The notes under the pieces are model-generated. The model saw only the letters and a program-made list of their open reading frames with translations, did not search any database and was not told the origin of the DNA. A stretch of DNA of 63,800 nt, counting the filler, from Sphacelaria rigidula (taxonomy: Eukaryota), in the NCBI GenBank assembly GCA_964200075.2. It is 10 parts of 10 records of this genome, joined end to end, with 100 filler letters (N's around TTAATTAATTAA, not from the genome) between each part and the next. Parts side by side here need not be neighbours in the genome. Positions count along the whole stretch, not along the records: positions 1 to 6,290 come from CAXNAA020020977.1; 9 more parts are not named here. One strand, given 5' to 3'. Below are positions 1 to 63,800 of this stretch, one piece after another. Each line of letters begins with the position of its first letter. The stretch's first letter is position 1. The position numbers were made by a program, and so were the translations under genes.

Positions 1-66
1 GGGAAAAGCACTGTTTTAGGCTTGAGCCTCATCTCGAAGTTAAACCTCAATTCTCACAATTTGTTG

Positions 67-1555
67 TTATTTGATGATTCCCGCTCGAAGCTTTTGCTGA
101 GACTTGTCCCAACATTTATTAAATACCACGTGCATGCATGCCTCAGATCTCTCTGGTATTTCGGACCCCGCTCCGTTTGACCAAAAGCACAACATCCAGA
201 AGTGACACGCATAAATTTGCGAGTTCTGTTGGCCACAACGCCACCCGCCCACCGGAAGTGAAGTTTCGACTAGGATCGTCGAAAGTGCATACTGTCTCAC
301 GTGGGAAGGAGGATACGGGGTCAGAAAATATGGTATCACCCGTTCACGAATGTAGTCAGTACCCGCGGCGGGAAGGAATTGATAGGTCCCACAACAGGCC
401 CGCCCTGCTTGTACGCAAGCTTGTCTTCTGCCCCCCCGCCCATCTTTTGCCAGCATTCCGGCACTTTGCCGTTGGTCTTCGTGCCGTGGGGATCGGCGAA
501 GGTCACCCTCGGGTTCACCGTGAATGTCTCGTTCTCTTCGCTCGGTTGCTTGTGTGCCATCATAATGCCCTCCATGTGAGGGTAAAAATGATACCTCTCG
601 TGTTTCTTTCGGGAGCCTCCGTGGCGGCTGGAGTACTCTACTAGCACGTAGTCGTCTTCGACCACCATATAAGGGTCGGCTTCGATCGCGCCTGCGTAGG
701 GGTGCGCGCCGCGGTGTATCGCAGCGACGGTGGGTGTTCGGGGAGTGCCAGTGGGTTATCAACATCACCACAGGACGCCGTATCAGAGCAATGATGAAGG
801 ACGTAGGAAAGCGGCGATTCAATGCGACGGACGAGACGAAGCACACAATTTACCATATCCGCGCTCGTGTGGCGGATACTGACTCAGACGTGTCTACCCT
901 GTTTTCAGCAACATCGATGCCGCGGTTGTGCCTGTCACGAACCGTGCAGACCGTGATACCTTGGATACGATGTCCGTGCCGATTCCAGGGCCGCGGGACT
1001 GCAAAGGCGATGGTGCCCATCGGATGCAAGACTTCCAACACCTTTTCAACGAACCGCCTGAAGTATCCCTTGTTATCATCGTTTGTCGTGTTCAGCATTG
1101 CTTTCTCGACATCGATGGAGACTATGATGAGCTTCGGCGGTCTCTTCACAGGGAGTGGCTCTTGTTGGTCAATAAGAGTGCAGTGGCAACGGAGTAAATT
1201 ATCCTCGTGTATGCTCGTGTGATGAGCCCTGTACAATATCACGTAGCAGGCACGCAATAGCACCGTCAGTTTTCCTTCGTTGCGCGCTGGCCGTCCGCAT
1301 GTCGTGGGGTGTAGCGTGTATTCTCTGATATAGCCCCTCCCGAGAAAGTGGTTGGTTTGGGGGGGGCAACAACCAACACGTGAATCGATATGAAAAAATA
1401 CCCTCATATTGAGCAGATTGGAATATTAACGCTTCTATTTGTTTTCGCCCATGTCGACTGAACAAGGCCCTCCATGCACTCTGGAATCGAACATTACGCG
1501 GTGGAAAGTCATTCATTGATTTGCTGGCGGTTTTCGGCTGGCGTTGGGGTGGGGG
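67..1555 (-). pseudogene. Decayed, intron-containing beta-class (N6_N4_Mtase-like) DNA amino-methyltransferase-like gene
   Basis: Phase-compatible exons 1555-1402, 1228-960 and 691-~67, with GT..AG introns 1401-1229 and 959-692. The spliced product, with ~3 frameshifts, reads RIIYSVATAL/IDQQEPLPVKRPPKLIIVSIDV..YFRRFVEKVLEVLHPMGTIAFAV..HRIQGAIEADPYMVVEDDYVLVEY..HFYPHMEGIMMAHK..RETVCTF..GRVALWPTELANLCVSLLDVVL/..NGAGS. This is collinear with the beta-class MTase motif order. Motif IV reads SIDV instead of SPPY/DPPY. Confidence 0.55.
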
Positions 1556-1653
1556 CTAATCCGGCGTAATTCTTCGGCATGCGTTCCACTACGGTGTCTA
1601 AACTGGCGGCTGCACCGTCAGGTTTTCGTACTCACCGCCAGGATCATACTCAC

Positions 1654-3180
1654 CGCCTTCTCCATAATGTATCACTGGAGATGGTTTACATGTGGGTATT
1701 TTCGGATTCCGCCGTACCAATGGCGGTCAGAATTACCGCGCGCCGTCGTCCTCAAAGTCCGAAAGACAGAACCAACAAACAGCTGCGCTTGACAGTCCCA
1801 GTGTCGCATGTCGACCGACTTATGCATGCTGTCACAACCGTCGTCCAAGGGAGCAATCTAAAGGTGAGCTTCAGTCGATGACACAGTCTCCACAACGGTA
1901 ACCTATCCTCGCACCTTCTGCTTTCCACGGTGGGACCGGCAGGGGGGAGCATTTGCCCTGCTCGTGACGATTTCTTCCCCTTTTTCTTGGATTCCCTCCG
2001 CCTCCGACCCCGTAAGTTCTGTCCCCTTTCCTCGTCTGGCCCCCCGGCTCGTCCTCGCAGACAAGGCAAACTCGTCGCTTCCTCTCGGCAAGAGATGCAT
2101 CCTCGGAGACGGGCACAAGTAGCTCACAGAAGGTCTGGTGCTTCATCCCGCAGTGTACGCAATGGTATCTGCCATTGCGAGGACGGCATAAAAGTGTCGA
2201 GAGGTTGGCGGTTTTCCAGGTGAGGTTATTGTTGTTTCAATCATTACACGAAGTGATCTTAGAACGGTAGCATTGTACGCCGTGAGGTCAACTGGTGTGC
2301 TCGGCACCGTCGAAACGGCTTGCGTGTTGATTCATGCTATCCCTTCTCACCTGACGTCTGATGATGGATCGCACGAGGGACACAGTTCGTCTTTGCGGCT
2401 GCCCTCAGCCGGTCGTTGACAACCGCTATCATTCTCCTCCGATTCACCAGCATCCTCGTCCTCGTCTTCCTCGCCGCCCGCGTTCGCCAACTTCAAGCGA
2501 GCGATGGTGTTGTTGGCCTCGTCCCACCTCTTCCTCCAGCTATCGTTGTACCGCCTCAGGGCCCCTCTTTGTGCTTTCTGCGAAAACGGGCCGTGGTTAA
2601 AAATGTAGGTGAACAACCTCGTGGACATGTTCCAATGCTCTCCCGATCACGTCGGTGGATGATCGGGTATCATCCTTGTTGTGCCCATGACTGGCATGCG
2701 CCAATTTCGCGCGTCGCAAGCCCGTTCTGCGCGATTTGGATTTATTTATCACAGCAGCATGTCCGATCCACCTTACGTTCGTATCGTCTTGGCGACCTAT
2801 CGCCCGAATTACTCACTATCCGACATTCAACTCTTGACGTTTGTGTGTCGGTCACGTACGAGGTCCAGCCGCCGATGGAGTTTGCCGAAATTACTCACTA
2901 TCCGACATTCAACTCTTGACGTTTGTGTGTCGGTCACGTACCAGGTCCAGCCGCCGATGGAGTTTGCCGAGACAGACATCTTCGAACGCCTTCATGGCTG
3001 CTCCGTTCCGTTCTTCCTCGGGCAGGCTTGCCCGTTTCTCTTCTATGCTGTTGTCTACTGATGTGATGAAGTTTGTGACGTGCAGCTTGAAATCCTCCAG
3101 CCCGTATATGCCGCGAGTCAACTCGCGAGCAACCCTAGTCGCGTTGTTCGCGGAGTGCAAAATGCCTCCCGTGAGCGTTA
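1654..3180 (-). pseudogene. Decayed coding region with piggyBac-type C-terminal Cys/His-rich zinc-ribbon; possible transposase relic
   Basis: KRRVCLVC...RIGYRCGDC..(fs)AHL*IAPLDDGCDSMH at ~2075-1820 resembles the Tnp_zf-ribbon/CRD pattern. An acidic linker lies upstream (2347-2628). A weak IRT*GGSDML...RNWRMPV segment near 2790-2690 recalls the piggyBac KGGVD..RWPM block. Stops and frameshifts are present. Confidence 0.4.
2807..2970. repeat. Tandem duplication, 2 x 82 bp
   Basis: aattactcactatccgacattc...gatggagtttgccga occurs at 2807 and 2889, nearly identical. Confidence 0.9.
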
Positions 3181-3726
3181 CAGCGCTTTTGCCCCTGATG
3201 CTAGTTAAGTCATTTTTTAATGCTAGTAGTTACACAAAATATTCGGCTCATGGAGCGCAATTTATGCTCGAATTTCACAAAATATGTGCTCGATCCATGC
3301 TCGCAAGATGGGATTTATGCTCAGTTATGCTCGCAATATCCAACAAGCGCCATTTTTGACCGGATGTAGATCCACCGATCACTACATGCATAGTAAATAT
3401 GTTTAGATATATGGAGTGAAACAAAGAAACGACAGTCAACCCGACAGTTTAAATGACTGGTTCCTCAACATTCACGTATATCACACCCGGCCGCGGTCGA
3501 TGATAGCAGAGTTTAACCCCAACATATCACACCACGTCGACATTTAGATAATTGTTGCTAACTCTACTGGAGAATTGAAGCTCGATTATGCCCCCGATTT
3601 AAATATTATTATCGTTTACGCTACTTGCCGAAACGCTGCGCTATCTATGCCACCTGCTGAAACGCTACGCTTTTTATGCAAGGCGGAATGATGCCAGAAA
3701 GTGTGCTAGCATAAGGGGTGCAAGCC
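3181..3726. mobile_element. AT-rich MITE-like insertion flanked by TA (Tc1/mariner-type)
   Basis: Imperfect TIR: gcttttgcccctgatgctag versus reverse complement gcttgcaccccttatgctag. TA at 3179-3180 and 3727-3728. Excision restores the minus-strand frame QHMFVSRL|TLTGGILHS. Confidence 0.55.
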
Positions 3727-5161
3727 TAAGCGTGACACGAACATGTGCTGCACGCACGACCCTTGCTTTCGAAATACTGTAGCCTAAGACAGCGGTTACG
3801 GTCCACCGCAGTCGACGCGCGTGTTACAATTAATGCAAACTTATTCTTCGAAGACGTCGGTCCACGCTTCACGAGGGATCTGCCTCTCTGAACGCTCCAG
3901 GAGGATTGCGGCTGTTCGTGCGTCCGTGGAGATACGCCCCCAGTCACTCGCTTTAGGATTCGTCTTGTTCGCCGTTTGGAACCTGCGGGCAGCGCGAATA
4001 TATAACGTGTGCTGTGAAGAGTACATAAGACTTTTCAACCGTTAGGTGCTGCATGACGGGGCCAAGGGAAACTCTGTCTCGTTCTCTATTTTTCGGAGAC
4101 CCTTCCACGGGATCTTGAATGTACGAGAGTCCGATGTTGATGAGAAACATCCTCGTCTGAAAACGGTCATCATCGCCGATGTGAAATGAGTGTGTGATTA
4201 GAGGGTGGGCGCTCCAGCGCGTTTCTCAGCGATGCACGTCGGCGCCTGTATTTTGGTGGGCGTCGGGTTCGGGTGCGTTACACTAGGCATCGTACGTCGA
4301 AATCCCCAGCGATTGACCCTGACGCAAGATGCGATAAACTAAGGGTCATGGGATTATCCACCCGCATTAGACGGGGGGGGTGTACCTGACGAGCATGTTG
4401 ATCGCGATGGATTGGGCCTGGGGTTTATCATGCAGGTCTGCGTACTGTTTGCTTCTGAGAAAAGCCAGAGATATGGCTCCCGAGTCGACGCCACGGTTGT
4501 CGCATTGAAACGCCCAAGCGATGGCTTTCATCGCTTCTGGCGATATCGACAAAACCGCTCTTTTCCATTGCCGCAGAGTCGTCATGGACGGGACCCGCAC
4601 GTGCAGCTGGCGGTTTCAAGAGGAGGCAAGGGTACCGGCACGCATTGACGGACGTAGGAAACATGTGTTACTGTCGAGCATTTCTGTTTTTGCTCGGGCC
4701 ATCGTCACGCGATCCAAGTTACCCCGCGCGCGCTGACAGAGCGCAGTGAACGAACAATACGGATTTCAGGCAGGGCAATCGGGCGTAATCCAACACCATC
4801 AACCGTTCTCTAGTATCTTCATTTGACGTACTCGAAAACCGTGGGTGTAAGCAGTGAAAGTGAGAAATGATCGAACGAAGAAAGTGGCCCGCTGACCCCA
4901 TATCCGAATCAAGTAGCCTCAACTAACCTCGAATCGTACGTTGCCGCAATGGGGTGCAGAGTGTATGGGCTGGTCACCCCCGCTCACACGTGGATACGAA
5001 CATATCCACACACCCGAGCCCTGGCAACGAGTGAAGCGAGAACCGAAAGAGCAGGCGTATGTACTCTTCCTGCAGCCGACTGCCGCGTCGGAGCGTACTG
5101 TAGGGTGTAGCATCATGGTCTGTGTCATACAGTGCACGCCACACTCTTGTAGATTCGGCAA
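3727..5161 (-). pseudogene. Further decayed coding-like segments upstream of the contig-1 relic (unassigned)
   Basis: A chain of short minus-strand ORFs (3841-4038, 3953-4150, 4367-4600, 4719-4922) with protein-like composition. Frame continuity across the MITE at 3727. No family recognised. Confidence 0.25.
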
Positions 5162-5284
5162 TGCGGTACAGCAGCAGTGTCGGTCTCGTGAAACAATATA
5201 CTCCTATCTACTCGAGCACGACACTCAGGTCGCTTCTTTATAACAAATTGAAGTCAAAACCCGGAAAACTGCCTTGTTATAACT

Positions 5285-5626
5285 TTGGCATAGTTCCACG
5301 CCTCAACAAAGAGCTAGACGGAATTTGACACCTTGCGATGATTTTCGTTACTCATTGAGGTGAGCCCTGGACATTTCCCCCTTTCTCAGTGGCCGCAGTT
5401 TTTATTTTGGTCAAAGAAGAATTTTTGTCCGGGAAGGGTGAAATCCAGAAAAATATGCCGACTGTTCTTGAACTCAAGTTCTTGATTGGCGAACATAAAA
5501 ACTACGGCCACCGGAGGACGAGGCAATGTCCTGGAACCCCCCCCGACAAGTAGAGCAAATCATTCCAACGTGTTGGTGTTCACCTAGCTCTCGCTTGTGG
5601 TTTACGACGACGTGAAAGCTCCAAAA
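5285..5626. mobile_element. Diverged copy of long-TIR foldback MITE (family of 60742-61118)
   Basis: gagctagacggaatttgacaccttg... and ...cacctagctctc..acgacgtgaaagctccaaaa align to the two arms of the 60742-61118 element. Confidence 0.65.
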
Positions 5627-6254
5627 GAGCACTTTCTCAGATTTCCACTCACTATTGTAAACTCCTCTGCAATAGCTTCCGCTCCGACATTATCTTTTTT
5701 CGTGCGATCCTGTATGGAGCCGATGATCCCCATGAACATATAAAGTTTATCGTTATTGTTCCTTTCTGACAGCGTCTCTCCCACCTCGTTCAAAGCTGTG
5801 CCGTTGTGCCAAAATGAATATGTGGAGAGTGAACGTTTTGACGTGGTCGATTAGGGATGGTGACTCGTCCAATCGGTGTGCGGGTTGTGGGCTCCAAACT
5901 CAAGCACTCAGGAAAAGCTTCATTTTTTAAATAATCGACAAAAATTCCGGCGCTCAACTTGCCGTCTCGCCCGCGTGCTAGACGGCGCGCCTCGTGAGGG
6001 GATACCGCTACAACGCCACAATAAGGACGGGAATACAGGCTGGGCCAGCCTGCAAGCCGATTTGTACTTTGCAGGCGAATTCGCATTTTTTTTTTGGAGT
6101 TGGAAAATGAAATTTGGCATGGACAATCAACAGGGCATGAAGAAAAGCTGTCTGTGAGGTCCCAACGTTTTTTTTTCGTGAGTTGAAGGCGTTTTACTAA
6201 AACCTAAAAACTGATTTTTGCCCTTAATTCACGACAAAACAAAATGTTGGGACC

Positions 6255-6290
6255 TGTGACACTAGCAGGTCTGCTAGTACTGCAGCGTCT
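6255..6290 (+). mobile_element. Terminus (TG...) of a repeat, probably an LTR; contig breaks inside it
   Basis: tgtgacactagcaggtctgctagtactgcagcgtct is 35/36 identical to 57338-57373; both copies lie at contig ends. Confidence 0.55.
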
Positions 6291-6390
6291 NNNNNNNNNN
6301 NNNNNNNNNNNNNNNNNNNNNNNNNNNNNNNNNNTTAATTAATTAANNNNNNNNNNNNNNNNNNNNNNNNNNNNNNNNNNNNNNNNNNNN
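6291..6390. other. Artificial contig linker N44-TTAATTAATTAA-N44
   Basis: Identical 100-bp spacer with stops in all six frames, recurring every 6390 bp. Confidence 0.98.
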
Positions 6391-6600
6391 TGGGAGGCAA
6401 AATCTTCGCGTAAATCGAAATGAAAGAAGCCGAGCACAATGAGAAGCTGGGAATTCCCACGCTTGGGTTTGTTCTAGCCTCTGTCGCCAATATGATTCGC
6501 TTCATGCAGCCTGAACCCAAATATCAGGCGCTGTATGACCATTTTTTTTGTGACACTTTTGAGCTGGGTTTTTTTTTGGGGGGGGGGGCTGTAGTAGAAG
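6391..6600 (+). repeat. Dispersed repeat (copy at ~32055-32260)
   Basis: cgtaaatcgaaatgaaagaagccgagcacaatgagaagctgggaattcccacgcttg... aligns with 32068 onward. Confidence 0.8.
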
Positions 6601-6823
6601 GTGTCGTGCAACCTTCTGGGACCTGAAGAGCACGTGTACCACCTTAGCGTTCACACTACAGCTTTGCTCTTGTTCAGACACTCAATGTGTCACATATCGG
6701 AAGGCACGGGCTGTCGCTCGATATGTCCGTCTTTCCACATTACTCTGCGTCTCTTCCTGTCTGCTTGTCTGTCTGAATGTTTGTCGTCTATCTGCTACAC
6801 TTTTTGTTGGACGATCACCGCAC

Positions 6824-7000
6824 CTTCGGGGGTGTAGTTTGGCTAACCCCGAGGATATTTAACCCGAAGAACTTGCCGTCTCCTCGTCTCGGAACGAAGC
6901 CATCCATGGGCATTGCAGCCGTGCTCGCCAGAGCGGTCACCCTCAGCTGACCCACCTTTGGTCCGAAGTCCACCACGTTCGTTACGGTGGGCGGCGCCGT
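6824..7000 (-). CDS. PAP/fibrillin family protein, exon (third recognised)
   Basis: AG|TAPPTVTNVVDFGPKVGQLRVTALASTA...SQTTPPK|GT, 177 nt, phase 0/0. Fibrillin-type VTNVVDF strand. The gene continues beyond the contig end. Confidence 0.75.
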
Positions 7001-7406
7001 CTTACCAGCGACCGGAACGCATCCCAATACGGAGAGAAACACCAGCCACGAGGAATGTGGGGAAGAGAGGATCAAACGCGTTATTCATTCACAGCGATTG
7101 TCTAGTCGCAAATCGCGGAAGCAAGGAACGAGCTCCGGTTTCTTGGAAGGCCACCCACACGCACACGTTGCTGATGCTACTATTACCAGCGAGTACCTCA
7201 ATTATGTATACCATCATTAGGATCAACTTACTGCACGCTGCCTGAAGGATACAACACTTGACTGTGCTATCGCATGGGTTCGCCCGTGTCTGGCTCTCGC
7301 CGCCAAGTGCGCCGCTTGTATGTCCCGTGTGTGTACTCGAAGAAATGTTGAAGCAGCGCTGTAATTTTTACGTACAGATCATGCCATGAGAATGCATGCT
7401 AATTAC

Positions 7407-7620
7407 CTTCGAAAATATATCGATATCCTGGTAAATCGCAAAATTATCCACTCCAACGAAAGACCTCTGAACCGGAGACGCCGTGCCGGGCGTGGTGGTG
7501 AATATCAGCCGCCATTGTCCGTCCACGAGCGGACTAGACGCCCGTTCCAACACGCCACCATCCGTCTCGAGGTCTTCTACGGCCTTATCCACAGCCTCCC
7601 GCTGCTCCTGCGTAACGTCC
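7407..7620 (-). CDS. PAP/fibrillin family protein, exon (second recognised)
   Basis: CAG|gDVTQEQREAVDKAVEDLE..SPLVDGQWRLIFTT..SPVQRSFVG..IYQDID..K|GTAATT carries the typical fibrillin L.G.W.L.YTT and IYQ.ID motifs. Confidence 0.85.
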
Positions 7621-7961
7621 CTGCTGAGAGTGAGAGATGGCACGTTCGCGATGTTGTTAGGATGCGGCAGGTGATATCTGGGTACCTACACCCGCCAAAG
7701 GCGCACGCCACTTGAAAAGCAATTGGCCTCTCCTTTCTCGTACGAAGATGTTGTGTACGCTACTCCAGGGTGCACGGGGAAAAAGAGTACATGAGGCGGT
7801 TTGTTTGTTTGTTGTGGTGAAAATACGAAATGTGGAGCCTTCGTATTTCAAATGGTGAATATACGGACGTGACTCAAAAACAACCCTTCCATACCTGGGG
7901 TCTTCATTTCCAAACAATGAGTACACAGACGTGATCCGGAAGCAACAATTCCAAGGGCAAC

Positions 7962-8143
7962 TCGAGTACAGTAAACTCAATTGCGGGGTATTTTGAAAGT
8001 CGTACTTCAAGTACTCGAATTGGGGTAGGGTGCTAGGAGTCGTACCCGAAAATCACTGGGAAGCGACCCCTAACACCCTACCCCAATTCGAGTACTTGAA
8101 GTACGACTTTTAAAAAATACCGCAATTGAGTATACCCTACTCG
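7962..8143. mobile_element. Intronic hairpin/foldback element (~80-bp arms)
   Basis: actcaattgcggggtattttgaaagtcgtacttcaagtactcgaattggggtagggtg is the reverse complement of caccctaccccaattcgagtacttgaagtacgacttttaaaaaataccgcaattgagt, with a short loop. Confidence 0.85.
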
Positions 8144-10161
8144 ACCTGACCTTGAACAATTCCTGTCGATAAAGATCAAGAAAAGTACACTCGTGTGTGG
8201 TGCAACAATGGTTGCCAAAAGGTGGCAACAAGGGCTGCAGGTGGCTGCAAGTCGCAGGCGAAAGGTGTGTCTTTTCGTAGGAACCGAACGCGTGCTCTAT
8301 TGCAGGACGTACGGCACATTGTGTAGAATATGTGGATGAAACATCGGTCGGCGGCTGAGGTACCTTACACGAGTTTGACCGAGTCACTGCTGATCAGGCA
8401 ACACATACGACCACTTCGACAAGCGTTGGGCATTTGGCTTCCCTCCCGCAGCCTGTGCAGCATTTCTACCGTTCGAGCGTACCTGCAGGGGTATTCGGAG
8501 AGCCTCCAGCGAGGTCCGAGACGCCACTCGAGGTTTTTCTCGTTTCACGACGAGTACTGAAATGATCCGTGTAAACAAACTTGCAAAGCCAAAAGGCCAA
8601 CATCGCCCAATCTACCTTCCGTGCAAAACAATACGGAGCACCCGCGTCGGCAGAGCGCTACCGTACACGACGGAGGAAAAAAAATCTCCTGCAAATGAAT
8701 ATTGCATAGGTTTTGAATATTTTACGTTTTCGAAAACTGCGGTGATTCGTGCCCTCCGAAGCGTGTTCGCCGACCGGAGAAAGAAATCTCGGTGAGATAT
8801 CCTTGGATATGAAGATACAAGAACCGGGACTGAGAGCGAACTTTTACGCGTTCAGAAAAAAAAATAGGTGGTCGAAAAACGTCATCCTTACAAGAGGGTG
8901 ATACGTATTTTGCTCTGATTTGATTTGATGTGATTGATTGATTGTCGCACTTCAACTGACCTTCCAGGGGTCCAGCCGTGGTTACATGATAGACGAACCC
9001 AAGACAAAACAAAACTGACACACTCGCTGAAGAAAAAAAAAAGGGATCAGAAAAAGTCAAACAGAACGACATAGTAGATCAAGACGTAAATATACATATA
9101 TATATATATATATATACATCCTCCGCCATCTGCGCTTAATATTAGCAGTGATGAGTGAAGCCGAGCAGGATGGTGTTAAAATGTCTTTACCGCAGTAAAC
9201 AGGGACCTTTAGAAACCGCCAATTCTACAGCACGAAGACACACAGCGCAACTGCAAGGTTTTGAAGGCGGGGTAATTCTGCGTAACACCAACAGTTAGCA
9301 TGTGTTGACCAGCGATGGTCGATAGCTGTCCGACACATGGTTGGCTGCAGGCACACGCGCGTATAACTAATTCGTAACACCCCCGCGTGTGCTTCGTCTC
9401 GAAAGGGATGCTTGGTCCACGGTCAAACGACTACGGCAACAAGCAAGAAATGAGTACGCCCCCCCCTAGTTGCTAATGGTCCTTCCGCAGCGTATCCAGC
9501 GATTTGGCAATGAGACCCTCCTGTTGGTGTTTAGAATCATCCAAGGGCATAAAGGGCAGGGTATACCCCAATGTTTTGATATATTGAAAAGTTGCACATC
9601 ACCTGCCTAAGTCAGTCACAATGACGGGTATGGGTTTCAGAGAGAGGAACAACAGCACTGCGCCGGCTGCTGCTGTCGGCATGGGTCGGATTTCCACTTT
9701 TCCAAATACCAACAATATCGGGTATACGCTGCCCGACACGCCCTCGGAATCATCCATCATACAGTTGTAACTTTTCAGAGCTGGTGCTACTGCCGCTGCC
9801 GGTGAAAGACAAGATTCTCCGTTCCGCAGATACTGTAGGCTGGGCGTCGTGGAACTGTAGTGGTCGTTTCCCAACAACTGGCCAACCCGCTGAGCTGCCG
9901 AAAACGGCCAAGCTTATCTTTCTGGTGACCGTATAGACACACAAAAGGGCTGCGATGACAATCAAGAACCAACCCATGGCGATTCTTCTCGGGTAGGAGA
10001 GTATGAAGCATTCGTAATCGCTCCCTGGTCCGAACGGGCAGATAAGGAGGTGCTCAAACTGCTCTTGTCGAAACACGTGAAATACGTCTCTCGGTACCGC
10101 CGAACTATCGACAATGCGCAATGCCTCTGCTAGGTCGAAGCCAGTATATTTACGCACGCAC

Positions 10162-10496
10162 CTCCCTCTACCTTGAACCCCCTCAATCGCCAGCAAAAGC
10201 TTTGCCTCCAGTTTCTCGGCAGCCGCCATGCTACTACTCCCCCCAGACAACTTTACGCCGCCGAATAAACCCATGAAGTAGTCGACAGGAGAAGATGGTG
10301 GGTCGGCGGGGACACCGGCTTGCAGCTCTGTCGTTCTCTTTCTTGTTGGTCGTGGCCGTATTAGCCGCCCGTTTCTCCCGACCAGGCGATGGCAGCAGTT
10401 ACCACCGAGCTGTGCACTTACGGCGACAGCGTGCTCTTGCGGGGCATTCGTGATGTCGAAAACTGAGTGGCGGAAGGAGGCCGGCGGTGTGAAGCC
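10162..10496 (-). CDS. PAP/fibrillin family protein, exon (first recognised; transit peptide + N-terminal helix)
   Basis: CAG|GFTPPASF...DYFMGLFGG...AAEKLEAKLLLAIEGVQGRG(R)|GTGCGT. The phase-2 donor matches exon 7620. K..LL.AI.G..RG is the fibrillin N-terminal motif. Confidence 0.75.
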
Positions 10497-12680
10497 CTGA
10501 GGAAATGTGAGGGATAGGGGGGATCGCGACGGGAGTCGTGATACCGTCGGGGAAACAGTGACATGCGTACGGGCGTACCTGCCCGCTGCGGGCTGTATGT
10601 TGACATGAGATCGTTACGGCGCTACGTGTACACGGCGTGGGATGCAGAGAAGGGCGAGCATCAACGATCACCACGGGTGAGTCAGAATCTCTGTCAAAAC
10701 GGGCAAGACCATGCTTGCGGGTGAACGGTAAATGTCGTCTCAGACGATGACCGAATGATGCTCACGTCATTTGTCGAAGAGTGAAAATCAAGCTGATCCA
10801 ATGGGGTTTCGATTAAAAAAAAATGTGGAAGTATATCTTGCGTCGAGACACCACCCGTGGCCAGAAGGGGGTTCATCACTCCATTTATTGGGATGGAGAG
10901 ATTGCTACATCGCGTCATCGATGGTATCGGGCGCAGTTACTCAGCAGGTCTACTTGGTGCGAGCAGACAACAACAAAGCAACGTACCGAACTGTGTGGAT
11001 GCAGGTATATTTTCAAAAAAATACGTTCAATGTTCCGACACTTCCGTTGGACTGAACCATCACCTCTCGCATGGCCGGCTAACATCTGAGCAGAAACGAC
11101 CGTACAATGGTGAGATGACATGACAAAAGCGAGAGCATCCACCAAATTTTTATCCCGAAGGGAGTGGGTGCACCGAACGCTGTCTAATACGAGGTTGACT
11201 TGGTCACTATAGATTCCCCATGTTAATCTTCATGTGTGGGGATATATCCCTTGGTCTCCGACTGTAATCACGGCAAGTAGGGTGCTATCAGGAAACTACT
11301 GCCTGTTCCCCTTGTTTGTAGCTCCACTGATGACGGCAAGCGGCAGGAGCAAACGCAAAATATCGGAATATATATTACACCGCAAGTATTCAGCCCCTTC
11401 CGTCAAGAGAACATGCGTGGACAGCGCAGAGGTATGCATGTCGCGCAACACAGTTGGTATGCTGTGCGTACGGGCAATAAAGCAAAATACACTGTACAGC
11501 AGCACACAGTACAGTTCAGTCAGACTCGTAGTTGTCCATTTGGATCTCCATCATCACAATCGAGTGATTTTCGTCGTCACACAAAAGCATGTTGTTGGTC
11601 TGTAGTTGCTTGCGTCTGACGAAAGAAGGCAAATGCCTACTGCCATGACGCGTGTCCAACTTGCCCGGAAACAGACAAGCAGGGGTACAAAATGCATTGA
11701 GCAATGGGCGTAAGGGGAGAAGTAGACAGGTGCAATGGGTCATTTCCAAACAGTAGTGGAAAAGAGAGGTTGTAACCAAAATGGGGTACAATTGCCACCT
11801 CAAGCGGGAGCCTACTCTAATCCTCAAGGTGCCCGAGGTCAACTGCTGCGAGAAAGCCAGCCTTAGATAGTACCGTTAGGTTTTGTACGATGATCGCTGT
11901 AGGCGTAATGGCCGCCGGTAGGCGGGGCGGGTGTTGACCCTTGGACTGCGAGGGTGGTCCATCTGGATTGTTCATACTTTTCTCAAGTGAGAGTGATGCC
12001 GATCCAACAGATGACCTACTCTCGCCGTCCAAGGGTTAAAAACGAATTTATCGCGAGTTAAAGCTCTTGTCCTAAAAGGGTGGCACTCTGTTCTCAACAC
12101 GTTTCAACGCAAGAGCCCACCGAGGTCGGCTCCCCATCCCCAACTCTCAACACCACATACTCGCGCCTGGGCAGCAAGGGTTTGGCAGGGGGACAAACCC
12201 ACCGCTGTGGTTCCACGCGCGGCGCTTGTGTAAGTCAACTTGCGTTCGTCTTGCTCAGTAAGCTGTGGGGGGAGTGTGCGGGGAATTTTCCGCAAAGCTC
12301 AGGGAGATGATGATGAAAACACAACCCAATCACGTCCCGCGCGCCACCTCCAGCACGTACCCTCCCTGTCAAATACATCACACCCTCCAGCTGTCCAGCG
12401 GTAGCTGCGTGTGTGTGTTGATCACATACATGTACTACAGTGTTATAATACTGTTGACGCGCTCACGACTACTGTTTTACTGCCTCGTTAAAATTCACGG
12501 TTGTCATGCGACGATGAAGCGCTACTGATCGTGGCCTATCCATAAATATCGATCACGGGCGGCATATGTATGACAACTGCCTCTTCTATGTGGACGCTGT
12601 TTATCCACAATAAATTACTTCTTCTGTCCCATAAGTAAAGTCCGTTATGTTTATACGAGCCCTTAACGGTGTCCGATTTA

Positions 12681-12780
12681 NNNNNNNNNNNNNNNNNNNN
12701 NNNNNNNNNNNNNNNNNNNNNNNNTTAATTAATTAANNNNNNNNNNNNNNNNNNNNNNNNNNNNNNNNNNNNNNNNNNNN
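12681..12780. other. Artificial contig linker
   Basis: N44-TTAATTAATTAA-N44. Confidence 0.98.
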
Positions 12781-15700
12781 CCGGGGTCACACACACAGAA
12801 GGTCCGTGTTCAGGTTCTGAAACTAAAAACCACTGCATACTGCCGTGTTATCTGGTGTTGAGTGTAGTACTCTGCAGTTCATATACCACTGCAGAGTTGT
12901 CTGGTGCTGAGTGTACCACCCTGTAGTAAAGATAATGGGATCATCTTTTGAGCAGTTTTTTAGCCGTTTCACGAAAGGTTCTGCTCGTTTTTTGAGAGAA
13001 TATGCTCGTTTTTTAAAAAGTATTCCGAAACAAACGAGATTGTTTTCTGTCACAGAAATATATAGCCGAATCTGGCATAGCCTGAGACAACAACCAATTT
13101 GAAAATTGGAATTGCTGCGGCCGTCCAAGGGCTCATAATGTGGTTGTCAGTGCATCGGTGCATCCATATGTGTAGTAAGTGTGGGTGCACGAAGTTCTTG
13201 CCGCGGGGAGGCCGTGTGGACAGCGTGTGGTCAATACTGCAATTAGCTCTACTACCACTGTATTGATTCCCGCGCAAAGACGAGACGTGCCGCCGCTTGG
13301 TGTACATACAGCCTGCATCATGCCCGTCTCGTGTGCCGATTTACACAGCTGGTTAGACAACCCCGGGGCCGAAATTCACAACCAAGGTTACAGAAAAAAA
13401 CGGCTTGATAATAGTAGTCGGTCAGTGCAAGGTACGAGAGGAACCGTTACGCCGCATTTCCCGCGTAGGGAAACATGGAGCCATCATATCTGCACCACTC
13501 TGACACTTCCATCTTAGTAATGTCGATATATGCGTGGGGGTCCGCAAGCCCGGTCGTTGACAGCGTGCGGAAGATGAACTCGGGGTACCCCATGTCCTTC
13601 ACGACGTCGGGAGCACTGATGACTGCAAACAACAACATCCCCGCAGCAACAACACACATGTTTTACTGGCTGTGACAACTCTTCAGTGGTCTGAGGGGTA
13701 GGCGTGGAGGGGGCAGGGGGTTATGCATTTACAGACAAGGGGGTTATGCATTTACAGACAAGTTACTCGATTGTTTTGTCGTTTAGTGTGTGCAGTTCGT
13801 ACTCTGCAATGCTCTCGTGCGCTTCCACCTACGCCAACATACCCTTTTCCGGAATATATCTAATGCCCCGCTAGCAATGTACGACAGAAACGATATCACC
13901 GCCTTGCATAAGGCCTGAAGGGACAATCCGAAACTGATAATATTCTGTTCATGAAAGGATGGCTTTCACCTGTTGATCGGATCCTAAACCTGCGACGTCG
14001 CGAAACCATTTGTCTGCATGTCACGGGAGGAAGTGCGGGTGTGCTGGAGCCTCTTCCTGCCGTCGCGCAACTTAAGGTTGCAAGCGGTCTGTGAGACACA
14101 TTTTCATTACGAGTTATGCGACGGTAGGGGTGCACGTTTCGGTCCAAAGCAGCTTTGAGGCTGCACAGTAACGCCCGCCCAGATATTTGTCATGGAGAGG
14201 CTCCTACTGCAAACAGCATCAGAAGATGAAAATAACATCCCTACGGTGGTATTGCTTTCGGGAGTCGCTAGCGTGCGAGTATTTCGGACTACTCATTCCG
14301 CTCTATCTTCCACTTGAACGGAAATGAAGCGCATCGTTTTTTCCCCTGAGACAAACTCTCTCTATACTGCATGGAACAGCGCAGACATCCCGGCCCCCGT
14401 CAGCCACTGGCGCTTGCCAGCGATGGAGGCCAAACAGGGGGAGATGTTCCTGCACAATTTCAACGGTGGCTCCCGGACGGTATTCCCTAGTATTCGATCG
14501 AGGCCCGCCGGGTGAAAGGATTGTTGTAGAAAAGATATTTCAAAGAGGTTGTAGACGCCGGTGCAGCGGACACACATGAGATATTCACGGGAAAGACGTT
14601 CCACGGGTGGTGTTACCCACAAGCGGGAGGATGAGGGTCTTCATTGCAACACTGCCGTCACGCGACCGTGACGCATTCCGCGGCATCTTGCGCCTTGTCT
14701 ACTGTTGCGCTGCCACTCGGCACCCGTTTTGGCATGGGGAAGACGACACTCTCGAGCTCTTTCCACGCCAGTTCCCCCGCATTTTGTACACACACCCCGC
14801 ATTCCAATTATATAGTGAGACAGCCTGCGGTGGTGCCAGCTCCATCAATATTGGTTTCGAGTCACCTCATAGTCGTGAATCATTGCTCACTCAGAGTCAG
14901 AAGCACCCGACCTAAAAGTACGGTAACCAACGCGGCAATGAACAGCCCTATCGCCAGCTGAGCGTGCGTGGAATGGCATATGAGACCTTACGGCATAAAT
15001 CAACCCCGACCACCTTACCAGCCCTGCACTAAAACCTAGCAGGCTGCTTCTCCCGCTTTGTCGCCGGCGTCACCGATGGTACTCCCCACCCCCCACCTCG
15101 CGAGCGTCTGCCAACATCTGACCTCGAACGGGGTACGCGCGGTGAGCACGGGTGTACCAAACAGGCGAATTAGTGGTTGTTAGTCGTGCATGTTGCATGC
15201 TGGGGTAGGATAACCTGTTCGCCCCGTGCGACCTTGGCACGGTCTTTGCAATAGAAACAGGATCGCCGCGCGGAGCGCTCTCGTCACTCTCCGTGTGTCT
15301 GGCGTGCAAGGGACTTGAGCAATGCCCCGCAAATTATTTCTTCCCATATCTTTCACTTGCGCGGTGGGATTGTCCGCACGCGCCCACCCCCCCGTGTGTG
15401 TACTCCACACCCTTCCTCATCACCGTATGTAACAAGTGCCAAGGAGAAACGGAACGCCGCCAAAAGGACACCAGATAGTGTTCACGTAGGAACGCCACTA
15501 CAGCCACACTCGTCCAGGTGATCTCGTGATACAGAGATAGAGCAGCTGCAACGAAAATCGTGTTTACGACGAACACGGTTGCCTCCTGAATCCGCATGAC
15601 ACCGACAGAGACGGAGGCCGAAATGTTTTAGGCACACTGCGGGTGTAAATCTGCACGCGCCAGCCACTCATTGACATTTTGCGGGCGGTATAAATGCTCG

Positions 15701-17589
15701 CTAAGGTTTGCACTTAACCCTTGATACCTAAGCAGGATCGGAACCGAAGACTGTCGCGGTAGACAGGTTGCGCTCGGGGCCTGTTTACTCAACACCCCCC
15801 GCCCACCCCCCCCCCCCCACCCCCCCCCCCCACCCTCCCCCCACCCCACCCCCCCCCACCCCCCCCNNNNNNNNNNGGATCGGAACCGAAACCTGCGCGG
15901 GTAGACGGGTGGCCCCGGGGGCCTTTTTCCCCAACCCCCCCCCCCCCCCCCCGCCCCGATATGCTCACATGCCGTCCACAAAATTGACATTCGCTCAACC
16001 TGCACTCCGCCATGTCAGTGTCACCCGTTCCAGGCACTGGTCGACTTCATCCATACCGCTCTCTTTGCTGTGGTCAGAACATGTATCCGAGGAGGTGCTG
16101 CCGTTGGTGGCCAAACCGAGCGCCATCAGGTCGTATTATGCACACTACACTCGATTTGCCCTCCCACCCTCTACCGTAACACTTCAGCGTATGAACGGCA
16201 GTGTAGCGTTGCTGGGGTTGTATCGCCCCTTGCACCCTCTGCCCAATGTCGCGCAAGTGCAGCTGCGCCGGAATCTATGCTTCTCCGCCGCGTCAGGGTG
16301 ACATCCACAAATAAGCTGCTTGATTTTGCCCGCAGTTTTCGTCAGTACTGTAAGCTGACGGGGTCGATAGAATCCCCCGAGAAGATAAGCACGCGGTCGA
16401 GGGGCATTAGGCCGGAAAAAAAATTATTGGCTAGACACTGCAAGTGTGGGGAAGGCACTCTTTTCGCCTTGAACGTCATTCTGGTAAAAAATACCTCTTT
16501 ATGAAATCAGCTGTCACTGCTATTTGCTAAGCCTCAACACCGGGCGGTGTGCCGGCAATCAGTTTGTACAGGAGACTGCTCGAAAAGTTATTTGCACTTT
16601 CGATGATAGCCCGCCGTACAGCAGTCATCATACAAAGTGCAGGCCCGTGAAAAGCGACAGAAAGCATCGATCGCTATTTCGCCCTGATTCAAGACGCTGT
16701 ACGTGCAGCAACGATGGTGTATTCAGTTTCCGACAATAGGTGCCGAAGACACAGGCGATAATGCTATGCAGACATGGTGCACGGCAACACAAGCGTATCT
16801 CACCGGTGTCCCCACGGCGTTCGTTCCCTGTTAGTCTGCGTCAAGGTATATCCCGCAACGTGGCCCCGGCGGCGTGTTCATCCTAACCTCCACCTGCCAA
16901 TCAGGACGCGGCAGTGAGCGGTGAACCTACGGTCATTGTGTGTTATGGACTGCTGGTGTCACATATACGAATCCGCGCCACATGCGGCCCTACTTGCAAT
17001 GCTGATTTACACGTCGATGCGGTCTTCCACCTCAGGAGTCGGCATCATCGGTACGTACCGGTGTCGAGAATTGAACGGAATAAAACGTTCGATGCGATTT
17101 TTGGAAAACTCGACGAAACGAGGTTGATATCGATATTTTAATCGATACTCGGGAAATGGCCAAACAACAGGCTTTCTGGTTTTTTGGGCTGTTTTTGGTG
17201 TTCTTGTAGGGTCGTTGTTGATAGCACCGCGACTAGTTTAGGCGCCCTGCTCGTCCTTTGAGGATTCTTCTTTTTCTACGGGGAGTCGGGAAAGGCACGA
17301 CACGGATGTAATTCGCGCGCAAAAAACATGGCACGGGCACGTTTCATCTCAACTCCCACCGGCGGGGGACTGTCATCTTCGATTTTCAGAGCTCACGTCA
17401 CATTAGTTCAATTCTTTCAGCACATGAGTTTTTATCTCTGACCCGTGGTCACGGGATGCAAGGAACTCACCACCGATGACCATAAAACCGAGAGTCGACA
17501 GAGGATGTCTTTGCACAAAAAACTGTACACGAAAACAATCACCCCTCCAAAACCGATCGAGCAACGAGCAACACACTGCAAGCCAGAAA

Positions 17590-17934
17590 ATTACCGGCGT
17601 CCGATCTAAACGCTCAAATCTACCCGCCCTTTTGCTTTCCCCCTCACACTTTCAACCTCCCCCCTTCCTCGGAATGAGTCCGTGGTCTCGAGGGATCAAC
17701 TCACCTCTCCCCTGGTACGCGCCTTTCGTTTTGCTCTTGCGGATCGGGTCAGCACTTCCGCACCGCGTCAACCCACGTCACACAAACTCAGTCGACAAAT
17801 ATGGTTTACCCACGTACTCACGTTTTCCACGGTGGAAATTGTACATAGCGAAGAAAAAACCCAACCAATCGGGAATCGAACCCCCGTTCTCTCCGCCCTA
17901 ATGACAATAGTCGGATGAATAAACCACCGGGGCG
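17590..17934 (-). mobile_element. tRNA-derived SINE, family 1
   Basis: Minus-strand head cgccccggtggttt..ccgact..tagggcggagagaacgggggttcgattccc with a B box; the body is shared with 25823-26110. Confidence 0.75.
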
Positions 17935-18460
17935 CTAGAAGCAGATATTGCCGTGATGTGTTGGGAGCAGTTTAGAACGAAGGCAATATATGACACACTC
18001 TATGCCCCCCAGTACTGGCCCCCGAAAAGTACAGGGAAAAAGAAGCTGGTTTGACGACGTTACTGAAAGACTACACAACGCCGAAAGAACCGGAGCACAA
18101 AACGAGAAGAAACGACGCCGCCAAAAAGTCACAGAGACTGACGGAAGCTGACGTTGACGATGTCGGATCTGACGAAGTTGGTCACGTCCCGAGTGTAGGC
18201 ATCTAGTTTTGGAACGCAGCACGGTATCAAGAAGGTAGACAGGGGGAAGGTAACGGAACGAAGAAACGTGAACAAGCGTGCAGGCTGAAGATTGCACTGA
18301 GGCATGTTGGAAGAAATAAAGAAAGAAAAGTTTGGTACCGACGAGAGCAATCATTGAAGGTGTGAGAGGGCAGGATGAAAATTAGACTACACATCGTTGA
18401 GACGGAGTTGAACAGGGGGACAAGGAATGGCCACTTGTGGTACTTACCGTCAGCGGCGGT

Positions 18461-19053
18461 TTAGCTTCCAGCTCCGCTCCTGGTGGCCGTGGGTCGGCTA
18501 CCTTGTCGGGTCGTACTGTTTTTCTTCTTTTCGAGGGGAGGGGAGATCTTGGTTGGTGGCGTGACGGGTTGGTTTCCGGGAGGGGACAGGGAGTTATCTC
18601 TGACCCACGGTGCTTTGCGCGGTGTCGAATCGTCGTTTCTTGACGCATATGACGCTTTCTCCTTCAACAAGTGTCGTTGGCAATCAGACAGGAGCGTGGC
18701 ACGCGTGTCGTAGAAACAGAGGTCACATCTTATGAAAGCTGGTTCGCCATCCCCCGCCAAGAGATCATAGAGTGTTTTTGGGACAGGGTTGCTGTATACT
18801 CGTAACACGGATGAGTGCACTCCTCGGCCGCTTTCACGAGGGTTTTAACGCACGCGCGGCCGTCCGCATGGGCGTATACCCTGTCTTTACCGCCGGTAGG
18901 ATCGGACATGGGCTGGTACGGGGTGCTGACCCCAATCTCGTCGCCACACGCTAAGCAGAGGAAGGGCAGCTGTTTTCTGAAGCCCTTCGGGACTGGTTTT
19001 AACAACAAATTGTGCGAATTGAGGTTTAACTTTGAGATGAGGTTCAAGCCCAA
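18461..19053 (-). pseudogene. Frameshifted coding relic with CxxC motifs, unknown family
   Basis: Overlapping ORFs 18730-19053 (CLAC..HADGRAC) and 18461-18820 (CDLC..CQRH) join through a frameshift near 18815. Confidence 0.3.
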
Positions 19054-19070
19054 AACAGTGCTTTCCTCAC

Positions 19071-19170
19071 NNNNNNNNNNNNNNNNNNNNNNNNNNNNNN
19101 NNNNNNNNNNNNNNTTAATTAATTAANNNNNNNNNNNNNNNNNNNNNNNNNNNNNNNNNNNNNNNNNNNN
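19071..19170. other. Artificial contig linker
   Basis: N44-TTAATTAATTAA-N44. Confidence 0.98.
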
Positions 19171-19444
19171 CGTACCATTGGGATGTCCCTGAGGAGGATA
19201 TGTGAGACATGTAGCTGTAAACACATGCCAGTGTTACAGGCAAAGAGAACACACAGATAATGTAAAATTCGTGACATTAAAGGAAATGATAAAACCCACT
19301 CTCAATCAACGGTCTACTCTCAGTCTCACGGAAACGTTGGTATTTGCGCTCCTCCTCGAGCTCGACGTCCAGCGCTGTAGGGATCACATTTGAGAAAAGG
19401 GGCCGAATAAGCTACACGGGTGGCCACTGGGAGTGATGCAACGG

Positions 19445-19690
19445 TTGGGGTGCACAAATATTATCTGAGGTAAGAATTGTTAGGAGCCCTTCATCTCATG
19501 CAAAACACGACTTATGAAAATATGTGAAAGTACGCCAGGATCACTGCTTCAATGTGCTGGGGATATCCCGAATGAATTTGCAAACGGGGATGCCCTGGCC
19601 CATATTTTTGTGCTAGAATCGTTAGGAGCTCCTGAACTAGACATAATTTCGCGAAAAAAATGCACCCCTACCGTAGCATTGCTCCTGGGG
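19445..19690 (+). repeat. Dispersed repeat (copies 63445-63690 and partial ~51290-51430)
   Basis: Shared aaaacacgactta..ttcaatgtgctggggatatcccgaat..ggggatgccctg..aaaaaaatgcacccctaccgtag. Confidence 0.8.
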
Positions 19691-19767
19691 TGCCCGTAAC
19701 CTCAACTTTGGACGTTACAGACCTTGTGCAACGTCTGTAACGTCCAAAGTTGAAGTTGCAGGCACCC
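19688..19767. repeat. Short hairpin (~35-bp arms)
   Basis: gggtgcccgtaacctcaactttggacgttacagac / gtctgtaacgtccaaagttgaagttgcaggcaccc. Confidence 0.85.
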
Positions 19768-19775
19768 TAAACAAG

Positions 19776-20065
19776 GTTTTCGTGAGATTGAGAGTTGGGT
19801 GCGGATTGAGAGTGGCTTTGATCTTTCGCTTGAACTTCGCCAATTGTTCATTCCGTGTATGCTTTTCGTCGTCTCATCACTGCCGCCATGTGCTTACAGC
19901 TACACGTTGATACCCTACTCAGGGGTATCGAGGGCCTCAGTGGCAAGCTACTACAGGGAGAATATTGGGTCTGGTGGAGGTGCATTCCGGAACTGAAACG
20001 GCTCATTCACTAATAGGCTGCTTTCCACTCTCAATCGTACCTTCAACTCTCAATTTCACGAGAAC
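19776..20065. mobile_element. MITE family A (~290 bp, TIR gttttcgtgagattgagagt...)
   Basis: TIRs gttttcgtgagattgagagt..gattgagagtgg / ccactctcaatc..actctcaatttcacgagaac. Further copies at 33319-33582, 58386-58660, 63742-63800 and inverted at ~19180-19335. Confidence 0.8.
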
Positions 20066-20599
20066 GTTGTGTTCGTAGTGGTCACCCGTGTAGCTCATAA
20101 TCCGGGTCAGTACAAAAATAAGAAAATAGTTTCCAGGTAGCTCATGCGCTGCCCCACGTGTGCACCAATTGCGCCGCATGGACGAAAACATCACAACAAC
20201 GTAGTTAGCTCGACTATTTTGTGAGTTACCACGCACAGGGGCCAACCCCTGCAAGATACAAGAAGTGCGCGCGCATATAAACCGGCTTGCACACAGTCGG
20301 AGCTCATGGCGCTTTCTCGGTCCGGCAAATGAACGAATGAACTGAACTGAACTGAACTGAAATGACATGACGCCTCTAAAATCATGCAAATCAAGGGAAG
20401 CCCCCGTGAAAGAAGTCCAGAGTACGCCCCCAAAAGGTGAGAAAAATACATACATTGTAGACTGCTCAACACACATGCACACACGCACGCACACACACAC
20501 ACACACAATTGCATTTTACACATCCCTACTGTTCAAGATCACAAGTCGCTCACTACACTGGCCACCCGACACCTCCGAACAAATAGGCATGACACAATT

Positions 20600-21048
20600 T
20601 TTGTTTTCCCTCGCTTCAACGCCCTCCCCTCCCTCGGGACGAGCTCCGTGGTCTCATGAGGTAACTAACCTCATATCTCCCCCGGGACAGTACACCCTTC
20701 ACACCCTGGACAATGTAAAATATTGCAATAGACAATAGATTCGACTCTGTACGCAGTACACTTCTTGGCAATATAATCTTCTGTCCACGGCGTGCACCCC
20801 TCGCATTTTGGTCTCGCGGAGTGATTGGACCAGCACTACTCCCGCACCGCGTCAATTATCGTGAAAACAAATAGAGCCGAACAGACTCCCTGTGCTCCTC
20901 AAGCACGTTTTCACGCGCACAGTGATGGAGCTCAGATACTCTCCTGAAGTAAAAAAACGAAAAAAGAATCATCAGGCGGGCATCCAATCCGGTTTTTTCC
21001 CGCCCTAATGGTGCTAGTTGTACCATTTTAATTTAGATCACCGGGGCG
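20600..21048 (-). mobile_element. tRNA-derived SINE, family 1 (diverged)
   Basis: Shares ccgtggtctc..ccgcaccgcgtcaa..ccgccctaatg..caccggggcg with 17590-17934. Confidence 0.65.
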
Positions 21049-21113
21049 CAGCGACGATCTACCTTACTCCGAATGACACCCCCATCATACTGCATTCTTG
21101 TTGGCAAAATGTC

Positions 21114-21389
21114 GCGAACTTCCACACGTCGGACAGCTCATGAGCTACCTGGATATTACTTGTTATTAGAGTACTGATCCGGATCATGAGCTAGCTCATT
21201 TCGACACCATTTCCGTATTAGCTCCTAACAGCGATGGACGCCGAGCACGCCGTGTAGCGGGAAGGTAACGCTTTGGCTTCTCGGACACTGCTGTAACGTG
21301 TTTTGTGTTTTGGTACAATGGATCTGGGAGTTCTCTTCGATTACTTATTTCAGGTAGCTCATGAGCTGTCCGACGTGTGGAATCTTCGC
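21114..21389. mobile_element. MITE family B (~38-bp TIR)
   Basis: gcgaacttccacacgtcggacagctcatgagctacctg ... caggtagctcatgagctgtccgacgtgtggaatcttcgc. Related fragment at ~20090-20165. Confidence 0.85.
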
Positions 21390-22198
21390 CGGGAATGACG
21401 AGGGATCAGTGCGCTTTGTTACGGTGTGTACACCGACTCCTGAACTGAGAACGGATATGGCAGAATTGTGATACTCTCTACTGTGGGCTTCTGAGTTTGG
21501 ATCCATTGGGGATGGAATCGTATACGTTGTCTGGACGTTCTGACGTCGTGTGTATTCACGACGAAGTGAAGTAGACTACACCAGAGAGTCGTGCTACATG
21601 CTACGATCGGGGGCGGGGGGGTAGGATCATGGGTCATTTCTTCCACGAAATTCCACTCCAAACCATCGTTGCAAGCAGCAACGGTTGTTCGAACGCCCTG
21701 GTTACCGTGAAAGAATGCTCATTCATACTGCTTGACACCGTTTTCATTCAAATACGAGCGCACCGCGAGTGTGTTAGGTCGCCTGACACACCCATGAGCC
21801 CTTTGCTTCGTGGAATCAACCCACCCCCCACCCCACCGTGGCATGACTTCACACTAAATTATAAGTCCCACCTCTGCCCAAGTTCCTGTGGGTTCCCAGC
21901 GCTCTGACTCGCCCCCTGTCTGCGACAAATCACAAAAGAGAAGTCAGCACTAGAAGCAAGTCATTGTTCATGTTGAGCCACGTCGCACTCCGAAGAACTA
22001 TTTTTTCAGAATCATTTAGAGCTTTGGGCGTTGGCAAGCGAAGAAGTACAAAAAAATCCGGGTGATCGTGAAAACTAGCTTTTGTGTATTTTTTTTTTCA
22101 TTCCTTTGTCCTTTTGAAAACCCCTGCCCTTCGTCCGGACGAGTCTGTGACTCAAGGAATCAATGACCCCTATATCTGCCCCCGGTAAACGCCGGATC

Positions 22199-22725
22199 AG
22201 CCTGATCCGGCGAGAACCCGGCGCGCTCCGTCCCGGCTTCGTAGGGGCGGGCCCCCGATGGGGTTGGCGTCGGTTGGCGATGACGCTGTAAAGCACGCCA
22301 CTCACTGCGTCAGCTAGGCACCTAACTTACCGATTTTTTTCTGCGCGCTTACCTTTTTTTTTGTTGCGGTAACCATGATGGTGGTCGAGCTAGATCATGT
22401 TATGCGGCGTGGGAAATCTTCAACTCCGCACAATGAGGATGATCGTACTACATCGTGTTTAAATGGTGAGACACCCATGAGTCAGTGTATAAGCCGTGGC
22501 TGTCTCTGGAAGTGGCGATACCAGAAAATGAAGCAACTCATTGGAGGCTGTCATCCAAACACAAGATGATCAGTAGTCTTGGGGCCGAATACTCTTGGCA
22601 GGATGCAGGTCACCCTTCGTGGGACTCGCCGAACGCACCACGGCGCTTCGCGTTTGGTGACTGAGTGCGAGCCTGGTCCGGCGAGAACCCGGCGTGCTCC
22701 GTCCCGGCTTTGTAGGGATGCGAGG
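22199..22725 (+). repeat. ~470-bp repeat unit bounded by ~48-bp direct repeats; second copy ~24250-24690
   Basis: agcctg(a/g)tccggcgagaacccggcg(c/t)gctccgtcccggctt(c/t)gtaggg at 22199 and 22670. The internal part aligns with 24250-24690. Confidence 0.7.
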
Positions 22726-25460
22726 TCAATGGTACACCCCTCCCGGTAAACGCCTAAAAAAATTAGGATCGTGGATTGGATCATGACCAGCACGCCCGCA
22801 CCGTGTCGACCTCTCGTCAAGTAAACTATCGTTGCGACAGAAATCAGATACTTCCCATAAAAAATGATGCATCCGCCTGGATGTGAACCAGCATTTTTCC
22901 CGACGTCAGGGTTTTGGTTTGTAGTAGTTAGATCACCGGAGCGCAGCAACTGTACCGAAGTTGTGTCGTGCACCACCCACCAGTTTTACGGCGCACCTGA
23001 CGTTTTTGTTAGTTGTGAAGTTTAGTTCGAGGGGTGGACGACGGTACCGGCTGAAACCCCCTACCTGAGAGAGTAAAAATGCCGCCGGATTTTTTTCGCT
23101 CGAGGTTTGGTCGTTTGAGAGCTAGGACCCGAATTTTTCAGGAGAGTTGCGCATCAATCGTTGTAAGGGCCATGCCTCTGGGGGTCATCGGTTTTCCGTT
23201 TCATTCGCATTTACGTCCATTTTTGGGTCGAATTCCCATGAAAAACAAAGAAATATCCGCCCTCCTTATCTTCGGAATAAAGTTGTTGGACTGAAATCTC
23301 GCTGATCATGACCTATGAACGATGGATTCGCATCTCTTCTCAAAGTTGCAGGTCCGAGCTCTTGTACCTAGAGCGAAAAATCCAAGTGATGCAGATGCCC
23401 AATGATGTGTCGAAATCCCATGGATTAACGTAGATATTTAGCTTGATTTGTTATTCGTCGGTAAGTTTTGAATGGCGACCAGTTAGCAGCCAAATTAAGT
23501 GTTTTTCTTGCCTTGATGTCAGCGAGATCTATACGCTTATCAATTTTCAGCGTAATCTTTCAAGATGTCGGGTATGATGGTTTTTGTGACATTAAACCAC
23601 CACAAACTGGTACCGACATCAGGCCGTATTTGGTATCCCAGGATATTGTGAATTGATGAAAGTGCCTGCATGACAATTCAGAGCGCACGACGCCTTCTGA
23701 TTGTCCATAAGGTTGCAGGAAACCTGCTTATTGCGGCGTATTCTGTCGCTGTTCGTCCTGTTTGCGCTAGAGACCCTTTTTTTTTCTCAAGTAGTGGGAC
23801 CAACCTAGCCTTGAAACATCGGAAACGTTCTAGAAAAATATTCCGGAATGACCATCACACAGTACTATCATTGCAAAAATTCGACGTCGGGTTCCGCAGG
23901 TCCGACTGGCGGCTGCAGGCTTGCCCAAGTGCAAAAAAGACGACAACACGGCGCGGAGACGCGGAGAGCTCAAGGTATGATGCACACGAGCAGTTGAAGC
24001 CGTTGTTCACTCAGATATAAGATCGGGGTGTGATGAAAAACACAAGACCGCAACTCCCAAATCATGCCGCGTGGGGGCGTGTGTGTGTTTCGCCTGTGGG
24101 TGGTTTCCGCCGTCATGTTAGCGTGCCGCTCTATCACAGTCCCGCTGGTCACAAGATACCGGCGATATCGCATGTTTCCCGGCCATAGAATACGGCGTGT
24201 AAGATCCGTATACCGTAACAACCCCCTCTGACAAGACGCCCCCCTTTTGAGGGTTGGTGTCAGTTGGCAATGACGCTGTGACACACATCACTCACTGCGG
24301 TAAGCTAGGCAACGAGGTTATGGGGGAGATTTTCTCTTGCGTTTTTTGCGCGGATAGCATGGCGGTGGTCGATTTAGATCATATAGTACGAGGTGGAGAA
24401 CCTCAACTCCGCGCAGAGGGCATGATCGTAGTACGCAGTGTTTGAATCGCGAGACATCCTTGAGGCAGTGTAACCCACGGCTGTCTCGGGTAGTGACGAG
24501 GCCGGAAAATGAAGCAATGCATGCGAGGCTGACATCCATATGCAAGATAACTAGTGCGCTTTGGGCCTGAGAATCTTAGTAGGGTGAAGCTCACCCTAGG
24601 TGCGACTCGCCGAACACATCACGGCGCTTCGCGCTTGGCGATCGCGAGCCTGGTCCGGCGAAATCCTGGCCTTATAGGGATGCGAGGTCAACGGTCTTTG
24701 AACTATGGCATGCAAGGTGACGAGTACCCCCCCTCTCTCTGACAAGGTCTCTGCTGCCCCACCATGTTGGTATCTCCAGTACCGTATAGAAGTACGTAGC
24801 CTCACACGCTTTCCCTCGTCCTAATTAGTCTACTTTGTCGTTCCGCTCGATTCTTTTCTGTTAATTCTTTTCTTGAGCGAGTATTTCAGTCTTGCTTTTC
24901 TTGGGTACGTCTATAATGCGACCACGGCTGGACCCACGGGCGGTCAGTTAAAGTGAGTACTCGGGTTCCGAAACGCCACCATTCAGAAAGAGTTGTATAT
25001 TTCATCGGTACGTGCGGCAGATGTTTTTGACCTGCCGTTGTTTGTGTCGCCCATCTCTTTGTCGCCTTTGTGTTTTTGTCGGTGCCTGATAATTTGCATC
25101 ACGCAATGCCACCGTGCCTCGGTGGTGAAGCTCGCACACCTGTAGCCATTCAGGGCGGAGAGTTGTGGGTTAGAAGTCCCGACGTTAAATCGTTTTTTTT
25201 TGGCAGAATCGGAATTTGGTTTCCATCGTTAGAACTACAAGGACGCGAGCAGCACAAAAAACTCCGACGGAAAGTCGACGCGGTGCGAGAGTAGTGTGGG
25301 TCCAATCTGCCACACCAAACTGTTGAGGCATGTGTCGGGGTGTACTTATTTGTTGTTCGCCTTAGTCGTTTGACAATTAACCACGCATCCCTCTCGAGAC
25401 GGGCATGTACCGGGGGGGGGTGGGGTGGGGTGTGTACTCATGGTCTTGCATGCCATAGTC

Positions 25461-25560
25461 NNNNNNNNNNNNNNNNNNNNNNNNNNNNNNNNNNNNNNNN
25501 NNNNTTAATTAATTAANNNNNNNNNNNNNNNNNNNNNNNNNNNNNNNNNNNNNNNNNNNN
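25461..25560. other. Artificial contig linker
   Basis: N44-TTAATTAATTAA-N44. Confidence 0.98.
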
Positions 25561-25822
25561 TACCTGGGTTGCAACGCTGAAATAAAACCTGGGGATTGAT
25601 TCGTCACGAGTCGACTCATCATACTAATAAAAAGTAATTTCCAGACGAATCATTGATTTCTCCGACCCTTTCACTAGTTGAAACATGCCTATACATTACG
25701 CAGTACATTTTCTGCATATTGCAACTATTGACCACATATTGTGCAGAGTATGGAAAAATTCAAGGTTGTGTTCCATAGGGTGTAGCGGCTGAAATTCGGG
25801 TATTTACGGAGGTATCATGCCC

Positions 25823-26110
25823 CGCCCCAGTGGTGTAATGGTCCGACTGTCGCCACTAGGGTAGAGAGAACGAGGGTTCGATTCCGATGCGTCGGGTTTT
25901 TCCCTCGTAGCACAGTATCTTACTTCCACCCTGGAAAGCGTGAGAACGTGAGTAAACAAAATAATTGACTGAGTTTGTGTGACGAGAGTTGACGCGGTGC
26001 GGCAGTGTCAGTGTTGACCCAATCCGCGAGACCAAAATGCAAGGCGTGTACCGGGGAGAAATGGAATGATTCCTTGAGATCACGGGCTCGGCCCGAGGAA
26101 GGGGAAGACG
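25823..26110 (+). mobile_element. tRNA-derived SINE, family 1
   Basis: Head cgccccagtggtgtaatggtccgact...gagggttcgattcc has Pol III A box (TGGTGTAATGG) and B box (GGTTCGATTCC), followed by a non-tRNA body shared with other copies. Confidence 0.8.
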
Positions 26111-26805
26111 ATAAATAAACTAATAAATAGTAACAAATAACAATAAATAATGGAGGTATATGCTATCGTTCAATGCCCTTTCGGAATCATACGGTAATGT
26201 TCGGAACGGGGCTCGATACGTTGCCGGACCATACTGAAATTCTCTATACACATTCCGGTGTGGTTTATGAATTATATACCAACCAAACAAAATCCCCCGC
26301 TTTCGGGTATATACCCTACATATCACAACCTTGATTTTCAAAATTGCTTTTCGCTTGTTGAGTCCTCACGGACCACAACCAAGTTCTGCACAAAAAGGCT
26401 GTAGTCTATCTCGGGATCCGCGCCCCGCGATTGACCTTCTGCATTTACTGGGCCTGCGTCCTCCTTGCTTTTCGTAGGAGGGGGAGAGTATGTTGTCGTC
26501 TGTCGCTACAAACGTCGGGCTTCTCTTCTCCCCCTCTTTCCCCTCATCTCGAATCTGGGAGAATTCCACGATTTCGTACTTTTACTCTTTTCTTTTTGCT
26601 CTTTCCTTTCCTCCGCCTCCCGTTTCCCGATGTCCCGAACACCATTTTTTTTTTTTTTTTTTTGGTGTGGGGGTTTGTTGTGGACAATCTTGAGTTTTCC
26701 TTNNNNNNNNNNCCTTTCCCTCTTTCCTTTTCCCCTCTCCCTCCCCCCCCCCCCCCTTTCCCGTTGGCCCGGCCCCCTTTTTTTTTTTTTTTTTGGGGGG
26801 GGGGT

Positions 26806-26936
26806 GGCGTCGAGAACAGACTGGAGTTTCCCAGTGCGCCACCCGTTCTGGAGTTTCCCAGCGGGCCGTCTACGCTGGAGGCGGTGCCTTCTCCACCTGG
26901 CCCGGAGGATGACTCTGATGATGCTGAAGCAGACGG
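26806..26936 (+). CDS. Uncharacterised spliced gene, exon (5' boundary obscured by low-quality sequence)
   Basis: VENRLEFPSAPPVLEFPSGPSTLEAVPSPPGPEDDSDDAEADG|GTACGC; phase-2 donor compatible with exon 27841. Confidence 0.5.
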
Positions 26937-27162
26937 GTACGCGGTAGCAACGTGATATGTAGAATATGTGTATTATTGAAATGGTGCGCAAGCGAAAGAA
27001 AGAAAAAGAAAGAAATCAATGCTGTGGTCTGGTGCAGTTAGTTTTGCAAGCTGACCACTTTCCGTGTTCATTGTTCCTATTGGTTACCACTGTGGGGTCT
27101 TTGTCTGCGGTCTGTCGTGGAAGATTGAAAAGCTGCCGTCGAGGAAGGGAGGAGGGGAGAGA

Positions 27163-27163
<1 letters not shown>

Positions 27164-27207
<44 letters not shown>
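27164..27207. repeat. (GTT)n microsatellite
   Basis: Direct reading. Confidence 0.95.
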
Positions 27208-27209
<2 letters not shown>

Positions 27210-27840
27210 TTCGTGTACAAGTTATTTCTTACTCTTCTCTTCTTGGTCTTCCGCCTACTCCATCTTTCTATTTCCTCCACTTCCTTCAGCGAGTATTTCC
27301 ATTATGTTCTTGTCTCCGGTACGTACGTCTATCATGTGGATTATGACCACGACTGGATCATGACTACCTGGAGGATCGTTCAAAGTGCGACAATCAATCA
27401 ATCAATCAGAATCAATATTTGATCATTTTTTTTCCGCGTTAAGGCGAGGCAAGGTAATCCTAACTCCTTTTCTTTTTTTTCGAGCAGAATAGATTTCGCG
27501 AAAAAGACGAAAAACAAGAGGGCATTCCGCAAAAGAAGCCAGGAGACGTGCGACATGCATAGAGGAACTTAACTGTTCAGACGTCCCGCACATGTGTTCG
27601 CCCACCAAAAAACCCTAGCACACTTCCGTTTATACAAAAACACCCGAATCGCCTTAACGAAAACGACTTTGTAGTTCGCTATATATTAGTGGTGGTGGTG
27701 GTGAGCTGCGATGCCTCATTGCATTGCATTGCATCAACGGTCACAACAGCGATGTCGGAAACAACCCTGTATCTTTTGTTTTTTTAATTCATTCGTCGCC
27801 TTCTTTGTCCCCCCCTTTTTTTTTCTCGTCGTGATACTAG

Positions 27841-28333
27841 GATGGATATTGACGGAGGCGATCGGGGGAGCGACGAAGATAGCACGGGAGCGGTGGGCAT
27901 ATCCAACGCCGATGGTCACAGGGGCGGTAGCAGCATCAAGAGCAGCAAGAGCAGCAAAAGCAGTAGAAGCAAAAGCAGCAGCAAAAGCAGCAGCAAAAGC
28001 AGCAAAAGCAGCTATTCGTCCGCGTCGCCCTCTACCAATAGACACAGTAGTAGTAGTAATAATAGTAGTTATAGCCGAGATGGTCCTCGCTCCTACGATA
28101 GCGACGACGAGATAATGGATGAGGGTGACGTGCTGGAGGAAAACGACAATGAAAATGGCTTTGATGGCGGCGGCGGGGGCGGCGGTAGCTTTGTCGCGGG
28201 AGGCCTGCGGGAGAGCCGCTTCTCTGTCGATAGCACCAGCGCTCCGGACTCGAATCGATCTAGCGGTAGTGTCAATCAGGGTGGCGGCAGCTCGGCGCCT
28301 GTTGGCGGGAAGCACACGCCTCCTCCCCCGAAG
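27841..28333 (+). CDS. Uncharacterised spliced gene, Ser/Gly/Asp-rich exon
   Basis: Pyrimidine tract-TAG|g MDIDGG...SSKSSKSS...GGKHTPPPPK|GTACGT; open frame, phase 2/0. Confidence 0.65.
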
Positions 28334-28679
28334 GTACGTGCATACGTGTATCGGTGTGTGTATGTGTTATCGTATATCGATGAGGAAGAGGGACAGCTGA
28401 ACCGTTCTCGCGATGAAAATTGAAGATGAAAACCGCATAAGGAAAGGTGGAGAAAAAGGAGAGAGAGGAGAAGAAAAACTCTCGTGTGGCGTTGCTCCTG
28501 CGTGATCCTGGCGGGTGCGCTCGAAAACATCGAAAGGTGTATTGTAGGCGTCCAGAATAGATAGAATGAGAATGTATTTCAATCCCTCCTCTTCATCGGG
28601 ATGAGCGAGTAGTCTCAAGGAATCGATCGACCCGTCTTTGTAGGGATGCGACGTCGATTTTCTGATGACTACGGCATGC

Positions 28680-29056
28680 GAGACCTTTTCATTTTTTTCC
28701 GGGTTGGATTAACACTCCCGCACTGCATCCGATTTTCGTCACAATTTGTTTTGCTACCCACTCGCGTCCTCTCACGTGATTCAACGAAGGAAATCAGATA
28801 CTCCCCCCCCCCCCCCCCCCACCCAAAACAAACCAACAAAACAAAACACAAAACCGCGCGCACGACCTACCCCCCACCCCNNNNNNNNNNTTTTTTTGCC
28901 CCCCCACCCCCGCCCTCCCACGTACTAAAAAAAAGAAAAACAAATCCCCCCCCCCCCCCCCCAAACAAACAAACGAAGCAAGAAAATAAAAGGCGTAACT
29001 GCTGGCATTCGAAACCTCTACTCCGCCCTGACCGTACCAATGATGTCACCGGGGCG
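28680..29056 (-). mobile_element. tRNA-derived SINE, family 1 (degenerate, intronic)
   Basis: ggcattcgaaacc..ctccgccctga..caccggggcg end matches the family-1 head; the middle is corrupted by a low-quality gap. Confidence 0.5.
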
Positions 29057-29372
29057 CGGCGGGTAGATGTTTGTCGAAAAGAAGGAAAAGAGAAGCTCCA
29101 TTTTCAGCATCAAGATATCAAGTGATGTAACCATAGTGGACATCTATTATAATCTACAGTAGCGGGATTCACGTTCTCTGTAACAAATAGAATAGTTCAA
29201 ATATCACCTGGAATTTGTGATGGTTCCACATGCAACGTGGACAACATGTGTTGAATATGAAAGTTGCAATAGAAAAATTGTAATGCGTAACGTGTTGACG
29301 TATTGCAACTATTCCACACCCTCGACCATATATATATATATATATATGGTTAACACATGCAATATGCAACAT

Positions 29373-29717
29373 TGTACTGGGTACAGTATAGGCCTACTGC
29401 AACTATTCACGGTTCGGACGAATCATCGCCGGTCCGAATCACCAAATCCACGATTGTCAGGCCTGATTGCTCAAGAAAGAGAAAAAAAGTTGACTGCTGG
29501 TCAAAGAGGTTTCCACGCAATTTTTGCACCATTCCACGTTCCTGGGCTGCGCGTACCTGGGTTTCAACGCTGAAAACAAAGCCTGGGGACTAATTCAAAA
29601 TGTACGAATAATTACACTAAAATCAAGTAATTTCCAGACGAATCATCGATTCGCCCGAGCCTTGCAACTATTGTCGGCCCTCAAAAATCGCTTTAGGCCT
29701 ATACTTTACCCAGTACA
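29373..29717. mobile_element. MITE family C (23-bp TIR); related fragment 25561-25710
   Basis: tgtactgggtacagtataggcct ... aggcctatactttacccagtaca. Internal tacctgggtt(t/g)caacgctgaaa is shared with 25561. Confidence 0.75.
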
Positions 29718-30904
29718 CTTTTTTGTTCACTGCGTCTATTGTCTTGTATGGGGTGTGAATCGTTCGCGAGAAAAAAAAAATAACAAATATGATCTGCTCT
29801 ATCCACACACCGTTCAAGTGATTTTGTCTACTTTACGCGGGAATTGTGATGGCAAAAACGACCGCACCGCCGCCCCCCTCCGTGTTCGGAGGTTCTTACC
29901 GAGGACGCGTGTTGGACCGTCTCTTGTGTGTTGTGATGATGGGAGTGGTGTGACGTCAACTTGGCATACGTGTTGAGCCTTCATTCCTCCGTCCGACATG
30001 CGTGTGCTGATCACGTTATTTTCCAGCTCAACTGCAGATTTTTAGTTTGTATGGAATAGAGGGTACGTCTATGTTTTCTGACCAAGGCTGTATTTCTGCG
30101 TATAGGGTCAGCTTATCTATGGGAATTGAACAATGAATGGATAGTAACAGGGGTAACCAATGAATGAGGACGAAGTGGAACAACCGACGCCCAACTTTCC
30201 TTTTTTGTTTTAGAGCGTGCCGGAAAGCCTCAAAAGTTCGGAGCTTGTTGGGTACGTACATGAGAGTGCATTTTTCTGGCATCGTGTAAGCACAGATACA
30301 TGTTCGAGGAAAAGACTATTATATTACGCTAAACTGTAACCAATAGCCGTTTTGATCCAGGGTGAGGGATCCTTGCTTTGCCTTTTTGAGTCTTCTCCCT
30401 ATCATTTTTTTTTGCAATGCCCGTTTGTCTGTCTACTGCAGAGGATGTCAGCAAGTACGGGAACACGTTCACAATTTGCCTTGTCACATACGCTTGATGC
30501 GACACATTGTGGTAGTACGCCTTGCTGCCTTATGGTTACGTGTAGTGGAGACCGATGCCATTGGTGTGGTACATTTGTCATATCTCGACCGAATCCCCAA
30601 AGCCACCTGGGAGGGGCCCACATGATGCGTCTTGTCTGCCTGTGTCCCTGCCTGTCCATGTCTAAATGTGTGTCCATGTCTAAATGTGTGTCCATGTCTG
30701 TCTGTCTTTTTCTGTTCATATATGTATGTCCCTCTATGTCCATGTTTGTATCTCCATGCTAATGTCTACCTTCCCCTCCTATGTCCATGTCTATTTCTCT
30801 ATGCCCTTGTCTATCTGTCGCTCTATGTCCATTCCCCTCTCCATCTTTATATCTGTCTCTCTAACTTCTCATCTGTCCGTCTCTCTTTCAACCCTAACCC
30901 GACT

Positions 30905-30961
30905 GTCGATGTCTCTCTCGATGTCTCTCTCGATGTCTCTCTCGATGTCTCTCTCGATGTC
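30905..30961. repeat. 12-bp minisatellite (tcgatgtctctc)x~5 in pyrimidine-rich intron end
   Basis: Direct reading. Confidence 0.9.
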
Positions 30962-31012
30962 CATGTATACGATATATCGGCCTCTCTGTTTCCATATCTA
31001 TCGGTCTCTCAG

Positions 31013-31153
31013 GTCGAGGGCATGAGCCATGTGGCCCCGAAGGCAATACGGGGGAGGTCCGGGGAGTACTTTGCTATCAACGATCCCGGCCGAGAACCGT
31101 TTTACGTGCACGCCTACGTCGCAGGGGACTCTCAACAGGCGGCCAACTTGCAG
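31013..31153 (+). CDS. Uncharacterised spliced gene, exon
   Basis: ctctcag|VEGMSHVAPKAIRGRSGEYFAINDPGREPFYVHAYVAGDSQQAANLQ|gtgaac, 141 nt, phase 0/0, compatible with the donor at 28333. Confidence 0.7.
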
Positions 31154-31850
31154 GTGAACCAGACGTGGTGATCGGCTTTAATTTTGTTACCGCAGAGGTT
31201 ATTGTGGCCGCAGATGTTCACACGGCCAGGTTGTTAGCCCTCCTCCCAGCAGCGGTCTTTATAGATGGACTGGTTCCAGTGGGCTGGTCGAATGTTGCAC
31301 GGGTCGGACAAATAATGATTCGTCTGAAGATTATTTCCTCCTGGTGTGATTGATTCGTATCGTACGAATCAATCCTTCTTTTTTTTTTTCAGCATTGCAC
31401 CTCACGTACGCGCACCTCAAGGCACGTCGAGTGGCGCAAAATGATGGACGGTTAGGCACGTTCTTGACCCGCGGTCAACTTCTCTGTCTTTTTCTAGCCA
31501 TGATTCGCCCGAGCGTTGGAATGTCGAGTCGATGCTGAAGAGAAGGCGGTCAAGTATGATAGTACGACACTTGACGACTTCTTCTTCAGGAAAGAGTGTA
31601 TTTATATATTTATATGTGCCTCGTTTCATCTCCGTCGCCAAATGTCCATGGCTAAGTGGAATTGAAAGCATGTTTGATTTTGTTTTTTTGTTAGCAAGGT
31701 GGACCGGATTCGGATCTACAGAGGAGAACCGATCGTTTTAGATTCATTTTTTGTCATCTTGGGCACCCTCTTGTTCCCTTGTACTTGCCCTTGCCTCAGG
31801 GAGGGGGCGGGGGGGGGGGGGGTTGGTGGTGCCTTGGGTTGTATTTTGAG

Positions 31851-31950
31851 NNNNNNNNNNNNNNNNNNNNNNNNNNNNNNNNNNNNNNNNNNNNTTAATT
31901 AATTAANNNNNNNNNNNNNNNNNNNNNNNNNNNNNNNNNNNNNNNNNNNN
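31851..31950. other. Artificial contig linker
   Basis: N44-TTAATTAATTAA-N44. Confidence 0.98.
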
Positions 31951-32294
31951 CGCCATCCCCCGTCGAGGAAGGGGGTGCGGGTCAACGGCAAAAAAACTAC
32001 GGCAAAAAAAAAAAGGAGAACCCCCCCCCCCCCCCCCCAGTGCATGGTTTTGGGAGTCAAAAGCTTCACGTAAATCAAAATGGGAAAAGCCGAGCACAAC
32101 GAACAGCTGAGAATTCCCACGCTTGCGTTCGTTCTCGCCAATGTTGCCAATATGAGGCGCTTCAAGCAGCCTGAATCCAAACGTCAGGCGCTGTATGGCT
32201 AATTTTTTGGTGACACTCTTGGGCTGGTTTTGGGGGCGGGCTATCGTAAAAAGTGTCACCGGATGGACTAAATACTAAATATGACGCGTGCAAC

Positions 32295-32455
32295 GTGCAG
32301 TGCAGACAGCACTAAGCAGTAGAGTATTGTCTGTACTGCCGCATACAGCAGTAAAAGATGCAGATGCCAGTTTGCAGACAGTACGAGCTGAGCCAGCCTA
32401 GAAACGGGTTCAAGCTCACAAAGCAATATCTCATCGACACAGGCGAGTTGGGCCG
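32295..32455 (+). repeat. Dispersed repeat (partial copies ~34250-34350, 38150-38240, 60675-60740)
   Basis: Shared tgcagtgcagacag..tgtactgccgcat..cagtacgagctg(a/g)gccagc. Confidence 0.65.
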
Positions 32456-33318
32456 TGATCTGCATATCGTATTGATCGTCTAATCAAGGGGAAAGTGCAT
32501 ATCTGCTCGAGAGTCTGAGGCAATATTGTCTCGTTGATTAAACCTCATGTTTAGTAATTCCTGTACGGTACGGCGATAGCGTCCATACTAAAATCTTCAT
32601 GAAACCCCGAACGATACATTCAGCGGATTACGACGATTTCTGGTGTAGACGCTTTTTGCAGCGCGGAGAAACGATAGATACCCTCACCTCTACTTAACTC
32701 GTTATCTATCTCGAGATATGGCGCATATAAGGCTCGATACAACAATCAACATATTACGGGCACAGGCACTAGATGAACCAAGTCTGGATATCGCGTGTCA
32801 GTTCTTGAGAATTGTGCTATGAAATTCCGTATGGGGAATGCATGATGAGATGAAAAAAAAACGGTCAAAAATATTTGGTTCGCTCTTCGTTCATTTTCTT
32901 GTTATTTGGGGGAAGTGTTGAAGGGAAATGAACACTGTGCTAGAGCTTTATCTCAATTTTTGGAATTGTGATTAAAAACTTAGCATGGAGAACCACAGAG
33001 GTGCGCCGAATAAAAAAAACGGGCCTTCAATTTTTTTCGGGAGAGTTTCGGGCGCTTTCGTAAGAAAGTGGCCGTTACCATACTAAAACGTCCTGAACCA
33101 GTGACCCAAGAATAAATACCAACCTGACCGGCTTCTTTTGGTTCATCACGTCCCAGCGAAGCCCCACACAGAACTTTAATTCACGAACACCAAACGTGAG
33201 CCTGTGAGTGCACAAACACCAAACCTGAAAAATATTGTTCCGATTTTCCACCGACCCGATTTCTAAACGGCCCATTCGCCGGCTACTATTTAGAGTTGGA
33301 TCTTGAAATAACAGCGCA

Positions 33319-33582
33319 TTCGTGAGATTGAGAGTAGAGCGCTGATTGAGAGGGCCTTCAATCATTCGCTTCAAACCAGCCAACTTTTCCTTCCGTGTGT
33401 GGTTCTCTCTACCTCCATAACTAGCGTGTGCTTACAGCTACACGTCGATATCCTACTCAAGGATATCGAGGGCCTCAATGGCAACCTACTACAGAAAGCA
33501 TATCGGGCGTCATTCGGGAGAGTTTCGGAACTAAAACGGTTCATTCACTAATCGATCGCTTCTCACTCTCAATCTCACGAAC
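33319..33582. mobile_element. MITE family A copy
   Basis: ttcgtgagattgagagt ... actctcaatctcacgaa; body aligns to 19776-20065. Confidence 0.8.
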
Positions 33583-33770
33583 ACATTGTTAAATGTGGTA
33601 TGAACAATGAGTAGGGCATGGTCAAAAAACAGTACGCGTGGACTCAAATACATATTTTATGAGTTCAAGACAATAATCAGTTTTCAGATATCAGTGAATT
33701 GCCGTTTAATCATGAAAAAAACCCCTCCGGGTCCACCCTTTTATTTTTAATGCTTCATTCATTGTCCATA

Positions 33771-33905
33771 CAGCCGGTCGCCCCGGTGGCTCAGTTGGTA
33801 ACCTCGAAACCTTCTGACGGTTGGGTCGCGGGTTCAAATCTCGGAGCGATCTGGGATTTTCTCTCACGCAATACCCAACAGTAGAGAGCGACCATGTCGC
33901 GGTTA
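33771..33905 (+). mobile_element. tRNA-derived SINE, family 2
   Basis: agccggtcgccccggtggctcagttggtaacc..ttctgacggttgggtcgcgggttcaaatc has A/B boxes and a non-canonical cloverleaf. Its 3' body is shared with 51121-51251. Confidence 0.75.
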
Positions 33906-36900
33906 CACAAAATCCGACCCAACGGTCGACGAGGGAAAGGGACTGCTGAACCCCGTCTGCGATGAGAAAAAAAAGCAAGCACCGCGGAAGGAAGGTGGGG
34001 TACGAAAAACAAACAAAACATAAGACGCTCCTGTGTTGACATTCCTCCTGTGTCACCCCGGCTGGTGCGCCCACATATACCAAAAGGTGTAGCCCGGCGT
34101 CCAGAAAAAATGAGACAACACACTTACCCTAAACTTTAGGGTTCGACTTCAAGTATTGGTCGGCGAATGGGCCTGCAAATCAAGTCCGCCTCTAGGCTGG
34201 CCCAGCTCATATACAAAGGCTGGAGTAAAAATGATGTGGAGAAGAGCAATAAAGACGGTACTAGACGGTACAGTACTGTCTGTACTGCTGCATACGGCAG
34301 TATACTATGAAGATAGCAGTTTGCACACAGTTCGAGCTGGGCCAGCAGCGATCGGGGGAGGTTTATGTTGCACGTTTTCTTACACCAACACAGGAAGCTT
34401 GCGCGGTTAGGACAAATCAAAGTTTATACGAGTTGACTCCCCATGACATGAGAGGATCCAACCATATGCCGACTGTTGGTCCCGTATTTACCCGACGGTG
34501 GATAACATATGCAGTGAAGTCACGTCAACCGCATTACAGATGGGAGAAAAGACGTCTGATTCAAGGCCCATGAAATGAGAGGATTCAATCATTTGCCGGC
34601 TCTTCGCCTTCGCACAACTGACACATGTTATACATGTACATGCCATTCACGCCTCATGAAATTAAGAGGGGGATTTTGTACAACCGATGAATTTCCACAT
34701 TTTATAGGGGGGATTAATATGTGCTAAGGATTCATCCCGTATGAACGGGAGGTAGGAAACAGGGATCTTTTACGGTGTAATGCACCAGTCACGACCTCAA
34801 AACCTGAATAAATTACAAATGATGTACGAATGGCTGACTATTCGTTGAAATGATGAATATGAACTTAATGGCGATTTTATTCGTCCTACCGTGAAAGCTT
34901 GGCATGGCGGAGTTTTCAAGTCTGTGTACCCCGCCTTCGAGTAGGCACTCTGGTGAATAACTTCTGGAACCTCCCCGCTCTTATGGTACTCCTTCTCTCC
35001 AACATACATCTGTACCCGTAAGATAATGTCAACATTTCTGATTGTGTTTTCCTACCGGTATGTTCTTCTCGTAATGTTTTGCAAAATACCAGGGGGAATT
35101 TAGAACGGTGAGAAAAAGGTTTCACGAAAGGTCAGAACATGACAAATTTATCGCATCTTGACAGCAAGCGGTAACGCGTTTCGGAGCAAATATGTGAGAG
35201 CTCCTGTCCCCAAGAGCCTAGAGTGTTGTCACTCGTCCCACGTGCTCTCACGGACCTCATCCGTGGGTAACTTTCACAACCCAACGTATCGCATGCATGA
35301 TAAAATTCATCCTCATCACAGTGGTAGTTTATATTACAATCACATTCTGTGAACTTCGAGACGCTTTGCTCTGAGAAGAAAAGGTACGAGGTGGATGGGG
35401 GCGTCCTGGGAATCCGCGATATTGCGAAAAAAAGAATCAAAATAGCACAGTCGCAAACCCCGATTGTGTCGACGAAGAAGCCCAACACACACCCATACTG
35501 TTGCGCCATTTTGCACCAGCATGATACGTCTGTTTGCAAGGAAAGATGCTGCCGATATCATTACAATCGTAAGAAGTGAGAGGGTTATCTACCGAACCCT
35601 GACTATCATGCCGTCACGAATCCTTGTGCAAACCTCACGAACTCTGCCGTGTTGCCGAGGAGAGCAGATATGCCGCGAGCACGTGTCCTTGAGTGGGATA
35701 TGCGGCGCAACTGCACCTGATGCATCTTTCCACGATTGACTAGTGCCTTTTGCCACATGTTGTCCGCATCTTTGCGTGTAGGTTGCTTCACATCGGCTCA
35801 GAGAGCCACCGTGAAACTCAGAGCATTAGTCGTGCACATACAAACAGCATGTGCACCAGGCACCGAGACGTCCGATTTGTGGGGTAGCCCGAACGACGCG
35901 AACACCATTTTCAGGTCAAACCGTGGATACCCGGTCAAAACGCCTGCCCCGCTGCCCAGAAATGCGTGCACCTTGAATAAATGCATATGTAAAGCAACTC
36001 GTCCACTTACTTCAACAACGTAAACACCTCGGACGCTGCTGCACTGAGAAACAAACGTGCGTCTGACCTGAGACACCCGATGGATAATGACAATCCGCGC
36101 GAAACGCCTGGGCGTATTGCCTGTAGAGGTGCTCAGCGCTCGAGACACGGCAGCAGGCGCGCTGTATGCGCTGCAAGGCGTTGAAACCTCGCCCATATAT
36201 CATGATAACCACAGACAACGAGCCCATCTCGCCGGATTTGGGGTGGGGCGTTGCAGCAGTGCGTACCGGGATGGAAGCGGTAAGATTTGTTTTCGAGGAA
36301 AAGTTATTTTTTCCTTCTCCTTCTGGCGCAGGAGCGATCATAGGTAGCATGCGCGTGTCTGCAGCCAGTGTTGTTCTTTTTCGATGTTGTCGAGGCATTA
36401 GTGTCGGAGAATATGTACCTCCCGTTAGTAAGAGTCATGTCCCGCAATTTAATTTGTCTTACGCCAAGAGGGGGGGTCGTCACGGGGATAAGGGTCAGCA
36501 CTACCAGCATCAAGGGCTCGCTTCACGGGCAGTGTGCGGACATGGAAAAATCGGCATCACGCACGAGGCCCATCACAGCACACATCGCATTTGATTGCTA
36601 CTGAGAATAGGTCGCGTTCCGGTAGTACACAACGAAGTTTTGCAGGGCTCTCTACATGCCGGCTTCACCCCGCGCGCATGGGTCTCAAATCATACTTGTA
36701 TCCAGTATATAGTTAGGATACTGCGTGCTGTCTGTGTGTACGTGGTATACCATCCTCGCTCCGCCACATCTTATACAGCGGTCAGTGTTGGAGCTCAGCG
36801 TGCATTTGCCTCAGGTGGCGCACGCAGGAGTAAAAGGCCGCCTCCGCCGCTATGATGCCTGCCTGTGTCTTGGACGGAGTTTTATGGCAACACAGCCGCT

Positions 36901-38240
36901 ATGGCGCGCAAGCCGGTTGTAATATTTCACACCGTGGAGATTTCTATACTGTCTCGAAGTGTACTGCGCGCAGTTCCAACTGTTGCGCACGTCGCAGTGG
37001 GCAATAGATTCCATACTGTGCACAGAGTACACTCTTTGAAATTGTATACTGACTGTAGACAGCTCTTGTCCAGGATACAGCACATTTCTACATAAGTTCG
37101 CCCCCCATGCTAGGTACGCTGGCAAGGATCTGAGGCACAACCGACTGGTCGCGCGACAGGAACTTCACCTTCGCCGCTCGAGCGTTTTGGAGCGGGGACG
37201 TTCAGCGCCCAACCCTCAGGTGAATAACCGAGCATAAACGATGCCTCTTTGCTAGTTTTCTTTGGGCGTTTATATATAGCTGGGAGAAGATTTATGACGA
37301 TGAGGCCGGCAGGCTCCGTCGCGGCGTGCGTGTCCAACTGACATCGTACCCACTAGAACCATCATCTGACAGCAGGGTGTTGAAAATGTAGAATGTGGCG
37401 CGTCGATGGTATCCACAGTTTCAATGCAAACCGACCGTTCAAAGACTTTCGCTGCTTTTGTGAAACCTCCCTGCGGTACCAATTTGCACATCTTCCAAGA
37501 TTCGGCGTCATCTCAAGCGAGGTGCGGGTTCTCTTCACGCCTGAGCTTCCAAAACACCCCTCCATAATATCGAAAGGGGATAGCACTGGCAGCAGGTAAT
37601 TCCTGACGCGGCGGCTCTTTTCGGAACATAATTGTGGAATGTACAATACACTACTGTGCCCGTGCTCGTGGACGCCGAGCGTTTGATTCAAAGTGCTGCT
37701 GCTCTCACGAACTGTTTCATTAACCTGAACTCAGGTGCGAGAATCAACAAGGATGGAATATCACGAACACAAGAGGTAACGAAACGTTGCCGCGATGCGA
37801 CGATGCGATAGAGCAACAGTGGCCGTTCTTCTGAAAATATCTACACTGTCTGCCAGACTCGGCTGCACGTACCGCGCCATCGTGCTGGTAGCACAGTAGT
37901 GTACAAGGCACAATCCAGGGTAAAGAAGTAGTAGGACTACCGAGCAAATAAGTTCATACAGTACAAAGCACACCACAGTACCGTAGGGGGGAGTGAACTC
38001 ACGTGTTTTCGACTGCTGCTACATGGCGACGTGTTCCATCTCTGGGGCATGTTGCGTGCCGGACATTTCGGGACAGCTCATGTGCGGTGTAACTACTTAC
38101 GTTTCATCTCTTCCCGATCCAATTGAATACTATCCAAACAAAGCAGCGATAGACGATTACGGTGCAAAGGTACGAGCTGGGCCAGCCCAGAAAAGGATTT
38201 AACCTGGCAGAGCAATATCTCATCACCGGAAACGAATTGG

Positions 38241-38340
38241 NNNNNNNNNNNNNNNNNNNNNNNNNNNNNNNNNNNNNNNNNNNNTTAATTAATTAANNNN
38301 NNNNNNNNNNNNNNNNNNNNNNNNNNNNNNNNNNNNNNNN
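38241..38340. other. Artificial contig linker
   Basis: N44-TTAATTAATTAA-N44. Confidence 0.98.
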
Positions 38341-38352
38341 CTAATGTGCGGA

Positions 38353-38413
<61 letters not shown>
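38353..38413. repeat. (AAT)n microsatellite
   Basis: Direct reading. Confidence 0.95.
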
Positions 38414-39177
38414 TCATGCCCTCCTTGTGTGTGAAGTGACGGCAGTGTCACACAGGACAGCATGAGTTATGGGCAATCGCGTTTTCGGATTCCATGATAC
38501 TGATTAACCATTGCGTTTGCATGATATTTGTGTCTGATTCGCCAGCGGTTGGGAGATACCTATTACCAGTTTGTGTACTGCGACCGGTACGACTGAGCTG
38601 GAGTTCTCATAGGAGGTAGCCATGGACATGACCCGTAGTGAGAGGCCAACGTAACTGTGGTTACGTGCTTCATCGTACTGGCCCCACCGCGTATATTATT
38701 GAGGGGTGGTAGAAAACGTGACGCTATACCAGGCGCAACGCTGACTCACGTGTGTACTATTATGCACGTACGAAAATTTCAGCACACATGTCAAAACGAT
38801 ACGCGACGGGTAAAAAAGCGAACCCGCTCCCTCAACAATGGCACAAGACTGCTGCACATATACGGGCCAGTACCTTTCATCCCAGCCAATGAAGCGTTCT
38901 CTACCTTCTGCTAAGAGAACCCGGTCTCGGACAGTCCTGCAGATGGCAACTTATTGGCGGCATGAGCGATGAAACGAATCAGCGATTTTTTTGTTTCAAC
39001 CCACTAGGATTGCAGCAGCCTCTACATATTAACTAATCAATTAAATTTAACTAATTAAAGATTGTTTGAGGATGGATGGTTGGATTTTATTTTTTGGAAA
39101 AGGGAAAGACAATATGGTTGAGTGAGAGGGACTATGATACATATTTTGAAACACATGTTCAAAACGCAAAAGCCGAC

Positions 39178-40390
39178 CATGGTCGCCATATCTTCCCAAC
39201 GCCACAAGCTCCCGCTTGAGCAACAGGGACTGATCACGGGGAAACGGACGCCCATCGCTGTGGTTCCGTGCGCGTTGCTTGTACTTGTGTCTCAACTCGA
39301 CTTGGTCGTGCTGCTCAGTTGGCTCTGGGAGGTAGGAGGTAGGACCAAAAATGCCGCAAACCTCAGACACGCAAGCACATGATCAACCAACCACGCTTGC
39401 CCAAGCCGCCTATAGCACGTACACTCAACCAAATACGCTACGCCGTTCACCTGATGAGCAGCGACTTTGTGCAATGCGTATCGATCATATGCATGTACTG
39501 CCATTGCTGGCGCGATCACGACTACTGGTATGTACTGCTGGATATTTTACTGTCCTAGTGATGTGATGGTGATGCTGCTGGCCGCGGCTCATGAACGAAC
39601 ACTTCCAGTATAATCGCGAAATACACGTGGAAATGGCCTCTCGTCTGTAGGGGTTGTTTGTCTCCCGATCAAAACAACTATTCCGAAACCTGGGCGAGAA
39701 AGAACATGGTACGCGGATATTGGCGCATGGGCGCCTGGAGGTTTACTAAACTTCATGCTTACTGCCCATCTTCAACTGGCATCCACGCCACCCTGTGTAT
39801 GATATCATCCTCGAAAAGCTCGCGAGACCGACAGCGAGCATAACCTCGGAACAATTAAATGTGCGCTCAAAGCGATAAAAAGGGGGCCACTTTTGCATCG
39901 TGGCCAGCAGCATTAGCACCCCGGCAGCCCAGCACATTTGCGCCTCGAGGCCCTTTCCCTTGACGGGTATCACACTGCATACAAGTCCGTGGCCGTGAAA
40001 TGAGGCACACCGAAGTATGACGAGTTGATCAAAGAAGGACACGGTCACGCAACGGATCTTTGTACATTACGAGTAGCCGCCCAGTGCTCCCTCCCCCAAG
40101 TGGCCGGTCGTTATACCCTACCCTCGTAGCCTACAGCATATATATTTCAGTGCTTACCCTCTGTTGGTCGTCTCAAGGTACTTATATCTAGAGGGTTAAT
40201 GCAATCAATTCAATCATAGGCAGTCGGCAACTTACTCCTCTCGTGCCTCCGCGTTGGCCTTGTGCATCGCCGATATCTGTTTCCAGATGTCCTGCAACCG
40301 GCGCCGCTCGACCACGATCGCGTATTCCTGTTCCTCGAGCTGATCCCATAATCGCTTGACGCCGGGGTCGACGAGGCGTCGTGTAGTCAT
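39178..40390 (-). CDS. Uncharacterised multi-exon gene divergent from SAC3/GANP
   Basis: ATG at 40390: MTTRRLVDPGVKRLWDQLEEQEYAIVVERRRLQDIWKQISAMHKANAEARE|GTAAGT (exon 40390-40236). A 48-bp intron precedes exon 40187-40158 (YKYLETTNR|GTAAGC). Further candidate exons include 39324-39178. The internal structure is uncertain. Confidence 0.5.
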
Positions 40391-40948
40391 TTCTTCACCT
40401 TCGGTATCAGATTCAACTTCGGTGTAAGGAAAGGTGCCACATTAACAACGATAGTGTAGCGGCAGTGTTACATACGCCGAGAGATTATTGCAGGGGTGTG
40501 GAAGCGCGAGATGCAGGACGAAAAGTGAAAAAGATACCTCTGAACGGCGGCCGTTCGACGGTTTCATTATGTCTCTCAGTCATGTTCTATTTCGCATAAC
40601 TTTGGCCTCAGTCATACTCCGCATAGCACGGTATGCGACGTCGGCTCTGCTCAGTGAAGTTTGCGCGCGTATGTCTGGTGTTCTACACCAAGACGTAGCG
40701 TGTGCGGGAGAACGAACAGCAATGGCCTGACGAACATTAGCGTAAAAGCTGGTACTGCGGTGACACAAGTGTTTCGCCGCACTTCCTCTCAAGAGGGTCT
40801 TCGAAAACTTTACTGCATTGCGTCGTCTACCCCGGTACATACCGACTTTTTCAGCATCGCCAGCAGACGGCGCGATCAGCCCTCTTCTCCGCGGTTCCCG
40901 TATACTGGCCTGGGTTAGCCAGAGGTTGAAAAGGAACTAAGTAGTTTA

Positions 40949-43228
40949 ATGTTCGGGTTCAATGGTAAAGGTGGGGATACATCGGGTGGTCGAGACAGGG
41001 CTCAAGGAGAAGGAAGCGGTCAAGCCGGTGCAGCCAGTGGGCAGCAAGGCAGCGCGCCAGGGTCCGTATCGCACACAGGCGGCGCGCCGACCCCAAACGG
41101 AATTTTCGGCAGCCAGCGTGGCTTCGGGGGTAGCACTATTGGGGGCGGATTTGGTACCGACGGTACTCGGTCGTACGCAACAGCAGTTGGCGGGGCCGGT
41201 GGGGGAGGCGATGGCGGCGGTTCTTCTAGCAGCATTTTCGCCGCTGGAAGTGGTTTTGGTAGTACAGGGTTAACTAGACAGTCGTCGTCAGGAGGGGGGG
41301 CTTTCGGGGGTGGATTTGGAGCGGGCAGATTTGGAGGACATTTTTCGACGTTTCCAAAACCGTCACAAGCAGAAGCAGCGGCTGGGGGTAGTAATCGTGA
41401 ACAGTCAGGGAATTCGACGAAAGGCAAAACGTTTGGCAGCGGAGGAGGTTTCGGCGGTAGTGTTGGCACAGACAATGTAACCGGCGGAATCGGCGGATTT
41501 GGAGGGCATCCACAGTCATCAAAGCCCCCGACGCAAACAGCGGCAGCGGCAGGGACGGTGGCAGCGGCGACGAAACCGTCCTCTTCCTCCAGTACTTTTG
41601 GTTCGGGGGGAGGGTTCGGTACTGGAGGCGGAGGATTCGGTACCGGAGGAGGCTTTGGCTCTGCAAGGGGATTTGGCACCAGTGGAGGCCTCGGTGGTGG
41701 TGGGGCAGGAGCGATGACAGCGGGGAGCGGTGCTTCTGATGCTGGCGGTGTGAGCGCTACGTTTGCAGCGGTGCTGAAGAAGAGTGCAGCGTCACCTGCT
41801 GTGGCGCCCGCGGCGTCGGGCTTCGGCACGAGTGGAGATTTCGGCGGCGGCGGCTTTCGCGGCAGGAGTGGGTTCGGCGGAGTAACAGAGACGGGGTCCA
41901 GCAACACTCGAAAGAAAAATGGTGTTTCTTCGACGGGGGAACGTGATGCTTCACAAGCAGGGGTGTTTGGGCGCGGCGGCTTTGGCGGGACGGGTAGTGC
42001 GGCTGATCCAACAGGGACCTCAAATCCTGCCGGGTTTGCTACAGCCTCGAGTGGCACCAAGAACAGTAGCGGCGGCAGTAGCAGTACAGCCGGCGGAGGG
42101 TCATTCGCTGATGCTGTCAAGCGCGGGCTCCCGTCTTCTAAGACCGCATGGGCAACGGCTAGCGGATTAGACAGCAACAGCAATTCAGGTTTTGGTGGTC
42201 ATAAGAGCAACCCACCTGGCGGTGCCGCGTCTACAGGGTTCGTTGTCGGTGGTGACAGCAAAACCTCTGCATCTAGTGGATTTTGGGGCAGCGGGTTTGG
42301 AGTCACGAACGCCGCAGATTTCAGTGCAGCCTCGGCTCCAGCATCAAAACCTAAGTCTACTGCTGGCGACGGGGCTGTTGCCATAAACGCTGCGGCGAGT
42401 AGCGGGACAAGAGACGCTGGCGGGAGCACATCGACAAGTGATGCTCCTTCCGGCGGGTTTGGCCGGCGACAGAGAACAGGCGCGCAGGACGTGAGCGAAA
42501 CCCGCGGTCCAGGCGTCGCAGGGCGGACTCTGTTTGGAGTTGGTGCAGCGCGAGGACGGGGTTTGTCATCAACCGCCGATGGTGGTGCTGGTGGTGGCGA
42601 TGGTCGGGCCGGGGAATCGGTTGGGCAAGCAGGGCAACGAGGAAGCAACAGGGTAAAACGACGTCAAAGGCAAGCCGCTGCCATTTCAAGTGGTGACGGC
42701 GACGGAGACGGTGGCGGTGGAGGAAGCGGTACAGCCCGCGAGCTGTTCTCAGCGGTCGCAGGGAGCAGAAAGGAACCGACACGCCGCAGTCGCATCATGG
42801 GCATGAATGATGCTGATGTCGCTGCAATGTCCCGTTCCGCAGCGCCCGCACCGACGTTCCTCGGTGACCCCAGAGGTGAGACACGTCGGAGCGGTGGGGG
42901 AGAGTCTAAGCGCTCCAATCCCTCAGCCGCAGGCAGCAGGATCCTGGGCGGGTTCGGAGCCGAGCCGCCTAGTTCCACCCCACCCCAGTTTGCCGGCGGA
43001 TTAGTTAGTCGTAGTAGTGGCAACGGCGCAGGAAGCACTGGAGGAGGCAGTGGGGTATCTGCATTCGGTGGATCAGGCGCAAATGATGCAGAAGAACGTA
43101 CTCGCCGAGCCCAACGGTTTGGCACATCGACAGGCGCGGGCGGCGGCGCGGGCAGTGGTGATGGCGGGGGCGGCGGGTCAAGATCCCGGGGGGGAGGTAA
43201 AACGAGTAGGGGCAATGGAGGAGGGGGT

Positions 43229-43286
<58 letters not shown>

Positions 43287-43804
43287 AAAGACGGGGGGGG
43301 GGGGGAAAAAGGGGGGGGGGAAGGGGGGGGGGGGGTGGGGGTGATGGCGGCGGAGGCACCGCAGAGGACGTGCAAAGGGGGAGTCATTTGGATGATGCAG
43401 AGATAAAGGTGGGCACCGTGGAGGCAATGTGCCCGCAGGAGGAGAGGTGGCGTCGCGTTCCCGGCGATCTCCATATCTTGGAAAAGGAGCACCCGTCGAT
43501 GCTGATGCCCGACCGAGGAGATGGTACGCCTCGGCAACCGTGGACGCACGAGAACTTGGTCGTTAAGAGGCATCAACGCGCGGCGGCTGGAATGGACATC
43601 AGTAAGGCAGAACTTTTGCGCACACCTCCATGGCTGGCGCGGACGGTAGACCACCTTGTGATGAACTGCATGGACAAGGGGCCGCACGGTGGCGGGGATC
43701 CAGCTGCGGCATGGGCCGACCCTCGTATTCAAGAGTACATGGCAAAATTTCGGGCCAATAATCCGTCGAGGGCGGATCTTGCGGAGGACGAGACCGAGCA
43801 AGAT
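40949..43804 (+). CDS. SAC3: SAC3/GANP-family mRNA export (TREX-2) scaffold, exon 1: FG/Gly-rich N-terminus + start of Sac3 domain
   Basis: Open frame of 952 codons with many FG/GFG repeats. C-terminal VGTVEAMCPQEERWRR..LHILE..VVKRHQRAAAG..ELLRTPPWLARTVDHLV matches Sac3/GANP GTC.DMCPE.ER..AVK.Y.R..A..LRP..VL..T.DYL. Donor GAT|GTGAGA is phase 0. Confidence 0.88.
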
Positions 43805-44315
43805 GTGAGAGCCATCGCTGAGAGGAAAATCACCCATGTTTAGACAGCGCTATGGTGAAAATGATATAAATCATGTTAGGAAAGTTTGAAGACAGGTGGG
43901 GACTGTCGATCGTGAGTGCGAGCTTCCTTGCCGCGGGTGTTGTGCACATCACGTTAAAGTAAGGACATATCACCATGTCATACTACATCTGTTAATTAGC
44001 GAATCGCTTCTCAATTGGAAGTTTGTTTCGCAGGTAAATTGCCAAGCGGCAAGTGCTGCACGGTTCTGTTGTCTGTAATCGTCAATTGCTTCGTGTTATT
44101 CATAATTTGACGGAGTCAGCCGAATCATCTGTGACAATCACGTCAAATCAAAGCCGGCGCGGCAAGTGATGACTTGAAAATCATCACTCTCAGTTGCATC
44201 CTGCCGGCGCGTGCTCCCTGTCATGTTGTCGTCCGCTGACGGCAATCTGATTTTGAATCTACTTTCTGCCCCCCCCCTCCCTCTCTCTGTCTCTCTCTGT
44301 CTCTCTCCTTTTCAG

Positions 44316-44437
44316 CTTTACAACTTCGTGTGGGACCGCTTCCGGATGGTGAGATCTGACTACAACATGCAGGGCTACAACCCGGTCGTAGGTCTTGTGT
44401 CGGAATCGAGCATCGTGGCACACGAGCGCATGGCTAG
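44316..44437 (+). CDS. SAC3: SAC3/GANP-family protein, exon 2
   Basis: tttcag|LYNFVWDRFRMVRSDYNMQG...HERMAR|gtgaga matches Sac3 Y.F.WDR.R.IR.D...Q...E...R. The gene continues past the contig end. Confidence 0.88.
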
Positions 44438-44630
44438 GTGAGATCCACGGTAGACGGGAGCCGGCGCGGGGGCGGGAAGCCGCTCGTTTGGCTGTTTTTT
44501 CCTTTTACTGTACAAAGGAGGTGTAAGTTGGCGAAGCATGGGGAGGGGGGCGTACTCATTTGTTTCTTGCCTTAGTCGTTTGACCATTGGCCACGCATCC
44601 CTTTCGAGACGGAGTCGGGGGGGGGGGGGG

Positions 44631-44730
44631 NNNNNNNNNNNNNNNNNNNNNNNNNNNNNNNNNNNNNNNNNNNNTTAATTAATTAANNNNNNNNNNNNNN
44701 NNNNNNNNNNNNNNNNNNNNNNNNNNNNNN
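44631..44730. other. Artificial contig linker
   Basis: N44-TTAATTAATTAA-N44. Confidence 0.98.
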
Positions 44731-47350
44731 CACAACTAAATAACAAAACTCACGCGTAATGCGAGCAGCAATGGAACGAGTCACTCGCACCTTACGCAAC
44801 TCCTTCTTGAAAAATTCCGGAGCGGCCTCAAAAATATTTTTAAAAGGCTCCCACGTAGGCTCCTCGACTTCAAAAACCAACCCAGTCGACCAACACGATC
44901 AACGAACGATCCTCTGCCTCTGCCACGCGAACGACCCCAGCCATCTGAAATTGCTCCTGGTTGAAAGCGTGCTGAAACACATCCTTCACGTCTGCCCTTA
45001 CATTAAGCTGTGAGTCTGTATAAAAACGCAGACGAGCTACATGGGCGGTCTGAACACGACCCGAAACAATGTTTTGGATCTCAAACACATGCGGGTGATG
45101 AGCACCAGCACTCTCAACGGGCCAATCCACGTCGCCATCAATTTAGGCGTAACTCCCGGGCGACGCACGCGTGCATACAACACATAACCGCCTACCTCGA
45201 AATTCGGAAATTCCAGCCCCGACGAAGACCCCTCACGTCTACGCACACATTCAGCGGCAACACGCTCCTGCTCTTGAACGTGGAAACTTTCCTGCAACTC
45301 CAAAACTCCTTGCAACGCACGCTTCAGTTGCGCATCGTCTAAGACATCACAGTTCCACTAACCCGCCGATGAGGACGCCAACACCGACGAAGACGTCCGA
45401 GGTGCACGACCAAACATCACGTGATACGGCGTGCTATCATACCGACGGCGATATGCTGTACTTAGGTCCCATTGCACAGCAGGCAACATGCCAACCACTC
45501 GGTCACCTCTCGATGCTGCTCAAGAAGAATAGATCGAAGAGCACGAACTACTTCCTTGACCATGCGTTCGCGCGTACCGTTAGACCGCGGAGAATACGCT
45601 ACCGCACACTTGTGATCAACGCGCAAAGCCTCTCGCAATCGGGCCAAGATCGTATGCTTGAAATGCGTGGCGGTATCACTTACCCACACACGGGGTACCC
45701 CCAAAGTTTTGCACCAATTCAGCGAAGACGCAGCAGTCGATTCAGAAGTACACACTGCTACTGGTTCCAGGGTCACAACGTTGCTCAAATCATCCATGAT
45801 TGCCAAAATGTATCGGAACCCAGCATCCTCCGACAAACCTTGGGAAGCTAGCGGGCCACTCTCGCCCACGTACAAGAAGTCAAACGAACGACTTCATTCG
45901 GCATGGTCCCATGGACCGTTTCACCGAGCGGGCGGGGAACAACACCACCCGCCCTCGAGTCAGCACATTGAAGACACTGGCGGACAAATTCGCGCACATT
46001 AGTTTTTATCCCCGGTCAGACACAAAACTCTTGCAAGCGCACGAGTGTCGCAGCCACACCACGATGCCCGGCGTCGCGCATGTGCGCGCAAATCATCAGA
46101 CGTACCTGCAACTGCTTGTCAGAACGCGGAATCCACAAACCGTTTCTGCCATTCACATGCACACGAAACAGACCTTCATTCTCCAAAATAGCAGTACCAA
46201 CGTCCGACTCGAAAGATTGCACGTCCGCATCTTCGGCCCCAAGGTCTTTTCGTTGCCCTTGGCGAACAACAGATTTGTACGGCATCTAGTCATCAGGTTC
46301 ACACGGACCATACACAGCCACAGCGCGCGCAGGCATTTGAATTTCAACTGTAGGCACCTGCATGACCAAACTATCCCAATGGCACTCAAATGCATCCGGA
46401 AACGTTGACACCTGACAATCAGAACGAGAATGGAGCAGCGTCAGTGCATGAGCCACCAGATCCTTCGCTGCCGCCCATGCCTGCAGCCTGCCTTCCGTCC
46501 ACGATGCAGCCTTCTTCGGAAACGCCATATCTGGACTGGACCACCGCGCCTGTAAATTCCGTAATACCAACCCGAGCGCCGAAAGAGCCGCCATGCACAA
46601 TGCCAACCAACTCGATTTCACTGGATCGTACCGCCGCAGCTTCGTCTTTGCCGCGGACGCCCCAGGTTCTGGCTGAACACGCATGGGCTCCACGCGCGCA
46701 GGGGGGTCACCCCGCAGCGCGCGACGAAACACGTCGACGCGGCAATGTAATATGCCGCACAGGCGCTCCGCTTTTGAGACGCTGAAGCCTGTCGCAACAG
46801 CATCCGTCACGCTCTCCTCCAGCGCGACCTTCCGAGCGGACTCCTCTTCCGCCGGGTCCATGAACATATCCGGGCCGCGCTTTACTAAGCGTTCCACCGC
46901 ATCCCGCTCCTCGGTCACCTGCCCCCCAGCCTCCTGAAAAGCATCGACCGACAAGCTCACGCGACGACTGCCCAAAACGGCGGGCATCTCCAAGCGCGGA
47001 CCAGGCGGAGACCTCCGCGTCTTCATGGAGCCCCACAACCGCCGAGCGTTGACTCCAATATCCGGAAGCATCGGCAACCCTAGAAGAATGACGCCATCCG
47101 ACCCCGGCATGATCGCAAACGAGATCGGAGGCAACTGCTCCGACTCTCAGGAAGTAATTAAAGTCAGCTGCAGCGGAACAGTACGCTCTGTGGCATAAAG
47201 ATGCTGACACGACGCGGTGACGGCCTGCCGCGCCCCGAGCGAAAACGGAATGCGCAGCAGCACCCCCGGGAGAAGACGCCTCAACATCTCTACAATCTGT
47301 CCCGACAGCCCCACATGACCCGTTCAGTGGGCGCCAGAATCCCACTTAAC
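44731..47350 (-). pseudogene. Gypsy pol relic (PR, deleted RT/RH, IN, chromodomain)
   Basis: WDSGA and ILLG (protease); WSSP..FPKK joined directly to SWTE..AW (RT core absent); FPDAF..HW (RH start); AH..AGHRG..T..RL (IN Zn finger); MDDLS..GVP..VSDTATHF..AYSPRSNGTRER (DDE); WIGP; LVDWVGF..EPTWEP (chromodomain). Confidence 0.88.
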
Positions 47351-47788
47351 CTGAACCGCAATGGCTCCACGCTCCCGTTGATTTGGAAGGCACAGCCCCG
47401 CAGCAATATATTTTTCTTGATACTCGACCGGCATCTGCTCCGCTGACTGATTTGTCGTGATCCCCACTTGGCGCCACGGCTGCGCGTGCGGCGCAGGCAC
47501 AGACGCCCCCGCTGGGGTAACCGGCACCGCCGGCTGATACGAATCCCCGCCAGCAGAACCGAATTGCAGCGGTACTCCGGCCGACGCAGCAGCGGATCCG
47601 AATTTCAGCTGAAATCCGGCCGGCTCAGCAGCAGGCGTCTCGCCTTGCTCTGCTGCCGACCGCGTCGGCACCGAGCCCGACACTAGAGTGGTCGGTTCCA
47701 CCTGCACCGCCCGTTGCGGAGCAGCAGCCCCTGCGGCTGGGCCAGACCCAGAACCGGACCCATGCTGACACCGCTGCCCCTGCTGTTG

Positions 47789-48760
47789 CTACTGCTGGGA
47801 ACTCGACTGCACGCCTCCACCGCTGGAAGATCCACCTCCGCCACCACCCCGATTACCTTTTCCTCCTTTGTGATTGCGAGGGCGCGCGGCACTCGTCTGC
47901 CTAGACTCCCCCTCGGAAGGCGTTGGGCACTTGCGTGCGTAGTGGCCTACCTGGCCACACTGAAAGCAAGTAATATTGGCGGCGGCACTGCCGGCGGACT
48001 TTGATCCGCGGTTACGCGAGCTCGAAGACTGCGGCGACGGAGTGGATGATTTCCCGAATACTTCAATCTTCCGCCATGCCTGAGCCTCAGCCACCACGGT
48101 ATCCATAACTAGGTACAGGTCTGACTTCTAATTAGTTTCGTACTGTAATTTCACACGCACGGCCTGTTTGAATTCCGGCGGTGCCAGACCCTCCACCATC
48201 GCTTTCGTGATCACCGCAGCGGGCCCTTGACGAAATTCCCCATCGGAGGAACGATAAACCATCTCGACGTTGGGATTTTCCGGAAAGCATGTCTCCAACT
48301 TTCCCATGATCGGCTCCATCCTCTCATGCATGGTCTTTCCCTTGTGGTTCATGGAGACAGCCTTCGCCACGGCCGCGGGCGCCTGGATTAGCTCTACCTC
48401 AGCGCCCGCCGCATGCCCTGCATGCTTCTTGATCGCTGCAGCCAATTGCAGCGGCGTTATTGTGTTCTTCTCATGGAATCTTCTCGCAAAAACGCGTTGG
48501 AGGGGGGTAGGCACGAGTTGCGCCATGGAGACCACCTGATGCCTTACCGCACCCCCCGCATTCGCATGCTCTACCCGCTTCTTGTATTCCACGTATTTCG
48601 TATAAAACGAACGAGAAGCACACTCAGAATACAAATCCCCGTAACTGGGAAGCCGCAACTTTTCTCTTAAAACAACTGGGGCCACGGTCGTCTCCGCTGG
48701 CTCTTCGGCCGGTACCTCTTTAGTCGACAAATGCCGAGATAACCCCCATAGAAAGTGCAC
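47789..48760 (-). pseudogene. Gypsy gag relic with CCHC zinc knuckle
   Basis: ORF 48128-48760 plus ORF 47789-48106, which contains CFQCGQVGHYARKC (CX2CX4HX4C). Confidence 0.85.
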
Positions 48761-49541
48761 CGGAGACCGTCCGACAAACCCACTGCGATCCCACTATTGG
48801 ACTCGTTTGCAGCAACTTCGCCCACATGAGAGGCGTGTAGCATTCCGAAATTAGCTATCACGCCCAAATAAGTCGCGCCGTGCAGCACGAAACCAGCTCT
48901 AACGGTATTTACGGTCATCGCCTCAGTGCACGTTTTTTGCCGGTTCGGGGGTGGGGGCTATCCGGGCAGCAGTCAGTCGACATTTCCGAGCGTCACAGTC
49001 CTCAGCTACACGCTGGTCATCGAACACAAGTCTATCACGCGGATCCAAATCCATCAACGTGGAATCCACCTCCCTTGAAGCAGAGATTCCCACGGAGCAT
49101 TACTTTTTCCCGCCGTAGCACGGTGTGGCAGGTAGGATCGACATAAGTATTGCACACATGACAACCTCGGCCCAAACAGTGCCAACAGCCTCGAGACACT
49201 GCACTTTTGTTGGGCACGCTGCTTTGCCTATCAGCGGATACAGCAGTCGCGGCGCGTCGGCCAGCCGCTGACGACAGTTTCTGTGTTCTTTGCAAAACCA
49301 TGCGCTTGTTCCGGAGGTTTGCCTCCCGAATAGAGGAACAGCAACTCTGCCCGTGCACGAAGACAAGCTTTGTCACCACACTATGGTGACCACAGCACCT
49401 CTTTTTCACGCAGTTCTCACTACGTTTTGAAGTCCTCCGTAGACTCGTTGCCTGATGCCATCTTTCCAACAGTCTCCTGTCACCGCAGCCACCTTGGATT
49501 TGTGTGGCCTGCGTCTTTCTCTCCGCCGTTTCCTCTCCCCC

Positions 49542-49884
49542 TGTTATGCAACGTGAGCGTCCTTGGTTTCTACAGACTGTAGGGTGCGACGTCAAATCAA
49601 CCTAATACAGAAACCGACTAGTTTCCTGAATGAACGTTTATTGTAGGCTTGTCTGAAAGCAGAACAAGGTCACAGTGCTGCTCCAGAGGCTTCCTCCCTG
49701 TCAAGGGTTCCAGAGACTGCAAGACTAGAGCAGTTACACAGACAGCTGTCTTCGTTAAAACCAGAGGTGACCTTTTTCTCCTTGTGCACACATCACATGT
49801 CAAGCAGTCATAGTCATAGTCCAGAGGATATCCCATGACCAAACCTCATGTAACCTCATATCCAGTTTATCATATACCTGCACA
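49542..49884 (-). repeat. Putative 5' LTR of the Gypsy element
   Basis: The minus strand begins TGTGCAGG at 49884, contains AATAAA (~49640) and has CA-ending candidates at 49578 and 49542. There is no second LTR or clear PBS to confirm it. Confidence 0.35.
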
Positions 49885-50928
49885 TGTACTATAGGTGGAC
49901 ACCCGGCCTGCTGTCCCCTAGTTTATTGCCGAGGTGTTGGCGGAAGATCCTTGGCACGGAGACCGCTGAGACGACGGACACCCCGCCCGCTCCGAGTTCA
50001 TCTTCAGCAGTTTCTTCTACTAGCGAAGGCTCCGATGTATCTTCTGGAGCGGGGTGTAGAAGGGGAGAGGGGGTAGCAAAAGGTGGTGGGTGAGTAGTAA
50101 CAGTAGCGAGACATCGGGCGAAAACGTGGAACAATCGATGCGCATGAATAAGCGGGCTAGACTGATTCGGGCCAACCTTCGCCACGTATAGTAGATCACT
50201 CACCATGACTGCATTTATGGGATCATGTTCCATGTCGTGTGCCGTCCATGTCGTGTGCCTCGACTACCTACCACCAACCCGGGCAAATTTGGCGAGGCGT
50301 GAGACGATGTTGCTACTTTGGCTACAGGCTGTCGCGACCGTGCGCTCGTGTAATAGATGTGTGTTAGCGTTGCCGGCATCCGAGGTCATCGAGACAGGGC
50401 GGGTGCGGCTGGGGTCTCTCAGTATGAGTGCCAGGAGATACCATGGTGCCAACCCACCAAGCTCCCACGTGGGCAACTTCACACAGACCTTTAGCTGTCC
50501 ATCAAGAACAATCACAAGTAGGTCCGTCCATGTTAGACTGTTGATTAAAAACTCACGTGTTTCATGGCCTCATGTTAAATCTACAAGCAGCTCTCTTACT
50601 CAGTACAGCCGCGGGGCAGCCACAGGAGCAGAGCGTAGTGATGGCCCAGGGTAGACCACGGCAAGGGCAGTAACTGTTTGAGATGGGGCAACGCGGTGTG
50701 CGGCCGGGGCTGAACAACCCTAACTAATGACAGTAGCAAACGCAGTAACAATGCGTCACGGAATCCAGGGTCTACGAGCAGAACCGCACAGATTATAGCG
50801 TGCGACGCCTCTGAGCTTCATCACACGGGCGAGGAGCAGAAGCAAATATACGAGCCTCGCAAAGTCCGCCAGACTTTTCGGTTTTCGTCAGTGTTTGTTG
50901 ATCATTTTCTTTCGACAATATCATCATC

Positions 50929-50938
50929 AACAACAACA

Positions 50939-51020
<82 letters not shown>
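50929..51020. repeat. Compound (AAC)n/(GAC)n microsatellite
   Basis: Direct reading. Confidence 0.95.
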
Positions 51021-51120
51021 NNNNNNNNNNNNNNNNNNNNNNNNNNNNNNNNNNNNNNNNNNNNTTAATTAATTAANNNNNNNNNNNNNNNNNNNNNNNN
51101 NNNNNNNNNNNNNNNNNNNN
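51021..51120. other. Artificial contig linker
   Basis: N44-TTAATTAATTAA-N44. Confidence 0.98.
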
Positions 51121-51251
51121 CACGACATTGTCGCTCTCCACTGTTGAGCATGGTAAAAGAAACAATCCAAGATCGCTCCGGGAATCGAACCCCACAACTC
51201 AACCATCAGAAGGTTACGAGGTTACCAACGGAGGCACCAAGGCGACCGGCT
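51121..51251 (-). mobile_element. tRNA-derived SINE, family 2
   Basis: Reverse complement agccggtcgccttggtgcctccgttggtaacctcgtaaccttctgatggttgagttgtgggttcgattcccggagcgatc aligns to the 33771 copy, including the body. Confidence 0.75.
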
Positions 51252-53026
51252 TTACTGTGCTACCCAAATCTCCGGGGACAGGACATGGAAATGCACACAG
51301 GGGCCTTCTCGTGAATCAGCATCATTTTCAGTGTTTTACAAGTGAAAATGATGCTGATTCTCAAACTGATCCCTGTAACACCCCGACAAACATTTTCGTT
51401 CAAAAAGTGCAACCCTACCGTAGCATCACTCAGCGATCCATCTCTGCCTTGAATTCTTCTCGTTTCGCGGTACCTGCATAGCGTGGCGCGGGTGCGGTGA
51501 TGCGTCGGGAGTCCGGAAAGCAAACTCATTGTACGTCACGATACATCGTTTGTAAGTCACTGTGCTTCCGCATCTCGCGCCCCGGTGTCACAGGACAAAT
51601 GATATGGCGGTATGTTCACACGAGGAGAAGAGTACGTGTTGGGATCAGTGATCATCCCCTTTATCGCGGGTGTTATATGAACTAAACGTGGATATCGCAG
51701 ATCATTTGTAGAGAGCTTTGCTAGCGGAAGTGCATAGTTATAATGAAAAAAAACTTCTGAAATTTCTTGCTATTTTTTCCTCAATTTGTTTTCGCGTTTT
51801 GTGTCGGGGGTGGGGGATAAATGAACTCTGCTGTCGGGGATCACGTTAGTTTTCACCTCCAACGTTTGAATTGTGCTTACAGACTCAGCGTGGAGAACCA
51901 CAGAGCTATGCTGAATAAATGAAGAGAGTGAGCTTCTATGTTTGTTGGTGACAGGTTCGGGGTTTCTCGGTAAACATTTTTGGTCGTTATCGTACGAAAA
52001 TGTCCTCAACCATTGAAAAAGAAGTGATTACCAATCTGACCCACAATCGACTATATTATTATGCCCCGGTGAGGTCCCCGACAAAAGTTTCATAACATGA
52101 GCACCAAATGTGTGGCCTGCGAAATACTGGGCCGAATTCCGACCGACACGATTACACAGCGGTATCTCAACTTTGAGAGTTGGACTCGAACTTTAGTGTG
52201 GACGATGTATGGAGCAGAATTACAAAAACAATTTTGACCGACCGTGAGATCTTGTACTTTTTACGTGATTCAACCGCATTTTTCAGAGACTGGATTCCAC
52301 GACCCAGATATGACCTGAATCAGCCTAGAAGCAGGCATATACTTGAGTCCATTTTCACGGCAATTTTGGGAGTTGATCCCTGACATTTGAGATGGGCGAT
52401 AAAAAAGGGCATGATGACTGAAAAAATGGACGGATCCCAACTTTGTTTTCAATTCTTTGGCAGAAGTTCGAGGCCAAAATCACGCCAAACTCGTGAGTGG
52501 CTCTGGTTGTTCTCAATTTGCACTAGACTTGACGGATCAGATGCGAGGTGGGCCTGTCTAGGAGCGGGTTTATAGTTGACAGGCCCGTTCTGTCGTCAAA
52601 TTCGAGACTCGGGCCCTGAAATTTAGGATGTGCAATAAATGGGGACATAATTCGAGAATATAGTGACCGACGAAAATATGTTGTAATTGGTTTAATAATT
52701 TCACGGAATTTTATGAACATCTGAAAATATGTTTTAGCGTCTAAGTCTTCAACATTAGGAAAAATATTTGGGGCTGTAGATATTTTTATTGTTACGCTCG
52801 AAACACTGACAAAAACCGAAAGGTGTGGTGGCCCCTGTGGGGTCGTCTATCTGCTTCTGCACCTTTCCCCCTCTGTCCCGATGACCTCAGATGCCGGAGG
52901 GCATTTTTTTTCAATTTGTATGATTGTTTGAATTTTTTCGTGATTCTTCCCGGGAGAAATTGATCAACGAACACTGCCAATATCCGCAAAGTCTGGTGGG
53001 TTTTGTGGGGTCCATATGCTTTGTAG

Positions 53027-54406
53027 GACCCGACTTGCTGCCCTCCAGACTTCTAGCGGATCTGACGCCGCCCCATCTGAATGTCGACGGCGATGATGAG
53101 AAAAAAGTCATGGAAGAACTGCATCGTAGCCTGCCCTACCTCGGACATACGCTGAAGGTTTGAACCTCTTGTTGCATCGACTACACTAACTTCTCGATCG
53201 TACCGATCCCATAGATTGTGCCCCTCTTTTTCCTTTCCTGCGGGGTCGAAACAATGCCGTAAAACACTTGAAGCAATAAAATAGCTCAAACGGAACAATG
53301 TTGAAACGTAACAGCCATAGTATTCGGCCTCTGAGAAAATGTTTTTCAGTAAAATTCGCAAACATTTGTGTAACTCTTCGCCGACCGCAAAAAAATGGAG
53401 CCAATTCAAAATTGTCAAGAAATTACAGCATCAGTTCCTTTACCAAGAAACTTTCATGTATGCCAAAAAACAATCACACAAGAACAAGAAATGCAAGAAA
53501 TAGATCCCGAGAATGAATTTAGGATGAGGACATCAGGAGAATATATATATATAAGATATAATAATATGACCGTGATAATCGCTGGAACAACTCTCATGGA
53601 AAACTGTCTTCGTCCCGAAAGACATCATGCCATTTTTTTAATGTTCTCACTGCATCGAGCTACTGTCCTATCTGAAATTTGGCTACCGATTGTTTTGACC
53701 GCTGCTCTTCCGTTGAACATCGCCGGTTAGCCCCGCGATCCGAACATCAACGAGTTATTCGTCATTACACCGCCTTCGGGAACAAGCCTGAAGCACATGG
53801 ACATCGCATGCTGGGGGCAGCTAATCATTCACAACAACACCCCAGAGGCAGCGGTGGAATCCCTGACAGACGAGGAAGTGGAACACCAATACGTGAGGTT
53901 GGTTTTGGTGGCAACCAATCGTCAGTTCTCGCGGATGCTGGCGAGAGGGAAGGAGTTATGCCGACCTCGCGCCGCCCTATACATGAGACTAGACCGTACC
54001 TGTCCCTTGTATCACCTGTCGTGGGACGAGGGGGACGAAGACGCCCTCCTTAACATGGAGCCGTCGGTCCCGCAGGGGGGCAGCCGAGATGCAATGCTGG
54101 ATACTGTAAAGGGCAGGAGGGAAGGGGGGCAAGTATGTCATGTGCGCCACCATCAAGAATGTCAAAGCTATCACCAGTAGGAACGATCACAAGAGCCCCC
54201 TCTACGTCCATCCCGGGCAGTACGTCGTGGGGGAGACGGGGTTCCGGGTCCTCACTTCCGTTACCACCTCTAAGCGGAAACAGAGAAGGGCGCCGAACGA
54301 TGTTGAGGGGGATGAAGGCGCCGATCCCGACAGTGAAGACGAAGATAGTGTAGATGGTGCCAGCGGCGACAAGAACTCCGGCGGCGAAGAAAGTACTGCT
54401 GAGTAG
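53027..54406 (+). pseudogene. Uncharacterised spliced gene (exons 53027-53157 and 53731-54406) with one frameshift in a G-run
   Basis: tttgtag|..PDLLPSRLLADL..GHTLK|gtttga joins in phase 0 to ttag|PRDPNINELFVITPP..HMDIACWG. A frameshift at gaaggggggc (~54125) continues into KYVMCATIKNVK and an acidic tail. Confidence 0.5.
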
Positions 54407-54725
54407 GAGTGTTGAAGAAGGGTGAAAGCAACAACGAGAGTTGCGGGATGATTGATGGTCAAGTAGGTGATGGTGGCGTTGTTGGTGGTGGTGGCGCTAG
54501 TGGTGATGCCGGATTGACACGACGACATCATTGGGTGGGCGTTAGTGTTATTCTGGTTTCCCCTTCGTAAAGTAGACGTCGGTGGCTGGTTGGTCTTCCG
54601 TTGCAGACGGCAAGACGCGTGGCAGTTAGGCGACTAGGGCACAGAGGGGATAGGCAAGAGTGTTGAGGCGTGATGTGGACCATTTTTGTTCGCCATTGCC
54701 GCAGGCGTTTCCAAGTTTTATTTTT

Positions 54726-54945
54726 GTTGATCCACTCCGATTGTTGGCCATGCCCGCTCCTTGCCCAGGGCGGAAGAGCAGGTAAAGAAATAAGTGCATC
54801 CGTTGATCCACTCCGATTGTTGGCCATGCCCGCTCCTTGTCCAGGGCGGCAGAGCAGGTAAAGAGATAAGTGCATCCGTTGATCCACTCCGATTGTTGGC
54901 CATGCCCGCTCCTTGTCCAGGGCGGCAGAGCAGGTGAAGAAATAA
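54726..54945. repeat. Tandem repeat, ~2.9 x 76 bp
   Basis: gttgatccactccgattgttggccatgcccgctccttg.. starts at 54726, 54802 and 54878. Confidence 0.92.
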
Positions 54946-57267
54946 TTTCAGAAATACACGAAAAAGAAGGCATTGCTCTTGCGCCGCCGACAAACAGCAG
55001 GACACAATCGCCCAAGTACTCGCTTTGCATCACGTGCGAGTTGATAGTCGCAGTCGATCGTGTGGAAAGCATCCTTCCGTGTGACGTCCACACATTGTTG
55101 ATGGTAGATGGCACATACCGCACACAACGCACACAGATGCAAACCCATGTTAGCTGCCACACACCATGCCGTGCGGCCACGGAAGCGGTACGGCAGCGAT
55201 TAGACTACTGTATTCTTGAAGGAACACACGAAGGGCGCGGGCAAGGACCTTCTGGTCGGGCACGGGTTCTCCGGTGTCATCGTCGGCGACACGCCTACGG
55301 GTAGCCACGCCAGCTTTCGAAACTACGTGGCACCCGAGGACAAGCGAAAGCGCGTTCCCTCACTGGATTGTTTCGGTCGAATTGCCGAAATCCCAAATAT
55401 AGGTTGAACCCCATTTTCGTGATGAATCCCATTTTTTAGGATCCTCTGTTAAGGCTCAATTTCAAGTTTTTTTCCCATTAAACTTTGACACCGTGCACAT
55501 GAGGTTTGTGCGAAGACCCTACTCCCCTTTTCCTCGCTTCTTTTTCTCTTCAAGTTAAGTTATCGACGATAATTCCTCTGAGGCCCTTAGGGCTGAAAAA
55601 GATTCTTCTACTGAAACCGAAATTAAAAGTTGTCCGTCCGTCCGTCTGTCCGTCCATCCGTGCCTCATTATGAAGCTCCAAACCACGCACTCTTTTTCCC
55701 GAATTGATTCGAAGCCGCGCTGCGCGAAAAACACATCCCATCGCTCTTCTAACATCAATCGAGACGCCCGCAACAAGTTTCAGCTTCTTTGGTGCTCATG
55801 GCGTTGTGTTTCGCTGCTGTCTCTGGGCGCGCACGAGTACACCCCATCTCGACCCCTATTGGCCAGAGCGAGTCTCAATTGAACTTCTCAGACTTAACTA
55901 TAACAATTTCAAATGAGGCACTTTTGTAGGTTGGAGGTATCACACGCAGCAGCCGGCTCTCCGAACCAGTTTCAACACTCTCAAGAAGGCTCAGTTTATC
56001 TGCTGCATTCTTCTTTGTCTTCACTTTTACGTGCCGCCGCCGTCCGTGGCTGAGGTGGGAGGGGGTGTTAAAGTATGTGATCGACTTCCCGGTTCATTCA
56101 CGCGTGAAGCTTCACGTAGCGATAGGGGAGAGAGCAGCCACGAACCGTGATCGATTTCCCGGTTCATGACCTCGTAAAGCTTCGCATAGGGGTAGAGGAG
56201 AGAGTAACCACGAACCGGCCAGGAAACCGATGCCAGCATATGTTCATGTGAGTCCTCCCGTTGGACGGTGTAGAAGTACAGACATTGCCGACAACACCAC
56301 TGCCGAATCCGAGCTATTTGGGGTGCTGAGCGTGTGCTCTCGTACCGTTGTGTTTTCTGTAGTGTACAGGAACCTGATGTGTTCGCGAGTAGTAGTCTGC
56401 ATGTGCAACCTTGCACTACTGACCTGTCTGTGTTTGCAGAGCTGCGCTTCGCACGACTTGTCGCATGGGGTTTGACAAGCGGATAAGAAGTAGTGTTGAT
56501 GCCGTACCCTGGTGCGATGGTAATATTTTATGCTGCACTGCGCTACTATCTGTGTGTACCATCGCAGACTGTACTGTACTATTCTACCCTTTGTTGTCGC
56601 TGTACTTGAAGAGCGATGAATGACACTGCACTCGTGAAGTCTTGTCGCACACTGTGCACTGTTGTCGTAATATCGATTGTATCGTCATGTATTACCACGC
56701 GGCATCGCCGTGTACTGTGATTGTGGAGTTTACTGCACTACATTAGACCCTAGGGTACCACGGTATGACGCTACTCATGAAAGATGATTCACTGCCTGCC
56801 TGTTCTTCGACTTCATTGTGACACCGCACTCCTGCAGGAAATGATCCTCCGTAAACAAAACAATTTCAACAAATTTGTGAAACCATGACACATTCAGGAG
56901 TGCACGCGAATATGAGTCCTCCCGATTCGGCACAGATCGGGGTCCCGCCAGATTCGGGATTGGCTGCCATACAAGTTGGTCCAACGTCTCAAATTTACAA
57001 AAGGTGTGATCCGGAAAAAATAAAACGACGTGGGGTCGGTCACAAGAGAAGGTGCGGGTGGGTTCTTAATCCCCCCTTTATTGGTGAAAATATATTTTTC
57101 GCACAGAGGAAGGCTCCCACAGGGTTTTTTTCAAGTTCTTTTGAGCACCCCACCTTTGTTCTGCGGTGCTTGCCTTTCTTTTTACCCAGAGAAGGATTCA
57201 GCAATCCCTCCCCTCGTCGATCGTGAAGTCGAACTTTGTGTACGCACGACATAGTAGCTCTCCACTC

Positions 57268-57337
57268 CAGCCGGTCGCCCCGGCAGCCCAGTTGGTAAGC
57301 TCGACACCTTCTGACGGTTGGGTCGGGGGTTTGCATC
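57268..57337 (+). mobile_element. tRNA-derived SINE family 2 head, interrupted after the B box
   Basis: cagccggtcgccccggcagcccagttggtaagctcgacaccttctgacggttgggtcgggggtttgcatc, then an abrupt switch to the TGTGAC repeat. Confidence 0.7.
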
Positions 57338-57410
57338 TGTGACGCTAGCAGGTCTGCTAGTACTGCAGCGTCTAAATGCTGTTGAGGGACTCCCCAGCTC
57401 TTCTGGCCTC
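57338..57410 (+). mobile_element. Terminus of probable LTR (same as 6255-6290)
   Basis: tgtgacgctagcaggtctgctagtactgcagcgtct... runs to the contig end. Confidence 0.55.
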
Positions 57411-57510
57411 NNNNNNNNNNNNNNNNNNNNNNNNNNNNNNNNNNNNNNNNNNNNTTAATTAATTAANNNNNNNNNNNNNNNNNNNNNNNNNNNNNNNNNN
57501 NNNNNNNNNN
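57411..57510. other. Artificial contig linker
   Basis: N44-TTAATTAATTAA-N44. Confidence 0.98.
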
Positions 57511-58385
57511 TTTTTTTTTTCAACCCCATTTTCGAGAATCGGCTGTTATATTTCGAAGATCAAGTGTGGATACGAAGATTTCAATCCTCCGGGTTCTCAT
57601 TCTCAATGAATAGCACCATCCTCAACATAGATGATCGGCTGTTTACAGGTGATCCACATGAGGGACGTTTGCCCACGTGTGTGCCGTGTTCAGCTCGTCA
57701 AAGGCTCACCGCACGATCCGGTGTTCGCTGCTGACCGAGGCCGAGGCAATGCTCAAATGTTTTCAACTGCATTGATTTCATGTTCCCGTGACATCGGCGG
57801 CATAAGCGGTGTACTCGTGCTCCCAAATAAATGAGAACGCGACGAAGAGAAACACGGGGGGAAAGTACCCCGCCAACAGTCATCCTGCCGCTCGAAGTTT
57901 TTCATGAACTTGGGGAGGCTTTTGGTGTTCGGGATCGACACCCCGCGAAAAAGAGCCAGTGCGGGCGACTTCCGATGGACGTCACACGCGCCACAGGTAT
58001 TAGATGACACCCAAACCTGGAAGGTGATGTACCGGTGCGCCTTCTTCGCGACTGCAAAAGAAAGCGCGTGATGATAGTCCTTGCCGCCACAGAAAACTCG
58101 GCAAGAGTGGTGAAAAAAGTGAAATGATACGTAAATATGTGTAACATACAATAATATATAGGTAGATGATATTATGATGAATTATTTTATGAGAAAATGA
58201 TGTAGTATATCAAGGAGAGGTGTATAATTTGGACCTGCATCATGTCATGAATAATATATGCAATTTAGTATATGAAATATGGTATGAAATACAGTATATG
58301 GAAATAGCATACGAAGCATAATTAATGAAACATGATACATTCAATAAAATATGTAAGGATCTCCACTATCTACATCAAACAGTGA

Positions 58386-58660
58386 TTTCGTGTGAGTGAG
58401 AGTAGATGGTACGATTGAGAGTGGCTTTGGTCATTCGCTTAAAGTGAGTCATTTTTTTATTTCACATGTCTTTCTTCATCTCCATTACTTGCGTGTGCTT
58501 ACAGCTACACATCGATGTCCTACCCAGGGATATCAAGGGCCCCAGTGGCCAGCCATTGCAGAAAGCATGCCGGGCCTCGTGGAAGTGCATGTCGGAACTG
58601 AAACGATTCACTCACTGATGGACCGCTTTTCCCTCTCAATCGTATCATCTACTCTCAAAC
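58386..58660. mobile_element. MITE family A copy
   Basis: tttcgtgtgagtgagagtagatggtacgattgagagtgg ... ctctcaatcgtatcatctactctcaa. Confidence 0.8.
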
Positions 58661-58732
58661 TGTAGCAGCTGACCGCATACGCCAACGCTTCGGCAAAAAA
58701 ACACAGGACACACGGCTTGGTGTCCCCCCCCC

Positions 58733-59946
58733 CTAAAAGACTAGATTTTCCATCTTGGGGCCTACTTGTACTGAATTTAGTTTTTCGCTGCCCCCTGCGC
58801 CTACCGTACTAGCACTCTGAAACTGATGACGATTCAACAGATGACGTACTCCTCTCGCCGTTGTGACACGCCTATTATTGTCTCCCCCGCTCGTGTATAT
58901 ATTCCCGTACTTTCCCTGATCATGTAAATGTACTTTGTGAACCTTTCCTTGTTCATCTACAACGAACGGGCTGTTAATCGGGTTGTAAATCGAGCCCCCC
59001 AGCATATGAATACCAGATGCAGCTGCTTCCCAATCGGCATCATTTCAGAGGTTATGGGGTTACAGCGCAAGACGCGAGTGCCGACCTCATTACCGTGGAC
59101 AGACCAGTCGCGGAGGCCACTAAAAAAGCCGATATGAGTAACGTGCGCGCACCGCAGAATTGCCCAGGAAATGTTGGATGCGTGTGTCGCTTCCTCCGCC
59201 GGCAGATATTCCCCTTGAACTTGTGCCGCTGTTATCACAGTGGAGTTAGGCACTCTGTTCATATCGATGAAAAACTGTACCGAACACACTGGTACACGGG
59301 ATAGTCGCGTGCACACGTCCGTTGCGCGGTACAGTCCAGTACAAACAGGCGTGGTACATCACAGCCACAGCAACCCCAAGACAACGGACCACGGTACGAT
59401 TATAGCGAAGCATGTGGGAAAAATATACAGTGACCCGGGTTGCTGGCGGTACATCCGTTCAATGAACTTTCCCACGCAGGCATGCCGAAGGAACAAATAA
59501 ATGATGGCGATATTTTTGCACATATACATGCTGTGCTTGGCTGTGAAAGGCTGGCGAGTTTACCCCGCGTCCGCGGTACGAACTCAGCAAAGCGTACAGT
59601 GTACCATCACCCCCACGATCTTCTCCGGAGGCATGTATACGCGGGAGGAACTGTGGAGATACCTTGGCACAAACATATTTTGTTGGGCTGTGTGAAACAG
59701 ATTCACCACACTTCAAATAAGCGGCGGATTCCAGCCCGAGGCAGAACGATAGCCCTGAGTCAGAGCAGTGTGCAGGATGCTTATTTTTTCCATGTAAAAT
59801 GTGCTCCATGTTTGGTCAGATCGTCCCCTACGACAGCGACTTGATGGAGATCGAATGGTGGGGGAGCGCTTGACACTTCGACCCCTCGATTGAATGATCC
59901 CCACATGATCCCCGAACATGAAAAATTCCAGTATATGTTCAACCAT
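58733..59946 (-). pseudogene. Decayed coding-like relic, unassigned
   Basis: Overlapping minus-strand ORFs (58733-59005, 58957-59316, 59459-59809) with protein-like composition, linked by frameshifts. No family recognised. Confidence 0.25.
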
Positions 59947-60741
59947 ATGGATGGGTTTTTTTCACCGCACTGGGGTTTGGCTTCCACCTATTATTATGCT
60001 AGTAGGCCGTTTTTGCCGCTTGGTTATTTCCCCTCGTTATTTGCAAAAAACGAGTGAAAATAACAAGATGGATACTTCCGGTTGGTTATTTCACAAGATT
60101 CTCGGGAAAAAAATACAGGACGGGGCATATTTCACTAGATGGGCGCTCTCGGCTTGTTATTTCTGAATAAATACGAGACGAGATCGACGTGTATTTTCCT
60201 CTAATTTTTCCATTATTTGCGGCGCGGCGAGATCACCAAGAAGACCCGCCAGCCGTGAATATATTTGTGCCCTCCGACATCTGCGGGGCTCTCCTGATAG
60301 CAATGTCGAACATTCCCAGCGCCGTTTACACATTAGGCTGAAATTTGCTTTGCCATCCCGGCGCACGCGAGATATCGTAAGGGACTGATGATCTATTGGC
60401 ATCGATCGTTCTCCCGAAAACCGGCAGCACAGACATACCCCATGCAAAGATTACAGGATACTGTCGTCTGTGCTGTCTGTCTCATGCAGTGAGTTGTAGG
60501 TATCAGCTTGCACTCAACAACAGTAACAGTAGTAGATCATGCGTACAACGAGAGATCTGTGGACAATGTGCAATACAGACAACAGCAGGCAATATTGTGT
60601 TGTCTCTACTGTCGATTGAACAGTAGGATCCACATGCCATGCTGCACCCGACGGCTGCCGAAAATGATTTGGGCGGTGTGCAGTGCAGACAGTACGTGGT
60701 TTGTGTTGTACTGCCGCATCCAACAGTACAGTAGTAGCAAA

Positions 60742-61118
60742 TGTATTTTTCAAGCGTTCACGTCGTTTTACGCCCCAAAAGAGAGCTAGGCGGAATCTGA
60801 CACCTTGGAATGACTTGCTACACTAGTTGAGACGGTTTCGGGACATCTTCGCGTTTCCAGGTGCTCACAGTTTTCTTATTGGACAAACAGGAATTTCTGT
60901 CCAGGAACGGTAAAAAAATAGTCGTGTCCAGAAATAAATGCCACTTCTCTCTGGACTTGGCTGTTTTTCACCATTCTTGGCCCAAATGAAAACTGTGGCC
61001 ACTGAAACGCGAAGATGTCCTGGAACCGCGTCAACTAGTAGAGCAAGTCATGCCAAGGTGTCAAACTCCGCCTAGCTCTCTTTTGGGGCGTAAAACGACG
61101 TTAACGCTCAAAATATAC
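60742..61118. mobile_element. Foldback MITE with ~130-bp TIRs
   Basis: agcgttcacgtcgttttacgccccaaaagagagctaggcggaatctgacaccttggaatgacttgct.. is the reverse complement of ..agcaagtcatgccaaggtgtcaaactccgcctagctctcttttggggcgtaaaacgacgttaacgct. Confidence 0.88.
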
Positions 61119-63741
61119 ACTTTTCCAGGTTCTAATTTTGTCCATCATTATAAGAAGCGGCCTCATATGTTGCGAAATACGAGGGACAATAACCACCCGG
61201 AAAAAACGACCTTGGAGCATGGTTTTACAAAGTCGTGACCCAACATTATTTTCAAAATGAACGAATTCTTCAAAAACCGTGCTAGCATATTAAGTAAAAG
61301 CCTGGGTGCAATTGGTCAGGCGGGGGTATTTAGGATGAGTAATAATCTGTCCTACCTCTCACATCGTTCAAGTCGAAATAAGGCACCCGGACGTGGGCCC
61401 TGCCCATTTTTTTCTGACGATGGAATTGTAGACTAGACGGACGATTTGTGGATATGAAACGTATGTATACATAGTTGTGTATGGGAAGTCAATCTTTCAA
61501 GCAGGCCGGACGAAAGTCAAACTGGGATCGGGGAAAAAATAAGTGAGAATCCTCTCTCAGCAGGAGACTCGCGGTCAGCCGATGTTACAGCCCTCACCTC
61601 CAGAAATATCCGACACTCAGCTGTCGTGTGCTCTAAAACACAAACGGGACAATTAATCCCTGCGCTCTGAAGTAGAATCAAGTGAATAATCGAAGTAGGG
61701 ACGGGACAATTCCTGCCCACTAGAATCAAGTAAATAATGGAAGTACTGTAGACGCGACAAACACCGTTTTCAGCGTGTTACGCACGTGGGACTGCAGTGG
61801 TTTCACGAAACCACGCAAAGAATCCCACAGCATACGGCGACCGCAAGCCGACGAAACGCAGCACATCGCTTGAGATACATACGTGGTACATACCTCCAGC
61901 GTCAGCGAGAACGGTGTGCTCTGGAAACTTGTTCTTCGTCAGGCTCTTTTTTTCGCGTAGTGTGACACATTTGGGATCCATCCGCAGAAGTTCCGCGGGG
62001 CGGCGCCGCGGTCAGTGCCATGGTTGACCACACAAAGAAGTACGGTGTTGATCGCGGGCGAGCGAGCGTGGAGGACGTACAGACAGGCATGGGAAACGAG
62101 ACGGGAGAGGGATTTTCACCACGAGATTCTATAACGCAAGAGGTTACCACCCTGCAGTCTGAGCAACCACGACTAGTACTGCTTATGGATCTGATTGGTG
62201 CAACGCGAGGTTGTCTCAGGAACACGATGTACACCACTGTTCTCCGTGTTATCTCACCGTGGGAATAGCGTTCGCGATTCTAGCGCTGAGCAGGAGAGGG
62301 CCTAGCGCTGCTACGCAGTTGATCTTGCTAGGAGACATAGCGTTTTAGTTGGTGATGATGTAGCTCGCTTCGGCGGGTGCTGCCTAAGGATGAACCGTAG
62401 GTTGTTAGCGGTGGGGAGGATCGCGGTGTATGAGCGAGACTGAGAGAGAGTGGGGGGGCGGATCAATTAAGTACAGACTGGGCGTGGTCGGTGTTAATGT
62501 ATTTTTTCATTTTTTTCTCGGCGGGAGACGACGGTTTCAGGTATACCTGGAAGTTCGCCGACTTTTCCGCCACAAATATATACCTTCTGCCTTCTGCCTA
62601 GGTGGTAAACTCGACTTGTTGGATTTATATTTTTGTACCCGTTCCTGACGGATTGTGGTAAGTCTGGCCGCGAGTTCGAGAAAGCTTGAAACACGCATAT
62701 ATCGTCACTGTTGTTGTGGTGAAACTTCACTGTGTTGTGGACGGATCTTGAACTCAAGTTTCCCGGTATATTTTAGAGTAAGTTTCAGTAATTTACTGTG
62801 TAATATACCGAGAGCCGCGAGTTTGAGGAATCTCTCATCCTCTAAGTAGATCTCGAAGTCAACCCATCAACCATTAACCGCCACAGTGGGTCATCGGGTG
62901 ACCTGGTCAACACCTCACCGAGGAGAAGCAGAGGGTACGGAAAATCACCACCATGAAAAAAGGGCAGGGCACGGAGAATCTGTCCGCTCATAGTCTGTGT
63001 GCGTGAACACGTGGTTGATCAACAAGAGTAGCTGCAGGGACGCATATACATGCAAAGGTGTGAGACATAATTCAATACGACAGAACACGAAACTTGGAAC
63101 CCCGCTGACCCAGCGAACAACATACATGAAGCTCCAGCCACAGCTGCTATAACCAGCTGAGCACGTTATGTGCCTTGCGATGGTCGAATCGGTTGAGAAT
63201 CCAATGGGAAATACAGTTGTATCATCATATTGTTACACTGTAGTCTGTGTCAACGGCCACCCTGCATCGATCCAATACTGATTGGATATTCCGTCGAAGA
63301 GAGTGCTATAAATCAAGGTCCAGAGGCGAAACTCACGGGCGTGAGCGGTGGGCGTATGCAGATATTTCTCCATATAATAGAGCTGAGGGCAGGAAGGGAT
63401 CACGGTCTCCAAAGGTTTGGTATAATGTGATGAATGATGCTACGGTAGGGGTACACAAATATTTTCTGGAGTGAGGGGTATTAATAAACCCTTACCACCT
63501 CATCCAAAACACGACTTACGTACGAAAATATGCGAGAGTGCGCCAGAATTACTATTTCAATGTGCTGGGGATATCCCGAATAAATCTGCAGACGGGGATG
63601 CCCTGACCCATATTCTTGTGCGTCGAGGAACCTGCACTAGACAATATTTCGCGAAAAAAATGCACCCCTACCGTAGTAGCATTGCTGCTCTGATCCTTTT
63701 GGTGATATCCATATAAACCGAAGGAAAACAGGGGAAAGAGT

Positions 63742-63800
63742 GTTTTCGTGAGATTGAGAGTAGATGATACGATTGAGAGTGGCTTTGGTCATTCGCTTTA
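63742..63800. mobile_element. MITE family A copy, truncated by window end
   Basis: gttttcgtgagattgagagtagatgatacgattgagagtggctttggtcattcgctt. Confidence 0.8.

What the first reader, a model, noticed from the sequence alone, without database searches (positions are those of the whole stretch)
67..1555. Intron-containing, prokaryote-type beta-class DNA amino-methyltransferase-like gene with a rewritten catalytic motif
Seen: ORF fragments on the minus strand join through phase-compatible GT-AG introns (GAG G|GTATTT..TACAG|GG at 1401-1229; CAA G|GTATCA..CGCAG|GC at 959-692). The joined protein follows the order of beta-class N4C/N6A MTases. The segments are RIIYSVATAL (cf. KIIHGDAL), KLIIVSIDV (cf. 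DLIVTSPPY), YFRRFVEKVLEVLHPMGTIAF (cf. Y..F...V..VLKP.G.L), HRIQGAIEAD..DDYVLV (cf. WR.A.ALQADGW..R.DIIW), HMEGIMMAHK (cf. HEYI..F.K), RETVCTF..VALWPTELANLCV (cf. RSVW..HFATFP.EL...CI) and DVVL/..GAGS (cf. VLDPF.GSGT). Established: this family is mainly bacterial, archaeal and phage, and eukaryotic domestication is rare (bdelloid rotifer N4CMT). Inference: a horizontally acquired MTase fold that gained spliceosomal introns. Motif IV (SIDV) and motif I are degenerate, so it may be a non-catalytic DNA-binding derivative. This copy has ~3 frameshifts and is probably a pseudogene of a family.
Basis: partly seen in the sequence, partly recalled or inferred. Interest (0 to 1): 0.75.

Follow-up and report, generated by a model that had tools for sequence, protein, structure and literature searches.

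The report
Spliced multi-copy gene, doubtful methyltransferase
This is a real, spliced but damaged copy of a repeated alga-type gene whose conserved end only faintly resembles DNA/RNA amino-methyltransferases, so the proposed bacterial methylase origin is unproven.

The parts
4386..4585 (-). Coding part of exon 1. First ATG at 4585-4583 after an in-frame stop. Donor CAG|GT at 4386/4385.
   Evidence: The joint 3980->4384 (cut +2) is seen in X1 and X3.
3845..3982 (-). Exon 2 (138 b). In the window the intron that follows starts ATAAGT (AT, not GT).
   Evidence: Joints 3980->4384 and 3134->3845. Flanks.
2942..3134 (-). Exon 3 (193 b).
   Evidence: Joints 3134->3845 and 2577->2942 in X1 and X2. 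Open frame in phase with its neighbours.
2351..2577 (-). Exon 4 (227 b). Acidic stretch, then the start of the Cys/His cluster.
   Evidence: Joints 2577->2942 and 2168->2351. X3 record 17 bridges exons 4 to 7.
1915..2168 (-). Exon 5 (254 b). It is out of phase by 1 base with exon 6 in this copy.
   Evidence: Joints 2168->2351 and 1227->1914. Only one frame is open.
1988..1989 (-). Site of the 1-base gap. Related contigs carry one more base here, which puts exons 5 and 6 in one frame.
   Evidence: table 4: the extra base has depth 14.7 of 14.7 in X2 and 439.3 of 478.3 in X5, but 0 of 32.5 in X1 and 0 of 8.9 in X3. Frames.
2057..2382 (-). Cys/His-rich cluster (CxxC ... HCxHC ... C ... CxxC) spanning intron 4. 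A zinc-binding module is inferred.
   Evidence: Translation. No Pfam family at E<=10.
960..1228 (-). Exon 6 (269 b). First half of the conserved C-terminal domain, including KLIIVSIDV and the GYFRRFVEKVLEVLHPMGTIAF stretch.
   Evidence: Joints 1227->1914 and 690->959. Open frame. P0002 and P0008 cover its last third.
1108..1119 (-).
   Evidence: Paired with DPPY of YhdJ-like proteins only in a forced, non-significant hhalign alignment.
340..691 (-). Exon 7 (352 b). Conserved family core, from MVVED.. through ..AHK.. to ..FPPRVLTTFVN.
   Evidence: Joint 690->959. 9 related ORFs.
70..339 (-). Sequence after the GG|GTGATA donor, read here as intron 7 or an unspliced tail. Read through, the frame stops at TGA 338-336.
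   Evidence: 5 of 9 family ORFs end at the aligned R/G plus stop. One X3 contig runs on for 132 letters that lie nowhere in 1-5000 (table 7).
5..69 (.). Very abundant 65-base repeat at the edge of the piece. The gene is cut off here.
   Evidence: tables 2 and 7. A second copy at 19000-19064 on the other strand.

Best explanation
The locus is one decayed copy of a repeated, transcribed and spliced eukaryotic gene. Its closest named relatives are partial proteins of a brown alga.

Shown: at least 7 minus-strand exons (4585 to 340) encode at least 544 residues. In order, these are a helical, charged N-terminal part, an acidic stretch, a Cys/His cluster, and a conserved C-terminal domain of about 200 residues (exons 6 and 7). 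That domain defines an unannotated family also found on other eukaryote-like contigs. Also shown: this copy has a 1-base frameshift in exon 5 and an AT start to intron 2, and it is cut off by a repeat before its last exon(s).

Inferred, at about even odds: the conserved domain is a very divergent relative of the circularly permuted amino-methyltransferase fold (beta-class N6/N4 DNA methylases and MT-A70). In that reading exon 6 gives strand 4 (SIDV in place of the catalytic tetrad) and strand 5. Exon 7 gives the strand 6/7 hairpin, a target-recognition loop and the FP..L..LVN helix. The cofactor-binding half would lie in exons beyond the contig end.

With SIDV, this copy could not transfer a methyl group. 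If the tetrad is also missing in intact copies, the protein would act as a nucleic-acid-binding partner or scaffold, like METTL14 or MTA9, and not as an enzyme.

Also inferred: the gene travels as a passenger of a repeated element, as accessory genes do in giant algal DNA transposons.
For: Gene and splicing:
- GT..AG-bounded joints appear in contigs of X1-X3 at 690/959, 1227/1914, 2168/2351 and 2577/2942. Joints also appear at 3134/3845 and 3980/4384. None appears in X5.
- Every exon has an open frame, and 5 of 6 junctions are in phase.
- GC at codon positions 1, 2 and 3 is 0.587, 0.433 and 0.658 over 538 codons, against 0.504 in introns.

Family:
- phmmer against 1.84 billion representatives gave 14 hits at E<=0.001. 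I kept 9 as relatives, at 1.2e-60 to 6.4e-4.
- P0002 is an NCBI protein of Sphacelaria rigidula.

Copy state:
- Frameshift: table 4.
- AT donor.
- Of 20 listed exonic differences to related contigs, 6 are synonymous and 14 are not.

Repetition:
- 2423 contigs of X5 lie on 5000 bases, 429 at 99% or more, 914 at 95-99% and 1080 at 90-95%, with all 30 bins covered.

Fold:
- The AlphaFold model of P0008 has strands and helices in the order strand, strand, helix, hairpin, helix, strand, then a final helix.
- Foldseek against PDB: 25 of 43 listed rows are beta-class or MT-A70 amino-methyltransferases, with a best E of 0.29.
- Second look: 44 of 50 rows are such enzymes.
- PDB holds only 14 distinct sequences that match a YhdJ-type N6/N4 profile.

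Context:
- Spliced accessory genes on giant brown-algal transposons, one of them ParB plus an N4/N6 methylase (PMC12477816, passages).
Against: - No profile match to any methyltransferase family. Pfam was run at E<=10 on the exons and ORFs and at E<=1 on 11 database hits, 8 of them family members. PHROGs and NCBIfam were run on 12 proteins.
- PDB sequences gave no methyltransferase at E<=10, with single exons or with the family profile.
- hhalign against 79 YhdJ-like methylases scored 17.0 (probability 0.4%, P 0.15). Of 40 column-shuffled controls, 7 reached that score, and the reversed alignment scored 17.1.
- With 131 methylases as template, hhalign gave P 0.17. In hmmsearch the joined exon 6+7 protein ranked 45 of 501 against 500 shuffles.
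- The model of the window's own exon 7 gave 8 Foldseek matches at E<=10, none a methyltransferase.
- In the viral library only 3 of 50 rows are named methylase or ParB.
- A cofactor-binding half was not seen.
- Residence in a transposon was not shown: no transposase, terminal repeats or second copy were found in the window. The tool warns that summed depth is not a copy number.
Confidence: 0.5

Rival explanations
1. The conserved C-terminal domain is a new fold, or a fold unrelated to methyltransferases. The motif resemblance is chance, and the low-confidence AlphaFold model merely drifted to a common alpha/beta arrangement. On this reading the gene is still a decayed copy of a repeated gene, and its function is some other nucleic-acid or chromatin task suggested only by the Cys/His cluster.
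For: All sequence tests are at chance level. True fragments of the family are detected easily. Model confidence is low, and the second model gave no methyltransferase match. The ESM Atlas gave no usable hit for 2 of 2 queries.
Against: It covers most of the model length, whereas unrelated rows align only 52-92 residues. Only 14 distinct PDB sequences match a YhdJ-type N6/N4 profile, so chance enrichment on this scale is unlikely.
Confidence: 0.4
2. It has exons at 1555-1402, 1228-960, 691-343 and 343-143, joined with about three frameshifts, and gives a complete beta-class methylase-like protein from motif 'KIIHGDAL' to motif I.
For: The strings are present. The acceptor at 1229 and the intron 959-692 are real.
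Against: No contig uses the donor at 1401, and the acceptor joins 1914 instead. RIIYSVATAL is out of frame. The last segments lie after the conserved donor, in two frames, and have no counterpart in the family. Four upstream exons were missed.
Confidence: 0.03
3. There is no gene. The ORFs are chance frames in non-coding or antisense-transcribed DNA.
For: No known domain was found. Long ORFs also exist on the plus strand (566-1222 and 123-644).
Against: Spliced joints, phase-consistent open exons, codon-position GC pattern and conserved relatives down to 33% identity.
Confidence: 0.02

Closest known systems
Beta-class N6-adenine/N4-cytosine DNA methyltransferases (Pfam N6_N4_Mtase, PF01555), such as E. 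coli YhdJ, M.MboIIA, M1.HpyAVI, M.RsrI and bdelloid N4CMT
   Same: The order of hydrophobic strands and helices matches, and so does the order of several conserved positions: an I-H-x-D-x-L start, a strand at the motif-IV place, Y..F...vL.p.G, a hairpin, E....K, T.N and an FP..L helix. This is seen in a forced alignment. These enzymes are among the top structural rows for the P0008 model.
   Different: No significant sequence or profile match. The window has SIDV instead of the catalytic tetrad. The cofactor-binding half was not seen. It is a multi-exon eukaryotic gene with a Cys/His cluster upstream.
MT-A70 family, especially its non-catalytic partners (METTL14, ciliate MTA9)
   Same: Same permuted fold class. 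METTL3-METTL14 and MTA1/MTA9 chains fill most top rows. A degenerate motif IV with a binding or scaffold role is the closest functional analogy. METTL3 also has zinc fingers before its catalytic domain (recalled).
   Different: No Pfam MT-A70 match at E<=10. No partner gene is known. Whether intact copies keep a catalytic tetrad is unknown.
Accessory genes of giant algal DNA transposons: ParB plus N4/N6 methylase in Ectocarpus Sola1-1_Ec32, and PAG2 (PF01555 plus SET) of red-algal Plavaka elements
   Same: An alga-type, intron-containing, transcribed gene present in many diverged, often pseudogenised copies. Those papers say most such accessory genes have unknown function (PMC12477816, passages; bioRxiv 10.1101/2025.02.11.637652, passages).
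   Different: Those proteins are recognised by Pfam or InterPro as PF01555. This one is not. No ParB or SET domain was found here. No transposase or element ends are visible in the 6.29-kb piece.
Inactive methyltransferase domain of DIRS1-type retrotransposons
   Same: A mobile-element-borne methyltransferase-like domain with substituted catalytic residues, proposed to bind rather than modify (PMC4738411, passage).
   Different: It belongs to a different methyltransferase group (PCIF1-derived, not permuted) and sits inside a retrotransposon polyprotein without introns. No reverse transcriptase or tyrosine recombinase was found here.

Membership tests
N6_N4_Mtase (PF01555), beta-class amino-methyltransferases | Significant match to the family profile | tested here: not met
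   No hit at E<=10 for 6 ORFs and 6 exons, nor at E<=1 for 11 database hits, 8 of them family members. Control: YhdJ pieces of 88 and 115 residues score 58.5 and 81.7 bits.
N6_N4_Mtase (PF01555), beta-class amino-methyltransferases | Catalytic motif IV, (D/N/S)-P-P-(Y/F/W) (consensus recalled) | tested here: not met
   The window reads S-I-D-V at 1119-1108. The state in intact relatives is unknown, because no relative covers this part.
N6_N4_Mtase (PF01555), beta-class amino-methyltransferases | Cofactor-binding motif I (glycine-rich loop) after the FP..L helix, in the permuted order IV...X-I | not testable with these tools
The exon after the donor at 339 is not in the window. P0005 runs on for 19 residues past the helix, including C-G-V-G-T, which is only suggestive.
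N6_N4_Mtase (PF01555), beta-class amino-methyltransferases | Class I methyltransferase alpha/beta fold | tested here: inconclusive
N6_N4_Mtase (PF01555), beta-class amino-methyltransferases | Profile-profile similarity above chance | tested here: not met
   hhalign score 17.0, P 0.15. Of 40 shuffles, 7 reached it, and the reversed alignment scored 17.1. The broader template gave P 0.17, and hmmsearch rank was 45 of 501.
MT-A70 (PF05063) | Significant match to the family profile | tested here: not met
   Pfam scans at E<=10 and E<=1 list no MT-A70 hit.
MT-A70 (PF05063) | Shared fold with METTL3/METTL14 and MTA1/MTA9 | tested here: inconclusive
Accessory genes of giant algal DNA transposons | Many diverged copies that include introns and flanks | tested here: met
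   2423 X5 contigs at 90-100% likeness lie on 5000 bases, and all 30 bins are covered. The tool warns that summed depth is not a copy number, so the number of copies is not given.
Accessory genes of giant algal DNA transposons | Location inside an element with terminal repeats, target-site duplication and, in autonomous copies, a transposase | not testable with these tools
   Only a 6.29-kb piece is held and no whole genome. No transposase domain was found in 49 further ORFs of the piece.
Accessory genes of giant algal DNA transposons | ParB or SET domain beside the methylase, as in Sola1-1_Ec32 and PAG2 | tested here: not met
   No such Pfam family in any exon or ORF.

The most novel reading that the evidence does not exclude
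The family is a previously unrecognised, extremely divergent branch of the permuted amino-methyltransferase fold (beta-class/MT-A70). On this reading it has lost the catalytic tetrad, has old conserved introns, and spreads in many copies with repeated elements in brown algae and other marine eukaryotes. It would work as a zinc-finger-assisted nucleic-acid-binding partner that marks or shields its own element.
Probability: 0.3. Interest if true: 0.55.

Novelty: new variant of a known kind. Interest (0 to 1): 0.35.

Why it matters
If the methyltransferase-like reading holds, it would add a catalytically dead, intron-rich branch to the list of amino-methyltransferase folds taken up by eukaryotic mobile DNA. 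It would sit beside the recognisable PF01555 genes already reported on red, green and brown algal transposons. It would also give a candidate for how such elements recognise their own DNA or RNA.

If the reading does not hold, the result is still useful for annotation. A conserved family with no Pfam model is currently represented in the databases only by exon-sized fragments, some annotated as 'unnamed protein product, partial' and some unannotated. That family now has an exon structure and a signature.

The particular copy in the window is damaged and truncated and has little value by itself.

Tried and rejected
- No RNA holder listed: the look-up of sequencing runs lists no run on record as RNA. 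X1-X3 are only guessed to be RNA.
- Parts without cover in X1-X3 (for example 2172-2338, beyond 4677, and the fall after about 335) were not used as evidence.
- Whole-genome search: no genome is held.
- The search for homologous proteins, 3 of 3 searches, all for longer proteins: exon 7 ORF, exon 6, and family alignment A1. None scored. The 'near' length class was never searched with this tool.
- Pfam gave only chance-level rows: Dehydrin 0.17 in another frame, Rhamno_transf 0.13, and Polysacc_lyase_14 and NOMO_8th.
- Five of the 14 phmmer hits (P0003, P0007, P0011, P0012, P0014) were dropped as tandem-repeat or low-complexity proteins after reading them.
- The search for related loci found no relative in metagenome contigs with exon 7 or with P0008, nor in viral contigs with alignment A2.
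- The ESM Atlas gave no usable hit for exon 7 or P0008.
- Earlier findings of this scan: nothing in 3 look-ups.
- The 30-base continuation of the X3 contig past 342 was searched in the window with up to 3 mismatches: 0 matches.
- tblastn of all exons against the window found no second copy.
- Rfam on 1-6290 gave only MIR7504 at 30.5 bits against a cut-off of 83, taken as chance.
- The second AlphaFold model (the window's exon 7) and its Foldseek search gave nothing usable. The viral structure library gave 3 of 50 rows named methylase or ParB.
- Complex prediction on exon 6 plus exon 7 as two chains never ran.
- Supplements of PMC12477816: the annotation table and three others were searched and part 3 of file 1 was read. 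The two FASTA libraries of element and protein sequences could not be read. They might hold this family.
- A first paper search failed on a term that was too short.
Full report
**What the window is.** The window is not one stretch of genome. It consists of ten pieces of 6,290 bases, joined by spacers of 44 N, TTAATTAATTAA and 44 N. The finding lies in the first piece (1-6290). No whole genome is held.

The sequence is eukaryotic. A SAC3/GANP domain lies in another piece, and the locus itself is spliced. The only named relatives of the locus are two 'unnamed protein product, partial' entries of the brown alga Sphacelaria rigidula. That the window comes from a brown alga or a near relative is my inference.

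I laid Logan contigs of four runs on 1-5000. Three are small runs guessed to be RNA (X1-X3, one study). One is a larger run of unknown kind (X5), which covers exons and introns alike.

Contigs of X1-X3 carry the following joints on the minus strand, and contigs of X5 carry none of them:
- 690/959, in 3 of 3 runs
- 1227/1914, in X2 and X3, plus a one-letter variant 1228/1916 in X1 and X2
- 2168/2351, in 3 runs
- 2577/2942, in X1 and X2
- 3134/3845, in X1 and X2
- 3980/4384, in X1 and X3

All but one have GT..AG ends in the window. One X3 contig of 1,090 letters bridges exons 4 to 7.

The first has the right acceptor (AG at 1230-1229), but its donor is at 1914-1913, not 1401. No contig supports 1401.

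**Gene model.** I joined the exons by coordinates. This gives the following minus-strand structure:

| Exon | Coordinates | Note |
|---|---|---|
| 1 | ...4386 | first ATG at 4585 after an in-frame stop |
| 2 | 3982-3845 | |
| 3 | 3134-2942 | |
| 4 | 2577-2351 | |
| 5 | 2168-1915 | |
| 6 | 1228-960 | |
| 7 | 691-340 | |

Each exon has an open frame, and five of the six junctions are in phase. From the ATG the frame is open for about 330 codons, through exon 5.

After a 1-base phase mismatch at the exon 5/6 junction, another 207 codons are open to a TGA at 338-336. GC content at codon positions 1, 2 and 3 is 0.587, 0.433 and 0.658 over 538 codons, against 0.504 in the introns. This is a coding gene, or was one very recently.

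In the correct frame exon 6 starts AHHTSIHEDNLL... and runs without a stop through KLIIVSIDV to ...HRIQ.

**State of this copy.** Contigs of X2 (depth 14.7 of 14.7) and X5 (439.3 of 478.3) carry one more base after 1988. With that base, exons 5 and 6 are in one frame (table 4). Contigs of X1 (0 of 32.5) and X3 (0 of 8.9) lack the extra base, as the window does.

Intron 2 begins ATAAGT in the window. This is either a rare AT-AG intron or a mutated donor.

Of the 20 best-supported exonic differences between the window and the contigs, 6 are synonymous and 14 are not. That is what neutral drift gives. The table shows only a subset (335 more are not shown), so this is weak evidence.

On X5, 2,423 contigs at 90-100% likeness lie on these 5,000 bases (429 at 99% or more, 914 at 95-99%, 1,080 at 90-95%). 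All 30 bins are covered, introns and upstream DNA included. I read this as many diverged copies of the whole unit. The tool warns that summed depth is not a copy number, so I give no number.

The window holds no second copy.

**The 3' end.** Positions 5-69 are an extremely abundant short repeat. Summed depth in the first bin of X5 is about 800,000, against hundreds elsewhere, and contigs diverge at 68-72. The same 65 bases stand, reversed, at the very end of the third piece. Both pieces probably end where the assembly broke in this repeat.

Exon 7 ends ...FPPRVLTTFVN, followed by GG|GTGATA. Read through, this gives G and then a stop. Five of the nine related ORFs (P0001, P0004, P0006, P0009, P0013), and also P0017, the cluster-mate of P0006, end at exactly this aligned position with R and then a stop. 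That is what a phase-2 donor of the form AG|GTRA produces when read through.

One X3 contig that matches up to 342 runs on for 132 letters that lie nowhere in 1-5000 (table 7), nor in the window within 3 mismatches. Its first 30 letters keep the frame open.

I therefore read 339-338 as a donor, with the gene continuing in exons that this contig does not hold. Other contigs (one in X1 and one in X2) run unspliced across 343, so a true stop here is not excluded.

They sit in two different frames and have no counterpart in the family.

**The family.** I ran phmmer with exon 7 (115 residues) against 1.84 billion representative proteins. It gave 14 hits at E<=0.001. I dropped five after reading them, because they are tandem-repeat or low-complexity proteins.

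The other nine are short ORFs of 78-163 residues from Logan, ENA and NCBI contigs, at 33-84% identity. They share a clear signature: MVVEDSPLL.Y...GGRR.......N..E....AHK.P......T.N.RVT..D..G...G..P.......GAPNGGPR..FP...L..LVNR.

Ten columns are invariant in the alignment: Y, G, E, A, H, N, D, G, G and P. P0002, P0015 and P0008 also cover the end of exon 6, without the intron. This confirms the 960|691 junction independently.

No longer protein was found in three word-indexed searches. No relative was found in JGI metagenome or IMG/VR contigs.

**Is it a methyltransferase? Sequence tests.** Sequence tests give no support.
- Pfam at E<=10 lists no methyltransferase family for six ORFs and six exons. 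At E<=1 it lists none for 11 database hits, 8 of them family members.
- PHROGs and NCBIfam list none for 12 proteins.
- PDB sequences give no methyltransferase at E<=10 with single exons or with the family profile.
- Fragment size is not the reason. The pieces of E. coli YhdJ that would correspond to exons 6 and 7 score 58.5 and 81.7 bits on PF01555.

I then built a comparison set of 79 YhdJ-like methylases from bacterial genome contigs, later 131 with viral contigs added.
- hhalign of the family alignment, with the window's joined exons 6+7 as first row, scored 17.0 (probability 0.4%, P 0.15).
- Seven of 40 column-shuffled versions reached that score, and the reversed alignment scored 17.1.
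- With the broader template, P was 0.17.
- In hmmsearch the joined protein ranked 45th of 501 against 500 shuffles.

It pairs SIHEDNLL with IIHGDAL, KLIIVSIDV with DLIFADPPY, the Y..F...vL.p.G stretch, VEYSS with SYDSS, MEGIMMAHK with YEPILMMVK, FTVN with YTFN, and the FP..L helix. That is a resemblance, not a test passed.

**Is it a methyltransferase? Structure tests.** I predicted P0008 (163 residues, the longest relative) with AlphaFold, using a 13-row alignment. The model has pLDDT 45.6, so it is of low confidence. Its order of elements fits the part of a permuted methyltransferase from strand 5 to the helix before motif I.
- Foldseek against PDB found nothing at E<=0.001. Even so, 25 of the 43 listed rows are beta-class or MT-A70 amino-methyltransferases: M1.HpyAVI (E 0.29), MTA1/MTA9, METTL3-METTL14, TTHA0409 and M.MboIIA.
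- Only 14 distinct PDB sequences match a YhdJ-type N6/N4 profile, so this ranking is not what chance gives.

Against this:
- Every score is below the tool's noise guide.
- A model of the window's own exon 7 (pLDDT 44.5) is only a hairpin, and its 8 Foldseek matches include no methyltransferase.
- In the viral library only 3 of 50 rows are named methylase or ParB.

I put the odds of a true, very distant relationship to the permuted amino-methyltransferase fold at about even.

**Context in print.** Giant DNA transposons of Ectocarpus carry spliced, transcribed accessory genes. Most have unknown function and many are pseudogenised. One of them (Sola1-1_Ec32) encodes a ParB plus N4/N6 methylase protein (PMC12477816, passages read; part 3 of supplement 1).

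Red-algal Plavaka elements carry PAG2, which has PF01555 and SET domains (bioRxiv 10.1101/2025.02.11.637652, passages). Iyer and colleagues list many independent acquisitions of adenine methylases by eukaryotes, and an inactive methylase domain in DIRS1 elements (PMC4738411, passages).

So an intron-bearing prokaryote-type methylase in an alga would no longer be a rarity. The locus here differs from those cases in that no profile recognises it.

**How it most likely works.** Shown: a spliced gene of at least seven exons, a conserved new family, and a damaged and truncated copy.

Inferred: the gene is a passenger of a repeated unit. Its conserved domain is a degenerate amino-methyltransferase-like module. 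With SIDV at the catalytic place, it cannot methylate in this copy. If the family as a whole lacks the tetrad, it would bind nucleic acid as METTL14 or MTA9 do, helped by the Cys/His cluster upstream.

The main rival is that the domain is unrelated to methyltransferases. I hold that at about 0.4.

**Left open.** The following were not settled here:
- the downstream exons
- the residues at the motif-IV place in intact copies
- the ends of the repeated unit
- whether a prokaryotic donor exists

The two-chain fold of exons 6 and 7 never ran because the queue was full. The FASTA libraries in the supplements of PMC12477816 could not be read.

Noticed in passing
window 6291-6390 and every 6390 bases after that (12681, 19071, 25461, 31851, 38241, 44631, 51021, 57411): The window is a chain of ten 6,290-base pieces joined by 44 N + TTAATTAATTAA + 44 N. 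Neighbouring pieces need not be neighbours in the genome. Short 10-N gaps also stand at 15867, 26703 and 28881.
   Followed up: partly
window 5-69 and 19000-19064 (opposite strand): A 65-base repeat (94% alike between the two copies) sits at the outer edge of pieces 1 and 3 and ends in ...TTTGTTGTTA. In run X5 its bin has a summed depth of about 800,000, against hundreds next to it, and contigs diverge at 68-72. This looks like the end of a very abundant short mobile element at which the assembly broke. No Rfam family at E<=0.1.
   Followed up: partly
window 2807-2970: An 82-base tandem duplication (2 copies, 98% alike) covers the 3' end of exon 3 and its donor, so a second donor copy lies at about 2860. 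One X1 contig lacks the duplication (joint 2806->2889). The spliced contigs use the donor at 2941.
   Followed up: partly
window 3835-3844: Intron 2 starts ATAAGT instead of GTAAGT in the window, although related contigs are spliced exactly here. This is either a possible donor mutation of this copy or a rare AT-AG intron.
   Followed up: partly
window 40919-43843 (+): A 974-codon open frame in a GC-rich piece carries the start of a SAC3/GANP domain (E 1.6e-10). It is a nuclear mRNA-export type protein and confirms a eukaryotic source.
   Followed up: no
window 6153-6263 (+): Weak match to the plant microRNA family MIR7504 (30.5 bits against a gathering score of 83, E 0.021) in an A/T-run-rich stretch. 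Probably chance.
   Followed up: no
protein P0005 (Logan contig), residues 109-127: This relative alone runs on past the LVNR end for 19 residues that include C-G-V-G-T. If it comes from a spliced transcript, this could be the start of the missing downstream exon with a glycine-rich loop.
   Followed up: no
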